Source: a virus. From it: DNA of 64,000 nucleotides. The notes under the pieces were generated by a model. It searched no databases. It was not told where the DNA came from and saw only the letters and a list, made by a program, of their open reading frames with translations. The stretch lies in IMG/VR virus record IMGVR_UViG_3300010413_000013, positions 12,010-76,009 of that record; one strand, given 5' to 3'. The position numbers and the translations under genes were made by a program. Below are positions 1 through 64,000 of this stretch, one piece after another; positions within the stretch are counted from its first letter, which is position 1, and each line of letters begins with the position of its first letter.

Positions 1-74
1 AACTACTACTATCCTTATTTCTACATTGGTTTGTCCCTCTATTCGGGCAATTATTGTTTTTATTCTTACAGTCT

Positions 75-875
75 TTATCCATAATTTCCTCCTAATAATT
101 TATCACCTCTTTTTAATACAGTCCACTGATAGTAGTCCTGTTTAGTTTCACATAATCTATATCCCATCTTACCAAGTAAGTAGTGTTTTAACTCTTTATT
201 GATTGCTGCTACTCTTTCCCAAGAAAAAAGCTTTTTGTATTCTACTCCTACTTGCTGATATCTTTTTCTATCACAATTGGTAAACGGTGCTGATTGTTTT
301 ACTTCTTCCGGTATTATGATATCTCCCCACCTAGATTTTTCTACTTCTAAATCATGTTGAATCTGTTGCAGAAACATCTTGGTATAAGCAGGATTTCTTA
401 TTAGTTCTTCATAAGGCACTTGGTAATCACATAGAGGCAACCACCAGTAGTAGAATCTTTGGTAGAGATTGGCAAGCTTTGCTGGATCTATTCTTTTATC
501 AATCCTCACTTCTGGATAGACTTTACAGATATTTACTTTCTTTCTATAAATAGAATCAATCCAAGAGTAGGGATGTTTATAGATCAGGAGTATGTATATT
601 TTCTTCTCTACTATTGCTCGTAATACTTCTCTACCGTAAATGTGTTTGTGAAAGCCTGTCTTTGGTGTGTTTACAATTACTACTTCTTCAGTATTCTGCA
701 ATAGTAGCTGTTCTAAGAAGGTAGTGCCGCTTCTCTGTAAACCTACTACTACTACATTTTTCTTTTTCATTCCAAGTAGTCTTTCTCTTCTAGTTTTAAC
801 TTCATAGGTATCATAGAATCTAAGGCACATAATGTTCACACTCCCTGCAAAGATCACTGCCCGGTGTATTATCAC
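75..875 (-). CDS. Sulfotransferase-family protein (likely start near 770)
   Basis: PAPS-binding-loop-like motif VVVVGLQRSGTTFL; KHPYSWIDS and VPYEEL motifs typical of sulfotransferases. Confidence 0.65.
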   Translation of the reverse strand: MIIHRAVIFAGSVNIMCLRFYDTYEVKTRRERLLGMKKKNVVVVGLQRSGTTFLEQLLLQNTEEVVIVNTPKTGFHKHIYGREVLRAIVEKKIYILLIYKHPYSWIDSIYRKKVNICKVYPEVRIDKRIDPAKLANLYQRFYYWWLPLCDYQVPYEELIRNPAYTKMFLQQIQHDLEVEKSRWGDIIIPEEVKQSAPFTNCDRKRYQQVGVEYKKLFSWERVAAINKELKHYLLGKMGYRLCETKQDYYQWTVLKRGDKLLGGNYG

Positions 876-1077
876 ATTCAGTATTTCTGCATAAACATCG
901 AGTAGAAATTAATCTTTCTCTTCTACTAAACATACTATAAACTACCAAATATCTTCTTAGTGCTCTTAGCATATGCCACTTAGTAGATCTCCCTGTGCTT
1001 CTTGCCAGTTCATACATCTTTGCTTTTAATATTTCACTCTCTATAGTAAAATCGTTATTATTCGGCATAGTCTTCAC
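820..1077 (-). CDS. Hypothetical protein with Cys-rich C-terminus
   Basis: ORF co-oriented with neighbours; CLC..C..CREC. Confidence 0.4.
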   Translation of the reverse strand: MKTMPNNNDFTIESEILKAKMYELARSTGRSTKWHMLRALRRYLVVYSMFSRRERLISTRCLCRNTECDNTPGSDLCRECEHYVP

Positions 1078-1266
1078 ACCTTTCTTACCATGCTACCCCC
1101 CATGACCAAGCAAGCAATAAAGCATTAATAAATATACAAGCATTATTAGTAATATTATCAAAATCAGAATCATGCCCATGCACCATTCCCTTTATTACTA
1201 ATACCACCACTACTACTATGTACATCCAAAAATGGAACTTAACAAATAATTCCATATTACTACTCC

Positions 1267-1551
1267 TTAAAAGATTAATAGACGTTTTTTATTCTCTATA
1301 TTTATTATATCACGTTTTTCTTGAAGTTCGCTGGTTTTTTTATAAGTCTTTGTTTTCTTTCGTTGATTTACTGTGCCATCCCATCCTTTTATGTATCTAT
1401 CTGCTCTAGCACTTGCTTCTACTCTTCTTGGCAGTGTATCCTCCCTAGACATATCAGGCATTGCAAACTGCTTACTCCAGTTATTATAAAAAGCGTCTAA
1501 TATAAGATCTTCTTCATTTGTTTGATTTATTTTATCATCCCAAATAGTCAT
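1267..1551 (-). CDS. Hypothetical protein
   Basis: ORF in tightly packed minus-strand block, GGAG-like RBS. Confidence 0.5.
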   Translation of the reverse strand: MTIWDDKINQTNEEDLILDAFYNNWSKQFAMPDMSREDTLPRRVEASARADRYIKGWDGTVNQRKKTKTYKKTSELQEKRDIINIENKKRLLIF

Positions 1552-1616
1552 TTACCACTCCAAATACTCACAAACTAATATTATGATTAATACTCCTATA
1601 ATAATTAATGCTTCCA

Positions 1617-1817
1617 TTATTCTTCTTCCTCTCCTTCATATGTGTCATTAAATAATTCATCATCGGGAATAAGTTTAAGTCTCTTTATAAACTTGTATCT
1701 TGCAGTATGAGTAGCACTAGTTTTATCGTCTACTGAATTTCTCCATAATCCAAACGGTAGTTGAAACGACTCACTCCCAAATATCTCTACTAAGTCTTTT
1801 CTTCTTCTACTAGGCAT
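1617..1817 (-). CDS. Hypothetical protein
   Basis: Start overlaps the stop of the upstream ORF. Confidence 0.5.
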   Translation of the reverse strand: MPSRRRKDLVEIFGSESFQLPFGLWRNSVDDKTSATHTARYKFIKRLKLIPDDELFNDTYEGEEEE

Positions 1818-2176
1818 TAGAACACCAAATCCCTTTTAGTTTTTATACCTAGCTCTTCTTCTACTTGCTCTGTTATCTTTTCTACTGCTTCTTCTGCATT
1901 AGCATACGTTGGAATAAATCTTCTATAAGGATCAGCAATACTAGTTACTTCTATAAAATCAGGAGCAGATACATAAGGGAAACTTACTGCACTACAACTA
2001 CTACTAACTATATTACTTCTACCTATATTCCTTTGTGCTGCTTGCTGTATAGGTACTATTTCTACTGGTCTATTTTCCGTTTTCTTCTTGGTTTCACCTC
2101 TTGTCTTTATTATCTCCAATGGTGGAACATATGGAGCATCTATTAAACCCATTTTCAATAGTAGCTTTTTAATCAT
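1817..2176 (-). CDS. Hypothetical protein
   Basis: Coupled ORF, GAGG RBS. Confidence 0.55.
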   Translation of the reverse strand: MIKKLLLKMGLIDAPYVPPLEIIKTRGETKKKTENRPVEIVPIQQAAQRNIGRSNIVSSSCSAVSFPYVSAPDFIEVTSIADPYRRFIPTYANAEEAVEKITEQVEEELGIKTKRDLVF

Positions 2177-2178
2177 GC

Positions 2179-2649
2179 TTACCTCTCATTAACTCCTTTT
2201 ACTACTCCTGCTAGCATCTCAATAATATTGCCTGTAACCATTGCAACAGACTTTTGTCCATTATATGTATTTACAAAAAGTAAATCTACAGTAGCTTTCT
2301 TTCCGACTGTTCCTCTAGGCACTACTATACATTCATCTAATTCTGCTGCTAAAAATTCAGGTGCTTCATATTTAGGAGCATCTTCTATACTTTCTGCTAT
2401 TTTTATTTTTATACTATTTGTAGACATTTTACTACTCCTTATCTCTTCTTTCACTTCAAAAGCATAATTTACTACTATCCAATCTTCTATACAATTTTCT
2501 CTACTAATAAGATGGTTTTTGTTCGCTGCTTTCATTTTCATTTTCCAATATGGATAGTAATCCTTAATAATGTCTCCTTCTGTTACTGTATGCTCTCCTG
2601 CTAGATCTATATACTTAAACCTTCTAATCATTTTACTTCTCCATATCAT
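2179..2649 (-). CDS. Hypothetical protein
   Basis: ORF in minus-strand block. Confidence 0.5.
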   Translation of the reverse strand: MIWRSKMIRRFKYIDLAGEHTVTEGDIIKDYYPYWKMKMKAANKNHLISRENCIEDWIVVNYAFEVKEEIRSSKMSTNSIKIKIAESIEDAPKYEAPEFLAAELDECIVVPRGTVGKKATVDLLFVNTYNGQKSVAMVTGNIIEMLAGVVKGVNER

Positions 2650-2856
2650 AGAGTAATAGTAGAACTAAAAAGATTATAATCATTACTATTAAACTACTCA
2701 TTCTATAAATCCTCTCTGATCTTCATATATACAATCTAGTAATGCCTTCTGTACTTCTTCCGGTAGACTACAAAACCAAGCAAAAAGAACAGCCTTTGTG
2801 TAGTCATTTAATAATATATCATTTGGCTCCGTTGTTACATGCAGTAGAAACATAAT

Positions 2857-3459
2857 TTATATCCTTTCATCAGTTTTATCTACTCTAATGCTTATAGGAA
2901 CAGATTCAGTACTACCACCTAGTTCTGTTATCTGCTTTTGATGCCACCGTTCATAATTATTACATAGATTAAAAATAGGACCAGCAGCATGACCTTGAAA
3001 TAGACGTTCTTCTCCATATATTTGACAAACTGCTTTCAGCCTTTTTACTGTGCTACAGAAAGTAGACGGTCTACTAAGTTCACCAGTAGAGTAGACATAT
3101 TCTCCTACTTCCCTTTTTTCAAGTAGTTGATCCTCTGTTAAATGTTTTGTGTTTCTTAAATTCTTTTCATAGTCAAGTAGTGTTACTCTATCCATTCCTA
3201 ATGCAAAAGCTAATCCACTTATAGTATATGGTGTAACTTGTTTCCAATAGCTTTCTACTACTTTCTTTTTATCTCCTTTCCCTTTTGTTATTTTTACTTT
3301 TCTCCAACAGCTTCTAAAGTAGGCTACTCCTGCTTCTTCCATTTGTTCTGGAGTAGAAAACCTTGGTGGTCTACCAAGTCTAGGTAATCCGGTAATAGGA
3401 TCTGTCCAAGAAAAACGGTGCAGCCTTTCTACTATTATCCTTTCTCTCTTCTTCCTCAT
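2857..3459 (-). CDS. terS: Terminase small subunit (P22 gp3-like DNA packaging protein)
   Basis: GRPPRFSTPEQM..YF, PYTISGLAFALGMDRVTLLDYEK and GPIFNLCNNY motifs of the gp3 packaging family. Confidence 0.8.
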   Translation of the reverse strand: MRKKRERIIVERLHRFSWTDPITGLPRLGRPPRFSTPEQMEEAGVAYFRSCWRKVKITKGKGDKKKVVESYWKQVTPYTISGLAFALGMDRVTLLDYEKNLRNTKHLTEDQLLEKREVGEYVYSTGELSRPSTFCSTVKRLKAVCQIYGEERLFQGHAAGPIFNLCNNYERWHQKQITELGGSTESVPISIRVDKTDERI

Positions 3460-3642
3460 TATTATTTATTTAGTCTCCTTCATCTCTTATTTCTTTTAAT
3501 TCTTCTGTTAATACCTCTGCAATTTTATCTCCTAATATACTACTATCCATTTCTACTACTACTTCACTTTTATTCATTAACTCTCGAATGCCTTGCAATT
3601 CAGCAAGGATGTCTTCTAACAATCTTGTTATTTTCCACATTA

Positions 3643-3990
3643 TTATTTCTCCTTTATTTCTACTCCCTCTTTTAGTTCAATGATTATATTTTCCAGACAT
3701 AGATAATCCTTATAAGCAGTAATCATCAAACCCGGTTCTTCTCTTTCCATTATGGTAGATAACACCTTCTTATTCTCTTTATGTAGTTCTATAGTAAATG
3801 GATATTCAAAGAAGCCTAGCTTTAGTGGACGTAACTGTACGGTTATTACTACTCGATTATTTTTTTCATCCAAAAATAAATCATCTGGAATTAAAGTCTT
3901 CTCTGCTATTAAATTATTCTCTGCTGTTCTCAATTGCATAACACTATCGTTTAACATAATAGCAATATGTAATAATTTTTCCAGTGACAT
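3643..3990 (-). CDS. Hypothetical protein
   Basis: AAGGAG RBS upstream. Confidence 0.55.
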   Translation of the reverse strand: MSLEKLLHIAIMLNDSVMQLRTAENNLIAEKTLIPDDLFLDEKNNRVVITVQLRPLKLGFFEYPFTIELHKENKKVLSTIMEREEPGLMITAYKDYLCLENIIIELKEGVEIKEK

Positions 3991-4001
3991 AATTTTCTCC
4001 T

Positions 4002-4274
4002 TTAAAGCGTAATCTCTACTATTACTCTACCTACTTCTCTCCTAGTCATACCTGTTGAGGTATGTTCCTCCATGCCTATCTGTATCCAAGTAGGAAAAAC
4101 GCCTGTTTCTTTTTTAAACTGCTCTACTAAAGTATTTACAGAAGAACGAATATCTATTTCTAGTTGTCTCTTCCTTGTTTTCACACTCCTGATAGTAGGT
4201 TCTTGATAAAGTTCCTGCTTTACTCCTCCTTCTCCTTGTTGCTTTCGTGGTCTACCTCTAGTAGGTGCTACCAT
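4002..4274 (-). CDS. Hypothetical protein with AT-hook-like RGRPRK
   Basis: AAGGAG RBS; first gene after the leftward promoter. Confidence 0.6.
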   Translation of the reverse strand: MVAPTRGRPRKQQGEGGVKQELYQEPTIRSVKTRKRQLEIDIRSSVNTLVEQFKKETGVFPTWIQIGMEEHTSTGMTRREVGRVIVEITL

Positions 4275-4322
4275 AGTACTACTCCTTTTTATTGGTTAAA
4301 AAAATCCTCATCTTTCAATTTC

Positions 4323-4338
4323 ATTATACCACATTTTT
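4323..4338 (-). promoter_or_regulatory. Leftward extended -10 promoter AAAAATGTGGTATAAT
   Basis: The same 16-mer occurs at 4393-4408 and 16749-16764 on the plus strand. Confidence 0.7.
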
Positions 4339-4386
4339 CAACAATCACGCAGGTTTGATAAAAAAATAAAAAAAATTTCGGTAAGA

Positions 4387-4409
4387 TTGAACAAAAATGT
4401 GGTATAATA
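4387..4409 (+). promoter_or_regulatory. Rightward promoter TTGAACAAAAATGTGGTATAATA
   Basis: TGnTATAAT extended -10; identical 23-mer at 16743. Confidence 0.75.
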
Positions 4410-4445
4410 CAAACGTATGATTAGAAATTCTTTCAAGGAGGAAAT

Positions 4446-4712
4446 TTGACAAATATGCAGATCGGCAGGAAGAAAATCAGATTCCAGAAAATTTATCCCG
4501 AAAGGGACCGTTCTACTGATTGGAGTAGATGGTTTCTAGACATTGGTAGAGGCTTCTTTATTTGGGATGAACCAGAACGAAAAGGAAAATTTATTTGTGG
4601 TGCAGGAAGTTTCTCATTTGGAGAAGAAAGAGTAAAACTTATTGAAAGGATCAAGAAAGATGGTAGTACTGTCTTCGGAAATAAGATCAGAGAGAAAATA
4701 CTACTTCAGTAA
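4446..4712 (+). CDS. Hypothetical protein
   Basis: AAGGAGG RBS directly upstream. Confidence 0.55.
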   Translation: MTNMQIGRKKIRFQKIYPERDRSTDWSRWFLDIGRGFFIWDEPERKGKFICGAGSFSFGEERVKLIERIKKDGSTVFGNKIREKILLQ

Positions 4713-4787
4713 AATGAGTAGAAATGTGGTTGTAGACTATGGATACTTGTCTACTTTGTGTAAAATCAAACACTTAAAAAGCCGCTT

Positions 4788-4897
4788 TATATATAATATA
4801 TTAAATAGAGTAATTACTCGTAAGAGTAATTATCGTAAGTACTTCGTACTTACTCAAATTATCTTACTCGTAATTACCGTGTTTCTGCGAAACACGT
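4788..4897. repeat. AT-rich tract with short direct/inverted repeats (candidate replication origin)
   Basis: GAGTAATTA/TCGTAA repeats, GTAAGTAC-ttc-GTACTTAC and CGTGTTTC-tgc-GAAACACG hairpins upstream of the helicase genes. Confidence 0.4.
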
Positions 4898-4915
4898 TCT
4901 ACTTCTTCTTACTGC

Positions 4916-5689
4916 TTGGAGCAAACGGTGAGAAGAAAAATTAGAAAAAAGATTCTTGTAGAGAGTTTTGAATATGGTAGAAGTCTATCTTCTGAAAACG
5001 AAACAGAGATAGAAATGTCTACTGCTACAAAAACAATAATAGATCATTGGTACAATATGCCAAACTTAATCAAATCAAAATTTAATACTAAAGCTTTTGA
5101 GAGAGCAATTATGTTTCTCAATAATAGGAAAATACTATCAGATGTAAAATCTACACATTTCTACTCTATAGAAAAATATCTATCAGCAATACAAACCTAC
5201 AATAATATTCTGCCAAGTGGAAATGTGAAGAAAGTAAATATAGCAGATTTTTTCATCCCACCAGATAGAAGATATTCAAAACAACCCACCTACTATCAAT
5301 TAATTACTTCTGGAAAAATGGAAGAACATATCAAAATAGATGGAACTATAAAACAAAGAAAATATGTTGCTAGTAGAATCCAATGGCATTACTGCAAGCA
5401 TGTACTAGGTGCAGATCCTAATAAACATAGTATCTCACAGAAGCAGGGAAGAGATTTTGCAATAGCAGCTAGAAAATTACTTCGCTATATGTACAAAAAT
5501 AATAAATTGGATATAATAGACTATGAAGAAGGAGCAAAGCTGGATGATTTTATTAGAACATTAATAGCAGCAATTCGCTGGAACTACAGAATGAAGTTCT
5601 TCCATATAGGATGCCTTTGTAGTGAACACACATTTACAGAAGTTTTACCAAAGTATGTACATTTACAAATTAGAAAGGGAAAAAAATGA
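4916..5689 (+). CDS. Hypothetical protein, possibly replication initiator or helicase loader
   Basis: 257-aa basic ORF upstream of the helicase; function inferred from position only. Confidence 0.5.
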   Translation: MEQTVRRKIRKKILVESFEYGRSLSSENETEIEMSTATKTIIDHWYNMPNLIKSKFNTKAFERAIMFLNNRKILSDVKSTHFYSIEKYLSAIQTYNNILPSGNVKKVNIADFFIPPDRRYSKQPTYYQLITSGKMEEHIKIDGTIKQRKYVASRIQWHYCKHVLGADPNKHSISQKQGRDFAIAARKLLRYMYKNNKLDIIDYEEGAKLDDFIRTLIAAIRWNYRMKFFHIGCLCSEHTFTEVLPKYVHLQIRKGKK

Positions 5690-5865
5690 AATTTAGTGGA
5701 AAGAGATTTACAGTTGCAATAGTATTAGCTACTATGCTTCTAATGGTTTTTTTATTTTCGGCAAGTGTTATTGCATATATAGTAGCTAATCCTTGTTTAA
5801 GGGTAATAGCATTAGGAGTAGCATTTATGTGTATGGTAGTAATTCTCTACAATGGATTGGAATAG
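5686..5865 (+). CDS. Small two-TM membrane protein (59 aa, not in ORF track)
   Basis: MKFSGKRFTVAIVLATMLLMVFLF...; fills the gap with an ATGA overlap. Confidence 0.55.
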   Translation: MKFSGKRFTVAIVLATMLLMVFLFSASVIAYIVANPCLRVIALGVAFMCMVVILYNGLE

Positions 5866-5868
5866 TGT

Positions 5869-7281
5869 ATGAAAAAAGTAAAATTAAAAGCTGGTATAGA
5901 AAGACAAATTCTGATAGGACTTATTACTTCTGATTCATTCACCAGAAAAGTTCTACCAATAATGGAGATTAATTTACTAGAAATGCCAGCAGCTAGAATA
6001 GTAGCTGCTTGGGCATTCGAGTATTTTGGGAAGTATAAAAGCAGCCCAAAAAAGCATATTAAGGATATTTTTACTGATAAGAGCAGGAAGATAAAAAAAG
6101 AAGAAACAAAAGAATGGATAGATGACTTTCTACAATCTATTAATAAAGAATATGAAAGCAGTGATTTTAATGAAGAATTATTATTTGATAGGACATTACG
6201 TTATTTAAAAAGACAAAAACTTAGAAGTAATATAAATCAAATAGAAGATCTTCTAGATTTAGATAAAGTAGAAGAGGCCGATCAACTTTGGATAGAAAGT
6301 AGAAAAATAGCTAGTTCATTAGATCTTGGTTTTGATCCACTCTCTATTACTACTACCAAAGAACTACTGAAAAAAGAGAAAGATCGAATTACTGTCTATA
6401 CTGGTATCCCAAAATTAGACAAACTAACAGGACCATTAAAATCAGGATGGTTAGCAGTATTTATGGGACCACAAAAAAGAGGGAAAACATGGACACTTCT
6501 TTGCCTTGCTGTCAATGCTTGCTTGCAAGGTTTTAATGTAGTATTTATTTCTCTCGAAAGTTTGGATGTAGATTTAGCTTTACGCCTTTGGTCTATGATA
6601 GGTAGTTTGGTAGTAAAGATGGATGATAGAGACACAAGAAAAACAGTAATGCTGGATTTTCCTTATTATACTGACAATGATGAAGTTCTGTATAAAAAAA
6701 GAAAAAAGAAAATAATGACTGATAAGAATGTACTTGATGCTGTAAGAAGGTTTAATATGCATTCTACCGGCAAGCTTATTATGAAAGTCTTCCCAATGCA
6801 TACAGCAGGACCAACAGAAATAGATGCTTATTTGGATAGCTTAGAAGCATTTGAAGATTTTACTCCAGATGTTGCAGTAATAGACTACTTAGGGATTATG
6901 AAAGGTGTAGCAGAACCAAGAGAAAGATACAATCTAAATGCTGCTTACCTTAAAAGTATGGCACAAGAAAGAAAAATGTTAGTAGCAGCAGGACATCAAG
7001 GTAGAAGAGAAACAATAGAAGCATTCAATATTAATTCAGAAGATATGCCAGAAGACATTCGGATACTAGGACATTTAGATCTTCTGTATGGTTTGAACCA
7101 AACACATGAAGAGAGAGTAAGTGGGATATTTAGGATCAGTAATTTAATTCATAGACATGCTAGATACGTTCCTACCAAACAGGTACAATTACTACAACAA
7201 TTAGAAGCAGGACAATTTGCACTAGATGGTAAACTAATAGATGCAAAGGAAATAGAAGAAGAAATTCTTGAAAGGGAGTAA
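5869..7281 (+). CDS. Replicative DnaB-like (SF4) helicase
   Basis: TGIPKLD, Walker A GPQKRGKT, VVFISLE, VIDYLGIM. Confidence 0.85.
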   Translation: MKKVKLKAGIERQILIGLITSDSFTRKVLPIMEINLLEMPAARIVAAWAFEYFGKYKSSPKKHIKDIFTDKSRKIKKEETKEWIDDFLQSINKEYESSDFNEELLFDRTLRYLKRQKLRSNINQIEDLLDLDKVEEADQLWIESRKIASSLDLGFDPLSITTTKELLKKEKDRITVYTGIPKLDKLTGPLKSGWLAVFMGPQKRGKTWTLLCLAVNACLQGFNVVFISLESLDVDLALRLWSMIGSLVVKMDDRDTRKTVMLDFPYYTDNDEVLYKKRKKKIMTDKNVLDAVRRFNMHSTGKLIMKVFPMHTAGPTEIDAYLDSLEAFEDFTPDVAVIDYLGIMKGVAEPRERYNLNAAYLKSMAQERKMLVAAGHQGRRETIEAFNINSEDMPEDIRILGHLDLLYGLNQTHEERVSGIFRISNLIHRHARYVPTKQVQLLQQLEAGQFALDGKLIDAKEIEEEILERE

Positions 7282-7283
7282 AA

Positions 7284-7850
7284 ATGAAAAAATATTCATC
7301 TTATATTACTACATACTCCGGTATAAAATTTGGATTTGTAGATATTGACAAATCATTAATATACATAGGAGACATAGCACATGCATTAAGTAATATTTGC
7401 AGATTTGGTGGACATACAAAAGAGTTTTATTCAGTAGCAGAACATTCAGTGCTAGTAAGTAGGAATGTATCTAAAGAAGCTGCTATCTATGGATTGATGC
7501 ATGATGCTGGAGAAGCATATTTAATGGATATTCCTAGACCTATAAAACAATTTGCACCAAAATTAGAAAGACTTGAACAAAAATTACTTAATGCTATAGT
7601 AGAGAAATACAATATTCCCATTAATAAAAAGATAATAGAAGAAGTAAAAGATGCAGATAATAGAATACTAGAAGCAGAAGGAGCAGTAGTATTTCAACAA
7701 ACACCGACATGGTGGAATAGTGAAGGAATAGATCCTAGGAATGCAAACGGAGAATTAGTACTTTCTGTAAAATGCTTACCACCAAAGGATGCTAAAGAAC
7801 TTTTCTTAATAAGATTTTTTGGGATTGTACCAAGATGGCAAACAAAATAA
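7284..7850 (+). CDS. HD-domain phosphohydrolase (YfbR/YfdR-like 5'-deoxynucleotidase)
   Basis: DIAHALSNICRFGGH, YSVAEHS, LMHDAGEAY..DIPRPIK. Confidence 0.85.
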   Translation: MKKYSSYITTYSGIKFGFVDIDKSLIYIGDIAHALSNICRFGGHTKEFYSVAEHSVLVSRNVSKEAAIYGLMHDAGEAYLMDIPRPIKQFAPKLERLEQKLLNAIVEKYNIPINKKIIEEVKDADNRILEAEGAVVFQQTPTWWNSEGIDPRNANGELVLSVKCLPPKDAKELFLIRFFGIVPRWQTK

Positions 7851-9172
7851 TAGAATTAAATCCGATCTACTCTAGGTACACAGGGAAGAAATCTGATATT
7901 TCTGCTTTACTTTCTTATGAAGAAGAAGCGTGGTATCAGGGACCGTTTAGTAAAGAAAGATATACTAAAAAAACATCTTTGCTAGATTCAACTCATACTT
8001 TTCTTTCTGGTTATACAAAAAGGATTACAGATGTATATCCAAAAGTAGAAGTACAACCAATAGATTACAAAATAAAAACCAACAAACATCCTAAAGTAGC
8101 AAAATTTAAATTTAGACAATACCAGAAAAATGCTATAGCAGAACTACTCCAATATAATAGAGGTGTACTAACAGCAAAAACTGGAGCAGGGAAGACATTG
8201 ATAATGGGTGGAATTATCAGTATGGTACAAACGAAAGTTTTGGTAATAGTTCCTACTAAAGATCTACTCCATCAAACAGCAGAAAAACTATCAGATTATT
8301 TTCCTGATTATGCAATTGGTAAAGTGGGAGATAAAGAAGAAGTAATTACAGATATTACTGTTGGATTGATTAATAGTATCTACAAAAATAAAAAAGTATT
8401 AGAAGAAGGATGGGGGATGTTATTGATAGATGAAGCACATAGGGTATCTACATTCGATGGAATGTATGCTAAATTTTTACTATCTTGTAATGCTCCTATC
8501 CGATATGGTTTTACAGCTACTATAGATCCAAAGGAACACAAAGCAGTAGTAATGGAAGGACTCATAGGACCACACGTTGTAGAAGCAAAAAAAGAAGAAG
8601 TAGATAAATATTTAGCCAAACCAAAAGTAGTATTAATAATGGACAGAACAGGTAGACAATATAAAACACTGAGAGGGAAGTATGTAGATATCTATTTTGT
8701 TGGTATTGTACATAATAGATACAGAAATTCTTTAATAATAAAAGAAGCAAAGAGGTGGATAGATAAAGGATTGACAGTATTGATACTAGTAGATAAAATA
8801 GAACATGGAGAGAATCTACTAAAAATGGCAAATATCTTGATGCCTAATAAGTTTGTCTTCTTGCAAGGTACTACAAAATCTGAGATTAGGAGAGAAGAAA
8901 AAGAATATTTCTTAAAAAAGAAACGCAAGGGTGTAATAGCTACTAGAATTTGGGGGGAAGGTACTGATATCAAGACAATAGGAGTAGTAATTAATGGAGT
9001 AGGTGGAGAGAGTGAGAAAGCAGCTATACAAAAATTTGGTAGAGGTATGAGAAAAGCTAAAGGAAAGGAAGAAGTAATATTAGTAGATATCATAGATGCA
9101 GAGAGTCATAAATATTTTATGGAACACTCACTAAAAAGAGTATGCTACTACTCGGACCAAGGATGGATATAA
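7835..9172 (+). CDS. SF2 DNA helicase (UvsW-like)
   Basis: TGAGKT, DEAH, GFTAT, QKFGRGMR. Confidence 0.9.
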   Translation: MANKIIELNPIYSRYTGKKSDISALLSYEEEAWYQGPFSKERYTKKTSLLDSTHTFLSGYTKRITDVYPKVEVQPIDYKIKTNKHPKVAKFKFRQYQKNAIAELLQYNRGVLTAKTGAGKTLIMGGIISMVQTKVLVIVPTKDLLHQTAEKLSDYFPDYAIGKVGDKEEVITDITVGLINSIYKNKKVLEEGWGMLLIDEAHRVSTFDGMYAKFLLSCNAPIRYGFTATIDPKEHKAVVMEGLIGPHVVEAKKEEVDKYLAKPKVVLIMDRTGRQYKTLRGKYVDIYFVGIVHNRYRNSLIIKEAKRWIDKGLTVLILVDKIEHGENLLKMANILMPNKFVFLQGTTKSEIRREEKEYFLKKKRKGVIATRIWGEGTDIKTIGVVINGVGGESEKAAIQKFGRGMRKAKGKEEVILVDIIDAESHKYFMEHSLKRVCYYSDQGWI

Positions 9173-9203
9173 TGGCTAAAGAAGTAATTATGGATGATGA
9201 AGA

Positions 9204-10133
9204 ATGAGTAATTTTGATATTAAAGAATATCTAGAGAATACTGGCATAGAATATTCTTCTGGAGGTAAAAATGTTTCTACTGGATGGATTGGTATTACTT
9301 GCCCATTTTGTGGTGATGTTAGCAATCACTGTGGTATTAATCTCTCCAATAATATTTTTAGTTGTTGGATTTGTGGAGAGTCAGGAGATGAAGTAAAACT
9401 TATAGCAGAGATAGAACAAATAACAGAATACGAAGTTAAGAAGAAAATTATACCACTGTACATAGATCCTTTTAAAACACCACCAAAGAAGAAGAGAAAA
9501 AGAATTGCTTTTGATGTTAAATTACCAGAGTACACTATTAAAGTAGATATAGATAATTTACCTAAAGCAATTATAGCTTGGTTGAAAAGAAGAAAATTTA
9601 GTAAGGATATACTAAAGAAGTATAATGCCTACTACTGTTTGCCCTATTCAAAACATCCTATGTGTCTTTTATTTCCTATTTATGAACATAAAGTAGTAGT
9701 TTCATACATTTTAGTAAACGTAGTTAAAAAGCAATATACTTTATGTCCTGATAGTAATTCTCTAATAAGCAGAAATAGTATCTTATATGGAATAGATAAA
9801 GCAAAGAAATATACAAAAATTTATATAGTAGAAGGATTGACAGATAAATGGAGAATAGGAGATAAAGCAATCGCTATTTTAGGAAAACGTCTGTATAACA
9901 ACCAAGCAAAAAAAATAGCTAAATTTGCAGTAGATAATAAAATAGAAGAAATAGTAATTTTCCTAGATAAAGATGCAAAAAGAGAAGCAGTAAGATCTTT
10001 GAAGAGAAATGCTGGAGCAGTATTACTACAATACCTACCACAACAAATAGAAGTATCTGCTATTTTGCTAGAAAATCAAGACTTAGAAGACGATCCAGAC
10101 CAAGTAGATCCAAAACTACTAACAAAACTATAA
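9204..10133 (+). CDS. DNA primase (Zn finger + TOPRIM)
   Basis: CPFC...CWIC; IVEGLTD and FLDKD. Confidence 0.85.
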   Translation: MSNFDIKEYLENTGIEYSSGGKNVSTGWIGITCPFCGDVSNHCGINLSNNIFSCWICGESGDEVKLIAEIEQITEYEVKKKIIPLYIDPFKTPPKKKRKRIAFDVKLPEYTIKVDIDNLPKAIIAWLKRRKFSKDILKKYNAYYCLPYSKHPMCLLFPIYEHKVVVSYILVNVVKKQYTLCPDSNSLISRNSILYGIDKAKKYTKIYIVEGLTDKWRIGDKAIAILGKRLYNNQAKKIAKFAVDNKIEEIVIFLDKDAKREAVRSLKRNAGAVLLQYLPQQIEVSAILLENQDLEDDPDQVDPKLLTKL

Positions 10134-10350
10134 TTTATATTTATTAGTAGACGTTAGTTTTAGGCCGTTTAATAGACATATAATTACATATAATAGACAC
10201 AAAATAAAACTATTAAATAAATCTACTAATAATTTCAGCTACTTAAAAAACCACTTTAAAGCGGTATTCCAACAAAAAAAATACAAAAAAAGATCATAAA
10301 AAATTTAACTATTATCTATAATAATATCAGCTATTTAGACAAGAAGGTGT

Positions 10351-10379
10351 TTGACAAGCAGATCTACCTATATTACATA
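10351..10379 (+). promoter_or_regulatory. Sigma70-like early promoter
   Basis: Perfect TTGACA at 10351, weak -10 (TACATA at 17 bp spacing), A-tracts upstream. Confidence 0.5.
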
Positions 10380-10384
10380 ACAGT

Positions 10385-10823
10385 TGCCCGGTAAGGGTAT
10401 AGGTTCTCTACATAAGCTTTCCGGAAAGCTAAAACACTTTCGCAGGTTTAATGGTAAATCCGGTATTACCCTCCTGCTGATATCTTTAAAAATTTGGAAT
10501 GATCTTGAAACAAGCAAGCTCCCTTTGCTGATAAAAGCTTGCCTGTTTTTCCTCTGGTAGACTTCTCCTAGTCTGCTATGTAAGTCTTCCTAAGTGGGGA
10601 AGCAATTCCGACTATATAACTCCAGAAGGTAGAAATATAGTAATTATTCTTTTCTGATAAATTGTACAAGGTGGAGACATAAGCGTGAACTTCATTCTTT
10701 GAGGTAGACAGTAAATTGATGGTAGAAGAAAAGAATAATGGTAAATGGTCCCACTTCCTATCATCAGTATGGGAAGTAAAGAAATGCTATGATGTAATAA
10801 TAGGTAGTAGTATTTCGGGACCA
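10385..10823 (+). ncRNA. Putative structured ncRNA or long 5' leader
   Basis: No plausible ORF; at least 8 consecutive helices, several completed by G-U pairs on the plus strand, including a three-way junction at 10746-10823. Confidence 0.6.
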
Positions 10824-10832
10824 AATAAGAGA

Positions 10833-11313
10833 TATTTTATCTTCTTATTTAAGGATAGTAGAGAAAGGTTAGGTTTATTATGAGAATCACTAATACTACA
10901 TACGATCAATTGCAAGAAGCATTAGCAACAGTAAATGAAATGTTTGATAATAACATTACATTTAAAAACTGTACTGCTGCTAATACAAAAGAAACAATTT
11001 GGAATGTTTCACTTAGGGCTGTTGATAGTAGAAAAGCTGGTGCTAGAAGAAGTCCGGGTAGACTTGGTAGAAATGATAGAAGAAGTATTGCTGCTTGCTG
11101 GCATGTTCATGGATACTTCCATGATGCATTGCCAAAAAATGCTACTATTACTACTGGATACTATAATCACAGAACAAAGAAGCATCCCGGTGATCCTTGG
11201 GTAGAACAAAATATGCAAATAGGCTGGGGAACAATACGCCCAATGAGTGATTTGTGTGATTGTGAATAATTTTTATTTTTACTTCTACTATCCTTAAACA
11301 AGAAGATAAGATA
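10833..11313. repeat. 30-bp inverted repeat (10833-10862 / 11284-11313) enclosing one gene
   Basis: TATTTTATCTTCTTATTTAAGGATAGTAGA vs TCTACTATCCTTAAACAAGAAGATAAGATA: 28 Watson-Crick pairs, 1 G-U, 1 mismatch. Confidence 0.9.
10880..11269 (+). CDS. Early hypothetical protein, possibly metal-binding
   Basis: CWHVHG and C-terminal CDC; first gene after the leader. Confidence 0.7.
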   Translation: MRITNTTYDQLQEALATVNEMFDNNITFKNCTAANTKETIWNVSLRAVDSRKAGARRSPGRLGRNDRRSIAACWHVHGYFHDALPKNATITTGYYNHRTKKHPGDPWVEQNMQIGWGTIRPMSDLCDCE

Positions 11314-11315
11314 GA

Positions 11316-11601
11316 TTTATTCTCTTATTAGTGGGGAAGAGAAAGAGTAGGTGTATTATGACAAACTTTGAAAAATATCCTTTCAAGGTAGGACAAGCAG
11401 TAATCTACAATTCTTCTTCCGATAATGAAGACCATTGTGCTTTAATCAAGAAGGTTATAGAAGAGAATCTTCTTGTAGAGGATTGTAAGCCAAGAGCATA
11501 TTGGGAAAAAGAAGAAGATCTTCTTTTTTGGATTCATGTTTCTTCTGTTACCGCAGTAGCATGATAAACATTTTTTGCTTCCCCACTAATAAGAGAATAA
11601 A
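11316..11601. repeat. Perfect 24-bp inverted repeat (11316-11339 / 11578-11601) enclosing one gene
   Basis: TTTATTCTCTTATTAGTGGGGAAG and its exact reverse complement. Confidence 0.92.
11358..11564 (+). CDS. Small early protein, possible SH3/KOW-like fold
   Basis: ATG at 11358 after AGGTG; FKVGQAV motif. Confidence 0.6.
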   Translation: MTNFEKYPFKVGQAVIYNSSSDNEDHCALIKKVIEENLLVEDCKPRAYWEKEEDLLFWIHVSSVTAVA

Positions 11602-11623
11602 ATATAACCAAAGGAGGTATGTT

Positions 11624-11818
11624 ATGAAACGTATTACAGTAGTATTTTTTAATAATGATAGAAAGTATGTGGGTTGGAAGTATATGCATAATACTACCTA
11701 TAGAGAAGTTAGAAATTGGTGCTTATCAGGAAACTTTGTAACTGTAGAAAAGAGAGTTTTTAATTTCGCTAACCATACAAAACTTCTAACAGGTATCTAT
11801 AGAAGAATACTACAATAA
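11624..11818 (+). CDS. Hypothetical early protein
   Basis: AAGGAGGT RBS before MKRITVVFF. Confidence 0.6.
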   Translation: MKRITVVFFNNDRKYVGWKYMHNTTYREVRNWCLSGNFVTVEKRVFNFANHTKLLTGIYRRILQ

Positions 11819-11830
11819 AGGGAGGTAAAA

Positions 11831-12028
11831 ATGCTTTGCAGTGATTATGATAAGAAAGAAGTAAATGAGGTTAGAAGAGAAGATAGCTATCATCCTATGT
11901 ATCATGCTCCACTAGCAAGGAAAATGCCTAGATTTTCAAGTAGAAAAGAAAGAAATGGTAGAGTACATATCTTCTCAAAAACAGAGATTAAACAATATAT
12001 AAAGGAGAAAAACAATGCCGAATTTTAA
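11831..12028 (+). CDS. Hypothetical early protein
   Basis: GGGAGGT RBS. Confidence 0.6.
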   Translation: MLCSDYDKKEVNEVRREDSYHPMYHAPLARKMPRFSSRKERNGRVHIFSKTEIKQYIKEKNNAEF

Positions 12029-12189
12029 AATTGATTTTGATGTAACGATGGTAGTAAAAGCTGCTACCAAATTTGATGCTTATCAAAAAGCATTTAAGAT
12101 TCATTTAGGAGAATTAGAAAAAGAACTACATAAGGGAAATATAGAAGAGTGGGAAGCAACATTAGTTAAAACAATAAAGGAGGTATAAA

Positions 12190-12486
12190 ATGCCATGCTA
12201 CCAAGTAAATTTAGTATCAGTAGAATTTAAGGTAGGTAATAGTCAAATTCTACTTGATATGCTGGAAAGAAAGCAAATGTCATATGTGAAAGATGGTAAT
12301 ACTATTTATATTACTGGTGGAATTAGAGTAAATCTGGAAAAACAAACAATAGTAGCAGGAAGTAATTACCAAGCTAATACTATTAAGAGAGGTTATGCAG
12401 AACAGGTATTGATGACAGTAGCAAAAAAGAAGAGGTGGGCATTTAAGAAAAAGAATGATGGTAAATACCAGATTAGGAGGTTTTAA
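12190..12486 (+). CDS. DUF1257/Ycf35-like protein
   Basis: C-terminal IKRGYAEQVLMTVAKKKRW pattern; neighbourhood with DUF2997-like and Ycf46-like genes. Confidence 0.5.
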   Translation: MPCYQVNLVSVEFKVGNSQILLDMLERKQMSYVKDGNTIYITGGIRVNLEKQTIVAGSNYQANTIKRGYAEQVLMTVAKKKRWAFKKKNDGKYQIRRF

Positions 12487-12487
12487 A

Positions 12488-12703
12488 ATGGCTAATACAT
12501 TTGAAGTAGAAATATTAGAAGATGGAATGTTAAAAATAGATTCAGAAGCATTTTCAGAAAGTATGCATAAAAATGCTGACGATCTGCTAGAAGCAATAAT
12601 AGAAGCAATGGGAGGTAGTGTTACCACTACAAAAAAAGAACACAATTTCTGGAAAAATAAAAATGTATTGAAGGGTGGAAAGATAGTAGAGGTGAAAAAA
12701 TGA
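12488..12703 (+). CDS. DUF2997-like small protein
   Basis: FEVEILEDGMLKID...IIEAMGGSV pattern; AGGAGG RBS. Confidence 0.5.
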   Translation: MANTFEVEILEDGMLKIDSEAFSESMHKNADDLLEAIIEAMGGSVTTTKKEHNFWKNKNVLKGGKIVEVKK

Positions 12704-12936
12704 GAAAAATGCAACAGAAAAAGTATTTTAATAGAGGCTACAAGCCTACAGAAAACCGTGAAAGACACGAAGCAAAGCTGTTAGCTAATGAATTGTATAT
12801 GGCTCCATTTTATAGATACCTAAAAGCAGAGAAGAAAAACAATACTTTTAAAAGCAAGTTTCATAGAAAAGCCTATAACCATTTAACGAAGTCTATCCAA
12901 AGGTTGAATGAAATAGCAATGGAAGACTTTAGGTAG
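12700..12936 (+). CDS. Hypothetical protein
   Basis: ATGA overlap. Confidence 0.5.
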   Translation: MRKMQQKKYFNRGYKPTENRERHEAKLLANELYMAPFYRYLKAEKKNNTFKSKFHRKAYNHLTKSIQRLNEIAMEDFR

Positions 12937-12947
12937 GAAGGTGTGTT

Positions 12948-13160
12948 ATGTGTACTATTTTAAATGCTACCAATTGGGTATTGAGAGCAGATCTCGAAAA
13001 GAGAAATGCCAGAAGAAATGGTACTTTTCAATTTTATTCAAAGAGATTTGTAGATAGAGAAATTTGGCAAGGTTCGGAAGGTGTCTTCCTTGCTAATAAG
13101 GTTATGACTTTCTCTAGGGTAATTATGCAAATGAAGAAATCATGTATTTATAGCAATTAA
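12948..13160 (+). CDS. Hypothetical protein
   Basis: RBS and tight packing. Confidence 0.45.
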   Translation: MCTILNATNWVLRADLEKRNARRNGTFQFYSKRFVDREIWQGSEGVFLANKVMTFSRVIMQMKKSCIYSN

Positions 13161-13175
13161 AGGAGGGTAGAGAAA

Positions 13176-14636
13176 ATGAAAGAACTTGTACTAGGTATAA
13201 AAGCAGGATTTAGTTTATTCTATTTAAATACCTATGAACCAAATGCTGCTATAGATGATGTAAAGAAAGAATTAGAAGAGTTAAAAGAAAATGGCACAAT
13301 ATCAAATATCAAAGAGTGGGATTTTACAGAAAGTGGTGATCCTTCAGAAGTAATAGAAATGCTTTCTGGTGAAAATGCAGAAAATAGAATGGTGGTAATA
13401 GCAAAGAATCTGAATTGGTTTATGCAGGAAGAGGTGGAAGGTAGTAGAACTATTAATCAGTTTCTATTAAATAATATTGAGAAGTTTTCCACTGCTGGTA
13501 ATAGGAGATCATTAGTAGTAGTATCGGCAGATCCTATAGAGAAAGCTATTCCAGCTTGTCTAGTCCAGCATTTCAGATATATAGAATTTAAGCTACCTGA
13601 TAGAGAAGAAATAAAAGAGTTATGGGAAGCATTTAAAGAAGATTATAAAGAAAATCCAAATTGGAAATTACCGGATGATGAAAAACTGGTAATAGAGTAT
13701 GCTAGAGGGTTGACTAGAACTGGAGTAGTAAATGCTTTCTCCCTTGCTACTATTAAAGGGAAGGGAAAGATAGATCCTTTAGAGATAGCTTATTTAAGAG
13801 CAGAAGAAATTGAAAAAACACCGGGTGTGAAATTGGGGAAATTCGGAAAAAACTTCTCTTCTCTAAAAGGTTATGATGTAATCAAGAGATTTGTTAAAAC
13901 TACTGGTAAATCTAAACTAGCTAAAGGTGTATTACTTCTTGGACCTCCGGGGGTAGGAAAGACACACTTTGCAGAATGTGTAGCTAATGAACTTGGTTTA
14001 CTTTGTATTATTGGTGAACTTGCGGAACTAATGGGAGAAGGTTTAGTAGGACAAGCAGAAGCAGCATATAAGAAATTTATTCAAGTAGTAGTTGCTAATG
14101 CTCCTTGTGTTCTGGTATTGGATGAAGTAGAAAAAGGACTTTCTGGAGTTAATAATAAAGGTACTAGTGGAGATTCTACTACTAAGAAATCTGCTTCTCA
14201 ATTGTTGAAACTTATGTCTAATGAGGTGGAAAGAGAAGGTTTATACATTATGGGAACTTGCAATGAAAAAGATTCTCTACCTCCAGAATGGTTAAGAGCA
14301 GAAAGGTGGGATGGAGTATTTTATATTCCATTACCAAATAGTGCAGAACAGAAAGCTATTCTAGATCACTATATGAAAGAATATGATGTAAAAGGGAAAG
14401 CACCAAATATGAAAGGTTGGAGTGGAGCAGAAATCAAAACCTGTTGTAGACTTGCCAAAATGATGAATACTACTCTAGATGATGCTTCAAAGTTTGTTAT
14501 TCCTATTAGTAAAACAAAGAAAGAAGAAATAGAAGCATTAGAAAAGTGGGCATTTGCTGGTAATTGTTTAATAGCAAGTACGCCAGAAGATAAGAAAGAA
14601 ATAAAAACAAGCAATAAAAGAGCAGTAGACTTTTAA
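13176..14636 (+). CDS. AAA+ ATPase, Ycf46-like (degenerate N-terminal AAA + active C-terminal AAA)
   Basis: KGVLLLGPPGVGKT, LVLDEVEKGL, TCN..LPPEWLRAERWD, GWSGAEI. Confidence 0.85.
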   Translation: MKELVLGIKAGFSLFYLNTYEPNAAIDDVKKELEELKENGTISNIKEWDFTESGDPSEVIEMLSGENAENRMVVIAKNLNWFMQEEVEGSRTINQFLLNNIEKFSTAGNRRSLVVVSADPIEKAIPACLVQHFRYIEFKLPDREEIKELWEAFKEDYKENPNWKLPDDEKLVIEYARGLTRTGVVNAFSLATIKGKGKIDPLEIAYLRAEEIEKTPGVKLGKFGKNFSSLKGYDVIKRFVKTTGKSKLAKGVLLLGPPGVGKTHFAECVANELGLLCIIGELAELMGEGLVGQAEAAYKKFIQVVVANAPCVLVLDEVEKGLSGVNNKGTSGDSTTKKSASQLLKLMSNEVEREGLYIMGTCNEKDSLPPEWLRAERWDGVFYIPLPNSAEQKAILDHYMKEYDVKGKAPNMKGWSGAEIKTCCRLAKMMNTTLDDASKFVIPISKTKKEEIEALEKWAFAGNCLIASTPEDKKEIKTSNKRAVDF

Positions 14637-14651
14637 TCAAAGGAGAAAAAA

Positions 14652-15029
14652 ATGAATGAACAGGAATTTAAAGAAAATTACAAATGTATGCAAATGAAAA
14701 TATCGTATCCTAAACTTCAAGGTGATATTGATATTGAATTGCCTCTGTTTAGAAGAAGAGTAGAAAACACATTAGAAAAAGCTAATAAGATGTTTGGAGA
14801 ATTACAGCATGTTCTATTGATAGATATAACAGAGAATAATACTAATGTAGCAGTTGTGGTAATGAAACACATTGAAGATGAAAATGTAGAACATTTTATG
14901 AAAATATTAGGTGGAGAAGTAATGGTTGAAGCTGCTAGATCTAATGGTAGAGATGAACTATCAACAACAGAACTAATACAAATTATGTCAGCAATGCAAA
15001 ATGCTGAAGAAGAAAAGGAGCAAAAATGA
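14652..15029 (+). CDS. Hypothetical protein
   Basis: AAGGAG RBS. Confidence 0.6.
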   Translation: MNEQEFKENYKCMQMKISYPKLQGDIDIELPLFRRRVENTLEKANKMFGELQHVLLIDITENNTNVAVVVMKHIEDENVEHFMKILGGEVMVEAARSNGRDELSTTELIQIMSAMQNAEEEKEQK

Positions 15030-15898
15030 AAGTACAAAAAGTAAATACAGAAGGAATTTTTCTAAATGTCAAGATAAGAATGTGGGGAGCGAGTAGTAAA
15101 GTAGAGAAAGACAAGCTTGGCTCCCTTCCTTCCGATATCGTAAAAGCTACACAAGCACTAATTTTGGAAGAAGATAAAGAAAAGCTTGAACAATTGGGAA
15201 AGATTAAAACAAAAGTCACTGTTACCTACCTTAATAGTGTTTCTTTTCCATTTCCTGTACTTGGATTTGTAATGGTTCCTAGAGAAAGAGTAATGGAAAT
15301 TGATAGGTACTTGGAAGAAGTAAAAAAGGAATTTTTTGAAGTAGTAGATGGAATGGATATTGAAAAATACAAAGAAAACTTTAAAGCTAAACACCCTAAG
15401 TATTATAAACCAAACAAGTATCCATCGCAAAAATATTTTAGATCCCATTTCGCTTTCGAGTGGAGTTTTAAAGATTTATCTCCTAGTGATTCTCTGAAGT
15501 CAATAGATCCAAAGCTGTACAAAGAAGAGCAGGATAAATTCAAAGAAGATATTAAACAAATGGAAGAAGATACAATAAATCTTATTTCTAATGACATTCT
15601 AATGAGAGTAAACAATCTAAAAGATATGTGTTCTGGAAAGAAGAGAATAAGCCAACGAACCATTAATGGTCTGGAAAGTCTTCTTGAAAAGTGGGATATG
15701 TTATGGAAAGGTTTTATTAGTAATGATGCTTTAAAAGAAGCAATTGCAAAAATTAAAGAAAACATAGTAGACCTAAATGCAGATGATTTGAGGTTCGATA
15801 GAGCAGCAAAAAGACAAGTTAAAAAAGCAGTAACAGAAATTATTGATACTGTACAAACTGAAGTAGAGAATATTGGAAAACGTGATCTGGTATTCTAA
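15026..15898 (+). CDS. DUF3150-like protein
   Basis: LNVKIRMWGAS, SFPF..GFVMVP, YPS...F.FEW pattern. Confidence 0.55.
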   Translation: MKVQKVNTEGIFLNVKIRMWGASSKVEKDKLGSLPSDIVKATQALILEEDKEKLEQLGKIKTKVTVTYLNSVSFPFPVLGFVMVPRERVMEIDRYLEEVKKEFFEVVDGMDIEKYKENFKAKHPKYYKPNKYPSQKYFRSHFAFEWSFKDLSPSDSLKSIDPKLYKEEQDKFKEDIKQMEEDTINLISNDILMRVNNLKDMCSGKKRISQRTINGLESLLEKWDMLWKGFISNDALKEAIAKIKENIVDLNADDLRFDRAAKRQVKKAVTEIIDTVQTEVENIGKRDLVF

Positions 15899-15902
15899 AC
15901 AA

Positions 15903-15940
15903 AATACTCCCCATAGTGAGAAATTGCTATGGGGAGTATT
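15903..15940 (+). terminator. Hairpin, likely terminator or processing site
   Basis: 14-bp perfect stem AATACTCCCCATAG/CTATGGGGAGTATT right after the stop codon. Confidence 0.65.
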
Positions 15941-16224
15941 GTTGTATGGAGAGAAGCATTTTTAATTATTAGTACGTTTAGCAAATCCGTCGTAGTAATT
16001 TCCCAAAATTTTTTAAATAGGAGATAGAAAAATGAAACCAAGAAATTTTCCAGCTAGAATCTATCAGAGAAGAGTAGAAGCAATAGAAAGATTAGAGAAA
16101 GAGGATTATAAACAAGGAAATGAAAAAGCTATTACCAATACAAAAGCAAAGATTAAACACCAAACACTTTCAGAACAAAGATCTGTAAGAACAAAAAAAG
16201 ACAGAAGCTAGGAGGTAATTAAAT

Positions 16225-16746
16225 ATGGAAGCACCAATAACAAAAATGCGGTTATTACTGTTTGAAGACTGTAATAGAGGCTGTCCCGGTTGCTGTAACA
16301 AAGATTGGAATTTAAACACATTGCCAAAAGTAGAAGATGAAGACTTTAAACACTTTAAAGAATTTCTACTAACAGGAGGTGAACCATTATTAAAACCAGA
16401 AGTAGTAGTAGACACAATTTACAGAATAAGAAGAAATAATAAAGATGCAAAAATCTATGTCTACACTGCACAACTAGACATGCTTACTCCCTTCTACTAT
16501 ATTTGTAGAGTAGGAGTAGAAGGGTACACAGTGACCTTACACAACCAAAAAGATGTTGAACATTTCAATAATTTTCAACTTTGGTTTAATTTATGGTACA
16601 ATGCAGAACGATACAGCATGAGAGTAAATGTGTTTAAAGGCATAGAATTACCGGAAATTATCTTCCCTTGGTGGAAAATAAAAAGAAATATGGTATGGAG
16701 AAAAAACTGTCCATTACCAAATGGTGAAATTTTTATGCGACTTTGA
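16225..16746 (+). CDS. Radical SAM protein (short)
   Basis: CNRGCPGC (CxxxCxxC), LTGGEPLL. Confidence 0.85.
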   Translation: MEAPITKMRLLLFEDCNRGCPGCCNKDWNLNTLPKVEDEDFKHFKEFLLTGGEPLLKPEVVVDTIYRIRRNNKDAKIYVYTAQLDMLTPFYYICRVGVEGYTVTLHNQKDVEHFNNFQLWFNLWYNAERYSMRVNVFKGIELPEIIFPWWKIKRNMVWRKNCPLPNGEIFMRL

Positions 16747-16765
16747 ACAAAAATGTGGTATAATA
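16743..16765 (+). promoter_or_regulatory. Promoter, copy of the 4387 motif
   Basis: Identical 23-mer containing TGGTATAAT. Confidence 0.75.
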
Positions 16766-16828
16766 TAAACATAGGGTTAGAAAGGATAGATAGTAGAAGT
16801 CTACTATCCATTTATTAAAGGAGGCAAA

Positions 16829-17632
16829 ATGGCAAAAAAACGAACAGAGAAGATACCAATAGAAATTGGTACTACTACTAAAGAAGAAATATTTAAATAT
16901 ATCTACAACCAATACAAAACTGCACCAGATCAAGAAGCATTTATAGTAGCTTTAAAAGATGATAACTATTCTATGGAAAGACATATGATAGTAGCTACTA
17001 TGAAATACCTCTATCCAAATCAGAAAAACATAGAAGAAACAATAGAAGAATGGATAGTTAATATTGAAAAACATCTTAGTAAGAAAGTTTATTCGGATGC
17101 TATTAATAGAAAAGTAGAAACCTGTCAAGAAGAACTTGGGGAACTGTTGAAATGTTCTACTGGAGATGATATAAGAAATCGTTTAAAAGATATTGTAGTA
17201 GAGATAATGAGTATAGACAGAGCAGTAATAGAAATTGATAAAGGACCAATGATAGAAAGAATACCAGAAAAAATATACTATCCAACTACATTTCTCAATG
17301 TTAGAGTAATACTAGCAAGTCCCTCAAAATTTTCTACTGTAATGCTTTTTAATGGAGAACAATGGTTAGCTACTCTTGAATTTAATGAAGAGTATAACAA
17401 ACCTTGGCATTTAAAAATGGTAGATGCTCTCCATAATACTGAAGAACGGTTTTATTCTACTAAAGAAAGTGGTATCAAAACAATGGTAGCTGAAGTAGTA
17501 TTAAATAGATTTATGAATGCTGTACCTTTCAACTTCATAGAAGACATACAGGAAAAGGTGTCTAATGAAAAAAAGAAGACAGAGAATACCACTCCCACCA
17601 AAGAGAAAGAAACTAAGATTAAAGAAAATTAA
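16829..17632 (+). CDS. Hypothetical protein
   Basis: AAGGAGG RBS, 267 aa. Confidence 0.7.
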   Translation: MAKKRTEKIPIEIGTTTKEEIFKYIYNQYKTAPDQEAFIVALKDDNYSMERHMIVATMKYLYPNQKNIEETIEEWIVNIEKHLSKKVYSDAINRKVETCQEELGELLKCSTGDDIRNRLKDIVVEIMSIDRAVIEIDKGPMIERIPEKIYYPTTFLNVRVILASPSKFSTVMLFNGEQWLATLEFNEEYNKPWHLKMVDALHNTEERFYSTKESGIKTMVAEVVLNRFMNAVPFNFIEDIQEKVSNEKKKTENTTPTKEKETKIKEN

Positions 17633-17912
17633 GTATAGAATAGTAGGTAGATTATACTTCCCTGATTTTTACATACCATGTAAGATAAGAAGAGGTAGAA
17701 AGCTTTATGAAAGTAGACAGAGTATTAAATCCTGTATTAGTAAATACTTTCTACCGAATGATGAAACAACAAAGCTTTTTCCTGATTGTGCAGGATGTGA
17801 AAGATGGATAGAATACCTACCAGAAACTTATTATGGTGAAGTATTTGGGAAAGATTCTACCTATTCAGATGAACCAATTATACTTAAAACAAACAAAAGA
17901 AAAAGGAAGTGA
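17565..17912 (+). CDS. Hypothetical basic Cys-containing protein
   Basis: ORF fills gap; CAGC. Confidence 0.5.
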   Translation: MKKRRQRIPLPPKRKKLRLKKIKYRIVGRLYFPDFYIPCKIRRGRKLYESRQSIKSCISKYFLPNDETTKLFPDCAGCERWIEYLPETYYGEVFGKDSTYSDEPIILKTNKRKRK

Positions 17913-17915
17913 ACT

Positions 17916-18266
17916 ATGGAAACACTTCCAGCAAGAAATGAAAGAATTGGATATGACAAATGTGTAGAAGATAATGTTTTAAAAGATGCTTTAATGGATC
18001 TAGCTTTGTTTAGCATAAATACTAAGAAAGGAGAAAGCATATTACAAAGATGGTTGAAAGAGTACAATAGTAGTCGATTATTTAGAGGTTATATTAATGA
18101 AGTTTCAAGAGAAAAAAGAAGCAAAAGGAAACAAAAGGCTTTATCAATGGTAATTAAAGAAAATAGAAAAGGAGGTGATAAAAGACTAGATAGTGATATC
18201 TATTGTCTATCAGTATTTAATAAGAAACGAAGGACTAAAAAAATAAGAAGGAGGATTATATTATAG
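17916..18266 (+). CDS. Hypothetical basic protein
   Basis: ORF packing. Confidence 0.5.
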   Translation: METLPARNERIGYDKCVEDNVLKDALMDLALFSINTKKGESILQRWLKEYNSSRLFRGYINEVSREKRSKRKQKALSMVIKENRKGGDKRLDSDIYCLSVFNKKRRTKKIRRRIIL

Positions 18267-18277
18267 GGGAGTAGTAA

Positions 18278-19684
18278 ATGTCTTCTGAAGAAAAAAACTA
18301 TAGTCCAGAAGAAAGAATAGAGGGTTTGGATAGTGTATCAGACTCCGGTGTAGAAGAAGAAGTAAAAGGGATGCTAAAAAACAGTTTTGTAGATCACAAT
18401 GCAGAGAGGTCTACCATTCTATCAAACATCCTAAACAAATTATCTTCTTCCTCAAAACAAATTATTAATCTTGTATTAGATCCCCCAAAAGACTTAGAAG
18501 AAATCACTCTAAGTAAGGAGAAAGAGAAGTATATTACACTCATAGAGTTAGAAAGATATTTAGCATCATATGGTTGGAGTAGATATAAGATAGTAAAAGG
18601 AATTAAAGAAGTTCGTAAAGCATTAAACTATGTTTTTTATGATGTACAGAAAAAGGAGAAATTAAAAATGGCAAAAAAGACTACCACCAAAAAAACCAAC
18701 AAGAAAAGCACTGCACCAAAAGATGGACGGTTAGCAAAATTAAAGAAATTTGCAAAGTTGTTGGAGATTCCAAAATATACAAAAATGAATAAAGATACAC
18801 TTGAAGAAAAAGTTTTAGATGTAATAGAAGAGAAAGCAAGAGGTAGCAGGAAGTTCAGAAACTCAAAGGAAAATGAAGAAATGCTGCTTTTCTATAATTC
18901 TGTTGTAGATGAACAAATGGAAGATGATGAAGATGAAGTAGAGGAAGAAGAAACTGAAGATGAAGAAACCGAAACTGAAGACGAAGATGAAGACGAAGAT
19001 GAAGAAGAAACCGAAACTGAAGACGAGGACGAAGAAGAAACCGAAACCGAAACTGAAGACGAAGAGGAAGATGAAGAGGAAGAGGAAGAGGAGGAAGAGG
19101 AAGATGAAGAGGAGGAAGAGGAAGACGAAGAGGAAGATGAAGAGGAAGAGGAGGAAGAGGAAGAGGAAGATGATGGTCTGGATGAAATGGATCGAAAGGA
19201 ATTGAAAGCACACATTAAGGAAAATGATCTTGAAGTAAAAGTATTCAAGAAAATGTCAGACGATGATATTAGAGAAGCTATTAGAGCATTGGATGAAGAG
19301 GATGAAGAGGAAGAAGAGGAAGAAGAGGAAGAAGAAGAGGAAGTAGTAGAAACCAAAAAGAAACGTACTAAACTTGATGCAAAAAAAGGGAAAACAACCA
19401 CTACTAAAAAAGACAAAGGAAAGAAAGCACCACCTAAGAGAGTACAAAATGGGCCGGGAGTAATTGATTCTATGGTGGAATTTTTGGAGAAAAAACCACT
19501 TACCAAGAAAGCATTGGTAGACAAACTTGCAAAGAGATTCGCTGATAGAAGCGCAGAAGGTATGGCAAAATCTGTTTCTGTCTATCTTGGTGGGAAGGCT
19601 CCAAAGATCATGGGAAGAGGATACACTGTTAAAGTAGTAGATGGTAAGTATATCCTCAAAAAAGGCAAAGGCAAAAAGAAGTAG
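18278..19684 (+). CDS. Highly acidic protein with Rho-N-like helical motifs and putative C-terminal winged helix; probable internal start at 18668
   Basis: LKKFAKLLEIPKYTKMNKDTL motif, long E/D tracts, AAGGAG RBS before in-frame ATG 18668. Confidence 0.65.
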   Translation: MSSEEKNYSPEERIEGLDSVSDSGVEEEVKGMLKNSFVDHNAERSTILSNILNKLSSSSKQIINLVLDPPKDLEEITLSKEKEKYITLIELERYLASYGWSRYKIVKGIKEVRKALNYVFYDVQKKEKLKMAKKTTTKKTNKKSTAPKDGRLAKLKKFAKLLEIPKYTKMNKDTLEEKVLDVIEEKARGSRKFRNSKENEEMLLFYNSVVDEQMEDDEDEVEEEETEDEETETEDEDEDEDEEETETEDEDEEETETETEDEEEDEEEEEEEEEEDEEEEEEDEEEDEEEEEEEEEEDDGLDEMDRKELKAHIKENDLEVKVFKKMSDDDIREAIRALDEEDEEEEEEEEEEEEEVVETKKKRTKLDAKKGKTTTTKKDKGKKAPPKRVQNGPGVIDSMVEFLEKKPLTKKALVDKLAKRFADRSAEGMAKSVSVYLGGKAPKIMGRGYTVKVVDGKYILKKGKGKKK

Positions 19685-19713
19685 TAGAATTGGTTTAAGG
19701 AAGTAATATGAAT

Positions 19714-19770
19714 AAAAAGCCTCAATAGATTGTGCCTCTAGTATAGGTGCGTCTATTGAGGCTTTTTTTT
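19714..19770 (+). terminator. Rho-independent terminator
   Basis: AAAAAGCCTCAATAGA...TCTATTGAGGC followed by T8. Confidence 0.85.
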
Positions 19771-19795
19771 ATGCCTAAAAATTGAGGATACTACT

Positions 19796-22426
19796 ATGGC
19801 AAAGGAAGGTTTTTATACAGAAGAGAAAATGGCAAAAAAGAAAAAACCTATTAAGAGATCAGTACTACTACCAAACGAAAAAGATGGTTGTGAAAAGTGT
19901 GGATTATACAAACAAACAATGTTGCATAATCCAAAATTAAAACCTTATGGTAGTTTCAGAAAAGAAGTACTTGTTATAGGAGAAGCAGTAACAGCAAAAG
20001 ATGATTATAATGGAAAACCTTTTAGTATTAAGGATGATGCATGGAAAGTATTACATAAAGCCTTTCAAAATTGTGGATGGAGTTTATATAGAGATTGTAA
20101 AATAGTAAATTGCATAGACTGTAGATCAGTAAAAATAGTAGGAGAAGGACATGATTCTTTCATTACTGATAAAACACCTACTAAAACAGAAATACGATGT
20201 TGTTGGAATAGAAAGCTATCAGCTATTGAGAAGTATAAACCAAAAGCTGTTTTACTAGTAGGTGAAAAAGCTATATCTTCTTGGTATAGCTTTGATGAAG
20301 ACAGAAACGCCTTTTCAGAAGTATCCTTGTCTAGTTGGAGAGGAAAAATAATAAAAGATAGAAAACTGAATATATGGGTAGGACATATATACGATCCTTC
20401 ATACATAATTAGAGGAAAGGATAAATATTTTAATATTTATTGCAAAGAACTTAGGAACTTTCTAAAGAAAGTAGATGAACCACTTGAATTAGAACCAATG
20501 CCCAAAATCCACAACTTGAAAAAATTTGAAGAAGTAAAGAAGTTATTAAGCAGGATACTAAGAGAGAAAGGAGAGATCTGCTTTGACTATGAAACCAGTT
20601 CTTTTAGATACTTTGAAAATCAGCATGAATTATATTTAGTATCCATATGCTATAAAGGGAAGACATTTGTTTTTCCCTACGACTTTCCACATAAGTATAA
20701 GAATAATAGTAGAGTAGCATGGTGGAGTAGGTGGGAAAGAAGAGAAATAAAAAATCTACTAAAACGAATCCTTGAAGATCCTACAATTACTAAAGTAGCA
20801 CAAAACATAAAGCATGAAATAATTGCTTCTGAATATTTGGTAGAAGATGCAAAAGTTAGAGGTGCAGCATTCGACACAATGATTGCACACCACGTATTAG
20901 ATGAAACTGCTAAGACTACAGGATTAAAATTTCAAACCTTCTACCATTTTGGAGTATATGATTATAGTAGAGAAATGAAAAGATATATGGTAGCTGAAAG
21001 AGGAGAGAAAAATAATTTTATACTTGCTCCTACTAAAGAAGCTTTTAATTATTGTGGTTATGATAGTGCATTTACTAATAGAATAAAAAAGATCCAAAGG
21101 AGACAATTAAAAGAACAGAAACTAACCAAAGCATATGATTTATTGCATACAGGAGTAATAGCCTATGCCGACATAGAACAAAATGGAATTAAAATAGATG
21201 TAACATTAGCAAAGAAACTAAAGAACCAGTGGGATAATAGAATAGTAGAACTCAAAGACAGTATATTGAATAGTAAAGAAGCAAGGAGGTTTGAAAAGCT
21301 GAAGGGTAGACCTATGGCTTATAATAAAGAATTATCAGCAGCAGATTTGAGAGTACTACTATTTGATATACTGAAGATCAAACCAATAAAACACACCAAA
21401 ACAACTTGGTCTGTTGATAAAGAAGTATTAACTAAAATTGCTGCTAGGAATAAACTAGAGATACTAGACCACGAATTGGAAATAAGAATACTACAAAAAC
21501 TTTCTGGTACATACCTATCACAAATATTAGATAATGAAGTAAATGGGTTTATCTACCCAAATTTCAATCTACATATACCAGCAAGCTACAGATCTAGTTC
21601 TAATGATCCTAATTTACAGAATCAACCAAAGAGATATGAAGCAGGGAAGGAGATAAGAAGACTTTTTACTACTAGGTTTGGGCAGTTCGGACAGTTAGCA
21701 AATCCAGACTATAAAGCAATGGAAGTTAGAATTATAGCTTGTGTAACAAAAGATCCTGTACTAATAGACTTCATTGTTAGTGGTAACGATCCTCATGCCT
21801 ATTGGTCAGAAAAGATATTTAGTAGAATCTTTAGTAGTAAAGAAAGAACAAAAGAATTAAGACAGGAAACAAAAAATAAACTTGTTTTTCCTTGCTTCTA
21901 TGGATCTTTCTATAAGAAAACCGCACCCGATTTATGGGAAGTATTGACAGATGAAGAAAGAAGAGAATGGAAAAACTATAACAAATTCGAGCAACACATA
22001 GAAGATGTAGAAGACGACTTTTGGACTATGTTTAAAGTTACTAGAGAATGGCAGAATAATTATGTTAATAGTTATTATAAAAAAGGCTATATAAGAGATT
22101 ACGCTTGGGGATTTATTAGAAGAGGTTATTTAGATAGAACGAAAATATTTAACTTCCCAATTCAAGGACCAGCCTTTCATTGTTTACAATGGAGTATTAA
22201 TGAGATCTGGAAACAAAACTTCTTTAACATGAAGAGTCTACTATGTGGAGAGATCCATGATGAACTTTTTTGGGATAACTGGAGAAGAGAATTTCCAGTA
22301 TTGAAAAAGAAAGTAGACTATATCATGACAGAAAAAATCAGAGAAGATAATCCTTGGATTATAGTACCACTAGAGACAGAATGGGAAATAGGTCCAAATT
22401 GGGCAGAGATGAAAGAAGTAAAATGA
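19796..22426 (+). CDS. polA: Family A DNA polymerase with N-terminal uracil-DNA-glycosylase-like domain (SPO1-type architecture)
   Basis: CEKCGL..VIGEA (UDG family 4-like), FDYET exonuclease, RSSSNDPNLQN, DYKAMEVR, NFPIQG, IHDE. Confidence 0.9.
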   Translation: MAKEGFYTEEKMAKKKKPIKRSVLLPNEKDGCEKCGLYKQTMLHNPKLKPYGSFRKEVLVIGEAVTAKDDYNGKPFSIKDDAWKVLHKAFQNCGWSLYRDCKIVNCIDCRSVKIVGEGHDSFITDKTPTKTEIRCCWNRKLSAIEKYKPKAVLLVGEKAISSWYSFDEDRNAFSEVSLSSWRGKIIKDRKLNIWVGHIYDPSYIIRGKDKYFNIYCKELRNFLKKVDEPLELEPMPKIHNLKKFEEVKKLLSRILREKGEICFDYETSSFRYFENQHELYLVSICYKGKTFVFPYDFPHKYKNNSRVAWWSRWERREIKNLLKRILEDPTITKVAQNIKHEIIASEYLVEDAKVRGAAFDTMIAHHVLDETAKTTGLKFQTFYHFGVYDYSREMKRYMVAERGEKNNFILAPTKEAFNYCGYDSAFTNRIKKIQRRQLKEQKLTKAYDLLHTGVIAYADIEQNGIKIDVTLAKKLKNQWDNRIVELKDSILNSKEARRFEKLKGRPMAYNKELSAADLRVLLFDILKIKPIKHTKTTWSVDKEVLTKIAARNKLEILDHELEIRILQKLSGTYLSQILDNEVNGFIYPNFNLHIPASYRSSSNDPNLQNQPKRYEAGKEIRRLFTTRFGQFGQLANPDYKAMEVRIIACVTKDPVLIDFIVSGNDPHAYWSEKIFSRIFSSKERTKELRQETKNKLVFPCFYGSFYKKTAPDLWEVLTDEERREWKNYNKFEQHIEDVEDDFWTMFKVTREWQNNYVNSYYKKGYIRDYAWGFIRRGYLDRTKIFNFPIQGPAFHCLQWSINEIWKQNFFNMKSLLCGEIHDELFWDNWRREFPVLKKKVDYIMTEKIREDNPWIIVPLETEWEIGPNWAEMKEVK

Positions 22427-22686
22427 AAAAGAGAGAGAAGATAGTAATAGAAAGACTCCATTATAATCCAGTAGACCACATACCGAAAAAATGGTTAAGT
22501 GTAAGAAACAAAATACTATGGAAGATAAAACATAAGAAAGAATATGATGGAGCAGTGCGGTGTCCTATTTGTGGAAATGCTGTTGTCTATTCTATGGAAA
22601 CTTTTAACTACTCCTTTCATGTTATGTGTAAAACCAAAGGATGTATAAATTTCTTTGAACACGGCACTGAATTTATGGGGAGATAA
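22423..22686 (+). CDS. Zn-ribbon small protein
   Basis: CPIC...CKTKGC; ATGA-type coupling with polA. Confidence 0.5.
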   Translation: MKKREKIVIERLHYNPVDHIPKKWLSVRNKILWKIKHKKEYDGAVRCPICGNAVVYSMETFNYSFHVMCKTKGCINFFEHGTEFMGR

Positions 22687-22689
22687 ATT

Positions 22690-22887
22690 ATGGTTTGGAA
22701 AAATGAAACAGGAAGTAAAATGCCTTTTGGTAAATACAAAGGGACATATATAGAAGATCTACCGTATTCTTATTTAACTTGGTTACTTGAACAAAGTTGG
22801 TTTGAAAAGCAATATAAGTTTTTAATGATAGAATGCAATGAAGAATGGTTAGAAAGAAGAGAAAACCAAGAAAGAATGGATGAATAA
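22690..22887 (+). CDS. DUF3820-like small protein
   Basis: MPFGKYKG...LPYSYLTWL. Confidence 0.7.
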   Translation: MVWKNETGSKMPFGKYKGTYIEDLPYSYLTWLLEQSWFEKQYKFLMIECNEEWLERRENQERMDE

Positions 22888-23362
22888 AATGAAACGAAAA
22901 GAATTAGTAAGACTTAGTAGAAATAATCTAGACGATGCAGCAGAAGAACAAGCGGAAAGATATTTAGATGCAGCAGATACACAAGCTGAAGTAGGAAGAA
23001 GAAAAGAAAAATTAGAGAAAAGAATAAAAGATTTTGAAGCAGATCTAGCAGGGAAATACAGAAAACAACCTATGAAATATTTAGGTACTGATAAGATAAG
23101 TGTACAAGATAAAGCAATACAAGAAAGAATTAGTAGACATAAAACTATTAGAAGACTTAGAGATGAGCTAATAGACATTCGACATGAATTTAATATGGCA
23201 GCTAATTTAGTAAATGCTTTAGACCAAAGAAGATCGGGTATAAAGTATTTACAAGAACTATGGAAAGGAGAATATTGGGGATTAGAACACAATGCAGATC
23301 CATTAGAAGAAGCAGATTTACGACTTAGAAAACAAAAAAGGAGAAATAAAAACAATGAGTAA
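22880..23362 (+). CDS. Helical protein, possible UvsY-like recombination mediator
   Basis: Size, helical character and position before SSB/RecA. Confidence 0.4.
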   Translation: MNKMKRKELVRLSRNNLDDAAEEQAERYLDAADTQAEVGRRKEKLEKRIKDFEADLAGKYRKQPMKYLGTDKISVQDKAIQERISRHKTIRRLRDELIDIRHEFNMAANLVNALDQRRSGIKYLQELWKGEYWGLEHNADPLEEADLRLRKQKRRNKNNE

Positions 23363-24503
23363 AAAGAAAAAAACTACTAAAAGAAGCACTCCCGATTACA
23401 GTGGTATGAGAGAAGATGTAGACCATGTTGTAAAAAACAGAGGTAATACAGGGAAGTTTGGTAATTATTTTGTTGGAGATGTAGAATTATGGAAAGTTTC
23501 AGAAGATGAACACGAAATTGCTATTATGCCTTCTAAAATAGAAGATCCAGAAAACAGTATTTTCAGAAGTAATAATGCTTTAAACAAACCATTTAGAGAA
23601 GAAGACATTGAAAATGATAATTGTAGAATCTGGAGATTAACATTACTAATACATAGTAACGTCGGACCAAACCGTGATAGGATCGTTTGTCCGGGTACTG
23701 TTAAAAAACCATGTCCCATTTGTAATTTCATAGATACACTAGATCCAGAAGAAGATGAAAAACTTATTAATGATCTTAGAGCAACAAAGAAAGGGATTAT
23801 GGCTATTTACTGTTTCGATTCAAAAAAGGATAGAAAAAAAGGTATCCAAATTTGGGAAGCACCACATAAAAAGATAATAGATGTTGTAGGTAGTATTGCT
23901 TCTAAAAATAAAAAGAAAGGTGGGTATAAAGATTTTTTTATTCCAGAAGAAAATTGGAATATCCTTTTTGAAAGAACCGGCAGCCGATTGAATACGGATT
24001 ATCTAGATGTGAGAATAGAAGAAAGAGATGAGGAAGACCGATTTTCACCAAAAGAACTTAAAAAACTTTTAGCACAAGTACCAGATCTGGAACAAATAGT
24101 AGAAATTAAAAGTGAAGAAGAAATAGAAGAAATGTTTCCTATAGATGAACTAATGGAAAAACCAACAAAGAAAAACAAAAAGAAAAAACGACAGCGTTTT
24201 GACGAAGATGAAGAAACCGAAACTGAAGACGAAGATGAAGACGAAGATGAAGAGGAAGACGAAGATGAAGAAGAAACCGAAACTGAAGACGAAGATGAAG
24301 ACGAAGATGAAGAGGAAGACGAAGATGAAGAGGAAGACGAAGATGAAGACGAAGATGAAGATGAAGAAAAACCTGATTGCTTTGGTTTAAAATGTAATAA
24401 GATAAGCAAATGTAAGAAGTGTGATGAAGATATTTGGGATGAGTGTTTTGAACTTACTGAAAAGAGGGATAGAAAGAAAAAAGGTAAGAAAGGCAAAAAA
24501 TAA
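23355..24503 (+). CDS. ssDNA-binding protein (gp32-like) with acidic tract and Cys-rich tail
   Basis: H..CP....CPIC Zn site, acidic C-terminal region, position between polA and RecA. Confidence 0.65.
   Translation: MSKKKKTTKRSTPDYSGMREDVDHVVKNRGNTGKFGNYFVGDVELWKVSEDEHEIAIMPSKIEDPENSIFRSNNALNKPFREEDIENDNCRIWRLTLLIHSNVGPNRDRIVCPGTVKKPCPICNFIDTLDPEEDEKLINDLRATKKGIMAIYCFDSKKDRKKGIQIWEAPHKKIIDVVGSIASKNKKKGGYKDFFIPEENWNILFERTGSRLNTDYLDVRIEERDEEDRFSPKELKKLLAQVPDLEQIVEIKSEEEIEEMFPIDELMEKPTKKNKKKKRQRFDEDEETETEDEDEDEDEEEDEDEEETETEDEDEDEDEEEDEDEEEDEDEDEDEDEEKPDCFGLKCNKISKCKKCDEDIWDECFELTEKRDRKKKGKKGKK
24211..24330 (+). repeat. Exact 60-bp tandem duplication in the acidic tract
   Basis: 24211-24270 is identical to 24271-24330. 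Confidence 0.9.
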
Positions 24504-25525
24504 TGAAGAAAAGAAAAAGAATAAAACTTGAAGATTCTCTTCCTAGAGTAGATCCAAGCATGTTTATTGGCAGTGGTTCTACTCTACACAACCTAAGACT
24601 AACAGGACATCCCGATTGTGCATATAAAAAAGGAACCTTTGTAAATATAATAGGAGATTCTTTTGCAGGGAAAACAGTACTAGCATGGACAATACTAGCA
24701 CTTGCTTGTAGTGATAAGAGAGTAAAAGATTACGATAAATTTTATAATGAATCTGAAAACGGAGTAGGTTTTGATATAGAAGATCTATTTGGTAAAGTTG
24801 CAGCTAAGAAGGTTATAAGAGAAGTAGAAGGAGGTAGTTTTAAAAATTCTATTTATATAGAGAATTGGGCAAAAGACCTACCTAAGAGAATGTCAAAAAG
24901 ACCAATTATAGAAGTACAGGATAGCTTTGATAATTTAAAATGCAAAGAAGAAGAAAAAAAGAAGGTGGAAGATAGAAACTATCCATCAAAACCAAGGATA
25001 CTAACAGAAATCCTTAGAAGAAATGAAGGTACAGTAAAGAAAACAGGTAGTATTATTTTTATTGTTTCCCAAGTTAGGGATAATCTGGATGCTGTTATGT
25101 TTGGATCAAAAAAGCGTAGAACTGGTGGTAGAGCATTAAAGCATTACTGTGAAGTAGAAGAGTGGTTAGCAGCAGGAAAACCAATAACTAAAACATTTAG
25201 GGAAAGGAAAGAAGAAATAGGAAACTTTGTAGCTGTAAAGGTAACAAAGAATAGATCCACTGGTAGGAAAGGTAGAATAGAGTTTCCACTGATAGTAGAT
25301 TATGGGATTGATGATATTCTATCACAAATATTATTTCTAATACAATATAAAGAATGGAAGAAAACTGATAGTAAAATAAAATCTCCTTGGGGTAATTATA
25401 CACAACAAGCATTAATAAAATTGATAGAAGATGAAGGACTAGAAGAAGAGCTAAAAGCAGAAACCACTAAACTTTGGAGTGAGATGCTTAAAGCTATCAA
25501 AGTAGAAAGGAAAAGGAAGTTTTAA
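24503..25525 (+). CDS. RecA/UvsX-like recombinase
   Basis: GDSFAGKT, VQDS, SQVRD, TGGRALKHY, VTKNR. Confidence 0.85.
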   Translation: MKKRKRIKLEDSLPRVDPSMFIGSGSTLHNLRLTGHPDCAYKKGTFVNIIGDSFAGKTVLAWTILALACSDKRVKDYDKFYNESENGVGFDIEDLFGKVAAKKVIREVEGGSFKNSIYIENWAKDLPKRMSKRPIIEVQDSFDNLKCKEEEKKKVEDRNYPSKPRILTEILRRNEGTVKKTGSIIFIVSQVRDNLDAVMFGSKKRRTGGRALKHYCEVEEWLAAGKPITKTFRERKEEIGNFVAVKVTKNRSTGRKGRIEFPLIVDYGIDDILSQILFLIQYKEWKKTDSKIKSPWGNYTQQALIKLIEDEGLEEELKAETTKLWSEMLKAIKVERKRKF

Positions 25526-26364
25526 TGATTATAGTAGACTGTAACTCATTATGTTACAAAGCTTTCTTCTCCTATGGTGCTCTAACTACTGCCGATGAAA
25601 AGACAGGAATTGTCTATGGATTTTTTAGAGATATTTATAATCTTAAAAAGAAGTATAATAATTTATCTCCATTTCTTTTTACTTGGGATAGCAAGGAAAG
25701 TAAGAGAAGAGAAATCTATCCTTTGTATAAAGCAAACAGGACCAAAACCAAGTCTATGCTTTCTGAAGAAGACTTTGCACAATTTGATTTATTAAGAACA
25801 CAAGTACTACAAGAACTTGGATTTACAAATATCTACTATAGAAATGGATATGAAGCAGACGATTTAATAGCTTTAATTTGTCATAAATTTAAAAACAGTA
25901 GAAAGGTAATAGTATCATCAGATCAGGATCTATATCAATTATTATCTTCTACTACTATGATGTACAAACCAAAGAAGGATCAGGAATATACTCTAAAAGA
26001 TTTTAAACGGCAGTATAAGATAACTCCTGTACAGTGGGCAGAAGTAAAAGCTATTGCTGGTTGTTCTACTGATAATGTAAAAGGAATTAGAGGAGTGGGA
26101 GAAGCTACTGCTATAAAGATTATCAAAGGTACACATAGCCAGAAAGGAATGGTGAAAATAAAACAACAACAAAGCATAATAGATAGAAATAGAGAATTAG
26201 TGAAACTCCCATTTGAAGATTTTCCTATTAGAATACCAATAGAAGATAGTTTCAATTGGAAAGCATTTAAAATTTACTGCTATAGATTTGGTTTTAATTC
26301 TATAATAACAGAACTACCAAAATGGAAACAATTATTTTTAGATGGTACTGTAGAGTACTTTTAA
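25525..26364 (+). CDS. 5'-3' exonuclease / flap endonuclease
   Basis: IVDCNSL, YKANR, EADDLI, SSDQDLYQL, DNVKGIRGVGEATA. Confidence 0.92.
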   Translation: MIIVDCNSLCYKAFFSYGALTTADEKTGIVYGFFRDIYNLKKKYNNLSPFLFTWDSKESKRREIYPLYKANRTKTKSMLSEEDFAQFDLLRTQVLQELGFTNIYYRNGYEADDLIALICHKFKNSRKVIVSSDQDLYQLLSSTTMMYKPKKDQEYTLKDFKRQYKITPVQWAEVKAIAGCSTDNVKGIRGVGEATAIKIIKGTHSQKGMVKIKQQQSIIDRNRELVKLPFEDFPIRIPIEDSFNWKAFKIYCYRFGFNSIITELPKWKQLFLDGTVEYF

Positions 26365-26382
26365 ACAGAAAGGAGAATAACA

Positions 26383-26616
26383 TTGAAAGATAAGAAAAAA
26401 AAGAAGGTAGATCCTATTAGTAGAAACTTTAAAGAAATGATAGCAGCATTAGAAAAAGGATATGAAGAATATAAAAGATTTAAAGTAGACAAGGTTATGG
26501 TAGCTGCTAAAAATTCCAGAGATTGTTTAATGGTAGTACACAAAAGGACAAAAGAAAGTAGACAGCTTATACAGGACAAAAAAAATAAACGAATGGCAAT
26601 GAAGAAGAGTGGTTAA
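26383..26616 (+). CDS. Hc1-like (histone H1-like) small basic protein
   Basis: EYKRF..KVMVAAKNSR..L...KESR pattern; AAGGAG RBS with TTG start. Confidence 0.45.
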   Translation: MKDKKKKKVDPISRNFKEMIAALEKGYEEYKRFKVDKVMVAAKNSRDCLMVVHKRTKESRQLIQDKKNKRMAMKKSG

Positions 26617-26628
26617 ATAATATTAATA

Positions 26629-26730
26629 CTGCTTGCCGGGGGAAGAGTGGCTTGTTTCACTTGCCGTTCCGTTCGATTCGGAACTTTAAAAAGTCGGGTT
26701 GACGAGTTGGTTCGAGTCCAACTAAGCAGT
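26629..26730 (+). ncRNA. tRNA-like element with two T-loops (not a canonical tRNA)
   Basis: Acceptor-like stem CTGCTTG/TAAGCAG abutting T-arm GTTGG-TTCGAGT-CCAAC; second hairpin GTTCCG-TTCGATT-CGGAAC. Confidence 0.55.
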
Positions 26731-26885
26731 AAATAAAAAGGAGTAAACAATGTTTAATAAACTTGCTTTCTGTTTTTATGTTTTATTTGCAGCACCTCTT
26801 TCTGCTCTTATGTATTATTTAATAGGAGAGCATAAAGTATTTTCACTAGTGAAAGCAGATATAAAAGCAGGATGGGGGAGACTTA

Positions 26886-27254
26886 ATGAAGAAGAGAAAA
26901 AAAATAAACGTAGAAAGGATAGTAGCAAACAAAAACAAAAGAAGAGGTAGAAGTGTAGAAAAGAGAGTAGCCGACTATCTAGGCTTTGATGCTAAAGGTT
27001 TGTATGGTGGAGAAGACGCAAAATTAGGAATTTTCAGTGCAGAAGTAAAAGACAGGAAGAAGTATGCAGGTGCTACTATGTTCAAACAAGCCGAAACAAA
27101 TTGCAAAAAGGCGAAAAGGAAAATACCAATATTAGTAGTGCATACAACCAATGGTAGAATAGAAGATTCACTAGTACATATGAAAGCAAAGGATTGGATG
27201 GATCTATTTACCTTTGCTATGGAAAAGGGATATGTTAAAAAGAATAGAAGCTAA
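26886..27254 (+). CDS. Putative Holliday junction resolvase (PD-(D/E)xK)
   Basis: RGRSVEKRVA..D...AEVK. Confidence 0.6.
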   Translation: MKKRKKINVERIVANKNKRRGRSVEKRVADYLGFDAKGLYGGEDAKLGIFSAEVKDRKKYAGATMFKQAETNCKKAKRKIPILVVHTTNGRIEDSLVHMKAKDWMDLFTFAMEKGYVKKNRS

Positions 27255-28149
27255 AAACTTTCAATGCCATAAATCTACTAATATTGAATTAGCTGAAGGA
27301 GTAAACTACATAATAGGAGACTCAGGAACCGGAAAGACTTCTATATTTCAACGTCTACCCAAGTGGTTGTTTTTTAATATTTCTCCTAAAAATCTAATTA
27401 GACATGGACAGAAAGAAGTACAAGGAAAAGCTGTTTTCAGTAATGGAACTATAGTAGAGAAGACAAAAGGAACCAAAGGAATACAGATGAAGCTGAATGG
27501 TGAAAAGTTTGAAGCAGTGGGTAGATATGTTCCAGATGAAATAAAAGAAGTAATAAATCTAACAGAAAATAATTTTAATAATAATGGTAGACTCCTATTG
27601 AATATTAGACCGGGAGATAGAGCAAAGTTTATTAACAAACTTATTAATTTAGAAATAATAGATAAAGCAAGCAAAGAAGCGAATAAAGATATTATTAAAA
27701 TCAAAACACGACTCAAACACAAAGAAGAAGAAATAAAGAAAACAAAAGAAGAATTAAAAAAAATAGCATGGATACATTATGCAGAAGGAACTTTAGCTGT
27801 TCTGACAGAGATAGTGAATAAGACCAGAGAGGTAGACAGGAAGATAAGAAAAACAGAGGAGATCCTAAAAGAAAGAGAAGAAATACTATCTGATATTAGA
27901 ACACTTGAAAAAAATTATCCACCTATAGAGCAGATAGAAAACATGGTTGGTTTGGCTGAAAAGATAGAAGATATAGAACAGGCTATAAATGCAATAGAAA
28001 ATCTATTAGCTGAAGAAGTATCTATAACAGAAGAGATGAAAAATATTGAACGAATGTACAAAATGTATAAAAAGCAATTGATAGAAGAGTTTCCAGATAT
28101 TTGTCCTTTATGTAATCAAGAAGTAAAGAATAAAAAAGGTGTACTATGA
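27232..28149 (+). CDS. Rad50/SbcC-like ATPase, N-terminal half with Zn hook
   Basis: IEAKNFQCH, GDSGTGKTS, coiled coil, CPLC. Confidence 0.8.
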   Translation: MLKRIEAKNFQCHKSTNIELAEGVNYIIGDSGTGKTSIFQRLPKWLFFNISPKNLIRHGQKEVQGKAVFSNGTIVEKTKGTKGIQMKLNGEKFEAVGRYVPDEIKEVINLTENNFNNNGRLLLNIRPGDRAKFINKLINLEIIDKASKEANKDIIKIKTRLKHKEEEIKKTKEELKKIAWIHYAEGTLAVLTEIVNKTREVDRKIRKTEEILKEREEILSDIRTLEKNYPPIEQIENMVGLAEKIEDIEQAINAIENLLAEEVSITEEMKNIERMYKMYKKQLIEEFPDICPLCNQEVKNKKGVL

Positions 28150-29060
28150 AACCCACTGCTTTGTTTTGTGCTGATTTACATATTAGACTACTTGCTCCAA
28201 AATGTAGAGAACAAGAAGAATTTGAAGAATCTATGTTTTCTAAACTAGGCCAATTAAATATATGGCAACATAGGTATAAAGTTCCTTTGGTAGTAGTAGG
28301 AGATGTGGGGAATATTCCTGAGTGGCCTAATATTCTTCTTACCAAAATGCTTCCTTACTGGTATCAAAGTGGTTGTAGAAGAATAGTAATACCGGGGCAG
28401 CATGATCTACCAGAACATAGATTAAATCAGTGGATGTTTGGAGCATTAGGATTATTACATGGAATAGGTGCTATAGAAGTAGTAATAGATAGAGAAGAGC
28501 ATGTAGTAAAATGGGGAGGAATCACTTTAACTTTCTCTGCTTGTCCTTATGGGGAAGATCCATTACACATTATGAAAGAGGGAATGCCAAATATTCTACT
28601 GATACACAAATTAATAATAGACGATCTGGAAGAGAAATATTTAGGTAGTACTACTACTACTGCTAGATCCATGCTAAATAAATTTACTGAATATGATTTA
28701 ATAGTATCTGGTGATAACCACAAACCTTTTGTAATGAAGAAGGGAAGAAGATTATTAGTAAATTGTGGTAGTATGATGCGAACTAGAATAGATCAAGTAG
28801 ATCACAAACCTAGAGCATACCTATGGTATGCAGAAACAAACACAATAGAGCCTCTATTCTTCAAAATAAAAAGAGATGTAATAAAAAAGGTATCAATCAG
28901 TGGAGGTAATTCAAAAGAAAGGATGAATACCTATGTCAAATATTTATCAAAGAAAGTAGACCTAAGTCTATCATATGAACACAACTTAAAACAAATACTA
29001 CTAAAAAACAAAACAGACAGAAAAGTAGAAAAAAAGATTTGGAGGTATGTAAATGGATAG
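28146..29060 (+). CDS. Mre11/SbcD-like metallophosphoesterase nuclease
   Basis: ADLH, VGD, PGQHD, GDNH, NCGS. Confidence 0.85.
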   Translation: MKPTALFCADLHIRLLAPKCREQEEFEESMFSKLGQLNIWQHRYKVPLVVVGDVGNIPEWPNILLTKMLPYWYQSGCRRIVIPGQHDLPEHRLNQWMFGALGLLHGIGAIEVVIDREEHVVKWGGITLTFSACPYGEDPLHIMKEGMPNILLIHKLIIDDLEEKYLGSTTTTARSMLNKFTEYDLIVSGDNHKPFVMKKGRRLLVNCGSMMRTRIDQVDHKPRAYLWYAETNTIEPLFFKIKRDVIKKVSISGGNSKERMNTYVKYLSKKVDLSLSYEHNLKQILLKNKTDRKVEKKIWRYVNG

Positions 29061-29289
29061 GACTGAAAAGCTACTACATCTTAAAGAAAAAATTACTTCT
29101 ATTGAAAAAAGAAAAGATAGACTAAAAGGTAGACTAGATTCCAATAACAAAGAACTATCAAAGATAGGATATAGAAATAACAAACATGCTAGAAAAGAAC
29201 TGAAGAAGCTAAAAGTATTGAGGGATGAATATATGAGGCTACTAAGAAAAGAAGAAGAAAAGATAGAAGAATATGACGATATCAATTGA
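29053..29289 (+). CDS. Small coiled-coil protein
   Basis: Coupled ORF with heptad character. Confidence 0.55.
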   Translation: MDRTEKLLHLKEKITSIEKRKDRLKGRLDSNNKELSKIGYRNNKHARKELKKLKVLRDEYMRLLRKEEEKIEEYDDIN

Positions 29290-29908
29290 ACACTACAAAG
29301 AGAGAATACAATTTCTAAAAGGAAAAGCAGCACAACTGCAAGAAGATTTGTTTTTACAAAATATAGAAAAAAGAAAGCTGAAGAAAGAATTAGACACGGC
29401 AAAAAAAGCACAAGCTATTATACAATATGCAGCACAAGCTACTCAAAAGAAAATAGAATATTCTATTAGTGAAATTACTTCTCTTTCTCTTTCTGCTGTA
29501 TTTGATAGACCATATAAATTCATCTGTAGGTTTAAAAAATTTGGAAGTAAAAGTACCCATTGTGATTTTCTATTTAGTGTAGATGGAGAAGAAATAGATC
29601 CTACATCTTCTGATTCTGGAGGTGCTTGCAACATTGCTGCTTTAGGTCTACTATGTACTATATACACTTTAACACAACCAAAGACTAGACCTATTTTATT
29701 TATAGAAGAACCATTCTTAGAATTAAAAGGAAGGAGGGCAAATATTAGAGGACTGAAATTGATAAACTTATTGAGTAGAAAACTCGGTATTCAATTCATT
29801 ATTATCAGTGATGAAAGAGTAGATATAAAATATATAAAGAAGTATTCAGATAAAGTGTTTAAAGCAACAATGGAAAAAGGAATATCTATCATAAAGGAAA
29901 TAAAATGA
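29273..29908 (+). CDS. Rad50/SbcC-like ATPase, C-terminal half
   Basis: Coiled coil, signature-like DSGG, Walker B ILFIEEP, QFIIIS. Confidence 0.75.
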   Translation: MTISIEHYKERIQFLKGKAAQLQEDLFLQNIEKRKLKKELDTAKKAQAIIQYAAQATQKKIEYSISEITSLSLSAVFDRPYKFICRFKKFGSKSTHCDFLFSVDGEEIDPTSSDSGGACNIAALGLLCTIYTLTQPKTRPILFIEEPFLELKGRRANIRGLKLINLLSRKLGIQFIIISDERVDIKYIKKYSDKVFKATMEKGISIIKEIK

Positions 29909-30369
29909 ACGATAAGTTTAAATATTCTGGATTTGTAGGAATGGAGTTTTCTACTATTAATAGAGTAGAAAAAGAACATTTGGAAAACTACATAAAAATG
30001 AGTACAGATAATAATCCAATACATTATAGTGATAGTGTAGCACAAAGAACAATCTTCAAAACGTGTATAGTACCGGGAGTAGTACTACTAGGATTTGTTG
30101 CTGGTTGTATCGAAAATAGTGCAAGATTGTTATTGAAAAACCACATTCCTATTATAAAAAACTTTGAAGCAAAGTTTATTAATCCTGCCCATTTTGGAGA
30201 TGTAATAAAAACAGATTTGCTTATTTCAAGCACAAAATATAATACGATAGGAGCATATATTTATTGTGGTTTATTAAAAACAAACAGGACAATATTAACA
30301 GTAGAAACTAATTTTAAACTAATAGAAGTAAAGGAGGAAAAAACAGAATGCCAATGCCAGATTTTATAG
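29905..30369 (+). CDS. MaoC-like hotdog-fold dehydratase
   Basis: STDNNPIH....A....F...IVPG, KFINPAHFGD. Confidence 0.75.
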   Translation: MNDKFKYSGFVGMEFSTINRVEKEHLENYIKMSTDNNPIHYSDSVAQRTIFKTCIVPGVVLLGFVAGCIENSARLLLKNHIPIIKNFEAKFINPAHFGDVIKTDLLISSTKYNTIGAYIYCGLLKTNRTILTVETNFKLIEVKEEKTECQCQIL

Positions 30370-30827
30370 AATGTTCTTGTGCAGTATGTGCTAAACAATG
30401 TAATTTTAGACCGGGATATTTTAAACCAGAAGAGATAGATAAGGTAGCAAAATATCTTAACATGGATGTAGAAACGGTTTTCTACTCCTTCCTTGCTGTA
30501 GATTGGGATGACAGAGAGGAACACAATGGAGAAGTAATATTTATTATTGCTCCAGCATTAAAAGATTCTCATACTGGAGTAGAGTATCCAGAGTATCCTT
30601 CTGGTGAATGTTCCTTCTATATGAATAAGACATGCACCATTTATCCTGTTAGACCTTTTGAATGTAGACTTTTCGATCACAGACTTTCACAAGATTACTA
30701 TAGAGAGAAGAGATTGGAAGTAGTTCAAAGCTGGAAGGGTAAAACAGAGATGATAGAAAAACTTCTTGGTAGACCTCCACAAGCAAAGACATTACATCTC
30801 CAAGATATAGTTAATCACTGGTGGTAG
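30348..30827 (+). CDS. YkgJ-family Cys-cluster (Fe-S/Zn) protein
   Basis: CAVCAKQC; CSFY...CTIYPVRPFECRLF. Confidence 0.75.
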   Translation: MPMPDFIECSCAVCAKQCNFRPGYFKPEEIDKVAKYLNMDVETVFYSFLAVDWDDREEHNGEVIFIIAPALKDSHTGVEYPEYPSGECSFYMNKTCTIYPVRPFECRLFDHRLSQDYYREKRLEVVQSWKGKTEMIEKLLGRPPQAKTLHLQDIVNHWW

Positions 30828-30836
30828 TCAACATAA

Positions 30837-30870
30837 ATCCCCTATGGTAAAAACATCTACCATAGGGGAT
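30837..30870. terminator. Hairpin at the convergence of the two gene blocks
   Basis: 13-bp stem ATCCCCTATGGTA/TACCATAGGGGAT. Confidence 0.65.
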
Positions 30871-30906
30871 AGACCAGTAGAGAAAACGGCAAAAAACTCC
30901 ACTGGA

Positions 30907-31068
30907 TTATTTAAGCTTGTTTAGTAATGTATCCGTTTTATCACTTTCTGCTTTAATTGCTTCTATTACTTCTGCTTCTGATTTACCACTAATCTGCTGG
31001 AGAAGTAAAATACCTAACAGCACTAGATCGGATGCTGTATTAATCATTTTTAATTTTTCATTATCCAT
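30907..31068 (-). CDS. Small protein in lysis module (53 aa, not in ORF track)
   Basis: MDNEKLKMINTASDLVLLGILLLQQ...; GGAGGTG RBS, overlaps the lipoprotein stop. Confidence 0.5.
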   Translation of the reverse strand: MDNEKLKMINTASDLVLLGILLLQQISGKSEAEVIEAIKAESDKTDTLLNKLK

Positions 31069-31396
31069 CGTTCACCTCCATCAGTATTTCTATAATAGCA
31101 TTTTTAATCTTGATCCAAGTCATAAGATCATTACCAAAATCATAATCTTCTCCTAACATTACTTCCCAACCATCCAACAAAGCATCTGCACTAGTGAATA
31201 GTTCCTTTGCTTTTATGTGTGTTTCCATTGGTATCTGATCTTGTACTATTAAATACTGCTCAATGAGTAGATTAAGTTCTGTTCTAGCTGCTAGATATTT
31301 CTTATCAGAAGTATTTAAAGCTGTTGTAGCACAACCTATCCCAAATAGTAGGAGGGCTGCTATAATAGCACTCTTATAAATCCAATTTCTTTTCAT
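31061..31396 (-). CDS. Lipoprotein in lysis cassette (spanin-like?)
   Basis: Signal peptide with lipobox LFGIG-C. Confidence 0.6.
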   Translation of the reverse strand: MKRNWIYKSAIIAALLLFGIGCATTALNTSDKKYLAARTELNLLIEQYLIVQDQIPMETHIKAKELFTSADALLDGWEVMLGEDYDFGNDLMTWIKIKNAIIEILMEVNDG

Positions 31397-31406
31397 AGTT
31401 TCCCTC

Positions 31407-31613
31407 CTACATAGTAATTTTCTTACTAGCTGTTACTCTTCCAATAATGGTTAAAACTACTCCAACAGCACCACCGATAGCAGTAGCAATATCTGCTAGG
31501 GTAATCTGGTCGTCTGCATTTAGAGTATATCCAAAACCAGAAAGAATAAGAGCTACCAACATAAAAATAGATCCCCAAATAGTTTTACTTGCATACCATT
31601 TTTTTGTATCCAT
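31407..31613 (-). CDS. Holin-like two-TM protein
   Basis: KKWYASKTIWG plus two hydrophobic helices, near the endolysin. Confidence 0.7.
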   Translation of the reverse strand: MDTKKWYASKTIWGSIFMLVALILSGFGYTLNADDQITLADIATAIGGAVGVVLTIIGRVTASKKITM

Positions 31614-31616
31614 GAT

Positions 31617-31955
31617 TTAATCTCCTTTTTCTTTTTTGTCTTTGATAAGTACTTTAAGCATTCCTTCTATGTTTGCTGTTTTTTCTCTCATATCAGCTAC
31701 ATCGTCTTTAATATCTTTTATATCGCCTTTCATTTCTTCTACACAATTATCTACATCTTGTTTTCTTTGGTGTATTGTTTCTTCGTTTTTTTGTACATCC
31801 TTCTTTAGTAGTTTTACTTGTTCATCAGCATCTACTGCTTTATTAAATACAAAAGCTGCCATAAATCCTAAAACAGTAAGCAAAGATCCCAAAGCTAGCT
31901 TTCTTATGAGAGGACCATAACCATTTACTACTTGTTTTATTCTGTTTTTTACCAC
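31617..31955 (-). CDS. TM + coiled-coil lysis-associated protein
   Basis: One TM segment then coiled coil, adjacent to the endolysin. Confidence 0.5.
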   Translation of the reverse strand: MVKNRIKQVVNGYGPLIRKLALGSLLTVLGFMAAFVFNKAVDADEQVKLLKKDVQKNEETIHQRKQDVDNCVEEMKGDIKDIKDDVADMREKTANIEGMLKVLIKDKKEKGD

Positions 31956-31975
31956 TTTACATTTTAGCCTCCTTT

Positions 31976-32416
31976 CTACTCTCTTAATTCAAAATGTGGT
32001 AGGTCATCAAAAGTTTGGTCATTTACTCTTCTATTCATGTTCCAATCAGCACCGTGTCTAATTTTTATTCCCATCTGTGCAGCTACTCCTAAGACAAAAC
32101 CACTGAAGTAATACCATTCTGCTAAATCTTTACTATATGTCTTCGTTCTATAATCAGGCCAAACTACATTTGGTCTATCTAGTCCCCAACATCTCCAAGG
32201 TACTACATCTACTGCTATAGAAGGTAGTTTGTTATGTGCGCTATTAGGCCAACGTACTTTACTTACTTCTCTTGGTAAAGCATTTTGCTCCTCCATAGTT
32301 CTATGTCCACATAAGACAGCACAATCCCAATGTTGTACTACTGTTTCAAATAGTAGTATCAGTGGTTGTCTACAAGTATAAAGTCTTTGTTTGCTTATTT
32401 TCCCAAAGTATGGCAT
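31976..32416 (-). CDS. Endolysin, peptidase M15 (L-Ala-D-Glu type)
   Basis: GHRTMEEQ, SAHN....AVD, GADW, DLPHFEL. Confidence 0.88.
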   Translation of the reverse strand: MPYFGKISKQRLYTCRQPLILLFETVVQHWDCAVLCGHRTMEEQNALPREVSKVRWPNSAHNKLPSIAVDVVPWRCWGLDRPNVVWPDYRTKTYSKDLAEWYYFSGFVLGVAAQMGIKIRHGADWNMNRRVNDQTFDDLPHFELRE

Positions 32417-32844
32417 TAGTCATCATCTTTTAATATAAGTATAGGTTTTATAAAATTTAATTCTATACCACTAATAGCAATTGGTAAGTCATCTAACGTT
32501 GCTTCTATTCTATTCACTGGTATTTCTACTTCTTCTTTAAGAAAAGAATCTAAATCTTCTGTATAAGCTCTTAAATCTTCTATACTGTACTGGTTCCCAT
32601 TTCTCAAAACTATTTCACCTTTATCATCCTTCTTGGCATGTCTTTTACTTAATTCATCTTTCAAAGTAGCAAACTTTTTATACTCCTCTTTCAAATATTC
32701 ACAAACTCTAAGTACTCTATTCAGTACTTTGGTATTTCTAAACTCTCTCTTTAGTAGAGATTGATAGACACCATGATTAATTAATTCTAAATGCTCATAT
32801 GTAACTTTTACTCTTTCTTCTTTAGCCGTTTGTTTTTTTGCCAT
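32416..32844 (-). CDS. Hypothetical protein downstream of the tail tip
   Basis: AAGGAG RBS. Confidence 0.6.
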   Translation of the reverse strand: MAKKQTAKEERVKVTYEHLELINHGVYQSLLKREFRNTKVLNRVLRVCEYLKEEYKKFATLKDELSKRHAKKDDKGEIVLRNGNQYSIEDLRAYTEDLDSFLKEEVEIPVNRIEATLDDLPIAISGIELNFIKPILILKDDD

Positions 32845-32856
32845 TTTAAAATCTCC

Positions 32857-35800
32857 TTATGCTGCTTTTAATAATTCTATCTCCTCTCTTAGTTCTTTTA
32901 TTTCATCGTGTAATTCCTGTACATATTTCACTGTATAGGCTATCTCTACTCCACTGTTTGTACAATATTCTGATTTTCCGTTTGGGTGTATTACTTCTCT
33001 TACTGCTTTATCTAATCCAACCTTCAACCATTCTTGTGCTGTTATACTTGCTATCACTTTATCAGGTAGTAGATCCATTGTATGATATTTAGGAGTTATA
33101 CTTCTCATTTTGTCTTTAATAGAATCTTGCATAGGTATAATATTTGCTTTTCTTCTTTCATCAGAGGTATCCCAATCTTGATAGACATAAGTATAACCAT
33201 CTCCTCTTACATACATTAATCCCGATTCACTTGAATTTTCTACTATAAGTGGATAATATGAAGAAGTAGCTCCTCTTGCTGTCGCTCTAAGAGTAACATA
33301 ATCATTATCACTACCTCCCCCGAAAACACAATTAAGAGCATAAACTCTATCCCAAGGATAACTACTAGTTCCTAAATATACAGCATCATCACTGTCTGGA
33401 TAAATACCACCATAACTACCACTTGGAGTATAGAAAAAATAAATATCCAAATCATTATCATGTAGAGCAACTAAAAACTGCGAAGTACTACCGGTCCAAG
33501 GATGTAAATATAAAAGAGAAGAGGTAGTAATTTCATCACTATAAAATGCCTGTATATAAAACTCTGCATTTAAATATGAAAACATATTTAAAGCACTATC
33601 AGTATTTGGATCATTCCAAACTATAACTGCTGGATCTGAAGCATCAGCAAGCATGGTAATGTCGCTTCCTGCTGTTAATGCCAAAGAAGAAACACCGTTT
33701 GATCCAATAGAAAGATATTCACTATTACCAATTTTAAAATATAAATTACCATCACCATCTATTAAACAATGTGCATAACTTTCATTTCCTATTGTTACTT
33801 CTTCTGTGGTTAAATCCAGATTGAAGTATAAAATTGCAGCAGTAGTATATCCTTGAATACCATTATTATTAATAATCATTCCACCGGGATCTGTATCAGA
33901 ATCTTGTCCAGAAGGATCTGCACTTGTTTTAATTACTCCACTAGTATAAACTTGTATCTCACACTCTTTAACATATCCATGAAAAATAGTAGCAGTACTT
34001 CCATCAATGGGAATATCCAGTGTAATACCATACAAATGATGTATCATTCTGATACCCATTGTTGGATCTAGTAAAATGTAATCCTGCCCACTACCCACTC
34101 TAAGGATACCGGGAAGTACTGCTGGAATACTACCAGAAGAAACGGTAGATTGACTACCAACTATCAAAGGTTGCCAAACTACCATTGTTCCATTTTGAGA
34201 AAGAGTAAGTCCTTGTGGTGCTAGATCTTCAAAATTATCTAAAGTCCATTTATAAATAGTAGCTTCTATCTTTAAAGAACAATCTTTATTTACTTCTATA
34301 CTATCTATTAATGCTTCGTATAAACCACCATACTTGGTATCATTGATAGTAACAAGTTCACCGGGTAGTAATCCTGTTCTATGTGGACCTAATACAAAGG
34401 TTATTTCTGCTTTTCTACCATACTTCCACTGATAGTAGAGCATCCCTAGCTTTTGAGCATTTACTGAATCATTAACAAAAGGAACTTCAAACAGATCACC
34501 AGAATATTCATTTGTATTTATTTTAGCAGGAACAGTAAATCTAGTTAGCTGATCTATTGGTTCATCTGTTTGTTGATAGGCAATGTCTCCACAATCATAA
34601 AAAACATCCTTGGTAAATAAAGAGTAGTCAAAAGTAGTATGCTTTTGTTCATTGCATTTTATATCTGCATCTGTTAAAGTAGCTTGTGAAGTAGTATCTA
34701 ATACTCTTAGTGTTATGTGTCCTTGGCAATAATCAAAAGCACAATGACATTGTGAAAGAAGATTTGCTATTAATTCTTTTCTATCTATTCTCTTCCAGAA
34801 ACCGTGATTCCATTCTAGATTCCATGCAGAACTATCAAATGTAGTAGCAGCATCAGAGAAATCTAATAGATGTCTAGGAATACCCATATCTACTAAGATA
34901 TACTCTAATACATCAGCAGGATTTGTTATAGATACAGTATCACTTCGACTAAACTTTACTAGTGCATCTTCTAACCAAGCACCATCACCTTTCCATAAAC
35001 CATTAGTAACAGGAGAAGCAGGAGGACTACTACTATCGCCAGTGGTAGGAACAAATTGGAAACATCTATAAGTTCCACCAGTATTCCCTGTTTCCGTAGT
35101 TTGATTAAATTCATATGTACCATTTTCCCATACTGAGTTTCCATACTTCCTAGGTGCTCTTACTTTGGTAACAGTATAGGTGGGACCAGAAGGACCGAGT
35201 AGATATCTTCTATCATTGCTGACAAAAACAGCACGAAGTGGAATATAAGCAGTACCAAATACTACTGGTACTATAGCACCATCATCTCTATTACCGTAGT
35301 CATTATCTTCTTCTGGAAATTCATTGGAAGTCAAAGGACTATTAGGCCACGTTCCTTTTAAGAACTTGTAAATATAATCTACACAATCAAATTTTAAAGT
35401 TTCTTCTACTGTCTGTGGAGTTACTTTTGCAGTAAGTAGAAATTCATAGAAGACATCTTCATTTGTTCCATCACTTAGGACTTGCCGAATCATTACTTTA
35501 CAAGCATCAAAGTCTTCTGGAGTTAGAGCATTATTTGGATTTACTACTGTAAAAGTACATCTAGAAGGTGCTTGTAAATCAAACTCACTCTTTGCTCTAG
35601 TCATTTTTGAGAAGTTAAAATCTTTAATCTTGGCAGTATAATTATGCCCATCATAAGCACAATTAGTAGTACTCCATCTATAAGTAGGTGTAGCAGGATA
35701 TCCAGAGGAGTCATCTGTCATAATCGCACCACCACCCACACCAAAGGTAACATCTGAATCACCTTGAAAAGCTACAGCTTGCCCACCAGCATATAAAGTA

Positions 35801-35877
35801 AATTCAAAAAGCCACTTTACTTCTAGATTTGGTTCAGTTAAAATAACTTCCTGTATGGAATCTAAATCAATAGTCAT
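32857..35877 (-). CDS. Tail tip/central fibre protein with C-terminal intramolecular chaperone (S74-like)
   Basis: Position after TMP/Dit; VPVVFG; TSDERRKANI autocleavage-type motif and terminal coiled coil. Confidence 0.7.
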   Translation of the reverse strand: MTIDLDSIQEVILTEPNLEVKWLFEFTLYAGGQAVAFQGDSDVTFGVGGGAIMTDDSSGYPATPTYRWSTTNCAYDGHNYTAKIKDFNFSKMTRAKSEFDLQAPSRCTFTVVNPNNALTPEDFDACKVMIRQVLSDGTNEDVFYEFLLTAKVTPQTVEETLKFDCVDYIYKFLKGTWPNSPLTSNEFPEEDNDYGNRDDGAIVPVVFGTAYIPLRAVFVSNDRRYLLGPSGPTYTVTKVRAPRKYGNSVWENGTYEFNQTTETGNTGGTYRCFQFVPTTGDSSSPPASPVTNGLWKGDGAWLEDALVKFSRSDTVSITNPADVLEYILVDMGIPRHLLDFSDAATTFDSSAWNLEWNHGFWKRIDRKELIANLLSQCHCAFDYCQGHITLRVLDTTSQATLTDADIKCNEQKHTTFDYSLFTKDVFYDCGDIAYQQTDEPIDQLTRFTVPAKINTNEYSGDLFEVPFVNDSVNAQKLGMLYYQWKYGRKAEITFVLGPHRTGLLPGELVTINDTKYGGLYEALIDSIEVNKDCSLKIEATIYKWTLDNFEDLAPQGLTLSQNGTMVVWQPLIVGSQSTVSSGSIPAVLPGILRVGSGQDYILLDPTMGIRMIHHLYGITLDIPIDGSTATIFHGYVKECEIQVYTSGVIKTSADPSGQDSDTDPGGMIINNNGIQGYTTAAILYFNLDLTTEEVTIGNESYAHCLIDGDGNLYFKIGNSEYLSIGSNGVSSLALTAGSDITMLADASDPAVIVWNDPNTDSALNMFSYLNAEFYIQAFYSDEITTSSLLYLHPWTGSTSQFLVALHDNDLDIYFFYTPSGSYGGIYPDSDDAVYLGTSSYPWDRVYALNCVFGGGSDNDYVTLRATARGATSSYYPLIVENSSESGLMYVRGDGYTYVYQDWDTSDERRKANIIPMQDSIKDKMRSITPKYHTMDLLPDKVIASITAQEWLKVGLDKAVREVIHPNGKSEYCTNSGVEIAYTVKYVQELHDEIKELREEIELLKAA

Positions 35878-36278
35878 TATGATACATAGCCTAACACTTT
35901 AAATTTGATAGAAACAGAATGGGCATATCTACCAAAACTCCTTGGGAGTCTTCCAACAAACTTTACTACATATGTATTTCCATCATAATGTGTCCACTGA
36001 ATACTTCTTGCTGTCCCATTAGCTTTACTGCTATTATGATAGAACTCCATTATAGTACCAGCATCAGCAGCCGACATATGATCCCACCGCAAAGTAGCAA
36101 AAAATATAGAAGCATTAGACAAGGCTATACTACTTTCAGATCCATCATCATATTCATGGGTAATTATATTTTTATAACCTTCTTCTTCTATTACTTCTTG
36201 TGGTTGTAGAGTTAGAGTATCACCAGTATAATCTGCCGTATCAGCAGATAAATAATCTTTCATAGTCTTTGCTGCCAT
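35877..36278 (-). CDS. Distal tail-like protein
   Basis: Small gene immediately after the tape measure gene. Confidence 0.5.
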   Translation of the reverse strand: MAAKTMKDYLSADTADYTGDTLTLQPQEVIEEEGYKNIITHEYDDGSESSIALSNASIFFATLRWDHMSAADAGTIMEFYHNSSKANGTARSIQWTHYDGNTYVVKFVGRLPRSFGRYAHSVSIKFKVLGYVS

Positions 36279-36289
36279 ACTTTCGCCTC

Positions 36290-39200
36290 TTATAGATTAG
36301 GGTTTGTTTCTTTTTGACTTGCTATTGCATCAGCAATTACTTTACTATCAAGTTGGACTATTACTCTATACTCTCCGTCTACCATTTGTACAGGTATTCC
36401 ATCTCTTCTCATTTCTGCTACAATTCTTTCTGCTAAATCCTGATTATCATCAATGGAGCCTACTTCTACTTGTACTTGTTTAATAGCATCCAAACCAGCT
36501 TGATAGATATCCTTATATTGTGCTTCATCAGCAGCAAATTGTTTCATAAAAGGTAGATAACTATTTTCAAAGTAGGAGTAGAGTTTATCCAATCCTTCAG
36601 CATTCTGAGTAGTAGACAACATCCTTTCAAAAATACCTCTAATGTTTTGGGTAGTCTGTACTGGTGCTAAATCAGAAGTACTAAGTCTATCTTTAAAATC
36701 TTGGAAACCTTTTCCAATATCTGCCATAGTATCAAGGAAACCTTCAGACAGTGTATCAGAATATGCTTCTATTACTCTCCTAATTGCTTCCGGTTCTCTT
36801 GCTCTAATGTTATTTAGTTCTTGTGTGCTTCCTCCTAGTTCTTTCATTGTTTCTATAAAACTATCAAACTGATTTTCTACACCTTCTATAGCAGATTCTA
36901 AAGCAGTAGAATCTCCAAGTAGGGACTTCATGTAATAAACAACATCAGTAAACACATTTCTTCTCTTTTGTGCATACAATGCTGTTAATTTGTTAGCTGC
37001 TGTAGTTCTTTGTAAGTCTACAGTTGCTATCAAAGAAGAAGCAGCACCAAGTTCTTTCAATCTCTCTATTGCATTATCAAAAGTATCTGTCATACTTGAA
37101 AAAGCTGCTTCTTCTTCATTTTGTACTCTTCCTAAATTTCTAGTGTATTTAGTAATATCTTCGTAAGTACTTTGAATATTTTTAAAATTTATTCTAGCTG
37201 CTTCTGCTGCTCTGGCTGCTTCTGCTTGTGCTAGTTCTGCTGCTCTCCTTGCTTGTTCTGCTCTAAGTTGTGCTTCTCTTGCTCTAGCTTCTGCTTCTGC
37301 TTTCCTTGCTGCTTCTTGCTGTTCTATATATCCATAGTAAGAATCTAACGAAGATATCATTCCCAATAAAGAAGTATAAGTTTGTCTACCAGCATTACTT
37401 GTAAGATCCAACGTCTTTATAAGTTTAACAAACTCTTCTCTAGTTCTTGGCAATGCTAGACCAAGATCGTTAAAAGCATGATGTATTTCTGTAGACTGTA
37501 AGCTAAATCTTTGTGTATCAGTTAAAAAGACATTTACAAAGTTATCTACTGAAGCAGCTAATTCATCAAAACCTCCAGCAGCAGCAATTAGGTTAGAAGC
37601 ATCTACATAGCCTAGACTTCTTCCCTTTATTCCTGTACTTCTTACCATCTCATTTACATTAGTAGTAACAAATACTCTTCTTACTTGTTCATAGGCACTA
37701 TTAAATACTGCTATCATATCCTTCTGCACCATCTCTGCCCATTGGGTAGCTTGTGCATCCAGATCACCTTGTAGATCTAGCTTCATCCCCTTAGTACTAA
37801 ATTCTATATTACTACCAGCTAACTTATCTTTTAACATATCTCCAAATTCATCTGGCAATGCAGCTATAGTTTGATCTGCAAGCTGGTAGACTTCCTCTGC
37901 TGCTGCATTTACTATATCATGTAATGCTTCTGCTCCCTGTACTTGCCAAGAATCTTCTGCCCACCTATCCTTATGCCACTGTACAGTACCGGATAGTAAA
38001 TCACTACCCCACTTCTCTGTTCTGTTCTCTGTAAATGGACCTATAGTAGTATTTGGTTTTCCTCCACCACCAAACAAAGAACCAAGAAGACCACCTCCTA
38101 AAGATCCTAAAAAGCTACCAATGCCGGGAAGTATTGCTGATCCTATAGCACCACCGATAGAAGCACCAAGATCAGCAAAGCTGTCTTCTTTGAAGATTCC
38201 TAATGCTTGTCCTATTTTTCCTACTCCAAAACCCATTCCCAAACCAGTAAAACCGTCTAGTATTTTTCCACTCAAACCTAGTAGATCACCTAGACCATTC
38301 AACATATTCTTTCCAGTACTCCACAGATTCCCACCAAAAGAAATTATATCAGTCCAAAGTCCTTTAAGTCCACCTCCTATTGCTCCTAATAATCCACCAC
38401 TAGCCCATCCACCAGTGATACCACCAGTAAGACCACCAAGCAAACCTTGGAAGATATTCATTTGACTACTAGCTGCTGCCATTTCTGCAAGTGTTCTAAT
38501 GAAGTAATCCAACATCCTATCAGCAAAATCTTCAAATGTGTTTAACTGCCCTCTAAAAATATCATAGTAGACATCTGCTGTAGCATTCTGCACTCTTTCT
38601 AAAAATATTTTATTCGCTATATCACAGTTTTCTAGAGTTTCCTCATACTTCATTCCTACATTTACTTCTATATCTTCACTCATTGCCTCTGTAGTTCTTT
38701 CAAAAGATGCTTCTACATCTTTAAATCCTGCTTCTGGAAAGAATGCTTCTTGAACACTCTTCTGTAAATCTGTACTAAATTTAATATCACTAAGAGTAGG
38801 AATTTTTAATTCAAAACTATCAAGATCTTTAATGATGTTACTAATCTCCTTACCTGCAACTTCTGCTTCTTCTCCTACACCTTTTAAAGAGTCTTCCAAA
38901 TCATCTAAGGAAGAAGAAAAACGATCTGTTTGTAGAGATGCTTCTTTAAAGAAACCACCAAGTAATATTCCCTTTGCTTCATCACCAAACTTGATATCGG
39001 CTAGTGTTTGCGTTTGTACTGCAACATTTTCTAAACCATCTGCAACAGCATTAAAAGTATTTGCTACTTCTTCTGCACTTTCAGCCATAGTCTTTACTGG
39101 CTTTGCTTCTTTTAGTTGTTCTCTCAATACTGATAATTTCTTTTGTAATTCCCCTATTCTTTTTTCATCTTCTTCAATAGGAACACCAAATACCCACCTC

Positions 39201-40489
39201 CAAAAACCACTATCAGTTCTAGCTTTCAGTTTGTCTAATTCAGTTACTACTTTTGATATTTCTTTTTCAATAGTAATTTTTCGTATGTTTTTTTCATAGT
39301 CTTCCATTGCTTTAGCTAACTCTTCAGTAGACATAGTAGCAGCTTCAAGCATGGTTAATTGTCCTTCATCTATTAGAAAGAGCACATCCCTATCAGTAAT
39401 TTTATACAAAGTTTCTATTGCTTTTAGAAATTGGTTTACATATCCCATTCTATCTAATACAGACTGTATAAAAGTTTCGCCTTTTTCTTCTGCATCTTCT
39501 TCAGCTTTACTTAAACCAAAAAGTCTAGTAATTATATTATCAAAAGCACCTACTACTCTTGCTGATATGGATACTATTCTAGTTAAGCCTACATATAATT
39601 CTCCAAAGGATTCTGCTATATTTGAAATCATACTTCTTAATGCAGTTCCTTTTACCATATCAGTAAGATCTTTTAATGCTTCTGTTGTACCCATAACAGC
39701 TTTAGAAAATCCTGCTAAAAAAGCTTTTCCAAATTCAGTTTTAAGATTTTCTATATACCTACGCATGGAAAGTAATTGCTTCCCTGCTTTAGTCATTGCT
39801 GCTTCATATGATCCTTGTATAGCTACTGCTTGTTCATATACAGCATTTAATTTTGCTTGCATCCTTTCATTATCATTTAATTCATCAGTAGTTTTATTCA
39901 TACTATCTGCTAGCTTTTGATATGACTGCTCAAAGCTAACATTTAAACCCATTGTCCGTAGTACTCTAATCTGTCCAGTTTGTAGACCATAAATTAATTG
40001 TTCATAAGCAGCAGAAGAATCCATGTTAGCAATTACTGCTGCATCTTGTGCTATCCTTGCAAGCTTGGTAGCATCAGTAAAATCTATTTGCGCTTGCATT
40101 GCTCTAATAGTATTTTGCCTTGCTTGCGTAGAAGTAATACCTAGCTTTTCTAGAGATTCTACTACTTCATACAATTCCTTTGAAGTGTGTCCTGCTGTTT
40201 GCCCCATTCGTTCCAGAACTACATCTAGCACCTCCTCCCTAGCAGCTAATAGAGTAGACTCCTTTATAAGATCAATTGCTTTTCTAAATGTGTGTATAGC
40301 AGTAGTAACCGCTGCTAATGCCAGTAGCCAATGTGACTTTAGCTTTGTAACCCATCCCATAGAAGACTTTGCGGTAGCACCAGTAGTAGCTTCTAGTTGA
40401 TTAACTGATCCTACAGCTTGTTTCATCCCTTTGACAAATTGGGTATTATCTACTCCTAATTTAGCTATCAGGTTTCCTATAGTAGCCAC
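36290..40489 (-). CDS. Tape measure protein
   Basis: 1399 aa helical; IGNLIAKLGVDNTQF N-terminus, Gly-rich hydrophobic segment; follows the chaperones. Confidence 0.92.
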   Translation of the reverse strand: MATIGNLIAKLGVDNTQFVKGMKQAVGSVNQLEATTGATAKSSMGWVTKLKSHWLLALAAVTTAIHTFRKAIDLIKESTLLAAREEVLDVVLERMGQTAGHTSKELYEVVESLEKLGITSTQARQNTIRAMQAQIDFTDATKLARIAQDAAVIANMDSSAAYEQLIYGLQTGQIRVLRTMGLNVSFEQSYQKLADSMNKTTDELNDNERMQAKLNAVYEQAVAIQGSYEAAMTKAGKQLLSMRRYIENLKTEFGKAFLAGFSKAVMGTTEALKDLTDMVKGTALRSMISNIAESFGELYVGLTRIVSISARVVGAFDNIITRLFGLSKAEEDAEEKGETFIQSVLDRMGYVNQFLKAIETLYKITDRDVLFLIDEGQLTMLEAATMSTEELAKAMEDYEKNIRKITIEKEISKVVTELDKLKARTDSGFWRWVFGVPIEEDEKRIGELQKKLSVLREQLKEAKPVKTMAESAEEVANTFNAVADGLENVAVQTQTLADIKFGDEAKGILLGGFFKEASLQTDRFSSSLDDLEDSLKGVGEEAEVAGKEISNIIKDLDSFELKIPTLSDIKFSTDLQKSVQEAFFPEAGFKDVEASFERTTEAMSEDIEVNVGMKYEETLENCDIANKIFLERVQNATADVYYDIFRGQLNTFEDFADRMLDYFIRTLAEMAAASSQMNIFQGLLGGLTGGITGGWASGGLLGAIGGGLKGLWTDIISFGGNLWSTGKNMLNGLGDLLGLSGKILDGFTGLGMGFGVGKIGQALGIFKEDSFADLGASIGGAIGSAILPGIGSFLGSLGGGLLGSLFGGGGKPNTTIGPFTENRTEKWGSDLLSGTVQWHKDRWAEDSWQVQGAEALHDIVNAAAEEVYQLADQTIAALPDEFGDMLKDKLAGSNIEFSTKGMKLDLQGDLDAQATQWAEMVQKDMIAVFNSAYEQVRRVFVTTNVNEMVRSTGIKGRSLGYVDASNLIAAAGGFDELAASVDNFVNVFLTDTQRFSLQSTEIHHAFNDLGLALPRTREEFVKLIKTLDLTSNAGRQTYTSLLGMISSLDSYYGYIEQQEAARKAEAEARAREAQLRAEQARRAAELAQAEAARAAEAARINFKNIQSTYEDITKYTRNLGRVQNEEEAAFSSMTDTFDNAIERLKELGAASSLIATVDLQRTTAANKLTALYAQKRRNVFTDVVYYMKSLLGDSTALESAIEGVENQFDSFIETMKELGGSTQELNNIRAREPEAIRRVIEAYSDTLSEGFLDTMADIGKGFQDFKDRLSTSDLAPVQTTQNIRGIFERMLSTTQNAEGLDKLYSYFENSYLPFMKQFAADEAQYKDIYQAGLDAIKQVQVEVGSIDDNQDLAERIVAEMRRDGIPVQMVDGEYRVIVQLDSKVIADAIASQKETNPNL

Positions 40490-40491
40490 TG

Positions 40492-40890
40492 CTATTTACG
40501 CCTCACTCTTTTTATTCTCTTCTGTTTATTCTTATGGCTTTCATTTACATCCTTGGCAAATGCTTTAAGTGCTTCTCTAGCTTTTGCCATGCTCTCTTCC
40601 GGTACTTCAAAAAATTGTTTTTCTAATTCTTCTAAGTCCGGTAAATAATCTTCTACCTTATATACTTTGTTTGATCCTTTCTTTTGTGGAGTAGTATTAA
40701 GAATTGTACACACTATCATAATTGTTCTTCTTAATTCTTCTCTAGGACCAAAAGGTTCGAGTAGATGAAATGCTTTCCAATACTTTAATTCTTTAGCAGA
40801 CATTCTAGAAAGCATTTCATCTACTGTCATCCCTAAATGCCCGGCCAGTCGATGGTAGAATATTCGTTCTGGTCGGAGTATCAGTTTCCC
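40492..40890 (-). CDS. Tail assembly chaperone, frameshift extension (gpGT-like)
   Basis: The -1 frame from GGGAAAC is open into the 40492-40830 ORF. Confidence 0.8.
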   Translation of the reverse strand, partial: GKLILRPERIFYHRLAGHLGMTVDEMLSRMSAKELKYWKAFHLLEPFGPREELRRTIMIVCTILNTTPQKKGSNKVYKVEDYLPDLEELEKQFFEVPEESMAKAREALKAFAKDVNESHKNKQKRIKRVRRK

Positions 40891-41291
40891 ACTAGTTCTT
40901 CTACATCATCATCAGTCATACCAGAAAGTCTTTGTGCTACCTCAAATACTCTATTGATAGCTTTACCAGACTTCTCTCCTAGTTTCTCTATATCTTCTCC
41001 TTTAAAAATCCTTTTCCCATTTTCATTTCTAATACACCTTGCACAAAGCCTAGCTCTTAGATTTGCGAGATTCCTTTTAGTATTTCTACCTTTACCAGTA
41101 GTAATCATAGTTTCCTCAAAGGCATCACGTTCCTTTGCTGTTAAACCATATACCCAAACACTTCCTCCCCACTCTGGAACTTCTACTAATTCACTCACTA
41201 CATCTTGTACATTAAATATTTCATCTTTGGTTAAAATCTTAACCTTTGCTTCTACTATTTCTACTTCTTCCGTTTTTTTCTCGTCTTCCAT
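40881..41291 (-). CDS. Tail assembly chaperone (gpG-like)
   Basis: VEVPEWGGSV..GLTAKERD; lies between tail tube and TMP. Confidence 0.85.
   Translation of the reverse strand: MEDEKKTEEVEIVEAKVKILTKDEIFNVQDVVSELVEVPEWGGSVWVYGLTAKERDAFEETMITTGKGRNTKRNLANLRARLCARCIRNENGKRIFKGEDIEKLGEKSGKAINRVFEVAQRLSGMTDDDVEELVGN
40884..40890 (-). other. Programmed -1 frameshift slippery site G GGA AAC
   Basis: XXXYYYZ heptamer directly before the chaperone stop codon. Confidence 0.85.
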
Positions 41292-41338
41292 GTTTTTCTC
41301 CTTTTTAAGAAATGCCGTTTGTTTTCATTAAATTGTTA

Positions 41339-41761
41339 TTATGAACTTACACTGATTGCACCGGAAACTTTTAACGTAACATTAATAGTAATCTTATCAT
41401 CCAAAGGAACATCCAACGGTAGATCAGTAACATAAGCAGCAAATTCCAAAGTAGTAGCAGCAGAATCAGGTAAGACAATTTGATAATTTACAGAAGTATC
41501 TGTATCAAAATCATCCTTCATGTCTTCATAACCTTGGTGTGTAAAGTTCATTACTAGTGATACTTCACCGGGATCTCTGAAAGCACTGATAAATTCCCGA
41601 TAACCTCCAGCAGAATCTAGGGAAGTAACATCAATGAAAGCTCTTGACATACTAGGACCAGAAATACTATTTACTTCTGCTACTGCCGTAAAGCTTTCAT
41701 TACTTGTTCCATCACCTCTTTTAAATGATGCACCGACACCACTAATTGCATTTGTAGTCAT
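41339..41761 (-). CDS. Major tail tube protein
   Basis: IDVTSLDS..YREFI...DPGEVS, LKVSG. Confidence 0.88.
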   Translation of the reverse strand: MTTNAISGVGASFKRGDGTSNESFTAVAEVNSISGPSMSRAFIDVTSLDSAGGYREFISAFRDPGEVSLVMNFTHQGYEDMKDDFDTDTSVNYQIVLPDSAATTLEFAAYVTDLPLDVPLDDKITINVTLKVSGAISVSS

Positions 41762-41783
41762 AACTTAAAAACAAGCCTCCTTT

Positions 41784-42176
41784 TTACTCTGTTCTATTTA
41801 TCTCAAAATTAATACTCCACTTATATCTACCTCTATCATCCTGACCTAGATTGATAGGTTCAGAAACTTGAAAAACAGATATATATCTAGTACCTCCTAT
41901 AGTTACATTATGCTTTCCATGTAGAGCAGTAGTAATACTTCTACATAGTGCATAAGATTCTTCATATTGGTTAATCTTCCCTCTAACTTCTATCATCACT
42001 CTAGGAAATTCATCTACTCTACTTGCATCTGGAAATGGTCTACCTCCACCAGAATCATATATGCATATACATTCATCCGGCACATCTGGCATAGATCCTA
42101 TAAATAGATCTGTACCAAAAGTAAATAAACCAGAAGTATCTAACCAATTCAATAAATCTTTTGATGCTGGATTCAT
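41784..42176 (-). CDS. Tail terminator-like protein
   Basis: DLFIGSMPD.PD..ICIYDSGG; synteny. Confidence 0.7.
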   Translation of the reverse strand: MNPASKDLLNWLDTSGLFTFGTDLFIGSMPDVPDECICIYDSGGGRPFPDASRVDEFPRVMIEVRGKINQYEESYALCRSITTALHGKHNVTIGGTRYISVFQVSEPINLGQDDRGRYKWSINFEINRTE

Positions 42177-42757
42177 TTTATTTCAGCTTTCTTTTTTATA
42201 GTGTCTAGTATCTTTTTCTTATGCTTCACTAAAGGTTCTTCTAAAAACTTCCACCTACCGGCTTTTCTTGTACTATAAACCTTTCTTTTACTTCCCTTCT
42301 CGGGTTTATATATCTTTCCTGTAGGACTTTGCCCTCCTGTCTTACCAGCTCTAGGATTCTCATGTACAAAAGCAGCATAAGAAGCAGAAAAACCTATTAC
42401 AGACATTAGTATAGAAGAATTTCCAACAATTTGTTTTGACTCTTGTACAGCAGCATTATGATCTACTCTAGCTTTTTCTGCTTGTTGGCTTGTACCATGA
42501 AAATTATTTGGTATTCCTCCTTCTGCTACTATTGCTTTTTCCATCCAACCACTAGGAGCAGGACCAATAACATATGCACTATTCTGCAAATTACCAGTTA
42601 CTACTGGACAAATCTGCACTGCTTCTCCTTTAATATAAAGAGCAGCACTAATTAAACCAGAAGCCGTTCTATTATTGATCTTCTTAATCTCACTATTAAT
42701 ATTCTTAATAGTTTCTTCTATTCCCTTCCACTCTATTATTTTTGTTTGCTGTACCAT
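42173..42757 (-). CDS. HK97 gp10-like neck protein
   Basis: PVVTGNLQNS, YAAFVHE, KFLE. Confidence 0.75.
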   Translation of the reverse strand: MVQQTKIIEWKGIEETIKNINSEIKKINNRTASGLISAALYIKGEAVQICPVVTGNLQNSAYVIGPAPSGWMEKAIVAEGGIPNNFHGTSQQAEKARVDHNAAVQESKQIVGNSSILMSVIGFSASYAAFVHENPRAGKTGGQSPTGKIYKPEKGSKRKVYSTRKAGRWKFLEEPLVKHKKKILDTIKKKAEIK

Positions 42758-42761
42758 TCTA

Positions 42762-43121
42762 CTACTCCAAATAATAGAACTTTATAAAATCAGATCCTAA
42801 TAGATCTGGTATCTTTCCTGTTCCTATTATCTTTCTAGATGCTGCTACATCTCTAGGACCAGCAGTAGAAGATGATAAATCATCTAAATCTCCTAAGAAC
42901 AGGAAACCATCTATTGCCAAGGTAGAGTTAGTAAAAACTTTAGCAGTAGACATTTTCTCTTCTCCATCTAAACCTATCAACAACTTTTCTTTATCTTCCC
43001 ATCTACAATCAATCTCTACTGGTGCATCATATGTTTCACCATACCCACTATTAGTAGAAGTCGCCCAATAGACCGCTGTCTGTTTATACTTCCTCTTCAT
43101 CCTATTAATTAAAGCACTCAA
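42762..43121 (-). CDS. Head closure protein
   Basis: QTAVYW..PVEIDCRWED; synteny. Confidence 0.65.
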   Translation of the reverse strand: MSALINRMKRKYKQTAVYWATSTNSGYGETYDAPVEIDCRWEDKEKLLIGLDGEEKMSTAKVFTNSTLAIDGFLFLGDLDDLSSSTAGPRDVAASRKIIGTGKIPDLLGSDFIKFYYLE

Positions 43122-43480
43122 TTTATCACCTCAAAGGAACAAGTCTTCTTTCCTGTTTGTGCTAATATACCAGAAGTATCTAGTAGTAATACTTGCTGCC
43201 CATACATAGTACCCTCCAAACCTTTCCACGTTTGCCCACTATAGGTAGCTTGTGCATCTCCTATCTTCTCTGATACTGCTTCCCTTGCCAATGGAGTACA
43301 TGATACTAGATGTGCTGCATACCATCTAGCAATATTCTTCAATCTTTCGGCAGCATGTATTCCAGTTAGTTTCTCTGTTACTATTGAATTTGCTACTTCA
43401 CAAAATGGATCTAATTGTGCAGAAGTCAAATCTGTATCCATTATCTCCAATACATCAGCACCAGTTACATAATTTGTCAT
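43118..43480 (-). CDS. Head-tail adaptor
   Basis: WYAAHL, SEKIGDA, TMYGQQ..LD. Confidence 0.7.
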   Translation of the reverse strand: MTNYVTGADVLEIMDTDLTSAQLDPFCEVANSIVTEKLTGIHAAERLKNIARWYAAHLVSCTPLAREAVSEKIGDAQATYSGQTWKGLEGTMYGQQVLLLDTSGILAQTGKKTCSFEVIN

Positions 43481-44181
43481 TTTACTCCTCCTTCTTCTTT
43501 ATAATGCCAGAGTTTAGGAGATACAAAATCTTCTATTTCTTCTTTGTGGTATTCCAAGTCTAAATGTTTTATCATTTCTTCTGTTCCAGTAAAGTCACCA
43601 TTGATAGCTTTAAATGGCCAATACTCTATTAGATCTATACTTAACATCTTCATTTCTGCAAATCTCTTCTTGTGTTCATTTATCCAAACCATCCAACCAT
43701 TTCTTTTATTGAATGCTCTCATAAAAGAAGTCTTTAAACAAGAAGAACAAATATCATAGTCATCTCTTCTAACCAAAACCCATTTTGCTTCTGGAAACAT
43801 TCTAACCCATATAGGATAGATCAAACAAAGCTTTGCTCCTTTAAAGAACCACACCGATTTACCATCATACCCTTGTCTATATAAAATATCCATTACTTCT
43901 TTCTTGTGTCTATTACATATCTCCATACTACCATTTGCATCCCAAGTAACTCTATCAATAGGAGGTAATGGATTCTGCCCCATTGGATCTACTGCTATAC
44001 TTTTTAAATATGGTTTAATTACTTTATTTCGGATAGCAGTATTTTCATATTGTCCTTTCTGATTATTGGGAGTGCTACCAACTACTTCTCCTCCCCATGC
44101 TCCGCATCTACTTATTATCCCTGCGGTAAGAGAAGTTCCACTTCTAGCACATCCAGTTATTAGTATAGGTTTATCTTTCAT
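43477..44181 (-). CDS. Sulfotransferase-family protein
   Basis: ILITGCARSGTSL, FPEAKWVLVRRD...SS. Confidence 0.75.
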   Translation of the reverse strand: MKDKPILITGCARSGTSLTAGIISRCGAWGGEVVGSTPNNQKGQYENTAIRNKVIKPYLKSIAVDPMGQNPLPPIDRVTWDANGSMEICNRHKKEVMDILYRQGYDGKSVWFFKGAKLCLIYPIWVRMFPEAKWVLVRRDDYDICSSCLKTSFMRAFNKRNGWMVWINEHKKRFAEMKMLSIDLIEYWPFKAINGDFTGTEEMIKHLDLEYHKEEIEDFVSPKLWHYKEEGGVK

Positions 44182-44912
44182 TAGAAGTCACCATTCCATT
44201 CTTTTCTAAATACTGCTGGATTCCCTGCATAAACGCCCGGTTCATCTATATTCTTAACTACTACAGATCCCATACCTATAAATACTTTACTACAGATATG
44301 AATACCATTTCTAATAGTAGAATTTAATCCTATAAAACAATCATTTCCTATTAATGCAGATCCACCTATTACTGTTCCATCAGTAATAATATTTCTGTTT
44401 CCTATTCTTACATTATGTCCTATATGCACACCACAACCTATTTTAGTTTGACTTCCTATTACTGTATAATCCAAAGTAGCCCTAGCAATAGTAGAGTTTG
44501 CTCCTACTACTACTCCCTTTTTCAAAACAACACTTCCCATGTGTTTTAAACCCACTAATTCATTTTTACTGCTCTTTGGTTTATACACTGCATATCGCAT
44601 TCCTTCATTACCAATAGATGCTGTAGGATGGATATATTCTGCATCAATCATATCTGCTCTATGATCCTTGTCTCTATTTACTTCATTGTGATAACGAATA
44701 AAATCTGCTATATAGTTTTCTCTAGGAAGTAGTAGACAAGCTTCTTCCTGTACCTCCTCCTTCCTAAGAGTTAATGGAATAAGAATTGCTACTTCACAAC
44801 AGTAGGCTTTTGCAATATTGATTTGTGCTTCAGTTTTAGCATAAGTCATAGCATAGTCTACTAACAAATTAACAGAACAGGTTCTATAGTATTTCTTCAT
44901 CAGATCTAACAT
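44181..44912 (-). CDS. Left-handed beta-helix acyltransferase (LpxD-like C-terminal part)
   Basis: Hexapeptide repeats, GANSTIARAT, HIGHNVRIG, YAGNPA. Confidence 0.8.
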   Translation of the reverse strand: MLDLMKKYYRTCSVNLLVDYAMTYAKTEAQINIAKAYCCEVAILIPLTLRKEEVQEEACLLLPRENYIADFIRYHNEVNRDKDHRADMIDAEYIHPTASIGNEGMRYAVYKPKSSKNELVGLKHMGSVVLKKGVVVGANSTIARATLDYTVIGSQTKIGCGVHIGHNVRIGNRNIITDGTVIGGSALIGNDCFIGLNSTIRNGIHICSKVFIGMGSVVVKNIDEPGVYAGNPAVFRKEWNGDF

Positions 44913-45621
44913 CTTCCTGCTCCTTTGCCATTATCTCAAAAGGATGTGGTGGTTCTTCTGTTTCTCTGTAGATCTTCTGTACCCAACCTACTCCACATTC
45001 TTTAATTCTAGGTTTACCATGAAACAGTATTACTCTAGCATCTTTTGGTTTTCTTCCAAACTTGCAATGATGTTTAAAACTATAGTACCCATCAAAAACA
45101 CTTTGTACTGTTTTTATTTTAAATCGTCTTTCTTCTAGTTTATTATAAGTATATCTCTGCTCCATCTTATATTTAAAATCTTCTTCTTTAAACATCTTGA
45201 ATAACCAAGTCCAATTACCATTCCAAATCTGTAAACCAGAACAAAACTTCTCTCCTCTATTCTTTGCTAGTGCTTGTGGTTCAGCCATATAGAAAACATC
45301 TTCTGGACAAGTTAAAGCAATCTCTCCCAATCTATCTATATTATCTACTACCAACATATCAAGACCAGAAGCAATTGTTGGTCCCTTTGTTCGGAACATT
45401 TCTATCATGCTCCACCAGCCGGGAAGATTTTTCTGTAATTTAATTGTTTCCATGTATGGGTAGTCAATTTCTAAATCAGTATAACAAATAAATCTATGTG
45501 GTATTAATAAATGCTTCTTCACTTGTCTACAAAGTGTAATAGCATCAAACTCTTCAAAATCTCCACCAGATTTAAGTGTTACTACAAAGTTTACTATTTG
45601 TTTTTCAGCTAGATTTGCCAT
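44884..45621 (-). CDS. GT-A glycosyltransferase-like protein
   Basis: LKSGGDF, RFICYTD, GWWSMIEMF, ILFHGKPR; DxD appears degenerate (GLD). Confidence 0.6.
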   Translation of the reverse strand: MANLAEKQIVNFVVTLKSGGDFEEFDAITLCRQVKKHLLIPHRFICYTDLEIDYPYMETIKLQKNLPGWWSMIEMFRTKGPTIASGLDMLVVDNIDRLGEIALTCPEDVFYMAEPQALAKNRGEKFCSGLQIWNGNWTWLFKMFKEEDFKYKMEQRYTYNKLEERRFKIKTVQSVFDGYYSFKHHCKFGRKPKDARVILFHGKPRIKECGVGWVQKIYRETEEPPHPFEIMAKEQEDVRSDEEIL

Positions 45622-46144
45622 TTTTGTCTAACCTTTCGTTTGATGGAATTTCTTCCATAAATTTAGCTGGATTACCAACATATACTCCATAGTCATTACA
45701 CTTGCCTACTACTACTGCTCCTGCTCCTATAAATGTTTCTCTGCCAACAACACATCCCGGTAGTAGTAAAGCACCCATTCCAATTCTTGCTCCATACATT
45801 ACTGTAGGAGGAGTAGGATTAAATGGTGCGGTTTCTCTTCTCAAATGTACCATTCGTTTATCATTACCAGAAACTACCATCTGTCCTATAAATACTTTAT
45901 CTCCTATATTCATTCCCTTTGTTATGTTGCATTGTGCTTGAATGAAACAATCTTCTCCTATTGTCAACCATCCTTCTATTACTGTATTATGCCCTATCTT
46001 CGTTCTCTTCCCTACTATTGTTTCTGGTCTAAGTACACAATTATGACCTATAAAAACACCATCCCCAATAATACAACCATCCTCTATTACTGTATTATGT
46101 CCTATTACTACATTCATTCCTATCTTTACATTTTTACCTATCAT
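45605..46144 (-). CDS. Hexapeptide-repeat N/O-acetyltransferase
   Basis: IG.N..IG repeats, IGAGAVV, YVGNPAK. Confidence 0.85.
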   Translation of the reverse strand: MIGKNVKIGMNVVIGHNTVIEDGCIIGDGVFIGHNCVLRPETIVGKRTKIGHNTVIEGWLTIGEDCFIQAQCNITKGMNIGDKVFIGQMVVSGNDKRMVHLRRETAPFNPTPPTVMYGARIGMGALLLPGCVVGRETFIGAGAVVVGKCNDYGVYVGNPAKFMEEIPSNERLDKNGKSS

Positions 46145-46779
46145 AACGTATCTTCCAATCTAACCCTAGGAACTATTAATGGATCTATTGCTGTTTCTTC
46201 TGAAGCATTTACAATCTCTACTTTCAATGCTTTCAAATCTTCTACTATTGTATGCATACATGGTAAATATCTACTTTTATATGCGTGTGGAACAGGAGGA
46301 CTTTTATGATAGTTATGCCAGTTAAAAGTTACTACTCCTTTATGATCTTTCTTCCCCTGCATATCAAAACCTAGTAGTACTATCTTCTTTGCTCCAAAGT
46401 GGTAGGCAACATTTATTGCTGACATTCCACTATTCCCATTCCATGATATAAAACCCGGTTTTGTTTCTACTCCTTTTGGTTTCCCCCTCTTCCATATCTT
46501 TACTACATATAAATGATATAGACGTTGGCAAGAAGTCATCCGTAATCCGGGATATTTTAAAAACTCTTCTCTATTCCATCCCCACCATTTACAATCTCCA
46601 AAGTAACAAGCATCTACCCAAGTACCAAGTTTAAATGCATCATTTACACCTAATACTCTTCTATCATGTATTAGGTGTAGTGGAGATTGTTTTAAGCTAG
46701 GTCCACCACCTATTACATAGACTGTTTCTCCCTCCCATATTTTAGGAGGGAGAAATCTCCTTTTCTTATCGACATTCAT
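46141..46779 (-). CDS. Maf/DUF115-like (sialyltransferase-fold) glycosyltransferase
   Basis: VIGGGPSL, GVND, NSGMSAIN.A...GAKKIVLLGFDM. Confidence 0.65.
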   Translation of the reverse strand: MNVDKKRRFLPPKIWEGETVYVIGGGPSLKQSPLHLIHDRRVLGVNDAFKLGTWVDACYFGDCKWWGWNREEFLKYPGLRMTSCQRLYHLYVVKIWKRGKPKGVETKPGFISWNGNSGMSAINVAYHFGAKKIVLLGFDMQGKKDHKGVVTFNWHNYHKSPPVPHAYKSRYLPCMHTIVEDLKALKVEIVNASEETAIDPLIVPRVRLEDTL

Positions 46780-47267
46780 TATTCTATCTTTTGCCTACGT
46801 TTTTTACTCTCAGCACCGCTTGCAATTTTTTCTTCTTGTTCTTCCTCTTCTTTTTCTTCTTCATCCTTGCCCCCTACTTCTACTGTTGGTTTTTCTGGTG
46901 CTCCCATATTTATAAGTTCATCAGCTTCTTTACTACTAAGAAGCCGATTATTTAATTTTTCTCCTGTATCCTCATTAACTACATCAAATCTATTAGAACC
47001 CCTACTTATCTTCCTTAATGCAGCAGCATCTTTTGTTTCTTCTACTTCTACTTCTTGTCTTACTATCTCATGGTCAACCAACACACCACCAGAAATTACT
47101 TCTAATTTAAACTCCCAACCCTGTACATTCCTACTATCTGGAAAATCATTGAATGTTTCACCGGGGTAGATCTTTGCTCTTACTGCTTTTGATGTACCTT
47201 CACCAGCTATTATAATCTGGTGTGGTCCATATCCCTTCTTTACTCTATAAGTTCTTTTGTTAGCCAT
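46779..47267 (-). CDS. Hypothetical protein after major capsid gene
   Basis: AAGGAG RBS before MANKRT. Confidence 0.6.
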   Translation of the reverse strand: MANKRTYRVKKGYGPHQIIIAGEGTSKAVRAKIYPGETFNDFPDSRNVQGWEFKLEVISGGVLVDHEIVRQEVEVEETKDAAALRKISRGSNRFDVVNEDTGEKLNNRLLSSKEADELINMGAPEKPTVEVGGKDEEEKEEEEQEEKIASGAESKKRRQKIE

Positions 47268-47283
47268 TTTTTTCTCCTTTTTA

Positions 47284-47311
47284 AAGTACTCCCCCAATTG
47301 GGGGAGTACTT
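47284..47311 (-). terminator. Hairpin after the major capsid gene
   Basis: Perfect palindrome AAGTACTCCCCC-AATT-GGGGGAGTACTT. Confidence 0.65.
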
Positions 47312-47321
47312 AGTTTAAACA

Positions 47322-48356
47322 TTAGTGATATACAACAATACCACATCTAGCATTCTGATCTGCTCTCGGCTGCGGAAGCATAATAGTCATTACCATAAAA
47401 TGCTGGCTCAAACCACCTCTGCTCTCCCACTGAAGAGTAGTCATAGGAAGACCAACTACCATTCTCATAACATCCTGCGTCAACTGCAACATAACAACAT
47501 AATCGGCAGTAAGTTTATCTGCTACCGTAATAAACTGAATACCATCTACTTCCATAAGTCTCTGCCGAATAGTCTTATCAGAAGCAGCTTTAAAATCAGC
47601 ATCAATAGCAGTTTCATAGTTAGTAGGAATGAAGATACCATACGGTCCATAATGGTAGGCATCTATCAAAGCCTGTTTCATAGCCAGTACATCAGCAAGC
47701 ATTGTTTCACCAGTAGCAGCAGAATCATCCCAATCAGCAGTAAGAGATCCAGTATTGGCATTCGTAAAATCCTTAATACCATAAAGTACTCCACCACCAA
47801 AAGTAAAGTTAGAAGAACCATTACAAGTAAGTTCTTCCACCATCTCTGCTACTTTTCTTCCTGCCATTTCAGCACTGGTAGTATCCAACGGTTCACCCAA
47901 TGTTCTAGACGCTTCCAACTGCCGAATATTTACTCTAAACTCCTTGTAAATAATCGGGAGAGGCATATACTTCGTGCTCCAGACCGGACGATCTTCTACC
48001 GCAGTGGGCAGTGGGTCCATTCCAAGAGAAGCATCATTAAATTCATTGAGATCTTCATACTGCAATACGGTCTTTCCTAGGCCATTGGGAATACTGTACA
48101 CCAGACCTTTAGAAATAAAAGTATTTGCACACACTAGCCTATTCCTAGCAGCTTTCAAAACGGCATCGTCAAACTGCTTCCATTCATCTCTACGAAGAGT
48201 AGCATTTGCTACAGGAACAACTACTCCATTCTGATTCATCATGTAGCATCTACCATCATTTTCTCTCCATGTACGCAATGCACCAATATTGAAATTAGTA
48301 GCCATAAGCCGTTCTGCTACTGATCCTGTGGCTTGTCCATTAAGAATATAATCCAT
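47322..48356 (-). CDS. Major capsid protein (HK97 fold, linocin/encapsulin-like)
   Basis: LRRDEWKQFDDAV, PLPII.KEF....RQLEASR..GEPLDT; synteny. Confidence 0.85.
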   Translation of the reverse strand: MDYILNGQATGSVAERLMATNFNIGALRTWRENDGRCYMMNQNGVVVPVANATLRRDEWKQFDDAVLKAARNRLVCANTFISKGLVYSIPNGLGKTVLQYEDLNEFNDASLGMDPLPTAVEDRPVWSTKYMPLPIIYKEFRVNIRQLEASRTLGEPLDTTSAEMAGRKVAEMVEELTCNGSSNFTFGGGVLYGIKDFTNANTGSLTADWDDSAATGETMLADVLAMKQALIDAYHYGPYGIFIPTNYETAIDADFKAASDKTIRQRLMEVDGIQFITVADKLTADYVVMLQLTQDVMRMVVGLPMTTLQWESRGGLSQHFMVMTIMLPQPRADQNARCGIVVYH

Positions 48357-48388
48357 TATCCAAATTGCCTCCTTTAATTTTTATTTAA

Positions 48389-48853
48389 TTATTTAAACAT
48401 GCACAGACAAAACCCATAGGGATGTGCAGCAGCACCAGCAGAAGAAGAAGAAAGATCAATTGCTTCTAGAGCAATAGCAACAACGTCTTCTTCCATAACA
48501 ACAGCAGAAGAATCACCGTGTGCTTCTCTCACTTCTCCATTACCAGCAGATACCAACTTATCTCCAATGGCAATATTTTCTCCGATCTTAACCTTCAAGT
48601 AGCATTTCGCACCGGGAGCAGGAATTACTGCTCTTGCCCTATCAGTAGTAGCATAAGCATCAGTCACTCCTTCACCTTCCAGATCATTCTCAATTGCTAC
48701 CATAACAGGAATACATGATCCACCATCAGTAGAATGTTTCTGGAGTGTATTTGAAGAAGTAAGTTCAAGCAAATGCCCCGGATAGAAAGCTGCTGCCGGA
48801 ACTCTTTCAATATACTCTACGTTTCCACCAGCAATAATAGTAGTAACTGTCAT
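48389..48853 (-). CDS. Head decoration/cement protein
   Basis: Between scaffold/protease and MCP; PGHLLE, IAIGDKLVSAGNG. Confidence 0.65.
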   Translation of the reverse strand: MTVTTIIAGGNVEYIERVPAAAFYPGHLLELTSSNTLQKHSTDGGSCIPVMVAIENDLEGEGVTDAYATTDRARAVIPAPGAKCYLKVKIGENIAIGDKLVSAGNGEVREAHGDSSAVVMEEDVVAIALEAIDLSSSSAGAAAHPYGFCLCMFK

Positions 48854-48883
48854 AATATAATTATGCCTCCTTTAAATCTTAAA

Positions 48884-50461
48884 TTATTCTTTGTTCATAT
48901 CTGCAAGAGTAGGTACAGCCATTGGTTCTACTCCTTCAGTATTAAAGACACCACCAGACCTACCACTATAGTCTGCTTCTCCACCTTCCGGTACAGGAGC
49001 TTCTACCAAAGCAGCAATTGCTTCCAGTTCTTCAATGTCTTTTGCTTTAAGCTGATCCTCTGTAAATTTGTTCTTCTCACTTCCGGTAATAAGAGTAATC
49101 AGCTTTGTCTTCTTTGCATCATACTCTTTCAAACCAATCCTAACAGTTTTCTGAACATCTTCTGGAAGATCTTCCATTGTCACTTTTTTCTCTTCATTAT
49201 TCACCTGTTTCCCTCCTTCTTCTCCACCTTCTGCCGGGGGAGTTTCCGGTACATCTGGTTGTTTATAAGCGGTTTCCTCAATCTTGGCAAATGCTTCTTC
49301 ATTCAAGCCAAGAAGCCATTCCTTGTCAGTTTCCCCATAGGGAGTATCCTCGTTTGCGATTAATGCATTCACTCTGTCTTCACAACACATATTATTAATT
49401 GCCTCCTTCTTCATTTTGTTTTTTACTTCTACATATTCTTTTTTAACTTTCACCTCAATAGGTGCTTCGTTAAATTCTACTTCACCGTTTTGAGTAGTAG
49501 AGTATTTTACTTTATATAGTTTACTCTCTTCACCTTCCTTATATCTCTCATAAACTATATAATCCTTATATGCATCTACAAGCCAAAAGCTCGTTCCTAG
49601 TGGTGCTTGTGACCTTACTGCATTAGCTAACTTCTCCAACTTCTCGAACATTCCATCTTCGGTCTTTGCATAGTCTAGCAAACCACTTAAAAAATGTTTT
49701 ATCATTCCTTTTATTATATTATCATCTTCTTTTGCTGCTTGATTCCTTAGTAGTCCACACCCATCTGAAGTAGAACATGCTCCTTTATCATTTGGCAGCA
49801 AAGCTAGATGGTCCCCTCTAATTTCTGTAACAGTTCCTTCATAATCTTCTCCATTCCATGTACCACCTTCCATATCTACAACTGCTACTACTCCTGTACT
49901 TATTTCGCCTTTGTTTTTATAGCTTAGTACATCATTGATAAAGTTTGGTGCTTGTTCTTCTATCTTAGCAGTATTTATATATAGATCTGCTTTAATCTTA
50001 TTATCAGCATATCTACTATTAAATACATTTCCTACCGTACATCTTTCATAAACTTCTGGAGTATCACAAGGTACATACTGTCCATCATCGTCTTTAGGAT
50101 GCCCTACTGTTATTGGTGCTTTGTTCCAAACATTGGCATATTTCTCCAGTACATCACTAGAGTAGTAAAGCGGTCCTGCTCCTACTCCACTATGCACACC
50201 CTCTACTAGTAGTACAGCAGGAATTACTGTAGTAGGAGCATTATTAAATGTTATGTTCTTAGTTTCATTTACCAACAAAGTCACTTTGACTTGCAAATTA
50301 TTATTCATTTGGTTGTTTGTCCTTTTCTTTTTAAATTGACTGTAACAAATAGCTGCTCTCTGTTTAGAATCTGAATATTCTTTTTTCATTACTTCACTTC
50401 CCATACATCTAGAAACGAAGTCTGATTGTTTCTCTCCCTTGCTTGGAGTAGGTATTGGCAT
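48884..50461 (-). CDS. DUF2213-like capsid maturation protease/scaffold
   Basis: PITVGHP, EISTG, DHLALLP..GACS..GCG. Confidence 0.75.
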   Translation of the reverse strand: MPIPTPSKGEKQSDFVSRCMGSEVMKKEYSDSKQRAAICYSQFKKKRTNNQMNNNLQVKVTLLVNETKNITFNNAPTTVIPAVLLVEGVHSGVGAGPLYYSSDVLEKYANVWNKAPITVGHPKDDDGQYVPCDTPEVYERCTVGNVFNSRYADNKIKADLYINTAKIEEQAPNFINDVLSYKNKGEISTGVVAVVDMEGGTWNGEDYEGTVTEIRGDHLALLPNDKGACSTSDGCGLLRNQAAKEDDNIIKGMIKHFLSGLLDYAKTEDGMFEKLEKLANAVRSQAPLGTSFWLVDAYKDYIVYERYKEGEESKLYKVKYSTTQNGEVEFNEAPIEVKVKKEYVEVKNKMKKEAINNMCCEDRVNALIANEDTPYGETDKEWLLGLNEEAFAKIEETAYKQPDVPETPPAEGGEEGGKQVNNEEKKVTMEDLPEDVQKTVRIGLKEYDAKKTKLITLITGSEKNKFTEDQLKAKDIEELEAIAALVEAPVPEGGEADYSGRSGGVFNTEGVEPMAVPTLADMNKE

Positions 50462-50463
50462 TA

Positions 50464-50661
50464 TTAGTCTGTCTCCATCTCTATCATTTTTGTATTCTCT
50501 TTTAAATCTAATAATTCTTGTGCTACCTTATCACCTTTCTTTGCTTTTTTCTTCAACCTAGCAGAATTAAACCAATCGTCGTTCAAAGACTCTTCTACTA
50601 AGTCTACTACAAATGGTGCTACCTTCTTTCCCATTTTACATCCCCTTCCAAAATAAGTCAT
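50464..50661 (-). CDS. Small protein downstream of MuF (possible antitoxin/partner)
   Basis: Coupled to the MuF stop; function inferred from position only. Confidence 0.4.
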   Translation of the reverse strand: MTYFGRGCKMGKKVAPFVVDLVEESLNDDWFNSARLKKKAKKGDKVAQELLDLKENTKMIEMETD

Positions 50662-52492
50662 TTATAGGTACTTGTTTATTTCCACCTAATACTATAAACT
50701 CTCTTTCAGACATAAACTTATTCTTCCACCAAAGCTCATGTGGTAGTACTACATCTTTGGTACTCATTTCTATCCTAGCTGTAACCCCACCAGCGTTTTT
50801 TCCAAACCCATCTGCTATTGACACTTCATCTGTATATCCAGACAAAGCATTTTCTCTAATTGGAACCAAACCATAGCCTTCTTTTTGTGCTTCTAAACAC
50901 CTTGCTTTAAAGGCTGGTCCTGTTTTACTTCCGTCAGTTCCACGATATAGAGTAATTTTCTTTTGTCCTACTGCTCTATAATATTCTTGGGTAGCTGCTC
51001 TCACTCTTATATACTCGTCTATTACTCTGTCTTCCATACCACTTGCCAAATATTTCTTTACTTCTTTCTCTATAGACTCACTGGATACAAAAGCTTTTAT
51101 TTCTCTGTTCTCTACTTTTGCTGCTACAAACTTTAAAGAAGCAGGATACGAACCTTGTGTAGACCCTTGCCAAATAGAAAGGAGGTTCATCACATTGGGG
51201 CATTCTTCGCTTATCTTCTTTCTGATAACACTCTGCATTGATCCTTCTGTCTTATCTTCTAATCCTTCAATAAACTTTCTGTACTCCTTCCTGTAAAGCT
51301 TGTATACATTCTCGTATTCCCCTCTCAGTGTTCCTACTTCTTCCGCTTCATACTTTTTACCTATCGGATACCTTTTAATCTTTACTGGTTCTTTCTTCTT
51401 TTTAGCATAGTCTAATTTTGCTTTAGCTTTTTCTATAGCCTTTTTCTTTATAGCTATCTGCTTCTCCAGTGCTGCTAATGCTTGTTGTTTAGCAAGCAGT
51501 TCTTGTTTAACCTTTACTGCTTTTATGGCTTTTACTCCTAATGCTTTTTCCCTCTTAGCAGCAGCTTTAGTATTGCTGCCATGAATACTTTTCATATAAG
51601 GTAGTAAAGCACATCTGCAATTTGGTTCACCTATTAACTCTTCTGCTTCTTGCCTAGTATATATTCTACCATGCCTTTCTATATGTGTATCTCTAACCCT
51701 TTCATCTAGTGCTGTCCACCACTGTACTAATATTTCTTCATTTACTATAGGTTCAAAATTCTCGTATTCGGTTAATGCTCCTAAATTATGTGTTCTTACT
51801 ATTTCAGTTCGAGTAATCAATCTTGCTCTATTGATTGCTCTCATATTCTTTCCACCTACTGTTACCATACCAGTTTTATCTTTGTCAATAGTATCCAACA
51901 TATTCCTAGCAATTTGATATGGTCCCTTACCTTCTGCTAGTCCTAATGATAGTACTCTACTTATCTGCCGATCCATTACTTCTGTAATGCCCTCTAGATC
52001 AGAAAAGATTCTACTATAAATAGGTTCTATTCTTTCTATATGAATAGGCTGATTAAAACCCACTCCAATACTTCCTTTCAGTACAGTGGGTGGTAAATCT
52101 TCTACTCCACTTGCTTTAAGCTCTGCTCTTCCTGTCAATATCCCTTTCTGATATGCCGTTTGAATATAAGTATTAGTCCACGGTTCTATCTTTCCTGTAA
52201 GTGGGTTCTTTACTTTCTCCAGTATTCCTATTTCTTGTTGTTCTTTTAACCACTCTATAAATTCATTTACCTTCTCTGCATCATTCCTATATTCAAAAGC
52301 TCTAAAACCGGGAGTAGACAATTTAATATTGGCTATCAGTTTTAGTTTGTTCATCTTCTCTTCTTTTAAACCTAAACAATCTTCCTTGACTACAGCTTTC
52401 CATATAACAGCTTTCAGTTCTCTGAAACGTCTAGCCATATCATTAGAAAACCTTCTTCTAAGTACTATAGTTCTGGTAGGATCTTGTTTCAT
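50636..52492 (-). CDS. MuF/SPP1 gp7-like head morphogenesis protein with C-terminal ADP-ribosyltransferase-like domain
   Basis: DPTRT, RARLITRTE, WWTALDERVRDTH, EPNCRC; C-terminal LYRG / SGYT / EREF. Confidence 0.8.
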   Translation of the reverse strand: MKQDPTRTIVLRRRFSNDMARRFRELKAVIWKAVVKEDCLGLKEEKMNKLKLIANIKLSTPGFRAFEYRNDAEKVNEFIEWLKEQQEIGILEKVKNPLTGKIEPWTNTYIQTAYQKGILTGRAELKASGVEDLPPTVLKGSIGVGFNQPIHIERIEPIYSRIFSDLEGITEVMDRQISRVLSLGLAEGKGPYQIARNMLDTIDKDKTGMVTVGGKNMRAINRARLITRTEIVRTHNLGALTEYENFEPIVNEEILVQWWTALDERVRDTHIERHGRIYTRQEAEELIGEPNCRCALLPYMKSIHGSNTKAAAKREKALGVKAIKAVKVKQELLAKQQALAALEKQIAIKKKAIEKAKAKLDYAKKKKEPVKIKRYPIGKKYEAEEVGTLRGEYENVYKLYRKEYRKFIEGLEDKTEGSMQSVIRKKISEECPNVMNLLSIWQGSTQGSYPASLKFVAAKVENREIKAFVSSESIEKEVKKYLASGMEDRVIDEYIRVRAATQEYYRAVGQKKITLYRGTDGSKTGPAFKARCLEAQKEGYGLVPIRENALSGYTDEVSIADGFGKNAGGVTARIEMSTKDVVLPHELWWKNKFMSEREFIVLGGNKQVPINDLFWKGM

Positions 52493-52773
52493 GCTGCTAA
52501 TGGATCTAATACTCTATGTTCTGCAACAGCACCGTAACCCTGCCAAGAAGACAATACTACATATATTTGAAATTCCCAAATACCAGATTCATCTATATCA
52601 CTTGCTTGGGTAGTATATGTTAAATAATCTGTTCCCTCTAAAGCAGCGGTCCATTCTACCAGAGTACCTCCCGGTTTCTTTGCTCTTATCTTCTTGGTAC
52701 TAGCACTGCTTATATCAGTACCAGCATTAAGCTTGATTACTGTTCCAACATCTCCTACAAACATATTAGACAT
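52489..52773 (-). CDS. Small virion protein (BppU-N-like Ig fold)
   Basis: GDVGTVI, KKPGG..VEW.A, YTTQASDIDESGIW..Q. Confidence 0.55.
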   Translation of the reverse strand: MSNMFVGDVGTVIKLNAGTDISSASTKKIRAKKPGGTLVEWTAALEGTDYLTYTTQASDIDESGIWEFQIYVVLSSWQGYGAVAEHRVLDPLAA

Positions 52774-52774
52774 T

Positions 52775-55174
52775 TTAAAATTCCTCCAATTCGACTATAG
52801 AAGTTAATAACTTCTCTGTAGTAATAGCTGAAGCTAGAGTAGCACTAGTTAATATAGCACTCTCTAATGGCACTTCTGTATAAGCAAGCTCAGAATCAAA
52901 AGTAGCAGTAATTAATATATTACTTCCTAAATTTGTTGTTGTTGCTATATATGAATCTAATTCTATAAGTTCTAGTAAATTAGTTTTTACCTGTACCCAC
53001 TGCCCATCTAGTAAAGTTTCACAAACTATATCACCAGCATTTAAATTCCTTATAGCTTGTGCAGTAATACCAGCAATAGAAGTAGCAGCAGATATATCAC
53101 CAACAGTTAAATCTCTTATAGCAGTTAAAGTAACATTCTCTATAGATGTTTCTGAAGATATTTCTCCAGCATTTAAATCTCGTATCCTAGTTAATATAGC
53201 AGGATCTATACTGGTACTACATGCAACATCTCCAGCATTAAGTTCATTAGAAGTAGTAACTTCACCAGCAGTAATAGAAGTTTCAACAGATATATCTTCT
53301 GCATTTAATGCTCTTATTCTTTGTATAGTAGCAGCATCTACAGCAGTATCAGACTCTATATTTTTTGGATTTACTGCTCTAATTGCTTCTACTACAGCAG
53401 GATCTACAGAACAATCGGATGTTACGTTTTCTGCATTAAGATTATGGATAACATTAAGTGTTACACTATCAAAAGTCGTTTCTACTTCTGCATCTTCTGC
53501 ATCTACTGCCCTAATAACATCTAAAACTGTACCAGTAATTGTTGTATCACATGAAATATTCGATGCATCTAACTGTTCCGGTAGTTCTTCTGTAGAGAAA
53601 GGAGGTTCAGTAATATGAGTATCACAAGCAATGTCTTCTGGATTAATCGCCCATATAGTAGTTAAAGTAGCAAGAAGAGTAGTTTCAGATACAATATCTT
53701 CTGCTGTCAAATCTCTAATTGGTTGTATGGAAGCAGAATCTATACTGGTATCACAAGCAATGTCTTCGGCTGTTAAATCTCTAATTGGTTGTAAATCACC
53801 AGCACCAATAGTAGTATCACAAACAATGTCTTCTACTGAAATATCTCTTATAGCTTGAAGAACAGCAGAATCTATACTAGTATCACAAATAATGTCTTCG
53901 GCATTTACTGAAACAACAGAAACAATAGTTAGTGTAATGTCTTGAATAATAATAGCACTAACTACACTAACACTTGCACCATCTAAAGAAGTATTACAAG
54001 AAAGATCTTCTGCATTAAGTGGTCTTATAGGTTGTAAAGACATCCCGGCAAAAGCAGTATTACAATCCAGCTCTTCTGCATTTACTGCTCTAATCGGCTG
54101 AATATCTCCAGTACCAATAGTAGTATCACAAGCTACATTAGAAGCATTTACATCTACTGTTTGTCCAGATATTTGTACAGAAGGTTCTGTTATGCTTGTT
54201 TCACTATCTACTTCTGCTGCTTGTAATAACCTTATAGGCTTTAAATCTCCAGAAGTAATAGATGTTTCACTATCTATTTCACTAGCATCTAATGCTCTTA
54301 TTGGTTGAAGATCAGCAGGATCTATAGATGTTTCACTACCTATTTCAGAAACATTCAAATCCCAAGTGAAATTTATTACAGTGCCAACAAGAGTAGTATT
54401 ACAAGCTATATCTTCTGCATTAAGATCCCAAGTAAAATCTATTGAAGGAACAGTAACAGAAGTTTCACTATCTATTTCTCCAGCATTTAAGTCCCAAGTA
54501 AAATTAATACTTGCTGGAGTTATGCTTGTTTCACTATCTACTTCTGCTGCTTGTACTGCTCGTATTGCTTGTAGAGAAGCAGGACCAACAGAGGTATCAG
54601 AATCTATTTCACCAGCATTTACTGCTACCGGAGTAGCACCAGCAGCGGTGGTTAGAGTAATTGCCATTGTAGCAAAATCTACATTGCTTACATTTTCATG
54701 TAATCTAAAATAATAAATTTGAGAAGGATCAGCATTAGAAGTATCAATTACCCATTGAGTTTCAATCCAATTTTCAGCAGCATTAGTAATAGTGCCTGAG
54801 TCTGGTAAGGTATTATCTCCTTCATTCAAATAACAGTGTTCTGGAGTAGTAGCAGGAACACAACTAGCTTCATTAGATAATCTAGAAGTACTACTCCCAT
54901 CATCGGTTCCTACTCCCGAGCCGGGATCTAGCTGTCCATTGCCAGAGTCTACTCCTATATCATACCAATTTATACTATTGGGGGAATATTGTAATTTTAA
55001 TTGACTACCATCATTAGTTTTATTACAACCACCAGCAGAAAAAGCATTTATACAAAGAATAAACTGGTCCCCAACATCAAGCCCACTATAGCTTATGTCT
55101 TCATTCGCTAAAGGAGTCCAACCATCATCATAGAATCGGGCATGTCCAGCGGTATCTAAATAACTATTGCCCAT
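52775..55174 (-). CDS. Acidic ~22-aa repeat virion/fibre protein (paralogue B)
   Basis: Repeats of type QPIRDLTAEDIACDTSIDSASI; N-domain paralogous to the next ORF. Confidence 0.7.
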   Translation of the reverse strand: MGNSYLDTAGHARFYDDGWTPLANEDISYSGLDVGDQFILCINAFSAGGCNKTNDGSQLKLQYSPNSINWYDIGVDSGNGQLDPGSGVGTDDGSSTSRLSNEASCVPATTPEHCYLNEGDNTLPDSGTITNAAENWIETQWVIDTSNADPSQIYYFRLHENVSNVDFATMAITLTTAAGATPVAVNAGEIDSDTSVGPASLQAIRAVQAAEVDSETSITPASINFTWDLNAGEIDSETSVTVPSIDFTWDLNAEDIACNTTLVGTVINFTWDLNVSEIGSETSIDPADLQPIRALDASEIDSETSITSGDLKPIRLLQAAEVDSETSITEPSVQISGQTVDVNASNVACDTTIGTGDIQPIRAVNAEELDCNTAFAGMSLQPIRPLNAEDLSCNTSLDGASVSVVSAIIIQDITLTIVSVVSVNAEDIICDTSIDSAVLQAIRDISVEDIVCDTTIGAGDLQPIRDLTAEDIACDTSIDSASIQPIRDLTAEDIVSETTLLATLTTIWAINPEDIACDTHITEPPFSTEELPEQLDASNISCDTTITGTVLDVIRAVDAEDAEVETTFDSVTLNVIHNLNAENVTSDCSVDPAVVEAIRAVNPKNIESDTAVDAATIQRIRALNAEDISVETSITAGEVTTSNELNAGDVACSTSIDPAILTRIRDLNAGEISSETSIENVTLTAIRDLTVGDISAATSIAGITAQAIRNLNAGDIVCETLLDGQWVQVKTNLLELIELDSYIATTTNLGSNILITATFDSELAYTEVPLESAILTSATLASAITTEKLLTSIVELEEF

Positions 55175-57675
55175 TAGTTTTCTACCTTAATTTGTGCATA
55201 TCCTAAAGAAGAAAACGCACCAGTATAATTATTCCACCCTGCTACTAAACAAGCTGCTTGTGTCGCTCCTGTTCTATAACTCAAAGTTCCTTCATCTGCA
55301 CTAGAACCATAATAAACATTTTGATCTACTTCTACATTATGTACACCAGTATTCACCATTTCAAATATTGCATACTGTCCTGCTTCTAATTCTAATGCTT
55401 CATTATCTCCTGATCCTGTTATTGTTCCTGTCTTTTCAAATATCCCTTGTACAAAGGTTCTAGTATTGTCTTCCAATACTCCACTAGCTTGCCCCCAAGT
55501 AGTAGAACCAGAAATTGCTGTATATATAGAAAGACTCGTTCCAGCTATATCAGTAGCACTTGGAATATTAGAAGCATCTAATGCTCGTATAACATTCAAT
55601 ATAGCAGGATCTATACTTACTTCACAATCTACTTCTTCTGCTGTTAAATCTCTTATAGCCTGTAAAGTAGCAGCAGTAATACTAGTAAGACAACTTATAT
55701 CTGCACAATATAAATCTTTTATTACATTAAGTATAGCTGGATCTATAGAAGTTTCAGAATCTACTTCTTCTGCATTAAGTGGTCTTATAGGTTGTAATGT
55801 AGCTGGTAAGGTTGTTTCAGAAGCTATATCTCCTGCTGTTAAATCTCTTATAGGTTGAATACTACCAGCAGTTATATTAGTATCACAAACAATATCCGCA
55901 GGAGTTAATTCTCCAGAAACAGAACCTTCAGTAATATGAGTATCACAGGCAATGTCTTCTACCTGTAAGAGTCGAACAGCGTGTAGAGTAGCTGGTAATG
56001 TAGTATCTACATTTAAATCTTCAGCAGTAATATCTCTTATAGGTTGTAGACTTGCATTTACTAAAGAAGTATCTATATTTAAATTATCTGCTGAAACATC
56101 TCTTATAGGTTGTAGACTAGCAGCAGTTATAGAGGTTTCACTATCTATCTCATTAGCATCTACTGGTCTAATAGCTTGAAGGCTTGCTGCTTCTATAGTA
56201 GTAGAACAATCTACTTCTTCTGCATTAAGTGGTCTTATAGGTTGTAATGTAGCTGGTAAGGTTGTATCTACATTTAAATTAGCACAATCTACTGCCCTAA
56301 TAGGCTGAATAGAAGCATCAGCAATGCTAGTATTACATGCTATATCTCCAGCATTTACATCTACTGTTTGTCCAGATATTTCAACATAGCCAGCAGTAAT
56401 AGAAGTTTCAGAGTCTACTTCTTCTGCTTGCAACAATCGGACAGGTTGTAAACTTGCTGCTCCTATAGAAGTTTCACTATCTATCTCTGCTGGTGCTAAA
56501 TCCCTAATAGGTTGAAGATCAGCAGGATCTATACTGGTAGAACAATCTACTTCTTCTGCATCCAATGCCCTAATAGGTTGTAGACTAGCAGCAGTAATAG
56601 AGGTTTCGGAGTCTACTTCACCAGCATTTAAGTCCCAAGTGAAGGTTACTGAAGGTTCAGTAATTGTTGTTTCTGAATCTACTTCTGCCGGGGCTATATC
56701 TCTTACAGGTTGTAGAGAAGCAGGACCAACAGAGGTATCAGAATCTATTTCACCTGCTGTTAAATCTCTTATTGGAGTAAGAGAAGCACCAACAAGAGTA
56801 GTATTACAAGCTATATCTTCTGCATCTACTGCTGTTGCAGAAGGCGGTCCTGTGTTTGTAAGAATACTAAAAGCTGCTGCACTAGCTGGAGGAGAAAAAG
56901 TAAATTCTATTACATCACTTGCTGCTAAGTCTAATGAATAAATAAAACGACCATCAGGAGCAATAACAACCTCTACTCCATCAGTAGGACCAAACTGCTC
57001 TGCTCCTCCACCAGCACCACCAAGAGGATCTACCACAGTGGTAATAACATTTAAATTAGCAGGAGTTAAGCCTCTAGTAAGAAGAGTAAAAGTAGCTGCT
57101 GTAAGAGTAGTATTACAAGCTATATCTTCTGCATTAAGTGCTTTTGCTACAACACCAAGAGTAATAGACAGTGCGCTCATATCAACACCATCCGTAACTT
57201 CATGGAGTCGGAAGTAATATGTCTGTCCTACATTTGCATTAGTAAGATCTAAAACCCATTGAGTTTCAATCCAGTTTTCAACAGCATTAGTAATAGTGCC
57301 AGAATCAGGGAGAGTATTATCTCCTTCATTCAAATAGCAGTATTGACTCGCAGAAGCAGTACATTCCGTTTCATCAGAAAGTTGAGGCGTACTACTCCCA
57401 TCATCAGTACCTACACCACTCCCCGGATCTATCTGCCCACTACCAGAATCTACTCCTATATTATACCAACTTGTCCCATTAGGAGAGTATTGAAGTTGTA
57501 GTTGTGAACCATCATTATCTTTACCACAGTTAGCAGAAGAAAAAGTGTTAATAGCAAGGATAATAGTAGTGCCTTTTGAAGCACTAGCAGAAGCATTTTC
57601 ATTTGCTAATGGTGTCCAATCATCCTCAAAGAATTGAGCGTTTCCACAGGTATCTAAATAAGTATTACCGCCCAT
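55174..57675 (-). CDS. Acidic ~22-aa repeat virion/fibre protein (paralogue A)
   Basis: Same repeat; shared HCYLNEGDNTLPDSGTITNA-type N-domain. Confidence 0.7.
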   Translation of the reverse strand: MGGNTYLDTCGNAQFFEDDWTPLANENASASASKGTTIILAINTFSSANCGKDNDGSQLQLQYSPNGTSWYNIGVDSGSGQIDPGSGVGTDDGSSTPQLSDETECTASASQYCYLNEGDNTLPDSGTITNAVENWIETQWVLDLTNANVGQTYYFRLHEVTDGVDMSALSITLGVVAKALNAEDIACNTTLTAATFTLLTRGLTPANLNVITTVVDPLGGAGGGAEQFGPTDGVEVVIAPDGRFIYSLDLAASDVIEFTFSPPASAAAFSILTNTGPPSATAVDAEDIACNTTLVGASLTPIRDLTAGEIDSDTSVGPASLQPVRDIAPAEVDSETTITEPSVTFTWDLNAGEVDSETSITAASLQPIRALDAEEVDCSTSIDPADLQPIRDLAPAEIDSETSIGAASLQPVRLLQAEEVDSETSITAGYVEISGQTVDVNAGDIACNTSIADASIQPIRAVDCANLNVDTTLPATLQPIRPLNAEEVDCSTTIEAASLQAIRPVDANEIDSETSITAASLQPIRDVSADNLNIDTSLVNASLQPIRDITAEDLNVDTTLPATLHAVRLLQVEDIACDTHITEGSVSGELTPADIVCDTNITAGSIQPIRDLTAGDIASETTLPATLQPIRPLNAEEVDSETSIDPAILNVIKDLYCADISCLTSITAATLQAIRDLTAEEVDCEVSIDPAILNVIRALDASNIPSATDIAGTSLSIYTAISGSTTWGQASGVLEDNTRTFVQGIFEKTGTITGSGDNEALELEAGQYAIFEMVNTGVHNVEVDQNVYYGSSADEGTLSYRTGATQAACLVAGWNNYTGAFSSLGYAQIKVEN

Positions 57676-58021
57676 CTACTTTGCCTTTTTGCTTCTCAAA
57701 GGTTATACTACACCCTATCTCTTCTGCTCTTTTCCCTTTTGGTGGTAAGATACAAGTAAAAGGGAAAAGTCTACCAGCAGTACAATCCCACTTACCATCT
57801 GTTCTTTTTACTAACTTTACACACTTCCCTTCATCATCACATCCAAACGGTCCTTTTTCTCCAACATCCAAACAGCATTCCCCACACTGATTACACCTTT
57901 CTACTTTCACAAAGAATGGTTGATCTCTACCCGGTTCTTTGTAAGCTACCAATTCGGCATTAGACAGAAGTCTTATTACTCCATCCATTGCCCAATCTGG
58001 TATATCTAGTAATATTTTCAT
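57665..58021 (-). CDS. Cys-cluster protein (CxxCxxCC, YkgJ-like)
   Basis: CNQCGECC plus further Cys residues. Confidence 0.55.
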   Translation of the reverse strand: MKILLDIPDWAMDGVIRLLSNAELVAYKEPGRDQPFFVKVERCNQCGECCLDVGEKGPFGCDDEGKCVKLVKRTDGKWDCTAGRLFPFTCILPPKGKRAEEIGCSITFEKQKGKVDGR

Positions 58022-58064
58022 TTTATAGGAGTAGTAGTATTTCTACTACTACTCCCCCCTCCTA

Positions 58065-58427
58065 TTAAGTTGGATCTTTCAAAATAACATAGAAAGCACC
58101 AAGGTTCACCTGATCTGAAGAACCAAGAGATACAGCAGAAGATAAAGAAGCAACAGCAATTACTACACTTGAATCGAGTAGAACAATCTTCTTTGCTGCA
58201 CCACCAGTACCCACACTGATAGCTTTCATATCATTACCACTTGAATGCAAGCACTCAATTTTTCTACCGTTACCAGCAGAAGAGTTATCTATTGGTGAAC
58301 CAAAGTTTCCACCATCCAACGTAATGCTATTGATAAGAATAGCACTAGCAGAAGTTCTCACTTCGCATTCATCACACGCTGCTACTACGTTTAAAGCAGC
58401 ATCAAAAACATTGTTATGAAGTAGCAT
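58065..58427 (-). CDS. Small putative virion protein
   Basis: AAGGAGG RBS; beta-rich, Gly/Ser/Ala-rich. Confidence 0.55.
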   Translation of the reverse strand: MLLHNNVFDAALNVVAACDECEVRTSASAILINSITLDGGNFGSPIDNSSAGNGRKIECLHSSGNDMKAISVGTGGAAKKIVLLDSSVVIAVASLSSAVSLGSSDQVNLGAFYVILKDPT

Positions 58428-58446
58428 AAATCATTAAACGCCTCCT

Positions 58447-59226
58447 TTAAATTTTATCATGGTATGTTACATAAGGTGGAAAAAGATTTTCTCCATCAGT
58501 AAATTCTCTAAATGTTTCATCTCCAGTAGCTTTGTGGTATTGATAGGCATAATGTATCCATTCCATCATTACACCAGCCACAACAAAATCAGGTTGTGGC
58601 GCATTAAATCCCACTCTTGGAAATTTATCTATTATATACTCCTCTACTTCTTTTTCTTCTGGAGTTACATCTGGCAACTGGTCACTTGGTCCTTTACTAC
58701 CTGGACCAATTTCATACTCAGTACAATACCTCTTTAGTATTACCGGAGTATCAGGAGATAAAAACTTATCTACTATCTTTTTTACTTCTATATACCTTTT
58801 TTCTCCTTCTGTTTTTCCTCTGCAATAAAAATATCCTCCATATAATGAAGTAGTTGTTTTTCTTCTTTCAATCCCACATTTACAAGGCACTCCCATTTGT
58901 TTCATTAATTCATATAAATCAAATAAATCTTTAAGTGTTTTTGGTTTTACTACTACCTTCCAACAATTTCTACAATATGAAGGAACATGCTCCAAAACAT
59001 TGAAGAAGATTCTGTGATAGATATCACATCTAGCATCATCAGTCACTTTCACATATACCCAAGGAGTAACTTCAGACATTGCTGGATTATTCGGTACAAA
59101 CTTTCCATCTTCCATTCTAAGATGATAACCACCGTGTGGTCCTAGTATTTTTGCCAGTTTCTTTACAAGATTGATTTTATCCAATCTCATATAAAGGTTT
59201 TTTCTATCTTTACGTGTGTTAATCAT
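58447..59226 (-). CDS. Hypothetical Cys-containing protein
   Basis: 259-aa ORF, CRNCWK, CKCG, KRYCTEYE. Confidence 0.65.
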   Translation of the reverse strand: MINTRKDRKNLYMRLDKINLVKKLAKILGPHGGYHLRMEDGKFVPNNPAMSEVTPWVYVKVTDDARCDIYHRIFFNVLEHVPSYCRNCWKVVVKPKTLKDLFDLYELMKQMGVPCKCGIERRKTTTSLYGGYFYCRGKTEGEKRYIEVKKIVDKFLSPDTPVILKRYCTEYEIGPGSKGPSDQLPDVTPEEKEVEEYIIDKFPRVGFNAPQPDFVVAGVMMEWIHYAYQYHKATGDETFREFTDGENLFPPYVTYHDKI

Positions 59227-59429
59227 TTTGCCTCCATTTTCTTCTTCTGTTTGTTTTTGGTGTCTACTACTATTCCTTTTGGTTTAATAGTATGTATTTT
59301 TATTTCTTTTATATTACTACTAAAGCAAAAAGGACAATTACTTTTAGTTTTTATTACTTCCCTACAATCCAAACACCTGTAGGCATTCCTTGATTCTACT
59401 GTTGCCTTATGGACTACTGGTTTTATCAT
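59223..59429 (-). CDS. Zn-ribbon small protein
   Basis: CLDC...CPFC. Confidence 0.55.
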   Translation of the reverse strand: MIKPVVHKATVESRNAYRCLDCREVIKTKSNCPFCFSSNIKEIKIHTIKPKGIVVDTKNKQKKKMEAK

Positions 59430-59430
59430 A

Positions 59431-62400
59431 TTAACTCCTTAATACCTGTGGAAGTAAAAGAGGACCTTGCCCCAACGCCGTCCATATCTCCGGCGTTGTC
59501 ATGCTGCTGGTAATAAACCAATCACTTGTCAATACATCAGCTAAATTCGTTCCACTGCTATCATCGGCATTAAAATACATATTGGTATCAAGAGTAGGTG
59601 CAGAATCTACTTCGCTATCAAGCTCTCCTTCATTATAGCCATCAACAATAATCCTGATATAATTCGATGCATCCCACTCTATCTTCACATGATGCCAATT
59701 TGCATCTGTTATAGCAGTTGCGGTTCTTACCGTATCTCCACCATAAGTAAAAACGATGTCATTATCGGAGTCATCCCACCATACCCTGAAATTCGTATCT
59801 GCAAAAAAGAAAGTGCTATCAGCAGATAGAGAAGAAAGACCCTGCACCCAAAATGACAAAGCACCTTCAGCAGAAGAGATATTACCGGAAGTCACCGCCG
59901 TTGCATATCCGGTGGAGACCGTTGGATTAAAAGCCTTTGCTCCTATCGGCCCATCAGAAGAGTAATCCCCTGCGCTTGTTACATCTGATCCTACTCCTGT
60001 GGTATCACTACCACTCCAGCTAAATGTCACCTCCTCATGCGGATTCGCATAGTCCTTGCCCCTGTCGTCAAAGAATGCTCCGAAAGGGAGAACGCAAGCG
60101 TTGAGGAGTATTATATCATCAATATAATATGCTCCTTGTGGCCATGTTCCAACAGTTCCATAATAAAAAGTCCCATCTACCCAAGTATCCGGAAGTGTGT
60201 TTCTTCCTATGATCTTCCATTTCATGGAGAAATAAAAAGTATTGTTAGAATAAGAAAAATGCAATCCGAAAAGGGTGTACTCCTGCAAAGAATAATTTTC
60301 AGTATAAACAGGAGATGTGACGCTTGCCGCAGAAGAGTTTATATATCTATTGCATTTATAATAGTCATCAGCATAACTATAAGTCACACCCATGAACTCT
60401 CCAGATACATCCCCCACATAACAGACTCCTTGATCTGCCCCGACATTATAAGCAAAGTTAGGTTTTGCCAGAACGTAAAGAGTAAACTCCCCCATGTCTG
60501 TTAAATCATTTAAGGCGTCCAAAATCTCTATATCATCATCTGTTCCATTAAGGAGGAGACTTCCACCACGAAGAGAATCAGTGTTGTGTTTTACAGAAGT
60601 ATTATCCCCTCCTTCTAACAGCGCATTGTTATTGCCTGTATCATCAACAACCGTGGTACTTGCCGCATTGTCTTCGCATTTCCAGTGACCCACCAGCAAA
60701 TCAGTCGGACTTGCTGGATCGCCAACCAAAAACTGAGGCTCCAGTGCCGCTTTATAATTTACTCTGTCCCGATCAGCAGTAATTTTAATAGTACTATCTC
60801 CATCCCATCCAAGTCTCTGCGTCCCATCAGCACATATGCCGGTTCCTATGTGGAGAGGAATAAGCCAGTCAGTCTCCTGTGCTCCTAAACCTTCTGTTAT
60901 AGCCGGTCCAACAGTGTCTTTCCACTGATTACCTAATGCTATTCTTTCAGTTGCACTATACATCTTACCACTACTTTCATCTCCACTTTCTCTTTCTGGT
61001 GAATCTATTATTAAAATGTTTGTAACTTGTGTAATTCCAGTAGTAATAGTTCCACTTTCGTAACCCATAGAAAAACTACCAGAAAGGATGGATTGAAAAT
61101 AAGTTGCACCACCATTAATTGAATAATCAAGAGTTAGAAGTTGTGCATTACATTCATCAGCAACACTAACAAAATAATCAGAAGTATTATGATAAGTATA
61201 TCCAGCGTATTGTACTTCTGAATCACTACTTTCATAATAAAAATAATTATTAGTCAAACTAAAAGCAAATAAAGTATTTTTCCAACCTATGGCATCTAAA
61301 GTCACAGATCCATCCGGTACTTCTACAGAATTTTTAAAAATAACCATATCATCATAAATGAAGTAATCATTTATAAAGAGCACATCATTAGTACCATCAG
61401 TAAGAGGATTACCACTACCAGAGGACGAAGACAAAACACCACTTTGTCTAATCCACACTCTAATAGAAGTATTCTCTAATATTGATATATTTTCAATTCC
61501 ATAACCAGAATAATACTGAGCAGCAGAAACAACAAGATTAAAATAATTAGAATACCAAGTTGCATTATCAGCCGGATTTCTTATATGCCAAGAATAAAGA
61601 GTAGTAGAAGAACCAAGAACATTAACGATAAAACCATCACAAATAACATATATATAAGTACTATGGTCCTCTATATATAAATAAGGATCAACAGTAATTC
61701 CATCTATTACTCCATCAGGTTCAAAGATGATAGTTCTTATTACTACTCCTTCATCATCTAAAACATTTCCAGTATAATCATCTGTTGCAAGCTTCAACAA
61801 AGGTTCTTCACCGGACATTAATTGCTGCCCTAAAGCAGTAAAAGTAATTTCCCACACCGCACGAACAGTGAATCCGGGAGCAGTAATATTTGCTGTCCAT
61901 TTTTCAAAACCAAGATCTACTGTCCAGCTAAACTCTCCCTGTACTCCTTCTCCTGTTAAATGCCCACTTGAATCTAACTCTATATACTGATCTAATGGTT
62001 GATTAAAATCTGCCCAATGATTTACTTGCCAATACTGCGGTATGATTCTAGCAGTACAAACTAATTCTTCTCCTTCACCAGTATCATAGTAGTAAGACAT
62101 TAACTCCGGTTCTAAATGTGTAGACTGTACACCACCTTTTACTCTCCTTCTTCTCTTCTTGCCAGTAATTACTACTTCTTCTTCATATGTTTTATTGTAG
62201 ATAACAAAGGATGCTCCGGAAGAGTCTTCCAGAGTATCATAGAGTTTATATGGACCGTCCCAATAGCCTATAGAATCTGCAAAATCAACTGCAAAAGTAG
62301 TAGAAGTATGAGCAACAGCACAAATATATCCTCTCCCATTGTAGGTAGCTATATATCCTACAGGAAAATAGGTATCTCCTGTCCATTCCCCATCTACCGC

Positions 62401-62460
62401 AGATGGTAGATAGAAAAGTTCTGGAGTCTTCTCAGGATTTATTTGTTTTACTGTTGGCAT
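59431..62460 (-). CDS. Large adhesin-like virion protein with LamG/concanavalin-like domains
   Basis: LVGHWKCED...DDTGNN, LNGTDDDI, WHHVKIEWD; N-terminal CBM5/12-like W....Y..G....YNG..Y.C...HTS. Confidence 0.7.
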   Translation of the reverse strand: MPTVKQINPEKTPELFYLPSAVDGEWTGDTYFPVGYIATYNGRGYICAVAHTSTTFAVDFADSIGYWDGPYKLYDTLEDSSGASFVIYNKTYEEEVVITGKKRRRRVKGGVQSTHLEPELMSYYYDTGEGEELVCTARIIPQYWQVNHWADFNQPLDQYIELDSSGHLTGEGVQGEFSWTVDLGFEKWTANITAPGFTVRAVWEITFTALGQQLMSGEEPLLKLATDDYTGNVLDDEGVVIRTIIFEPDGVIDGITVDPYLYIEDHSTYIYVICDGFIVNVLGSSTTLYSWHIRNPADNATWYSNYFNLVVSAAQYYSGYGIENISILENTSIRVWIRQSGVLSSSSGSGNPLTDGTNDVLFINDYFIYDDMVIFKNSVEVPDGSVTLDAIGWKNTLFAFSLTNNYFYYESSDSEVQYAGYTYHNTSDYFVSVADECNAQLLTLDYSINGGATYFQSILSGSFSMGYESGTITTGITQVTNILIIDSPERESGDESSGKMYSATERIALGNQWKDTVGPAITEGLGAQETDWLIPLHIGTGICADGTQRLGWDGDSTIKITADRDRVNYKAALEPQFLVGDPASPTDLLVGHWKCEDNAASTTVVDDTGNNNALLEGGDNTSVKHNTDSLRGGSLLLNGTDDDIEILDALNDLTDMGEFTLYVLAKPNFAYNVGADQGVCYVGDVSGEFMGVTYSYADDYYKCNRYINSSAASVTSPVYTENYSLQEYTLFGLHFSYSNNTFYFSMKWKIIGRNTLPDTWVDGTFYYGTVGTWPQGAYYIDDIILLNACVLPFGAFFDDRGKDYANPHEEVTFSWSGSDTTGVGSDVTSAGDYSSDGPIGAKAFNPTVSTGYATAVTSGNISSAEGALSFWVQGLSSLSADSTFFFADTNFRVWWDDSDNDIVFTYGGDTVRTATAITDANWHHVKIEWDASNYIRIIVDGYNEGELDSEVDSAPTLDTNMYFNADDSSGTNLADVLTSDWFITSSMTTPEIWTALGQGPLLLPQVLRS

Positions 62461-62465
62461 TATTA

Positions 62466-64000
62466 CTATTCCATCCTTATCGTAAAGGTTCCTGCACCAT
62501 CTACACAAAAATTAAGTGTTCCTTCATCTCCAACAACATCTACTACTGTTGTTGCTGGTTCTTCCATTATCGTAAAATCCCAAGTTTCAGTAGTCATTGT
62601 ATTAGTATCTAAATCATCTGCATCTATAGAACAATTTATCTCCTGTAAATAAGAAAAACTATTACTCCCCTTTGTCACTGTATAATCTGACGCAGAACCA
62701 GAACAGGATAATGTTTTGTTAGAACAAGAACCAGAAGAGCAACAATAAGTTGTTCCTTCTACCCCCATTTCTATAGTAGTAATATCTACTCCCGAATTTC
62801 CATCTGCCAAATGAAGTACTATATCGGTTGTAGGAGATACATTTATCGCACTGTCACTAGGATCGAAACCATATGCATCTGGTGGAGTAGTATCAGGTGT
62901 TTCTCCTGATTCTATTGCTCCTAAATCCGGACCAGCCCCATTATAATGATAACTTACTCCATCACCATTACTCCATGTAAGAGATGTATCTACTGTAACA
63001 ATATCATTAGTATAATCTATTGCAGTAACAGTTCCATAAGCAGTGTATCCCTCTATCTGAAGAGTGCCACCTACATAAAAATAAGATGCATCCACAACAT
63101 CAACAGTAGTTCCAGAAGAAGTTGTATCAGTAGTAGTCAACCATGCTCCACCACTATCATAATCAATAGCAGGAGAGCTTTGCTGTAAAGAATATGCTGC
63201 TCTCCAAGCATCCCAACTACCAGAAGATCCACCCACAAAAGAAGGATTAGCAACAGCACCATTACATTCGTTTGGAGAATGTGCAGAACAAAGTGCAGAA
63301 GTAGTAGAATATACACTCCCTGCCCAATTCAATGCAACAGAGGAATAATACATATTATAATCCCAAAAACTACCAGATGCAGCAGAAGAAGCCTGATAAA
63401 TATCATAATCCACATTAGAAGTAATAATATTATTTTTTACCCCCATACCGGGACCGTAGTAGTTACCAATTCCATTATGATTAGAAGAAGTAATAACATT
63501 TTGAACTACTCTTACATCTGAAGCATCAGGAGTCCCATCACCAGTATATCTAATGTAATATAAAATACCGTAACTACCCAAACCACTAGTGATTATAATA
63601 TTATTAGCAACAACCATATGATTTTGATGCCGTAAATATATTCCATTATAATCATCCATATAATAGATAACATTATTTGTTATAGCGTTATAATTGAAAG
63701 TAGTTTGAGTGACAGTAGTAAGAGGCTTATAATCTATTCCATTGTGGTTTCCATTTGTAGCACAATAGTTAGAATCTGTCCAAACATAATTACTACTCTC
63801 TACTGATATCAAATTCCATCCAGCAGCTAATACCGTATTTCCTTGTATAAGTCCATGATCTGAAAGTTTTACATAAATAGAAGTATTTCCAGATGCCCCA
63901 TAGCCATTACTATAACAATTTAATATCTCGAAGTAATTAGCCCCATCTTCTACTCTAACATTATGATATACACCATTAAGCAAATAAAAACCATCAACAG
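62466..64000 (-). CDS. Right-handed beta-helix (pectin-lyase-like) protein, probably truncated by the window edge
   Basis: Asn-ladder repeats (ITNNVI, VANNII, VKNNII), SSPAID, PDLGAIE. Confidence 0.75.
   Translation of the reverse strand, partial: VDGFYLLNGVYHNVRVEDGANYFEILNCYSNGYGASGNTSIYVKLSDHGLIQGNTVLAAGWNLISVESSNYVWTDSNYCATNGNHNGIDYKPLTTVTQTTFNYNAITNNVIYYMDDYNGIYLRHQNHMVVANNIIITSGLGSYGILYYIRYTGDGTPDASDVRVVQNVITSSNHNGIGNYYGPGMGVKNNIITSNVDYDIYQASSAASGSFWDYNMYYSSVALNWAGSVYSTTSALCSAHSPNECNGAVANPSFVGGSSGSWDAWRAAYSLQQSSPAIDYDSGGAWLTTTDTTSSGTTVDVVDASYFYVGGTLQIEGYTAYGTVTAIDYTNDIVTVDTSLTWSNGDGVSYHYNGAGPDLGAIESGETPDTTPPDAYGFDPSDSAINVSPTTDIVLHLADGNSGVDITTIEMGVEGTTYCCSSGSCSNKTLSCSGSASDYTVTKGSNSFSYLQEINCSIDADDLDTNTMTTETWDFTIMEEPATTVVDVVGDEGTLNFCVDGAGTFTIRME

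Follow-up and report, generated by a model that had tools for sequence, protein, structure and literature searches.

A structured non-coding stretch after the primase gene of an orphan phage, compared with known phage mRNA elements

In the early transcript of phage T7, each RNase III site is a single local hairpin of about 20 bp that contains an internal loop. Phage lambda makes OOP, a 77-nt antisense RNA that overlaps a coding gene. Pairing over longer distances is found in bacterial rRNA operons, where leader-trailer helices enclose the rRNAs and an antitermination complex works with boxA/B/C signals (PMC10250234). Short phage leader RNAs may also lie between a promoter and an early terminator, as do the lambda PR'-tR' 6S RNA and StxS (PMC7547250).

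Here we describe a locus that resembles each of these in part. The DNA analysed, referred to as the window (64,000 nt), runs from base 12010 to base 76009 of an IMG/VR virus record that is 76,009 bp long, carries direct terminal repeats and has about 31% GC; all coordinates are those of the window. Positions 10385-10823 are a real, moderately significant structured non-coding stretch, outside any known family; they are probably an elaborate form of a phage mRNA element of known kind. Our preferred reading, to which we tentatively give somewhat less than an even chance, is that the stretch acts in cis as a structured leader or intercistronic spacer of the + transcript, with a role in mRNA processing, stability or insulation.

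Genomic setting, coding potential and transcription

The + strand carries every gene from 4642 to 30827, and the stretch lies in the gap between the replication genes and a run of small genes. The surrounding features are as follows.

5' of 10385-10823, + strand: genes for a DnaB-like helicase, a UvsW/ResIII-type helicase and a DnaG-type primase
9204-10133, + strand: the DnaG-type primase gene
10134-10879: the gap after the primase gene, 746 nt
10134-10384: AT-rich first part of the gap, 23-26% GC, with repeated boxes and a TTGACA hexamer
10719-10883, + strand: 54-aa ORF, overlapping the three-way junction and the first gene-enclosing arm described below
10880-11269, + strand: 129-aa gene, first in the run of small genes

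The stretch is the GC-richer second part of the gap (35-40% GC, against 23-26% in 10134-10384). The AT-rich part folds no better than shuffles (z -1.33 on the + strand; z-scores throughout compare the folding energy with that of dinucleotide shuffles). Two to four short boxes and an AT-rich stretch occupy 10139-10232, outside 10385-10823, and the repeated boxes may be protein-binding sites. The box TAATAGACA stands at 10170 and 10191, 21 nt apart, within an 11-bp inverted pair (10141-10152/10221-10232). A second study, labelled soil metagenome (2024), also contains this phage, at low depth, in three of its runs. Where contigs from that study cover the gap (10263-11166) they match it at 100% identity, and so offer no usable variation; in the compared interval 9000-12500 they differ by three substitutions at 12336-12387. 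A marine sediment metagenome is the probable source. None of the runs listed for this DNA is an RNA run, which bears neither way on expression.

The preliminary description had treated the stretch as a candidate structured RNA, and codon scores and translated searches reveal no convincing gene over 10385-10715. The ORF at 10384-10560 was rejected as a gene on a null-like codon score and the absence of a Shine-Dalgarno sequence, and the minus-strand ORFs of the region have codon scores resembling those of random ORFs. A tblastx comparison of the gap with about 165 loci of relatives gave no similarity, so the gap holds no recognisable gene remnant. The 54-aa ORF at 10719-10883 may be coding, judging from its sequence features. 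Its stop overlaps the ATG of the next gene (ATGA), at 0.147 its codon score resembles those of the real small genes of this phage and falls within the top 5% of null ORFs, and a Shine-Dalgarno-like GAGGT lies 13 nt 5' of its ATG, buried in a hairpin. Searched by phmmer against 1.84 billion proteins, this ORF matched only itself and translated tandem repeats. Its matches P0022-P0024 were rejected, P0022 and P0024 being translated tandem DNA repeats with many short matched stretches. No Pfam match was found for it, and Pfam and PHROGs searches of the small neighbouring genes likewise gave no matches; an Atlas search with the 129-aa gene yielded no usable result.

The region had also been placed downstream of a TTGACA promoter. 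The hexamer is there, at 10351-10356, but the hexamer 17 nt downstream reads TACATA and the promoter scan does not list the site. A recurrent promoter-like motif of the phage, AAAAATGTGGTATAAT (extended -10), occurs at five sites and is absent near 10385-10823.

4400, + strand: AAAAATGTGGTATAAT site
16756, + strand: AAAAATGTGGTATAAT site
4331, - strand: AAAAATGTGGTATAAT site
1312, - strand: AAAAATGTGGTATAAT site
-3796, - strand: AAAAATGTGGTATAAT site, 3796 nt ahead of the window start

This motif stands at the heads of divergent gene blocks, and TTGAAC precedes two of its sites. No + strand terminator-like site was found in 9500-12500, where the sole site of this kind is on the minus strand, at 10250-10265. 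With all genes from 4642 to 30827 on the + strand and no + terminator in 9500-12500, the region should be transcribed on the + strand, and we infer that it probably is, within the unit starting at 4400, whether or not the local TTGACA site fires.

Helices, strand preference and gene-enclosing stems

Every helix of the preliminary description was recovered in the sequence at the coordinates given there. They form a left half of short hairpins and a right half made of a stem module and a three-way junction.

10385-10642: left half, non-coding, seven short hairpins of 5-13 bp
10385-10389/10395-10399: helix
10415-10430: 16-nt palindrome, perfect with its loop included
10442-10477: helix
10507-10549: helix of 13 pairs, one of them A.C
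10555-10578: helix of 9 bp, two of them G.U
10586-10602: helix
10611-10641: helix
10643-10655/10727-10739, + strand: perfect 13-bp stem module, pair probability 0.99, -19.5 (+) versus -11.8 (-) kcal/mol
10746-10823, + strand: three-way junction, closed by a 7-bp stem, with arms of 9 bp and 10 bp that abut
10250-10265, - strand only: intrinsic-terminator-like hairpin, a 5-bp stem followed by T6

When 560 nt were folded together, most of the listed helices had pair probabilities of 0.8-0.99. The stem module 10643-10739 encloses 71 nt, including an inner 6-bp hairpin (10689-10705). The junction pairs at 0.97-0.99 and reaches -32.1 kcal/mol on the + strand against -20.1 on the minus strand, where its three G.U pairs become A.C. 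Stems within 10385-10823 do not exceed 13 bp, and coaxial stacks reach 16-17 bp.

Comparison with shuffles, which had been proposed as a check, upheld the structure: 10385-10823 has a z of -3.40 on the + strand (none of 100 shuffles as good) and -2.76 on the minus strand, and 10280-10880 has -4.34 on the + strand. The right half, 10643-10823, prefers the + strand (-4.53, against -2.63 on the minus strand), while the left half, 10385-10642, scores -2.04 (+) versus -3.09 (-). In a genome-wide scan of about 690 windows of 440 nt, with regression on composition, the stretch is one of three standout places, together with 4602-5151 and 11202-11751. The structure of 10385-10823 thus exceeds chance, but unevenly along its length.

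The departures from Watson-Crick pairing, mostly G-U on the + strand, had been taken as a sign of selection on a plus-strand RNA. That argument was biased by the picking of the helices on the + strand and is only partly valid: the right half alone favours the + strand, and the left half has no strand preference. Strand-neutral helix calling leaves only five strong helices, with two G.T and one A.C. The minimum free energy structure has 18 G.U pairs on the + strand against 9 on the minus strand, a difference to be read alongside the greater G content of the + strand. The left-half helix energies split evenly, three being better on each strand, and the longest left-half helix favours the minus strand (-19.4 versus -13.0 kcal/mol).

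The left half could just as well be part of a minus-strand RNA terminating at the terminator-like hairpin 10250-10265. Such a non-coding RNA of about 410 nt, running from near 10654 to the hairpin 10265-10250, could pair with the + leader in an antisense-like manner and so control the early genes. We consider it quite unlikely. In its favour, the single terminator-like site of 9500-12500 is a minus-strand one with a clean T6, exactly that transcript (10654 to 10243, 412 nt) folds with a z of -4.26, and the longest left-half helix has the strand preference just given. A weak minus-strand promoter-like sequence, TTCACG-17-TACAAT, is seen at 10689-10661. A match of this quality (9/12) is expected many times by chance, however, three left-half helices are clearly better on the + strand, and the flanking genes are all on the + strand. 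Terminator-like sites number about a dozen distinct ones on both strands of the genome, and about 0.1 would be expected in the gap by chance. Each of the two minus-strand signals is compatible with chance.

The preferred reading, a + strand leader or spacer, takes in the downstream sequence as well. The helix chain had been said to run into gene-enclosing stems, and two real stems do adjoin 10385-10823. A second structured spacer is found elsewhere in the phage.

10833-11313, + strand: first gene-enclosing stem, 30 nt, 93% complementary, arms 10833-10862/11284-11313, around the 129-aa gene (10880-11269)
11316-11601, + strand: second gene-enclosing stem, 29 nt, 93% complementary, arms 11316-11344/11573-11601, around a 68-aa ORF (11358-11564)
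4713-4915: second structured non-coding spacer, between an 88-aa ORF and a 257-aa ORF

The two stems are the only long-range inverted repeats of at least 18 nt in the 76-kb genome, and the block 10825-11610 has a z of -10.7. Their 5' arms and ribosome-binding regions are alike (10860-10886 versus 11338-11364, 85% over 27 nt), so the two stem cassettes are not unrelated in sequence. Additionally, 10832-10849 is complementary to 11588-11605 (18 nt), and a 13-nt segment inside the stretch itself, 10593-10605, perfectly complements 11575-11587 in the arm of the second stem. The enclosed 129-aa gene is real, having homologues of 31-39% identity in five viral contigs (L020 and L164-L167) and a weak partial match in L168. 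No gene-enclosing stems were seen around these homologues in L020 and L164-L168. One of the contigs, L164, carries long tandem and inverted iteron arrays 5' of its homologue (1380-2480), and has its own consensus TTGACA-N17-TATAAT promoter at each small early gene.

The spacer 4713-4915 is more structured than 10385-10823, with a z of about -6 on the + strand and -6 to -7 on the minus strand; it may function as an origin or operator, or else as an RNA element. It contains a nested hairpin of about 68 nt, formed from repeated GTAATTAC and CGTAAG boxes, followed by a perfect 8-bp hairpin. The same design recurs in this phage, in the two gene-enclosing stems downstream and in this structured spacer.

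Homologue searches and a structured RNA in distant relatives

No riboswitch or ribozyme consensus had been recognised in the stretch at first reading, and 10385-10823 matches no Rfam family. With Rfam 15, the whole window yielded no match at gathering thresholds, and 10000-11000, searched with E up to 10, matched at best snoRNA and miRNA models at 12-24 bits against gathering values of 41-80. ARAGORN found no tRNA or tmRNA gene in the window. A tRNA-like junction was rejected on that result and on a 7-nt loop without U at the U33 position. A group I intron was rejected as well, the primase aligning full-length to its relatives and Rfam giving no match.

The gap was compared by blastn in distant mode with 50,697 phage records, without a match, and by blastn and nhmmer with 80 IMG/VR loci, with nothing above chance. 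A single-protein search of IMG/VR found no close relatives of the primase; the best, from profile scans of viral, metagenome and genome contigs, are 34-38% identical. No close relatives of the phage were found in phage records, IMG/VR, JGI/ENA metagenome contigs or GTDB genomes. The roughly 230 loci from primase relatives contained no nucleotide or covariance model (CM) homologue of 10385-10823, and a single-sequence CM of the three-way junction (R2) matched nothing outside the window in about 0.8 Mb of relatives' DNA. With no homologue in any collection searched, the helices of 10385-10823 have no covariation to draw on.

The distant relatives themselves carry a structured RNA at this position. 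A search of 160 of their loci (0.98 Mb) for long inverted repeats gave 22, nearly all just 3' of the primase gene. The element that they define, R1, is 113-134 nt long and lies on the primase strand between the primase and the next gene. Its stem of 25-33 bp closes 60-85 nt with an inner CTTG...CAAG hairpin, reads roughly AAAnCCnTTT.../...AAAnGGnTTT at its outer end, and is directly followed on its 3' side by a U-run (TTTTTTATTTT). The distance from R1 to the primase stop is 50-450 nt in most cases and about 1.9-2.7 kb in three; the next start codon lies 20-45 nt beyond it in 14 of the 15 examined, and a TTGACA-type site is often found 5' of it. Examples are listed below, and about 25 further loci carry the element.

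L043, 2593-2710: R1
L051, 978-1090: R1
L053, 5030-5145: R1
L087, 5205-5322: R1
L006, 5331-5458: R1
L161, 2452-2583: R1

A CM of R1 (129 positions, 39 pairs) was built from four members, which alone show 16 pairs with compensatory changes. It gave 15 distinct + strand matches at E < 1e-4 and further matches in a later search. Across 15 aligned members with a mean identity of 47%, compensatory changes occur in 35 of the 39 pairs. Pairing was found in 96% of the cells, against 33-55% with a slid partner, the model-fitted alignment itself favouring structure. The stem mismatches, counted symmetrically over 31 distinct elements (26 from the inverted-repeat search minus the atypical L082, plus 6 found by the CM only), are 69 G.U against 5 A.C, so R1 works as a single strand in the primase sense. 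With its U-tract it most simply acts as RNA, and it looks like a leader terminator or a processing site. No Rfam family matches R1, which may be among the 8,495 IMG/VR candidates of PMC10690425.

The R1 model was also run on the phage described here. It had no match in the window with default filters and E up to 10; its best match in the whole genome (E 0.15) lies elsewhere, and with filters off its best score in 9800-11800 is 7.2 bits (E 0.56). The longest stem in 10385-10823 is 13 bp, and a + strand terminator-like site or U-tract is absent. The position is the same: the stretch lies between the primase stop at 10133 and the gene start at 10880, on the same strand. As R1 is not homologous to anything in the window, the support that it gives is one of position, by analogy only. 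The words CTTGCCTG and GAAACAAG are common to the helix 10507-10549 and the inner hairpin of R1; their order is permuted, and they were treated as chance. A post-primase gap that lacks R1, L011:4874-5413, has a TTGACA site, several hairpins (one of them terminator-like) and a z of -6.8. Taken together, R1 and the L011 gap indicate that the clade keeps a structured RNA at the junction after the primase.

The strand specificity of R1 bears on whether the stretch acts as DNA, that is, as a set of protein-binding sites, a replication origin or a recombination site beside the helicase and primase genes. The stretch is directly 3' of the DnaB-like, UvsW-like and DnaG-like genes and has the AT-rich block with repeated boxes upstream; 10415-10430 is a perfect 16-bp palindrome, and the two strands of the left half are structured to the same degree. 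We nevertheless give this explanation a low probability, since the right half is strand-asymmetric and the element at this position in the relatives is single-strand-specific. No iterons were found inside 10385-10823, and the spacer 4713-4915, which has nested perfect palindromes and repeated boxes, resembles an origin more closely. No replication initiator gene was identified.

The stretch may also have no selected RNA function, being fast-evolving filler or the decayed remains of stem-flanked cassettes, possibly with an orphan gene at 10719-10883, in which case the palindromes would be by-products. The failure to find homologues or any conservation fits this explanation, and so do the marginal + strand score of the left half (z -2.0), the partial copies of stem arms inside the region (10593-10605 versus 11575-11587), the recurrence of the ATAAGAGA motif and the gene-like codon usage of the 54-aa ORF. 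Against it stand the overall z of -3.4 to -4.3, among the top three of about 690 genome windows, a three-way junction that is exact and strand-specific, and the selection on structured RNA at this position in relatives. On balance we regard it as unlikely, while granting it real weight.

A proposed leader or spacer of the early transcript and its known counterparts

A trans-acting role had been put forward for the stretch, namely an early phage RNA that would sequester a host defence factor or an RNA-binding protein. A dense helix chain of 439 nt whose first 330 nt hold no convincing gene could be read in this manner. The proposal found no support: no + strand terminator or other defined 3' end precedes the next gene, the hairpin loops share no common repeated motif, Rfam shows no resemblance to known decoy RNAs, and homologues were not found. 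The continuation of the helix chain into mRNA stems around genes suggests action in cis instead, and we consider a decoy or sponge very improbable.

The other role proposed at the outset, a processing leader, has the best contextual fit, by analogy with the covariation-supported RNA at the same position in relatives. Given that no related sequence shows the fold to be selected, an ordinary structured leader or spacer of the early transcript is the most likely explanation. The stretch would be a non-coding, modular part of a + early/middle transcript: a 5' leader should the weak TTGACA site be active or, more surely, an intercistronic spacer of the long + unit that begins at the promoter-like site 4400. 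Acting in cis with the two 30-bp gene-enclosing stems, the hairpin modules, chiefly those of 10643-10823, would separate the message of the replication genes from that of the small early genes. Folding may protect an untranslated, AU-rich run of about 450 nt against Rho and single-strand RNases, and the modules may offer double-stranded sites for processing, the gene-enclosing duplexes being plausible RNase III substrates. Cleavage and effects on expression, like transcription itself, are inferred here.

A bolder extension would treat 10385-11601 as one RNA architecture of about 1.2 kb, in which a folded leader precedes the first host-takeover genes, wrapped in long duplexes. We regard this as a long shot. 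If true, the resulting messages would be monocistronic, paired at their ends and resistant to nucleases or to defence, whether or not a minus-strand RNA partners them, and this would be an undescribed way of organising early phage mRNA. As to the leader or spacer reading itself, functional folds would make the stretch an unusually elaborate structured leader, with double-stranded processing sites, in a phage early transcript. The value of 10385-10823 in itself is limited by its coming from an orphan phage. The more solid gain is that a broad uncultivated phage clade keeps a covariation-supported RNA right after the primase, which marks this junction as a regulatory hot spot.

Among the known systems, lambda OOP is the counterpart of the minus-strand candidate, which would likewise be a small RNA gene on the opposite strand beside replication genes, with a terminator of its own. 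The candidate would differ in its length of about 410 nt, in overlapping only the leader and in its weak promoter. T7 offers a closer parallel to the leader or spacer, as it also has a long untranslated leader before small early genes and double-stranded elements between the cistrons of a long early transcript. Unlike in T7, the leader of the window contains about ten short helices of at most 13 bp, and its candidate sites, the 30-bp duplexes, span whole genes. A duplex of about two turns (20 bp or more), as for RNase III, is not reached within 10385-10823; the adjacent 30- and 29-nt stems exceed it.

The rRNA operons (PMC10250234) share with the window the long-range stems around a whole functional unit and a structured leader in the same transcript, whereas the phage stems enclose protein genes. 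Lambda 6S RNA and StxS (PMC7547250) are likewise structured non-coding RNAs after a promoter and upstream of a gene block, and their architecture suits the R1 of the relatives well. The window leader has no + strand terminator to close it, so their mechanism is not indicated there; as a promoter-leader-terminator unit it has a perfect -35, a -10 of TACATA and no + terminator found. Finally, R1 and the stretch share gene position and strand. R1 has covariation behind it and often a TTGACA-type site upstream; it is one stem of 25-33 bp with a U-run, while the window presents a much longer chain of short helices.

Follow-up and report, generated by a model that had tools for sequence, protein, structure and literature searches.

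Two neighbouring genes of a complete 76,009-bp phage from IMG/VR, here called p129 and p68, are each enclosed by a long inverted repeat of their own. In the predicted fold of the plus-strand transcript, each open reading frame and its start region form the loop of a long helix, as a sequence-only reading of this DNA had anticipated; the two helices abut, and RNAfold gives both a pair probability near 1. Our preferred interpretation, to which we give a probability of roughly one half, is that these helices form in the mRNA, loop out each cistron and are cut or stabilised through host RNase III. The source record carries direct terminal repeats and has a G+C content of ~33%; the window, i.e. the whole 64,000-nt stretch analysed, corresponds to its bases 12010–76009, and positions below are those of the window (Table 1).

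Table 1. Positions of the two enclosed units and of the flanking features named in the text
Feature	Position	Strand	Description
Primase	9204–10133	+	In the replication module, with a DnaB-like helicase and an SF2 helicase
Upstream non-coding stretch	10134–10832 (~700 nt)	+	Follows the primase; moderately structured
Unit 1 left arm	10833–10862	+	Outer shared motif 10836–10849; private inner part 10850–10862
Unit 1 leader AGAGAAAGGTTAGGTTTATTATG	10860–10882	+	Ribosome-binding region and ATG; its first 3 nt also belong to the left arm
p129	10880–11269	+	129 aa; real gene family
Unit 1 right arm	11284–11313	+	Begins 14 nt past the stop codon
Unit 2 left arm	11316–11344	+	Perfect core 11316–11339; outer motif 11316–11329; private inner part 11330–11339
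Unit 2 leader AGAGAAAGAGTAGGTGTATTATG	11338–11360	+	Leader match
p68	11358–11564	+	68 aa; orphan; coding status from the ORF and the shared leader only
Unit 2 right arm	11573–11601	+	Perfect core 11578–11601, 13 nt past the stop codon
Ycf46-type AAA ATPase	13176–14636	+	With DUF3150

Two adjacent inverted repeats and the genes they enclose

Both inverted repeats were confirmed at the positions first proposed, each around one open reading frame with its ribosome-binding region. In unit 1, 28 of the 30 positions form Watson-Crick pairs, the others being one U·G (10836·11310) and one A·C (10847·11299), and the T-rich tract at 11270–11283 can weakly prolong the pairing into the leader. The repeat of unit 2 is perfect over its core (24/24) and pairs at 27 of 29 positions when extended to the full arms. 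Only 2 nt (11314–11315) separate the arms of the two units. A census of inverted repeats with arms 60–1500 nt apart revealed that these are the only long-range repeats of such strength in the 76,009-bp genome, with scores of 24 and 24 against 16 for the next best, while the top score in 60 first-order Markov random genomes was 19. When G·U pairs were allowed, the two repeats reached 24–26 bp, whereas the background did not exceed 19, and no other helix on either strand rose above it. Unrelated viral loci totalling ~1.36 Mb yielded only three non-simple repeats with a score of 24 or higher: one was an iteron block, one a nested palindrome and one an artefact at a contig end. The pattern is far beyond chance. 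A weaker repeat in the window (1120–1157/1576–1613) was dropped, as it lies within coding sequence.

The same sequence occurs in contigs of two marine-sediment runs (X1 and X2), probably its source, and fragments of it occur in two soil runs of another study (X3 and X4), no RNA run being listed among those that contain it; this presence in contigs of several runs shows that the units are not an assembly artefact. The soil contigs also reveal a patch at 12700–12765 that is hypervariable between strains, with ~13 substitutions and 18 deleted bases in sequence otherwise identical to the reference; it covers the overlap of genes 12455–12703 and 12700–12936 and the first codons of the latter.

Both enclosed genes belong to a plus-strand block at ~4900–30800 that constitutes a replication/recombination module and also encodes a family A polymerase with a UDG-like N terminus, a RecA-like protein and an SbcC-like protein. 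They sit between the primase and the Ycf46-type AAA/DUF3150 module, past the ~700 nt that lack a credible ORF, and their location inside the replication module does not bear out the suggestion that they are early host-takeover genes. Neither promoter-like nor terminator-like sites were found on the plus strand near the units or in the arms. Elsewhere in the window, the divergent intergenic region at 4298–4433 contains a 49-nt imperfect palindrome with two opposed TGTGGTATAAT extended −10 boxes (4323–4331 on the minus strand and 4400–4408 on the plus strand), which are probably divergent early promoters. The N-terminal domain of the family A DNA polymerase (19796–22426) belongs to the uracil-DNA-glycosylase superfamily and spans residues 51–218.

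An invariant CWHVHGYF motif and, at the C terminus, a CxC characterise the p129 family. The protein has no match in Pfam, PHROGs or the ESM Atlas, and its AlphaFold model (pLDDT 72) gave no fold match in the PDB with Foldseek. For p68 there were only low-complexity matches among 1.84 billion representatives, and it shows no relation to p129. Conservation of the stems around homologous genes, proposed earlier as a check, was not observed for p129: an enclosing repeat is found around none of its 30 testable homologues (4 real ones in viral contigs and 26 in metagenome contigs), from which it follows that the arms belong to the locus and not to the gene. In the homologue at 3412–3780 of a 74.6-kb viral contig (L009), the reading frame set by the start codon is broken by stops, yet residues 4–128 are aligned by tblastn; this copy is probably frameshifted or a pseudogene.

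The locus is phylogenetically isolated. Queries with the primase, the AAA ATPase and p68 returned no close relatives in viral contigs, a blastn search of 9200–13200 against 50,697 phage records gave no match, and the 65-aa downstream protein had no match in a metagenome scan. Alignment of the AAA protein as a route to relatives was abandoned because it was swamped by generic Walker-A matches; the nearest AAA homologue is 61% identical, and the best one examined in context, on contig L041 (46% identity), has only the AAA four-gene module in common with the window and no enclosing repeat. That module, consisting of a 98-aa gene, an 82-aa gene, the Ycf46-type AAA ATPase and the DUF3150 protein, lies at 12190–15898 in the window and at 9207–12481 in L041, an otherwise different 52-kb phage, with 30–46% identity between the two. 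The AAA family itself has hundreds of metagenomic members, on contigs of 70–98 kb.

The non-coding stretch upstream of unit 1 ends, just before the unit, in a degenerate reverse copy of the shared arm motif (~10822–10835). The segment 10134–10879 folds better than shuffled sequences on both strands (z −3.1 on plus, −2.8 on minus), it begins near a TTGACA at 10351–10356, and it contains a 13-mer, AGTGGGGAAGCAA at 10593–10605, that is also present in the unit 2 right arm when this is read as its reverse complement. The segment may represent a leader, a structured RNA or an origin. An Rfam search of 10050–11700 returned no family, only sub-threshold noise, and a further enclosing helix around this upstream RNA was rejected, the pairing not exceeding that of shuffles.

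A common frame around predicted private helices

The two repeat pairs had been described as unrelated in sequence, which is wrong: all four arms carry the same outer 14-nt motif, TTTATYYTCTTRTT, located on the left arms as listed in Table 1 and in reverse at 11297–11310 and 11588–11601 on the right arms, and the leaders are also alike. Only the inner 10–16 nt of each helix are private to its unit. The two copies of the common 23-nt leader, AGAGAAAGnnTAGGTnTATTATG, agree at 20 of 23 positions and are the only matches to it in the window, where 0.05 would be expected. The geometry is equally constant, with 17–18 nt between arm and ATG and 13–14 nt between stop codon and arm in both units, arms that are wholly intergenic, and units that are co-directional with the operon; a Shine-Dalgarno-like AGGT lies outside the core helices. 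From the size of the ribosome footprint we infer that the core helices lie just outside the span covered by the ribosome at initiation and termination, a spacing that would let translation run without melting the core helix.

The private inner parts of the two units have nothing in common, but within a unit the left and right copies are perfectly complementary, and the positions of the shared motif at which the units differ (10841/10842 versus 11321/11322) are matched by changes in the partner arm. What has been kept is thus the long-range pairing and not a local palindrome. Moreover, since the private parts are complementary across the gene and not across the junction, the enclosure is not a by-product of repeated intergenic palindromes. 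With no close relative found, matched differences are seen only between these two paralogous units. Scanning other sequences for the shared leader gave four chance matches, none with repeats, and the reverse-forward junction pattern proved to be an unspecific AT-rich palindrome, with at least 104 matches and the architecture in none of them.

Folding of a ~1.86-kb model transcript with RNAfold assigned both helices a pair probability of ~0.9–1.0, with duplex energies of −36.7 and −38.5 kcal/mol for the two private helices. The left arm of unit 1 can also pair with the right arm of unit 2 at 17 of 18 positions through the shared motif, but the alternative cross and junction-local pairings reach only −12.5 and −12.7 kcal/mol and have a predicted probability of zero. 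The junction at 11262–11360 folds locally with −14.6 kcal/mol, no better than shuffles (z +0.53). For the start regions, partial pairing is predicted: their mean unpaired probabilities are 0.38 and 0.28, and those of the next two genes 0.43 and 0.68. Background energies in the AT-rich flanks were so high as to make a gene-by-gene screen with RNAduplex uninformative.

With regard to the strand on which pairing occurs, the extra pairs that extend the helices are G·U pairs on the plus strand (G10863·U11283 and G11341·U11576). The core arms do not single out a strand, since G·U and A·C occur once each in them, and on the minus strand the unit 1 repeat would form 26 uninterrupted pairs.

Proposed helices in the mRNA and the alternatives

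We infer that the functional form of the repeats is RNA and not DNA, and that RNase III acts on it. As proposed, once each gene has been transcribed in the plus-strand RNA its flanks would pair, over ~30 bp in unit 1 and 24–29 bp in unit 2, so that each cistron and its ribosome-binding site would be looped out at the end of a stalk of its own, and only 2 nt would separate the two stalks, back to back. Long regular helices of this kind would be expected substrates of the double-strand-specific RNase III of the host, the phage itself encoding none. Cuts would then yield a separate leader RNA, a p129 message, a p68 message and a downstream polycistronic message, and the released messages would each keep paired 5' and 3' ends. 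The net effect might be stabilisation together with insulation, or alternatively timed decay. Circularised RNA units, raised as a further option in the sequence-only reading, find no support in a phage whose whole genome gave no match to an RNA ligase, RtcB or RNase III.

This interpretation is favoured because the only strong long-range inverted repeats of the genome are these two, which lie side by side and greatly exceed what random sequence would give, and because of the probabilities and energies of their helices, their private complementarity, their common geometry and their G·U extensions on the plus strand; published precedents (PMC11780869, PMC6582327) and the T5 analogue described below also argue for it. 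Against it, the core arms do not favour either strand, there are two units only, and near-perfect arms would be expected from a recent duplication as well.

The same folding and geometry would also be found if the helices formed in the mRNA and acted without RNase III, by protecting the ends from exonucleases and 5'-end-dependent RNases, by insulating the cistrons or by tuning ribosome access, for which the predicted partial pairing of the start regions also speaks. In the mRNA of Staphylococcus aureus icaR, a short 3' motif reportedly masks the Shine-Dalgarno sequence, whereas here the helices of 24–30 bp end short of the ribosome-binding site. The translation of icaR is controlled by 5'-3' UTR pairing, which resembles the present case in that both ends of one bacterial mRNA pair and provides a precedent for such a role (PMC3868564). 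We nevertheless consider action without RNase III unlikely, as 24–30 near-perfect base pairs exceed the needs of end protection or control of the ribosome-binding site, RNase III, where present, is expected to cut such helices, and the AGGT lies outside the core.

It is quite improbable that the repeats are a functionless relic, i.e. the by-product of a recent insertion or duplication of both genes, for example by template switching. Near-perfect arms fit recent events, the units are limited to one spot in one phage lineage, and the 30 testable p129 homologues elsewhere are without an enclosing repeat; but the common frame of outer motif, leader, start and stop spacing and orientation is unexpected of two independent relics, and the background frequency, ~3 such repeats per 1.36 Mb, also speaks against this reading.

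The sequence-only reading had also offered a cassette at the DNA level, in which the arms would be terminal inverted repeats or recombination sites and the genes would invert, excise or be exchanged as modules. Arms of 24–30 bp do have the size of hix, gix or Xer-type sites, the outer 14-nt motif occurs on all four arms with reverse-forward junctions at both 5' borders, and the enclosed genes are accessory, with few or no relatives. However, neither Resolvase nor Phage_integrase, the families of the serine and tyrosine recombinases, has a match anywhere in the phage, and the same holds for reverse transcriptase (RVT_1). The genome contains the arms only once, an exact copy of them is absent from 185,579 prokaryote species genomes, and no target-site duplication was found, with no direct repeat at unit 2 and merely a 2-nt GA at unit 1. 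In the contigs of four runs from two studies, a type of data that drops rare variants, only the reference orientation was seen; the contigs that span the whole stretch (X1, X2) and an X4 contig that bridges the left arm show no joints at the arms, the X3 and X4 contigs having a depth of 2–4x and leaving 11167–12262 uncovered. Furthermore, a shared recombinase would need no private inner complementarity, and a promoterless gene, if inverted, would merely fall silent. The lack of a recombinase, of rearranged contigs and of other copies of the arms leaves capture or swapping of DNA cassettes unsupported, and we consider it about as improbable as a relic.

One diverged relative from the source sample, record 12 of run X2, offers something in favour of this last reading, as it keeps the right-arm region of unit 2 (38/42) without the next gene: gene 11624–11818 is skipped, and 17 other bases link the right-arm region to what is a homologue of gene 11831–12028. 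This shows module-level variation beside the units and not of the units themselves.

Several defined DNA elements were also rejected. A MITE or TIR transposon with a passenger gene does not agree with the single copies and the missing target-site duplication, an invertible segment of the Hin/Gin type does not agree with the absence of a recombinase from the whole phage, and a retron msr-msd (a1/a2) does not agree with the absence of RVT_1 or with a unit 1 loop that is a conserved protein gene. The PeSLs of T4-type phages are direct repeats that combine a strong sigma-70 promoter with a local terminator stem-loop and serve DNA recombination; they resemble the present elements in being small, repeated and intergenic and in bordering accessory orphan genes of a variable region (PMC2839356). 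A PeSL cassette was rejected because the arms carry no promoter-like or terminator-like site on the plus strand, the local hairpin is weak, and the pairing is long-range and private.

Known long-range stems and the wider meaning

In the early region of phage T7, host RNase III cuts the polycistronic RNA into single-gene messages at local intergenic hairpins. The likeness to the window, where splitting of a phage polycistronic RNA by host RNase III is a proposal, ends at the kind of structure that would be cut, for the junction hairpin is weak here (−14.6 kcal/mol) and the strong pairing is long-range; an intercistronic hairpin of the T7 type was accordingly rejected, the junction at 11262–11360 (z +0.53) offering no stable local hairpin.

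RNase III excises rRNAs from their precursors through long flanking stems (PMC6582327). The present units share with the 16S and 23S stalks of rrn transcripts a long helix between sequences that lie hundreds of nucleotides apart, on either side of the RNA that is or would be released, and a side-by-side order of successive units, and with 30 bp and 24–29 bp at a probability near 1 they have the flanking helix of ~20 bp or more that marks a processing stalk; they differ in that their loops are phage protein-coding cistrons with ribosome-binding sites, in having no sequence relation to the rrn stalks, and in that cleavage is a proposal. In Bacillus subtilis, RNase III cleaves both strands of mRNA duplexes whose halves lie more than 100 nt apart (PMC11780869). 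These duplexes likewise reach across hundreds of nucleotides of mRNA, although they are scattered sites in cellular mRNAs and are not described as private one-cistron helices in a chain (PMC11780869).

A parallel in a cultured phage came from T5 (AY543070), where the repeat IRA/IRA' likewise encloses a gene, so that the earlier statement that no precedent was known went too far. IRA/IRA' is part of Repeat Region 1 in the first-step-transfer DNA and is described as untranslated, conserved and of unknown function (bioRxiv 10.1101/866236). It extends over 39 nt at 82% with a core of 24–28 bp, encloses the pre-early ORF T5.008 (67 aa) with its start region, and has a right arm that starts 7 nt past the T5.008 stop codon. 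The 24-bp core stays paired in 11 T5-like phages (77–100% identity), among which two columns show compensatory double changes and G·U pairs on the mRNA strand occur in five columns versus C·A in one. In this small sample of 11 phages the substitutions are suggestive of an RNA-level helix in the T5 analogue. It is an analogue and not a relative, as it has no sequence similarity to the window (blastn of 9200–13200), and it is a single such unit beside a second repeat around hegG, in contrast to two abutting private stalks within a shared frame. That second repeat (5275–5311/6260–6296; 37 nt, 86%) surrounds hegG, which encodes an HNH endonuclease, together with two annotated promoters. Another gene-enclosing repeat may be present in an unrelated 99-kb viral contig (L037), in which a 27-nt inverted repeat with two mismatches (11457–11483/12164–12190) lies around a 219-aa ORF, its right arm overlapping the last codons of that ORF.

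Long-range processing stems are of a known kind, and the enclosure of whole phage cistrons, each in a private stem, would be a variant of it. It is possible, if doubtful, that tailed phages generally package their accessory genes in private per-gene RNA stalks, a strategy not described so far. As a tentative picture, a reusable frame of common outer motif, common leader and fixed spacing might take in different ORFs, and host RNase III might release or stabilise each message. The same frame could conceivably also ease the exchange of modules between phages. On this view as a whole, the window would be a two-unit instance and T5 IRA/IRA' a cultured one.

The window alone provides one clean, phylogenetically isolated example, to which the common motif and leader and the private inner stems add detail, and through the T5 analogue the idea is open to experiment in Escherichia coli. 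If the helices work as proposed, phages would apply to single protein genes the looping-out between long flanking stems by which rRNAs are released, and accessory genes would each obtain their own control of processing and stability, independent of their neighbours. This would account for the recurrence of such repeats around small orphan genes and would provide, for the annotation of uncultured phages, a marker of post-transcriptional units that can be read from sequence alone.

Follow-up and report, generated by a model that had tools for sequence, protein, structure and literature searches.

Several mycobacteriophages, Che8 and Rita among them, encode glycosyltransferases that act in the cytoplasm on capsid proteins of the same phage and give rise to a glycan shield (Freeman et al. 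2023, as cited in PMC11256854 and PMC12582341). The putative glycosyltransferases of Maravista, a cluster F1 phage, are located near the right end of the genome (PMC11256854); the portions of these reports considered here mention no Maf-type enzyme, sulfotransferase or APS kinase, and the hosts are Actinobacteria (PMC11256854, PMC12582341). In bacteria, flagellin glycosylation islands that contain Maf adjoin flgL (Arora et al. 2001, PMC55422, as cited in PMC3542563). Lastly, gene clusters of the Megavirinae (Moumouvirus) encode sugar-nucleotide synthesis, glycosyltransferases, an acetyltransferase, an APS kinase and a sulfotransferase, and sulfated fibril glycans have been proposed for these viruses without validation (PMC10117803).

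The window analyzed here, a 64,000-nucleotide stretch, belongs to an uncultured phage from marine sediment whose 76 kb genome is complete (terminal repeats, CheckV 100%). Five overlapping ORFs for soluble enzymes occupy positions 43477-46779 on its minus strand, between the major capsid protein (MCP) gene plus one small ORF and the gene for the head-tail adaptor. The features of the region are as follows.

48389..48853, minus strand: 154-aa head protein (decoration or scaffold-like), upstream of the MCP; phrog_766 'head decoration', 1e-13
47322..48356, minus strand: MCP, HK97 fold type, DUF6260 family; PF19774 1.3e-23 (PF19774/Linocin_M18), PF04454 6e-13, phrog_771 2.8e-26
46779..47297, minus strand: small conserved ORF after the MCP, 172 aa from TTG
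46141-46779, minus strand: ORF1, 212 aa, Maf/DUF115-type glycosyltransferase, catalytic domain only
45605-46144, minus strand: ORF2, 179 aa, left-handed beta-helix (hexapeptide) acetyltransferase
44884-45621, minus strand: ORF3, 245 aa, GT-A glycosyltransferase of GT8-like type
44181-44912, minus strand: ORF4, 243 aa, hexapeptide N-acyl/acetyltransferase resembling LpxD and NeuD/PglD
43477-44181, minus strand: ORF5, 234 aa, PAPS-type sulfotransferase, TPST-like in fold; closes the island at its 3' end
43118..43480, minus strand: head-tail adaptor (DUF4054); PF13262 2.4e-5, phrog_37884 3.5e-11
41339..41761, minus strand: major tail protein, C-terminus ...SVSS; phrog_158 1.2e-20

A sequence-only reading had placed five overlapping genes one ORF after the MCP and directly before the adaptor, and both the coordinates and the flanks were confirmed. 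Successive island ORFs share 4, 17, 29 and 1 nt; at the two ends, 1 nt is common to ORF1 and the 172-aa ORF upstream of it, and 4 nt to ORF5 and the adaptor gene. Between the MCP and adaptor genes, neither promoters nor terminators were detected beyond chance expectation, which, with the overlaps into head and neck genes, supports the late, head-operon setting also proposed earlier. Neither transmembrane segments nor signal peptides were predicted in the five enzymes. The MCP shares 39.6% identity with its annotated counterpart in Brevundimonas phage StAshley. The small ORF that follows it, more likely to start at ATG 47267 than at the TTG, consists of two conserved modules with an acidic linker between them and has no Pfam or PHROG match. 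Of 37 unique islands, 27 contain a member of its family (family 2), an N-terminal module like its own also occurs in StAshley, which has no island, and the ORF is not island-specific.

The five enzyme assignments made at the outset held with refinements, through profile searches for all of them and through fold matches of predicted models for ORF1 and ORF5, which returned folds related to the called families (Maf-type and sulfotransferase) and not unrelated ones. ORF1 matched phrog_4603 (8e-33) and scored 27.2 bits against PF01973, below the gathering cut-off of 34.6. Its AF2 model (pLDDT 93.9) superimposed on the Maf structure 5mu5_A with Z 15.3 and an rmsd of 3.4 Å over 185 residues (chain 257-510; Foldseek E 1.7e-4 to 5mu5), ahead of the next fold match, MptE, at Z 10.9. 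The catalytic-domain fold of Maf is thus present in ORF1 and the full architecture of ~600 aa with N- and C-terminal flanks is not: cellular Maf has 632 aa with flanking domains, whereas the phage protein is a 212-aa catalytic core only. An ORF1 profile (A2) searched against the PDB matched Cst-II (GT42) at 2.2e-4, and the model matched Cst-I at Z 10.3, clearly below Maf; a weak match to the Kdo III transferase WaaZ was also found (TIGR04437, 3e-4). We propose that ORF1 is the priming enzyme, of the CMP-ulosonic-acid-dependent type.

At the opposite end of the island, ORF5 passed the gathering cut-off of PF13469 (Sulfotransfer_3) marginally (27.6 versus 27.0 bits), and its homologues form 457 clusters at about 50% identity; many homologues carry PF13469. 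Invariant across 32 sequences are R13-S14-G15-T16-S17, K114/K117, R138-R139 and S147 (RSGTS, RR..S); we take the RSGTS loop to bind the 5'-phosphosulfate, and the Arg...Ser motif the 3'-phosphate, of PAPS. The ORF5 model (pLDDT 90.6) was closest in fold to TPST1/2 (3ap1, 5wri; Z 15.0-15.4, ~198 of 234 residues), followed by matches at 13.1 and 12.2, and the top 40 VIA matches were all sulfotransferases (Z 10-15.4). TPST1/2 share with ORF5 the PAPS-binding RSGT(S/T) loop and the 3'-phosphate-binding Arg...Ser motif, at a sequence identity of only 14-15%. The target of the enzyme could be the glycan or, directly, a protein tyrosine. Among cellular homologues, one in Halioxenophilus lies directly after flgH-I-J-K-L, together with genes for DegT, an HMW1C-like protein, FkbM and LbH; others are fused to TPR or Sel1 repeats.

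The three central ORFs encode two acyltransferases and a second glycosyltransferase. ORF2 and ORF4 are true hexapeptide-repeat proteins by their sequence profiles (PF00132 at 2.6e-26 and 3.7e-15, respectively), and both resemble the NeuD/PglB/VioB subfamily TIGR03570 below its cut-off of 160.8 bits (ORF2, 1.8e-22, 79.9 bits; ORF4, 1.1e-25, 90.4 bits). The earlier description of ORF4 as an LpxD-like acyltransferase survives as a resemblance (TIGR01853, 7.8e-35) and fails as membership of LpxD, given a score half of the cut-off (120.3 versus 242.5 bits) and an alignment to LpxD positions 166-309 only. ORF3 matched phrog_1962 (4.8e-22) and had no Pfam match, PF01501 (GT8) included; a profile of its virus-dominated family (A3) searched against the PDB matched the Skp1 alpha-galactosyltransferase at 0.0026, and also GT8 and glycogenin. 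The Atlas placed it nearest to a named GT8 cluster (0.93), with structural matches that include viral GT-Maf fusion proteins. With GT8 enzymes (glycogenin, Skp1 alpha-galactosyltransferase 6mw5, LgtC), several of which glycosylate proteins in the cytoplasm, ORF3 shares the GT-A fold, an Asp motif after a beta-strand and a C-terminal His-x-x-Gly...Pro motif, here FHGxPRxxE (FHGxPRPHE). It differs from them in its modest profile E-value, in the absence of PF01501, and in its DxD consensus, which is D-L-D across the family and G-L-D in the subclade of this phage, the first Asp being replaced by Gly.

Synteny was surveyed across related phages, of which IMG/VR holds at least 557 by capsid relationship, and the head-operon slot proved recurrent. 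In a capsid-selected sample of 52 relatives with both island flanks on the contig, ORF1 (Maf) is the most conserved island gene (45 of 52), followed by the GT8-like gene (31) and the sulfotransferase gene (29); seven relatives lack the island, which indicates that it is not needed for assembly. All 29 loci with a sulfotransferase also have Maf, whereas 16 Maf loci lack a sulfotransferase. In loci selected by sulfotransferase, the position of the island was kept in 80 of 80, and the adaptor gene directly follows the sulfotransferase gene in 76 of these. Recurrence of the arrangement in hundreds of related viral contigs is far beyond chance. Over hundreds of phages, the genes at the island's ends retain about 45-50% identity, and its content varies widely: length ranges from 1.9 to 11.6 kb, and 37 unique islands contain 77 protein families. 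The smallest consist of Maf and the sulfotransferase alone; others add GT2s, methyltransferases, radical SAM/SPASM enzymes, sugar epimerase/dehydratases, a split transketolase, an APS kinase and additional sulfotransferases, and one contains a homing endonuclease. Such hypervariability resembles that of surface-glycan loci under diversifying selection. An ORF2-type domain is fused to a Maf-like domain in one relative (L020:2920-4089) and a GT8-like domain is fused to Maf in two others (L054 and L060); these fusions tie the enzymes to one pathway. The head-module position is also kept in at least two unrelated capsid lineages: the cultured bacterium Euryhalocaulis caribicus (JL2009) has a prophage with the Maf-sulfotransferase pair between the genes for MuF and for a DUF2213 head protein/MCP, and Pseudomonas Detrevirus phages carry a Maf homologue between the MCP and adaptor genes.

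Compared with the systems described above, the island resembles those of the mycobacteriophages in its phage-encoded glycosyltransferases, whose predicted targets are likewise the phage's own virion proteins. It differs in lying between capsid and adaptor genes and, relative to what those sources describe, in being hypervariable and present in hundreds of uncultured phages. Its likeness to flagellin islands extends to the Maf-type catalytic domain, NeuD/PglD-like hexapeptide acetyltransferases, variable tailoring genes, and soluble cytoplasmic enzymes whose substrate is, or in the phage would be, a structural protein that self-assembles; in Halioxenophilus, one such locus includes a homologue of the phage sulfotransferase. 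In the phage, however, the acceptor would be a virion protein, and nonulosonic-acid synthesis genes are absent. The Moumouvirus clusters, like the phage island family, combine glycosyltransferases, acetyltransferase, APS kinase and sulfotransferase, but they are larger, include full sugar pathways and belong to giant viruses of amoebae with unrelated capsids.

Our reading is that the five genes probably form a late cytoplasmic set that builds and tailors a glycan on a protein exposed at the surface of the phage's own virion, either ahead of assembly or while it proceeds. For the acceptor, the donors, the order of the steps and the biological benefit, we infer the following. By analogy with the action of Maf on flagellin, the Maf-type enzyme would take a ulosonic or nonulosonic acid, CMP-activated and supplied by the host, and link it to Ser/Thr in a head protein, and possibly in the tail tube too; the GT8-like enzyme would then add a hexose; the two hexapeptide transferases would place acetyl or acyl groups on the sugars or on the nucleotide-linked forms that precede them; and the sulfotransferase would transfer sulfate from host PAPS. 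The particle would then be coated with an acidic glycan that is both acetylated and sulfated and that, because island content is hypervariable, should differ in structure from one related phage to another. Cytidylyltransferase, sugar-nucleotide, APS kinase and nonulosonic-acid synthesis genes are absent from the genome of this phage, so the pathway would rely on host donors. One candidate acceptor is the 154-aa head protein, with a Ser-rich D-x-S-x-S-S loop near its C-terminus that is kept across relatives; a second candidate is the major tail protein, whose relatives end in T/S or Gly-Ser tails. Neither the loop nor the S/T C-termini separate island-bearing from island-less relatives; this, the missing donor genes, the lack of Maf flanking domains in ORF1 and the relatives with no island weigh against our reading. 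The earlier claim of a virion bearing an acylated, sulfated glycan gains comparative support for a protein target, while its 'acylated' may simply mean acetylated. A virion protein is favored by the head-module position in at least two unrelated capsid lineages together with the solubility of the enzymes; by the nearest solved structures of three enzymes, all protein modifiers (Maf, TPST, glycogenin/Skp1 glycosyltransferase); and by the cellular homologue in a flagellar glycosylation locus and the lack of base-hydroxymethylation genes in the complete genome.

Remodelling of the host envelope would instead make nascent LPS core, capsule or host flagellin the substrate of these soluble enzymes at the cytoplasmic face, where they would add a Kdo-like sugar, hexose, acyl groups and sulfate and so change the receptor, with the effect of blocking superinfection or keeping progeny off debris. 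GT8 includes LPS core transferases, and the GT8, WaaZ-like and LpxD-like similarities (the last below cut-off) would, as sequence matches, also fit lipopolysaccharide core enzymes; the flagellar locus of the cellular sulfotransferase homologue points the same way. We consider this unlikely: genes embedded in and overlapping late head and neck genes would be expressed too late for envelope turnover within a lytic cycle, their head-module position is kept across unrelated capsid lineages, and no membrane-associated or flippase-type components were found. Sulfation of protein tyrosines in the virion (or host) by a TPST-like enzyme, independent of any glycan, draws on the gap between TPST1/2 and the next family (Z 13.1), on the fusion of cellular homologues to protein-binding TPR/Sel1 repeats and on the minimal two-gene islands. 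It is nonetheless quite improbable, since carbohydrate and polyketide sulfotransferases trail by merely 2-3 Z units, no conserved tyrosine acceptor was seen in the small ORF after the MCP or in head and tail proteins of relatives, and the presence of Maf in all 29 sulfotransferase loci, but of a sulfotransferase in only some Maf loci, fits a step downstream of Maf; this co-occurrence suggests a sugar acceptor.

Late DNA modification, which the sequence-only reading had kept as an alternative, would have the transferases glycosylate, acetylate or sulfate phage DNA bases against restriction. Phage glycosyltransferases that modify DNA are known (bioRxiv 10.1101/2023.12.21.572611; PMC12838424), and late expression would match the time of packaging, but we regard this as highly unlikely because the complete genome contains no PF00303 (thymidylate-synthase/dCMP-hydroxymethylase family) or PF00145 (C5-cytosine methyltransferase) gene. 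Nucleotide-modifying enzymes were not found among 20 early proteins either, the nearest structures are protein modifiers, and the island lies in head rather than replication modules. Equally little weight falls on accessory 'moron' genes that have no virion role, reprogramming for example host sugar or sulfur pools from a permissive insertion slot. The relatives without any island and the homing endonuclease, which implies that the slot takes mobile DNA, are what such genes would predict; conservation of the end genes, overlaps as expected for translational coupling, domain fusions that link the enzymes, and recurrence of the Maf-sulfotransferase pair in another head module all speak against it.

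To our knowledge, only for a few mycobacteriophages is there experimental proof that phages glycosylate their own particles, none has been given for sulfation of a virion, and our literature searches found no published description of such an island. It is possible, if still doubtful, that sulfate is added to their own virions by a very large group of uncultured tailed phages, as well as by unrelated ones into which the pair has passed; the site would be a ulosonic acid placed by Maf or, with a TPST-like enzyme, a protein tyrosine. If so, this would be the first sulfated bacteriophage virion, with a polyanionic, strain-variable coat working like flagellin or O-antigen glycans and possibly serving to mimic or repel sulfated marine polysaccharides, prevent aggregation or mask the capsid. 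Most sampled members of the clade hold a Maf-type, flagellin-like system with a dedicated sulfotransferase in a fixed head-operon slot, and what the islands contain changes at the pace of bacterial surface-glycan loci. Should the virion be the target, phage surfaces in sediments and seawater would be chemically far more diverse than assumed, with consequences for adsorption, particle stability, sticking to polysaccharide matrices, grazing and immune recognition, and the island would represent a new set of soluble protein-glycan tailoring enzymes. The E. caribicus JL2009 prophage, with its minimal pair, makes the question testable at the bench.

The five enzyme genes of the cassette run on the minus strand from 46779 down to 43477, between a small ORF that follows the MCP gene and the adaptor gene. 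In head-to-tail order, the surrounding features are:

50636-52492, minus strand: MuF-like head protein, the first in this order
48884-50461, minus strand: 525-aa head protein (phrog_760; weak matches to head maturation proteases)
48389-48853, minus strand: 154-aa head protein (phrog_766), between the 525-aa protein and the MCP
47322-48356, minus strand: MCP
46779-47297, minus strand: small ORF of 172 aa, between the MCP and ORF1
46141-46779, minus strand: ORF1, Maf-type transferase
45605-46144, minus strand: ORF2, hexapeptide-repeat transferase
44884-45621, minus strand: ORF3, GT8-like enzyme
44181-44912, minus strand: ORF4, hexapeptide-repeat transferase
43477-44181, minus strand: ORF5, sulfotransferase
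43118-43480, minus strand: adaptor (DUF4054)
past the adaptor, minus strand: connector proteins, major tail protein (tail tube; 41339-41761), chaperones and tape measure protein

Adjacent cassette genes share 1-29 nt, and promoter- or terminator-like sites occurred no more often than after shuffling of the sequence. A scan of all five cassette proteins revealed no hydrophobic segment and no signal peptide. Together, the gene order, the overlaps, the lack of excess promoters or terminators and the solubility of the products confirm the sequence-only reading, which had described five overlapping enzyme genes wedged between capsid and neck genes. A portal label for the 525-aa protein was rejected on the basis of its phrog_760 and protease matches; the portal gene lies elsewhere in the genome.

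ORF1 matched phrog_4603 (8e-33) and fell under the threshold for PF01973, and a profile of 32 relatives matched Campylobacter Cst-II (2e-4). Its structural model (pLDDT 93.9) aligned best with the catalytic domain of the flagellin glycosyltransferase Maf (5mu5; Z 15.3), with MptE (Z 10.9) and Cst-I (Z 10.3) both well under Maf. One relative encodes a Maf-acetyltransferase fusion and others a Maf-GT8-like fusion; a viral cluster of GT-Maf fusions has 121 members. ORF2 and ORF4 are both hexapeptide-repeat transferases, the latter similar to LpxD and NeuD/PglD, yet far under both curated cut-offs. ORF3 is a member of a GT-A family dominated by viruses (phrog_1962), and its profile matched GT8 enzymes weakly (0.0026); the GT8-like C-terminal motif FHGxPRPHE is present, and the first Asp of the DxD motif is replaced by Gly in its subclade.

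ORF5 has 457 homologue clusters at ~50% identity, and its RSGTS, K..K and RR...S motifs are invariant across 32 sequences. Its model (pLDDT 90.6) has a sulfotransferase fold that best matched tyrosylprotein sulfotransferases (Z 15.0-15.4), followed by polyketide (13.1), mycobacterial Stf (12.2) and heparan sulfate (~11) sulfotransferases. By sequence, the sulfotransferase profile reached 0.011 at best against the PDB, and single-sequence PDB searches with ORF1, ORF3 and ORF5 returned nothing usable. A second sulfotransferase-like gene lies outside the cassette at 75-875 of the window (minus strand; 266 aa, with the start probably at residue 16). Its product has a GLQRSGTT loop, is covered by PF13469 over the P-loop only (21.8 bits), and adjoins sulfotransferase clusters in the ESM Atlas (feature score 0.96, structural TM 0.68). 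Given this loop and these neighbours, the phage probably encodes two sulfotransferases.

The synteny survey across related phages that the earlier reading had proposed showed that the position of the island is kept. A scan with a sulfotransferase alignment found 333 viral contigs, 80 of which were fetched and inspected. The island held its place in all 80, the adaptor gene coming directly after the sulfotransferase gene in 76 of them, and a Maf-like gene followed the MCP gene and small ORF wherever the contig was long enough. The stretch from MCP to adaptor ranged from 1,866 to 11,567 bp, and 37 non-redundant islands held 298 ORFs in 77 families. These families included GT2 glycosyltransferases, SAM methyltransferases, radical SAM/SPASM enzymes, NAD-dependent epimerase/dehydratases, further sulfotransferases and APS kinase, the enzyme that produces the sulfate donor PAPS. 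One relative has a gene for a GIY-YIG/NUMOD3 homing endonuclease within its glycan island (L062:2849-3472, plus strand). The islands of some relatives (L027:2709-3716, L038:3164-5246 and L080:4690-6534) hold a Zn-dependent dehydrogenase, a transketolase split into two halves (N-terminal and pyrimidine-binding), and an SDR adjoining an 800-aa protein with a GT8-like domain at its end; such genes point to a pathway for an unusual branched or chain-extended sugar.

To remove selection bias, a second survey started from the capsid. Scanning viral contigs with the MCP as a single sequence found none, relatives being detected only with alignments; these yielded at least 557 capsid relatives, including 52 loci where the contig holds the MCP as well as the adaptor. 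Maf was present in 45 of the 52, the GT8-like enzyme in 31 and the sulfotransferase in 29, and every sulfotransferase-bearing locus also had Maf (29/29). In seven of the 52, MCP and adaptor were separated by a gap of just 365-696 bp. These counts mark the island as accessory: Maf is its core, and the sulfotransferase is a common, dependent addition.

The virus record itself, of which the window spans bases 12010-76009, is 76,009 bp long with direct terminal repeats (100% complete by CheckV) and a GC content of ~33%. Marine-sediment metagenomes, a possible source, contain near-identical DNA, and contigs from a second study, labelled soil, span the cassette piecewise with 0-1 differences; no RNA data set was listed as carrying the stretch. 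The DNA of the region matched none of 50,697 phage records, and none of the cultured phages comes close in DNA sequence; the nearest annotated capsid, that of Brevundimonas phage StAshley, is 39.6% identical. The window also encodes a family A DNA polymerase (19796-22426, plus strand) with an N-terminal uracil-DNA-glycosylase-superfamily domain (PF03167, 5.7e-11) followed by a 3'-5' exonuclease.

Homologues also occur outside this clade. The cultured alphaproteobacterium Euryhalocaulis caribicus JL2009 harbours a prophage whose morphogenetic type is different (Terminase_3, Phage_portal_3, PF09950 capsid), in which a Maf-sulfotransferase pair lies between the MuF gene and the genes for a DUF2213 head protein and the MCP. 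At its C-terminus, the Phage_portal_3 protein of this prophage (L090:5433-7331, plus strand) carries an Acb1 anti-CBASS phosphodiesterase domain (PF23474, 2e-34). The interval from the MCP gene to the adaptor gene also holds a Maf homologue in Pseudomonas Detrevirus phages, and in Caulobacter phage CcrColossus a homologue stands where the tail genes end, followed by a cluster of glycosyltransferases and methyltransferases. In Halioxenophilus, a cellular sulfotransferase homologue follows flgH-I-J-K-L and precedes genes for a DegT aminotransferase, an HMW1C-like protein, an FkbM methyltransferase, a hexapeptide transferase and an AMP-binding enzyme; flagellin glycosylation islands usually have this location and gene content. 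Among ~20 cellular loci, this flagellar setting occurred only in two Halioxenophilus genomes; other cellular homologues were fused to TPR or Sel1 repeats, second sulfotransferase domains, a methyltransferase or GT47. Tandem arrays of ~700-aa proteins occur on the chromosomes of Thiobacillus and a gammaproteobacterial MAG (L104:4243-10530, L107:4485-10541). The scanned Thiobacillus proteins have TPR repeats, one of them with two sulfotransferase domains related to the phage enzyme, and a 698-aa protein of the MAG array had no Pfam match.

By analogy with flagellin glycosylation, we favour a role in which the island would modify a virion protein in the cytoplasm, because the enzymes are soluble and late-expressed, the head-module position is kept across unrelated capsid lineages, and the genes enclosed by the conserved end genes are hypervariable. 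Also in favour are the domain fusions linking the enzymes, the APS kinase in relatives, and the placement of cellular relatives in flagellar glycosylation loci or their protein-binding repeats. Cytidylyltransferase, sugar-nucleotide, GT2 and APS kinase genes are all missing from the phage, so the donors must be supplied by the host. That the cassette modifies DNA instead is unlikely, as thymidylate-synthase-family and C5-methylase genes are absent from the complete genome and a set of 20 early proteins included no enzyme that modifies nucleotides. Remodelling of the host envelope is possible: the WaaZ-, GT8- and LpxD-like resemblances are compatible with LPS enzymes, but a late head-operon position fits such a role poorly. 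Virion glycosylation is established in mycobacteriophages, as cited in PMC11256854 and PMC12582341, and sulfated fibril glycans have been proposed, unvalidated, for Moumouvirus (PMC10117803). We found no description in the literature of a Maf- or sulfotransferase-bearing island in a phage head operon.

Among candidate acceptors for virion-protein modification, two features were present alike in island-bearing, Maf-only and island-less relatives: a Ser-rich loop in the 154-aa head protein, and C-termini ending in S/T in the MCP and tail tube. A Thr-ended tail as an acceptor feature was not supported in this phage, whose MCP and 154-aa protein end in neither Thr nor Ser. The small ORF after the MCP was rejected as island-specific because it also occurs in island-less phages. 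Its product combines a conserved N-terminal basic module (Y/FRVKxGxGxH...PGD), similar to one in the island-less phage StAshley, with a variable acidic linker and a conserved C-terminal module (GGGR-YDVxN...LxKxEA); its GAA-rich Glu tail (low-complexity, 46826-46863) draws unrelated metagenome contigs.
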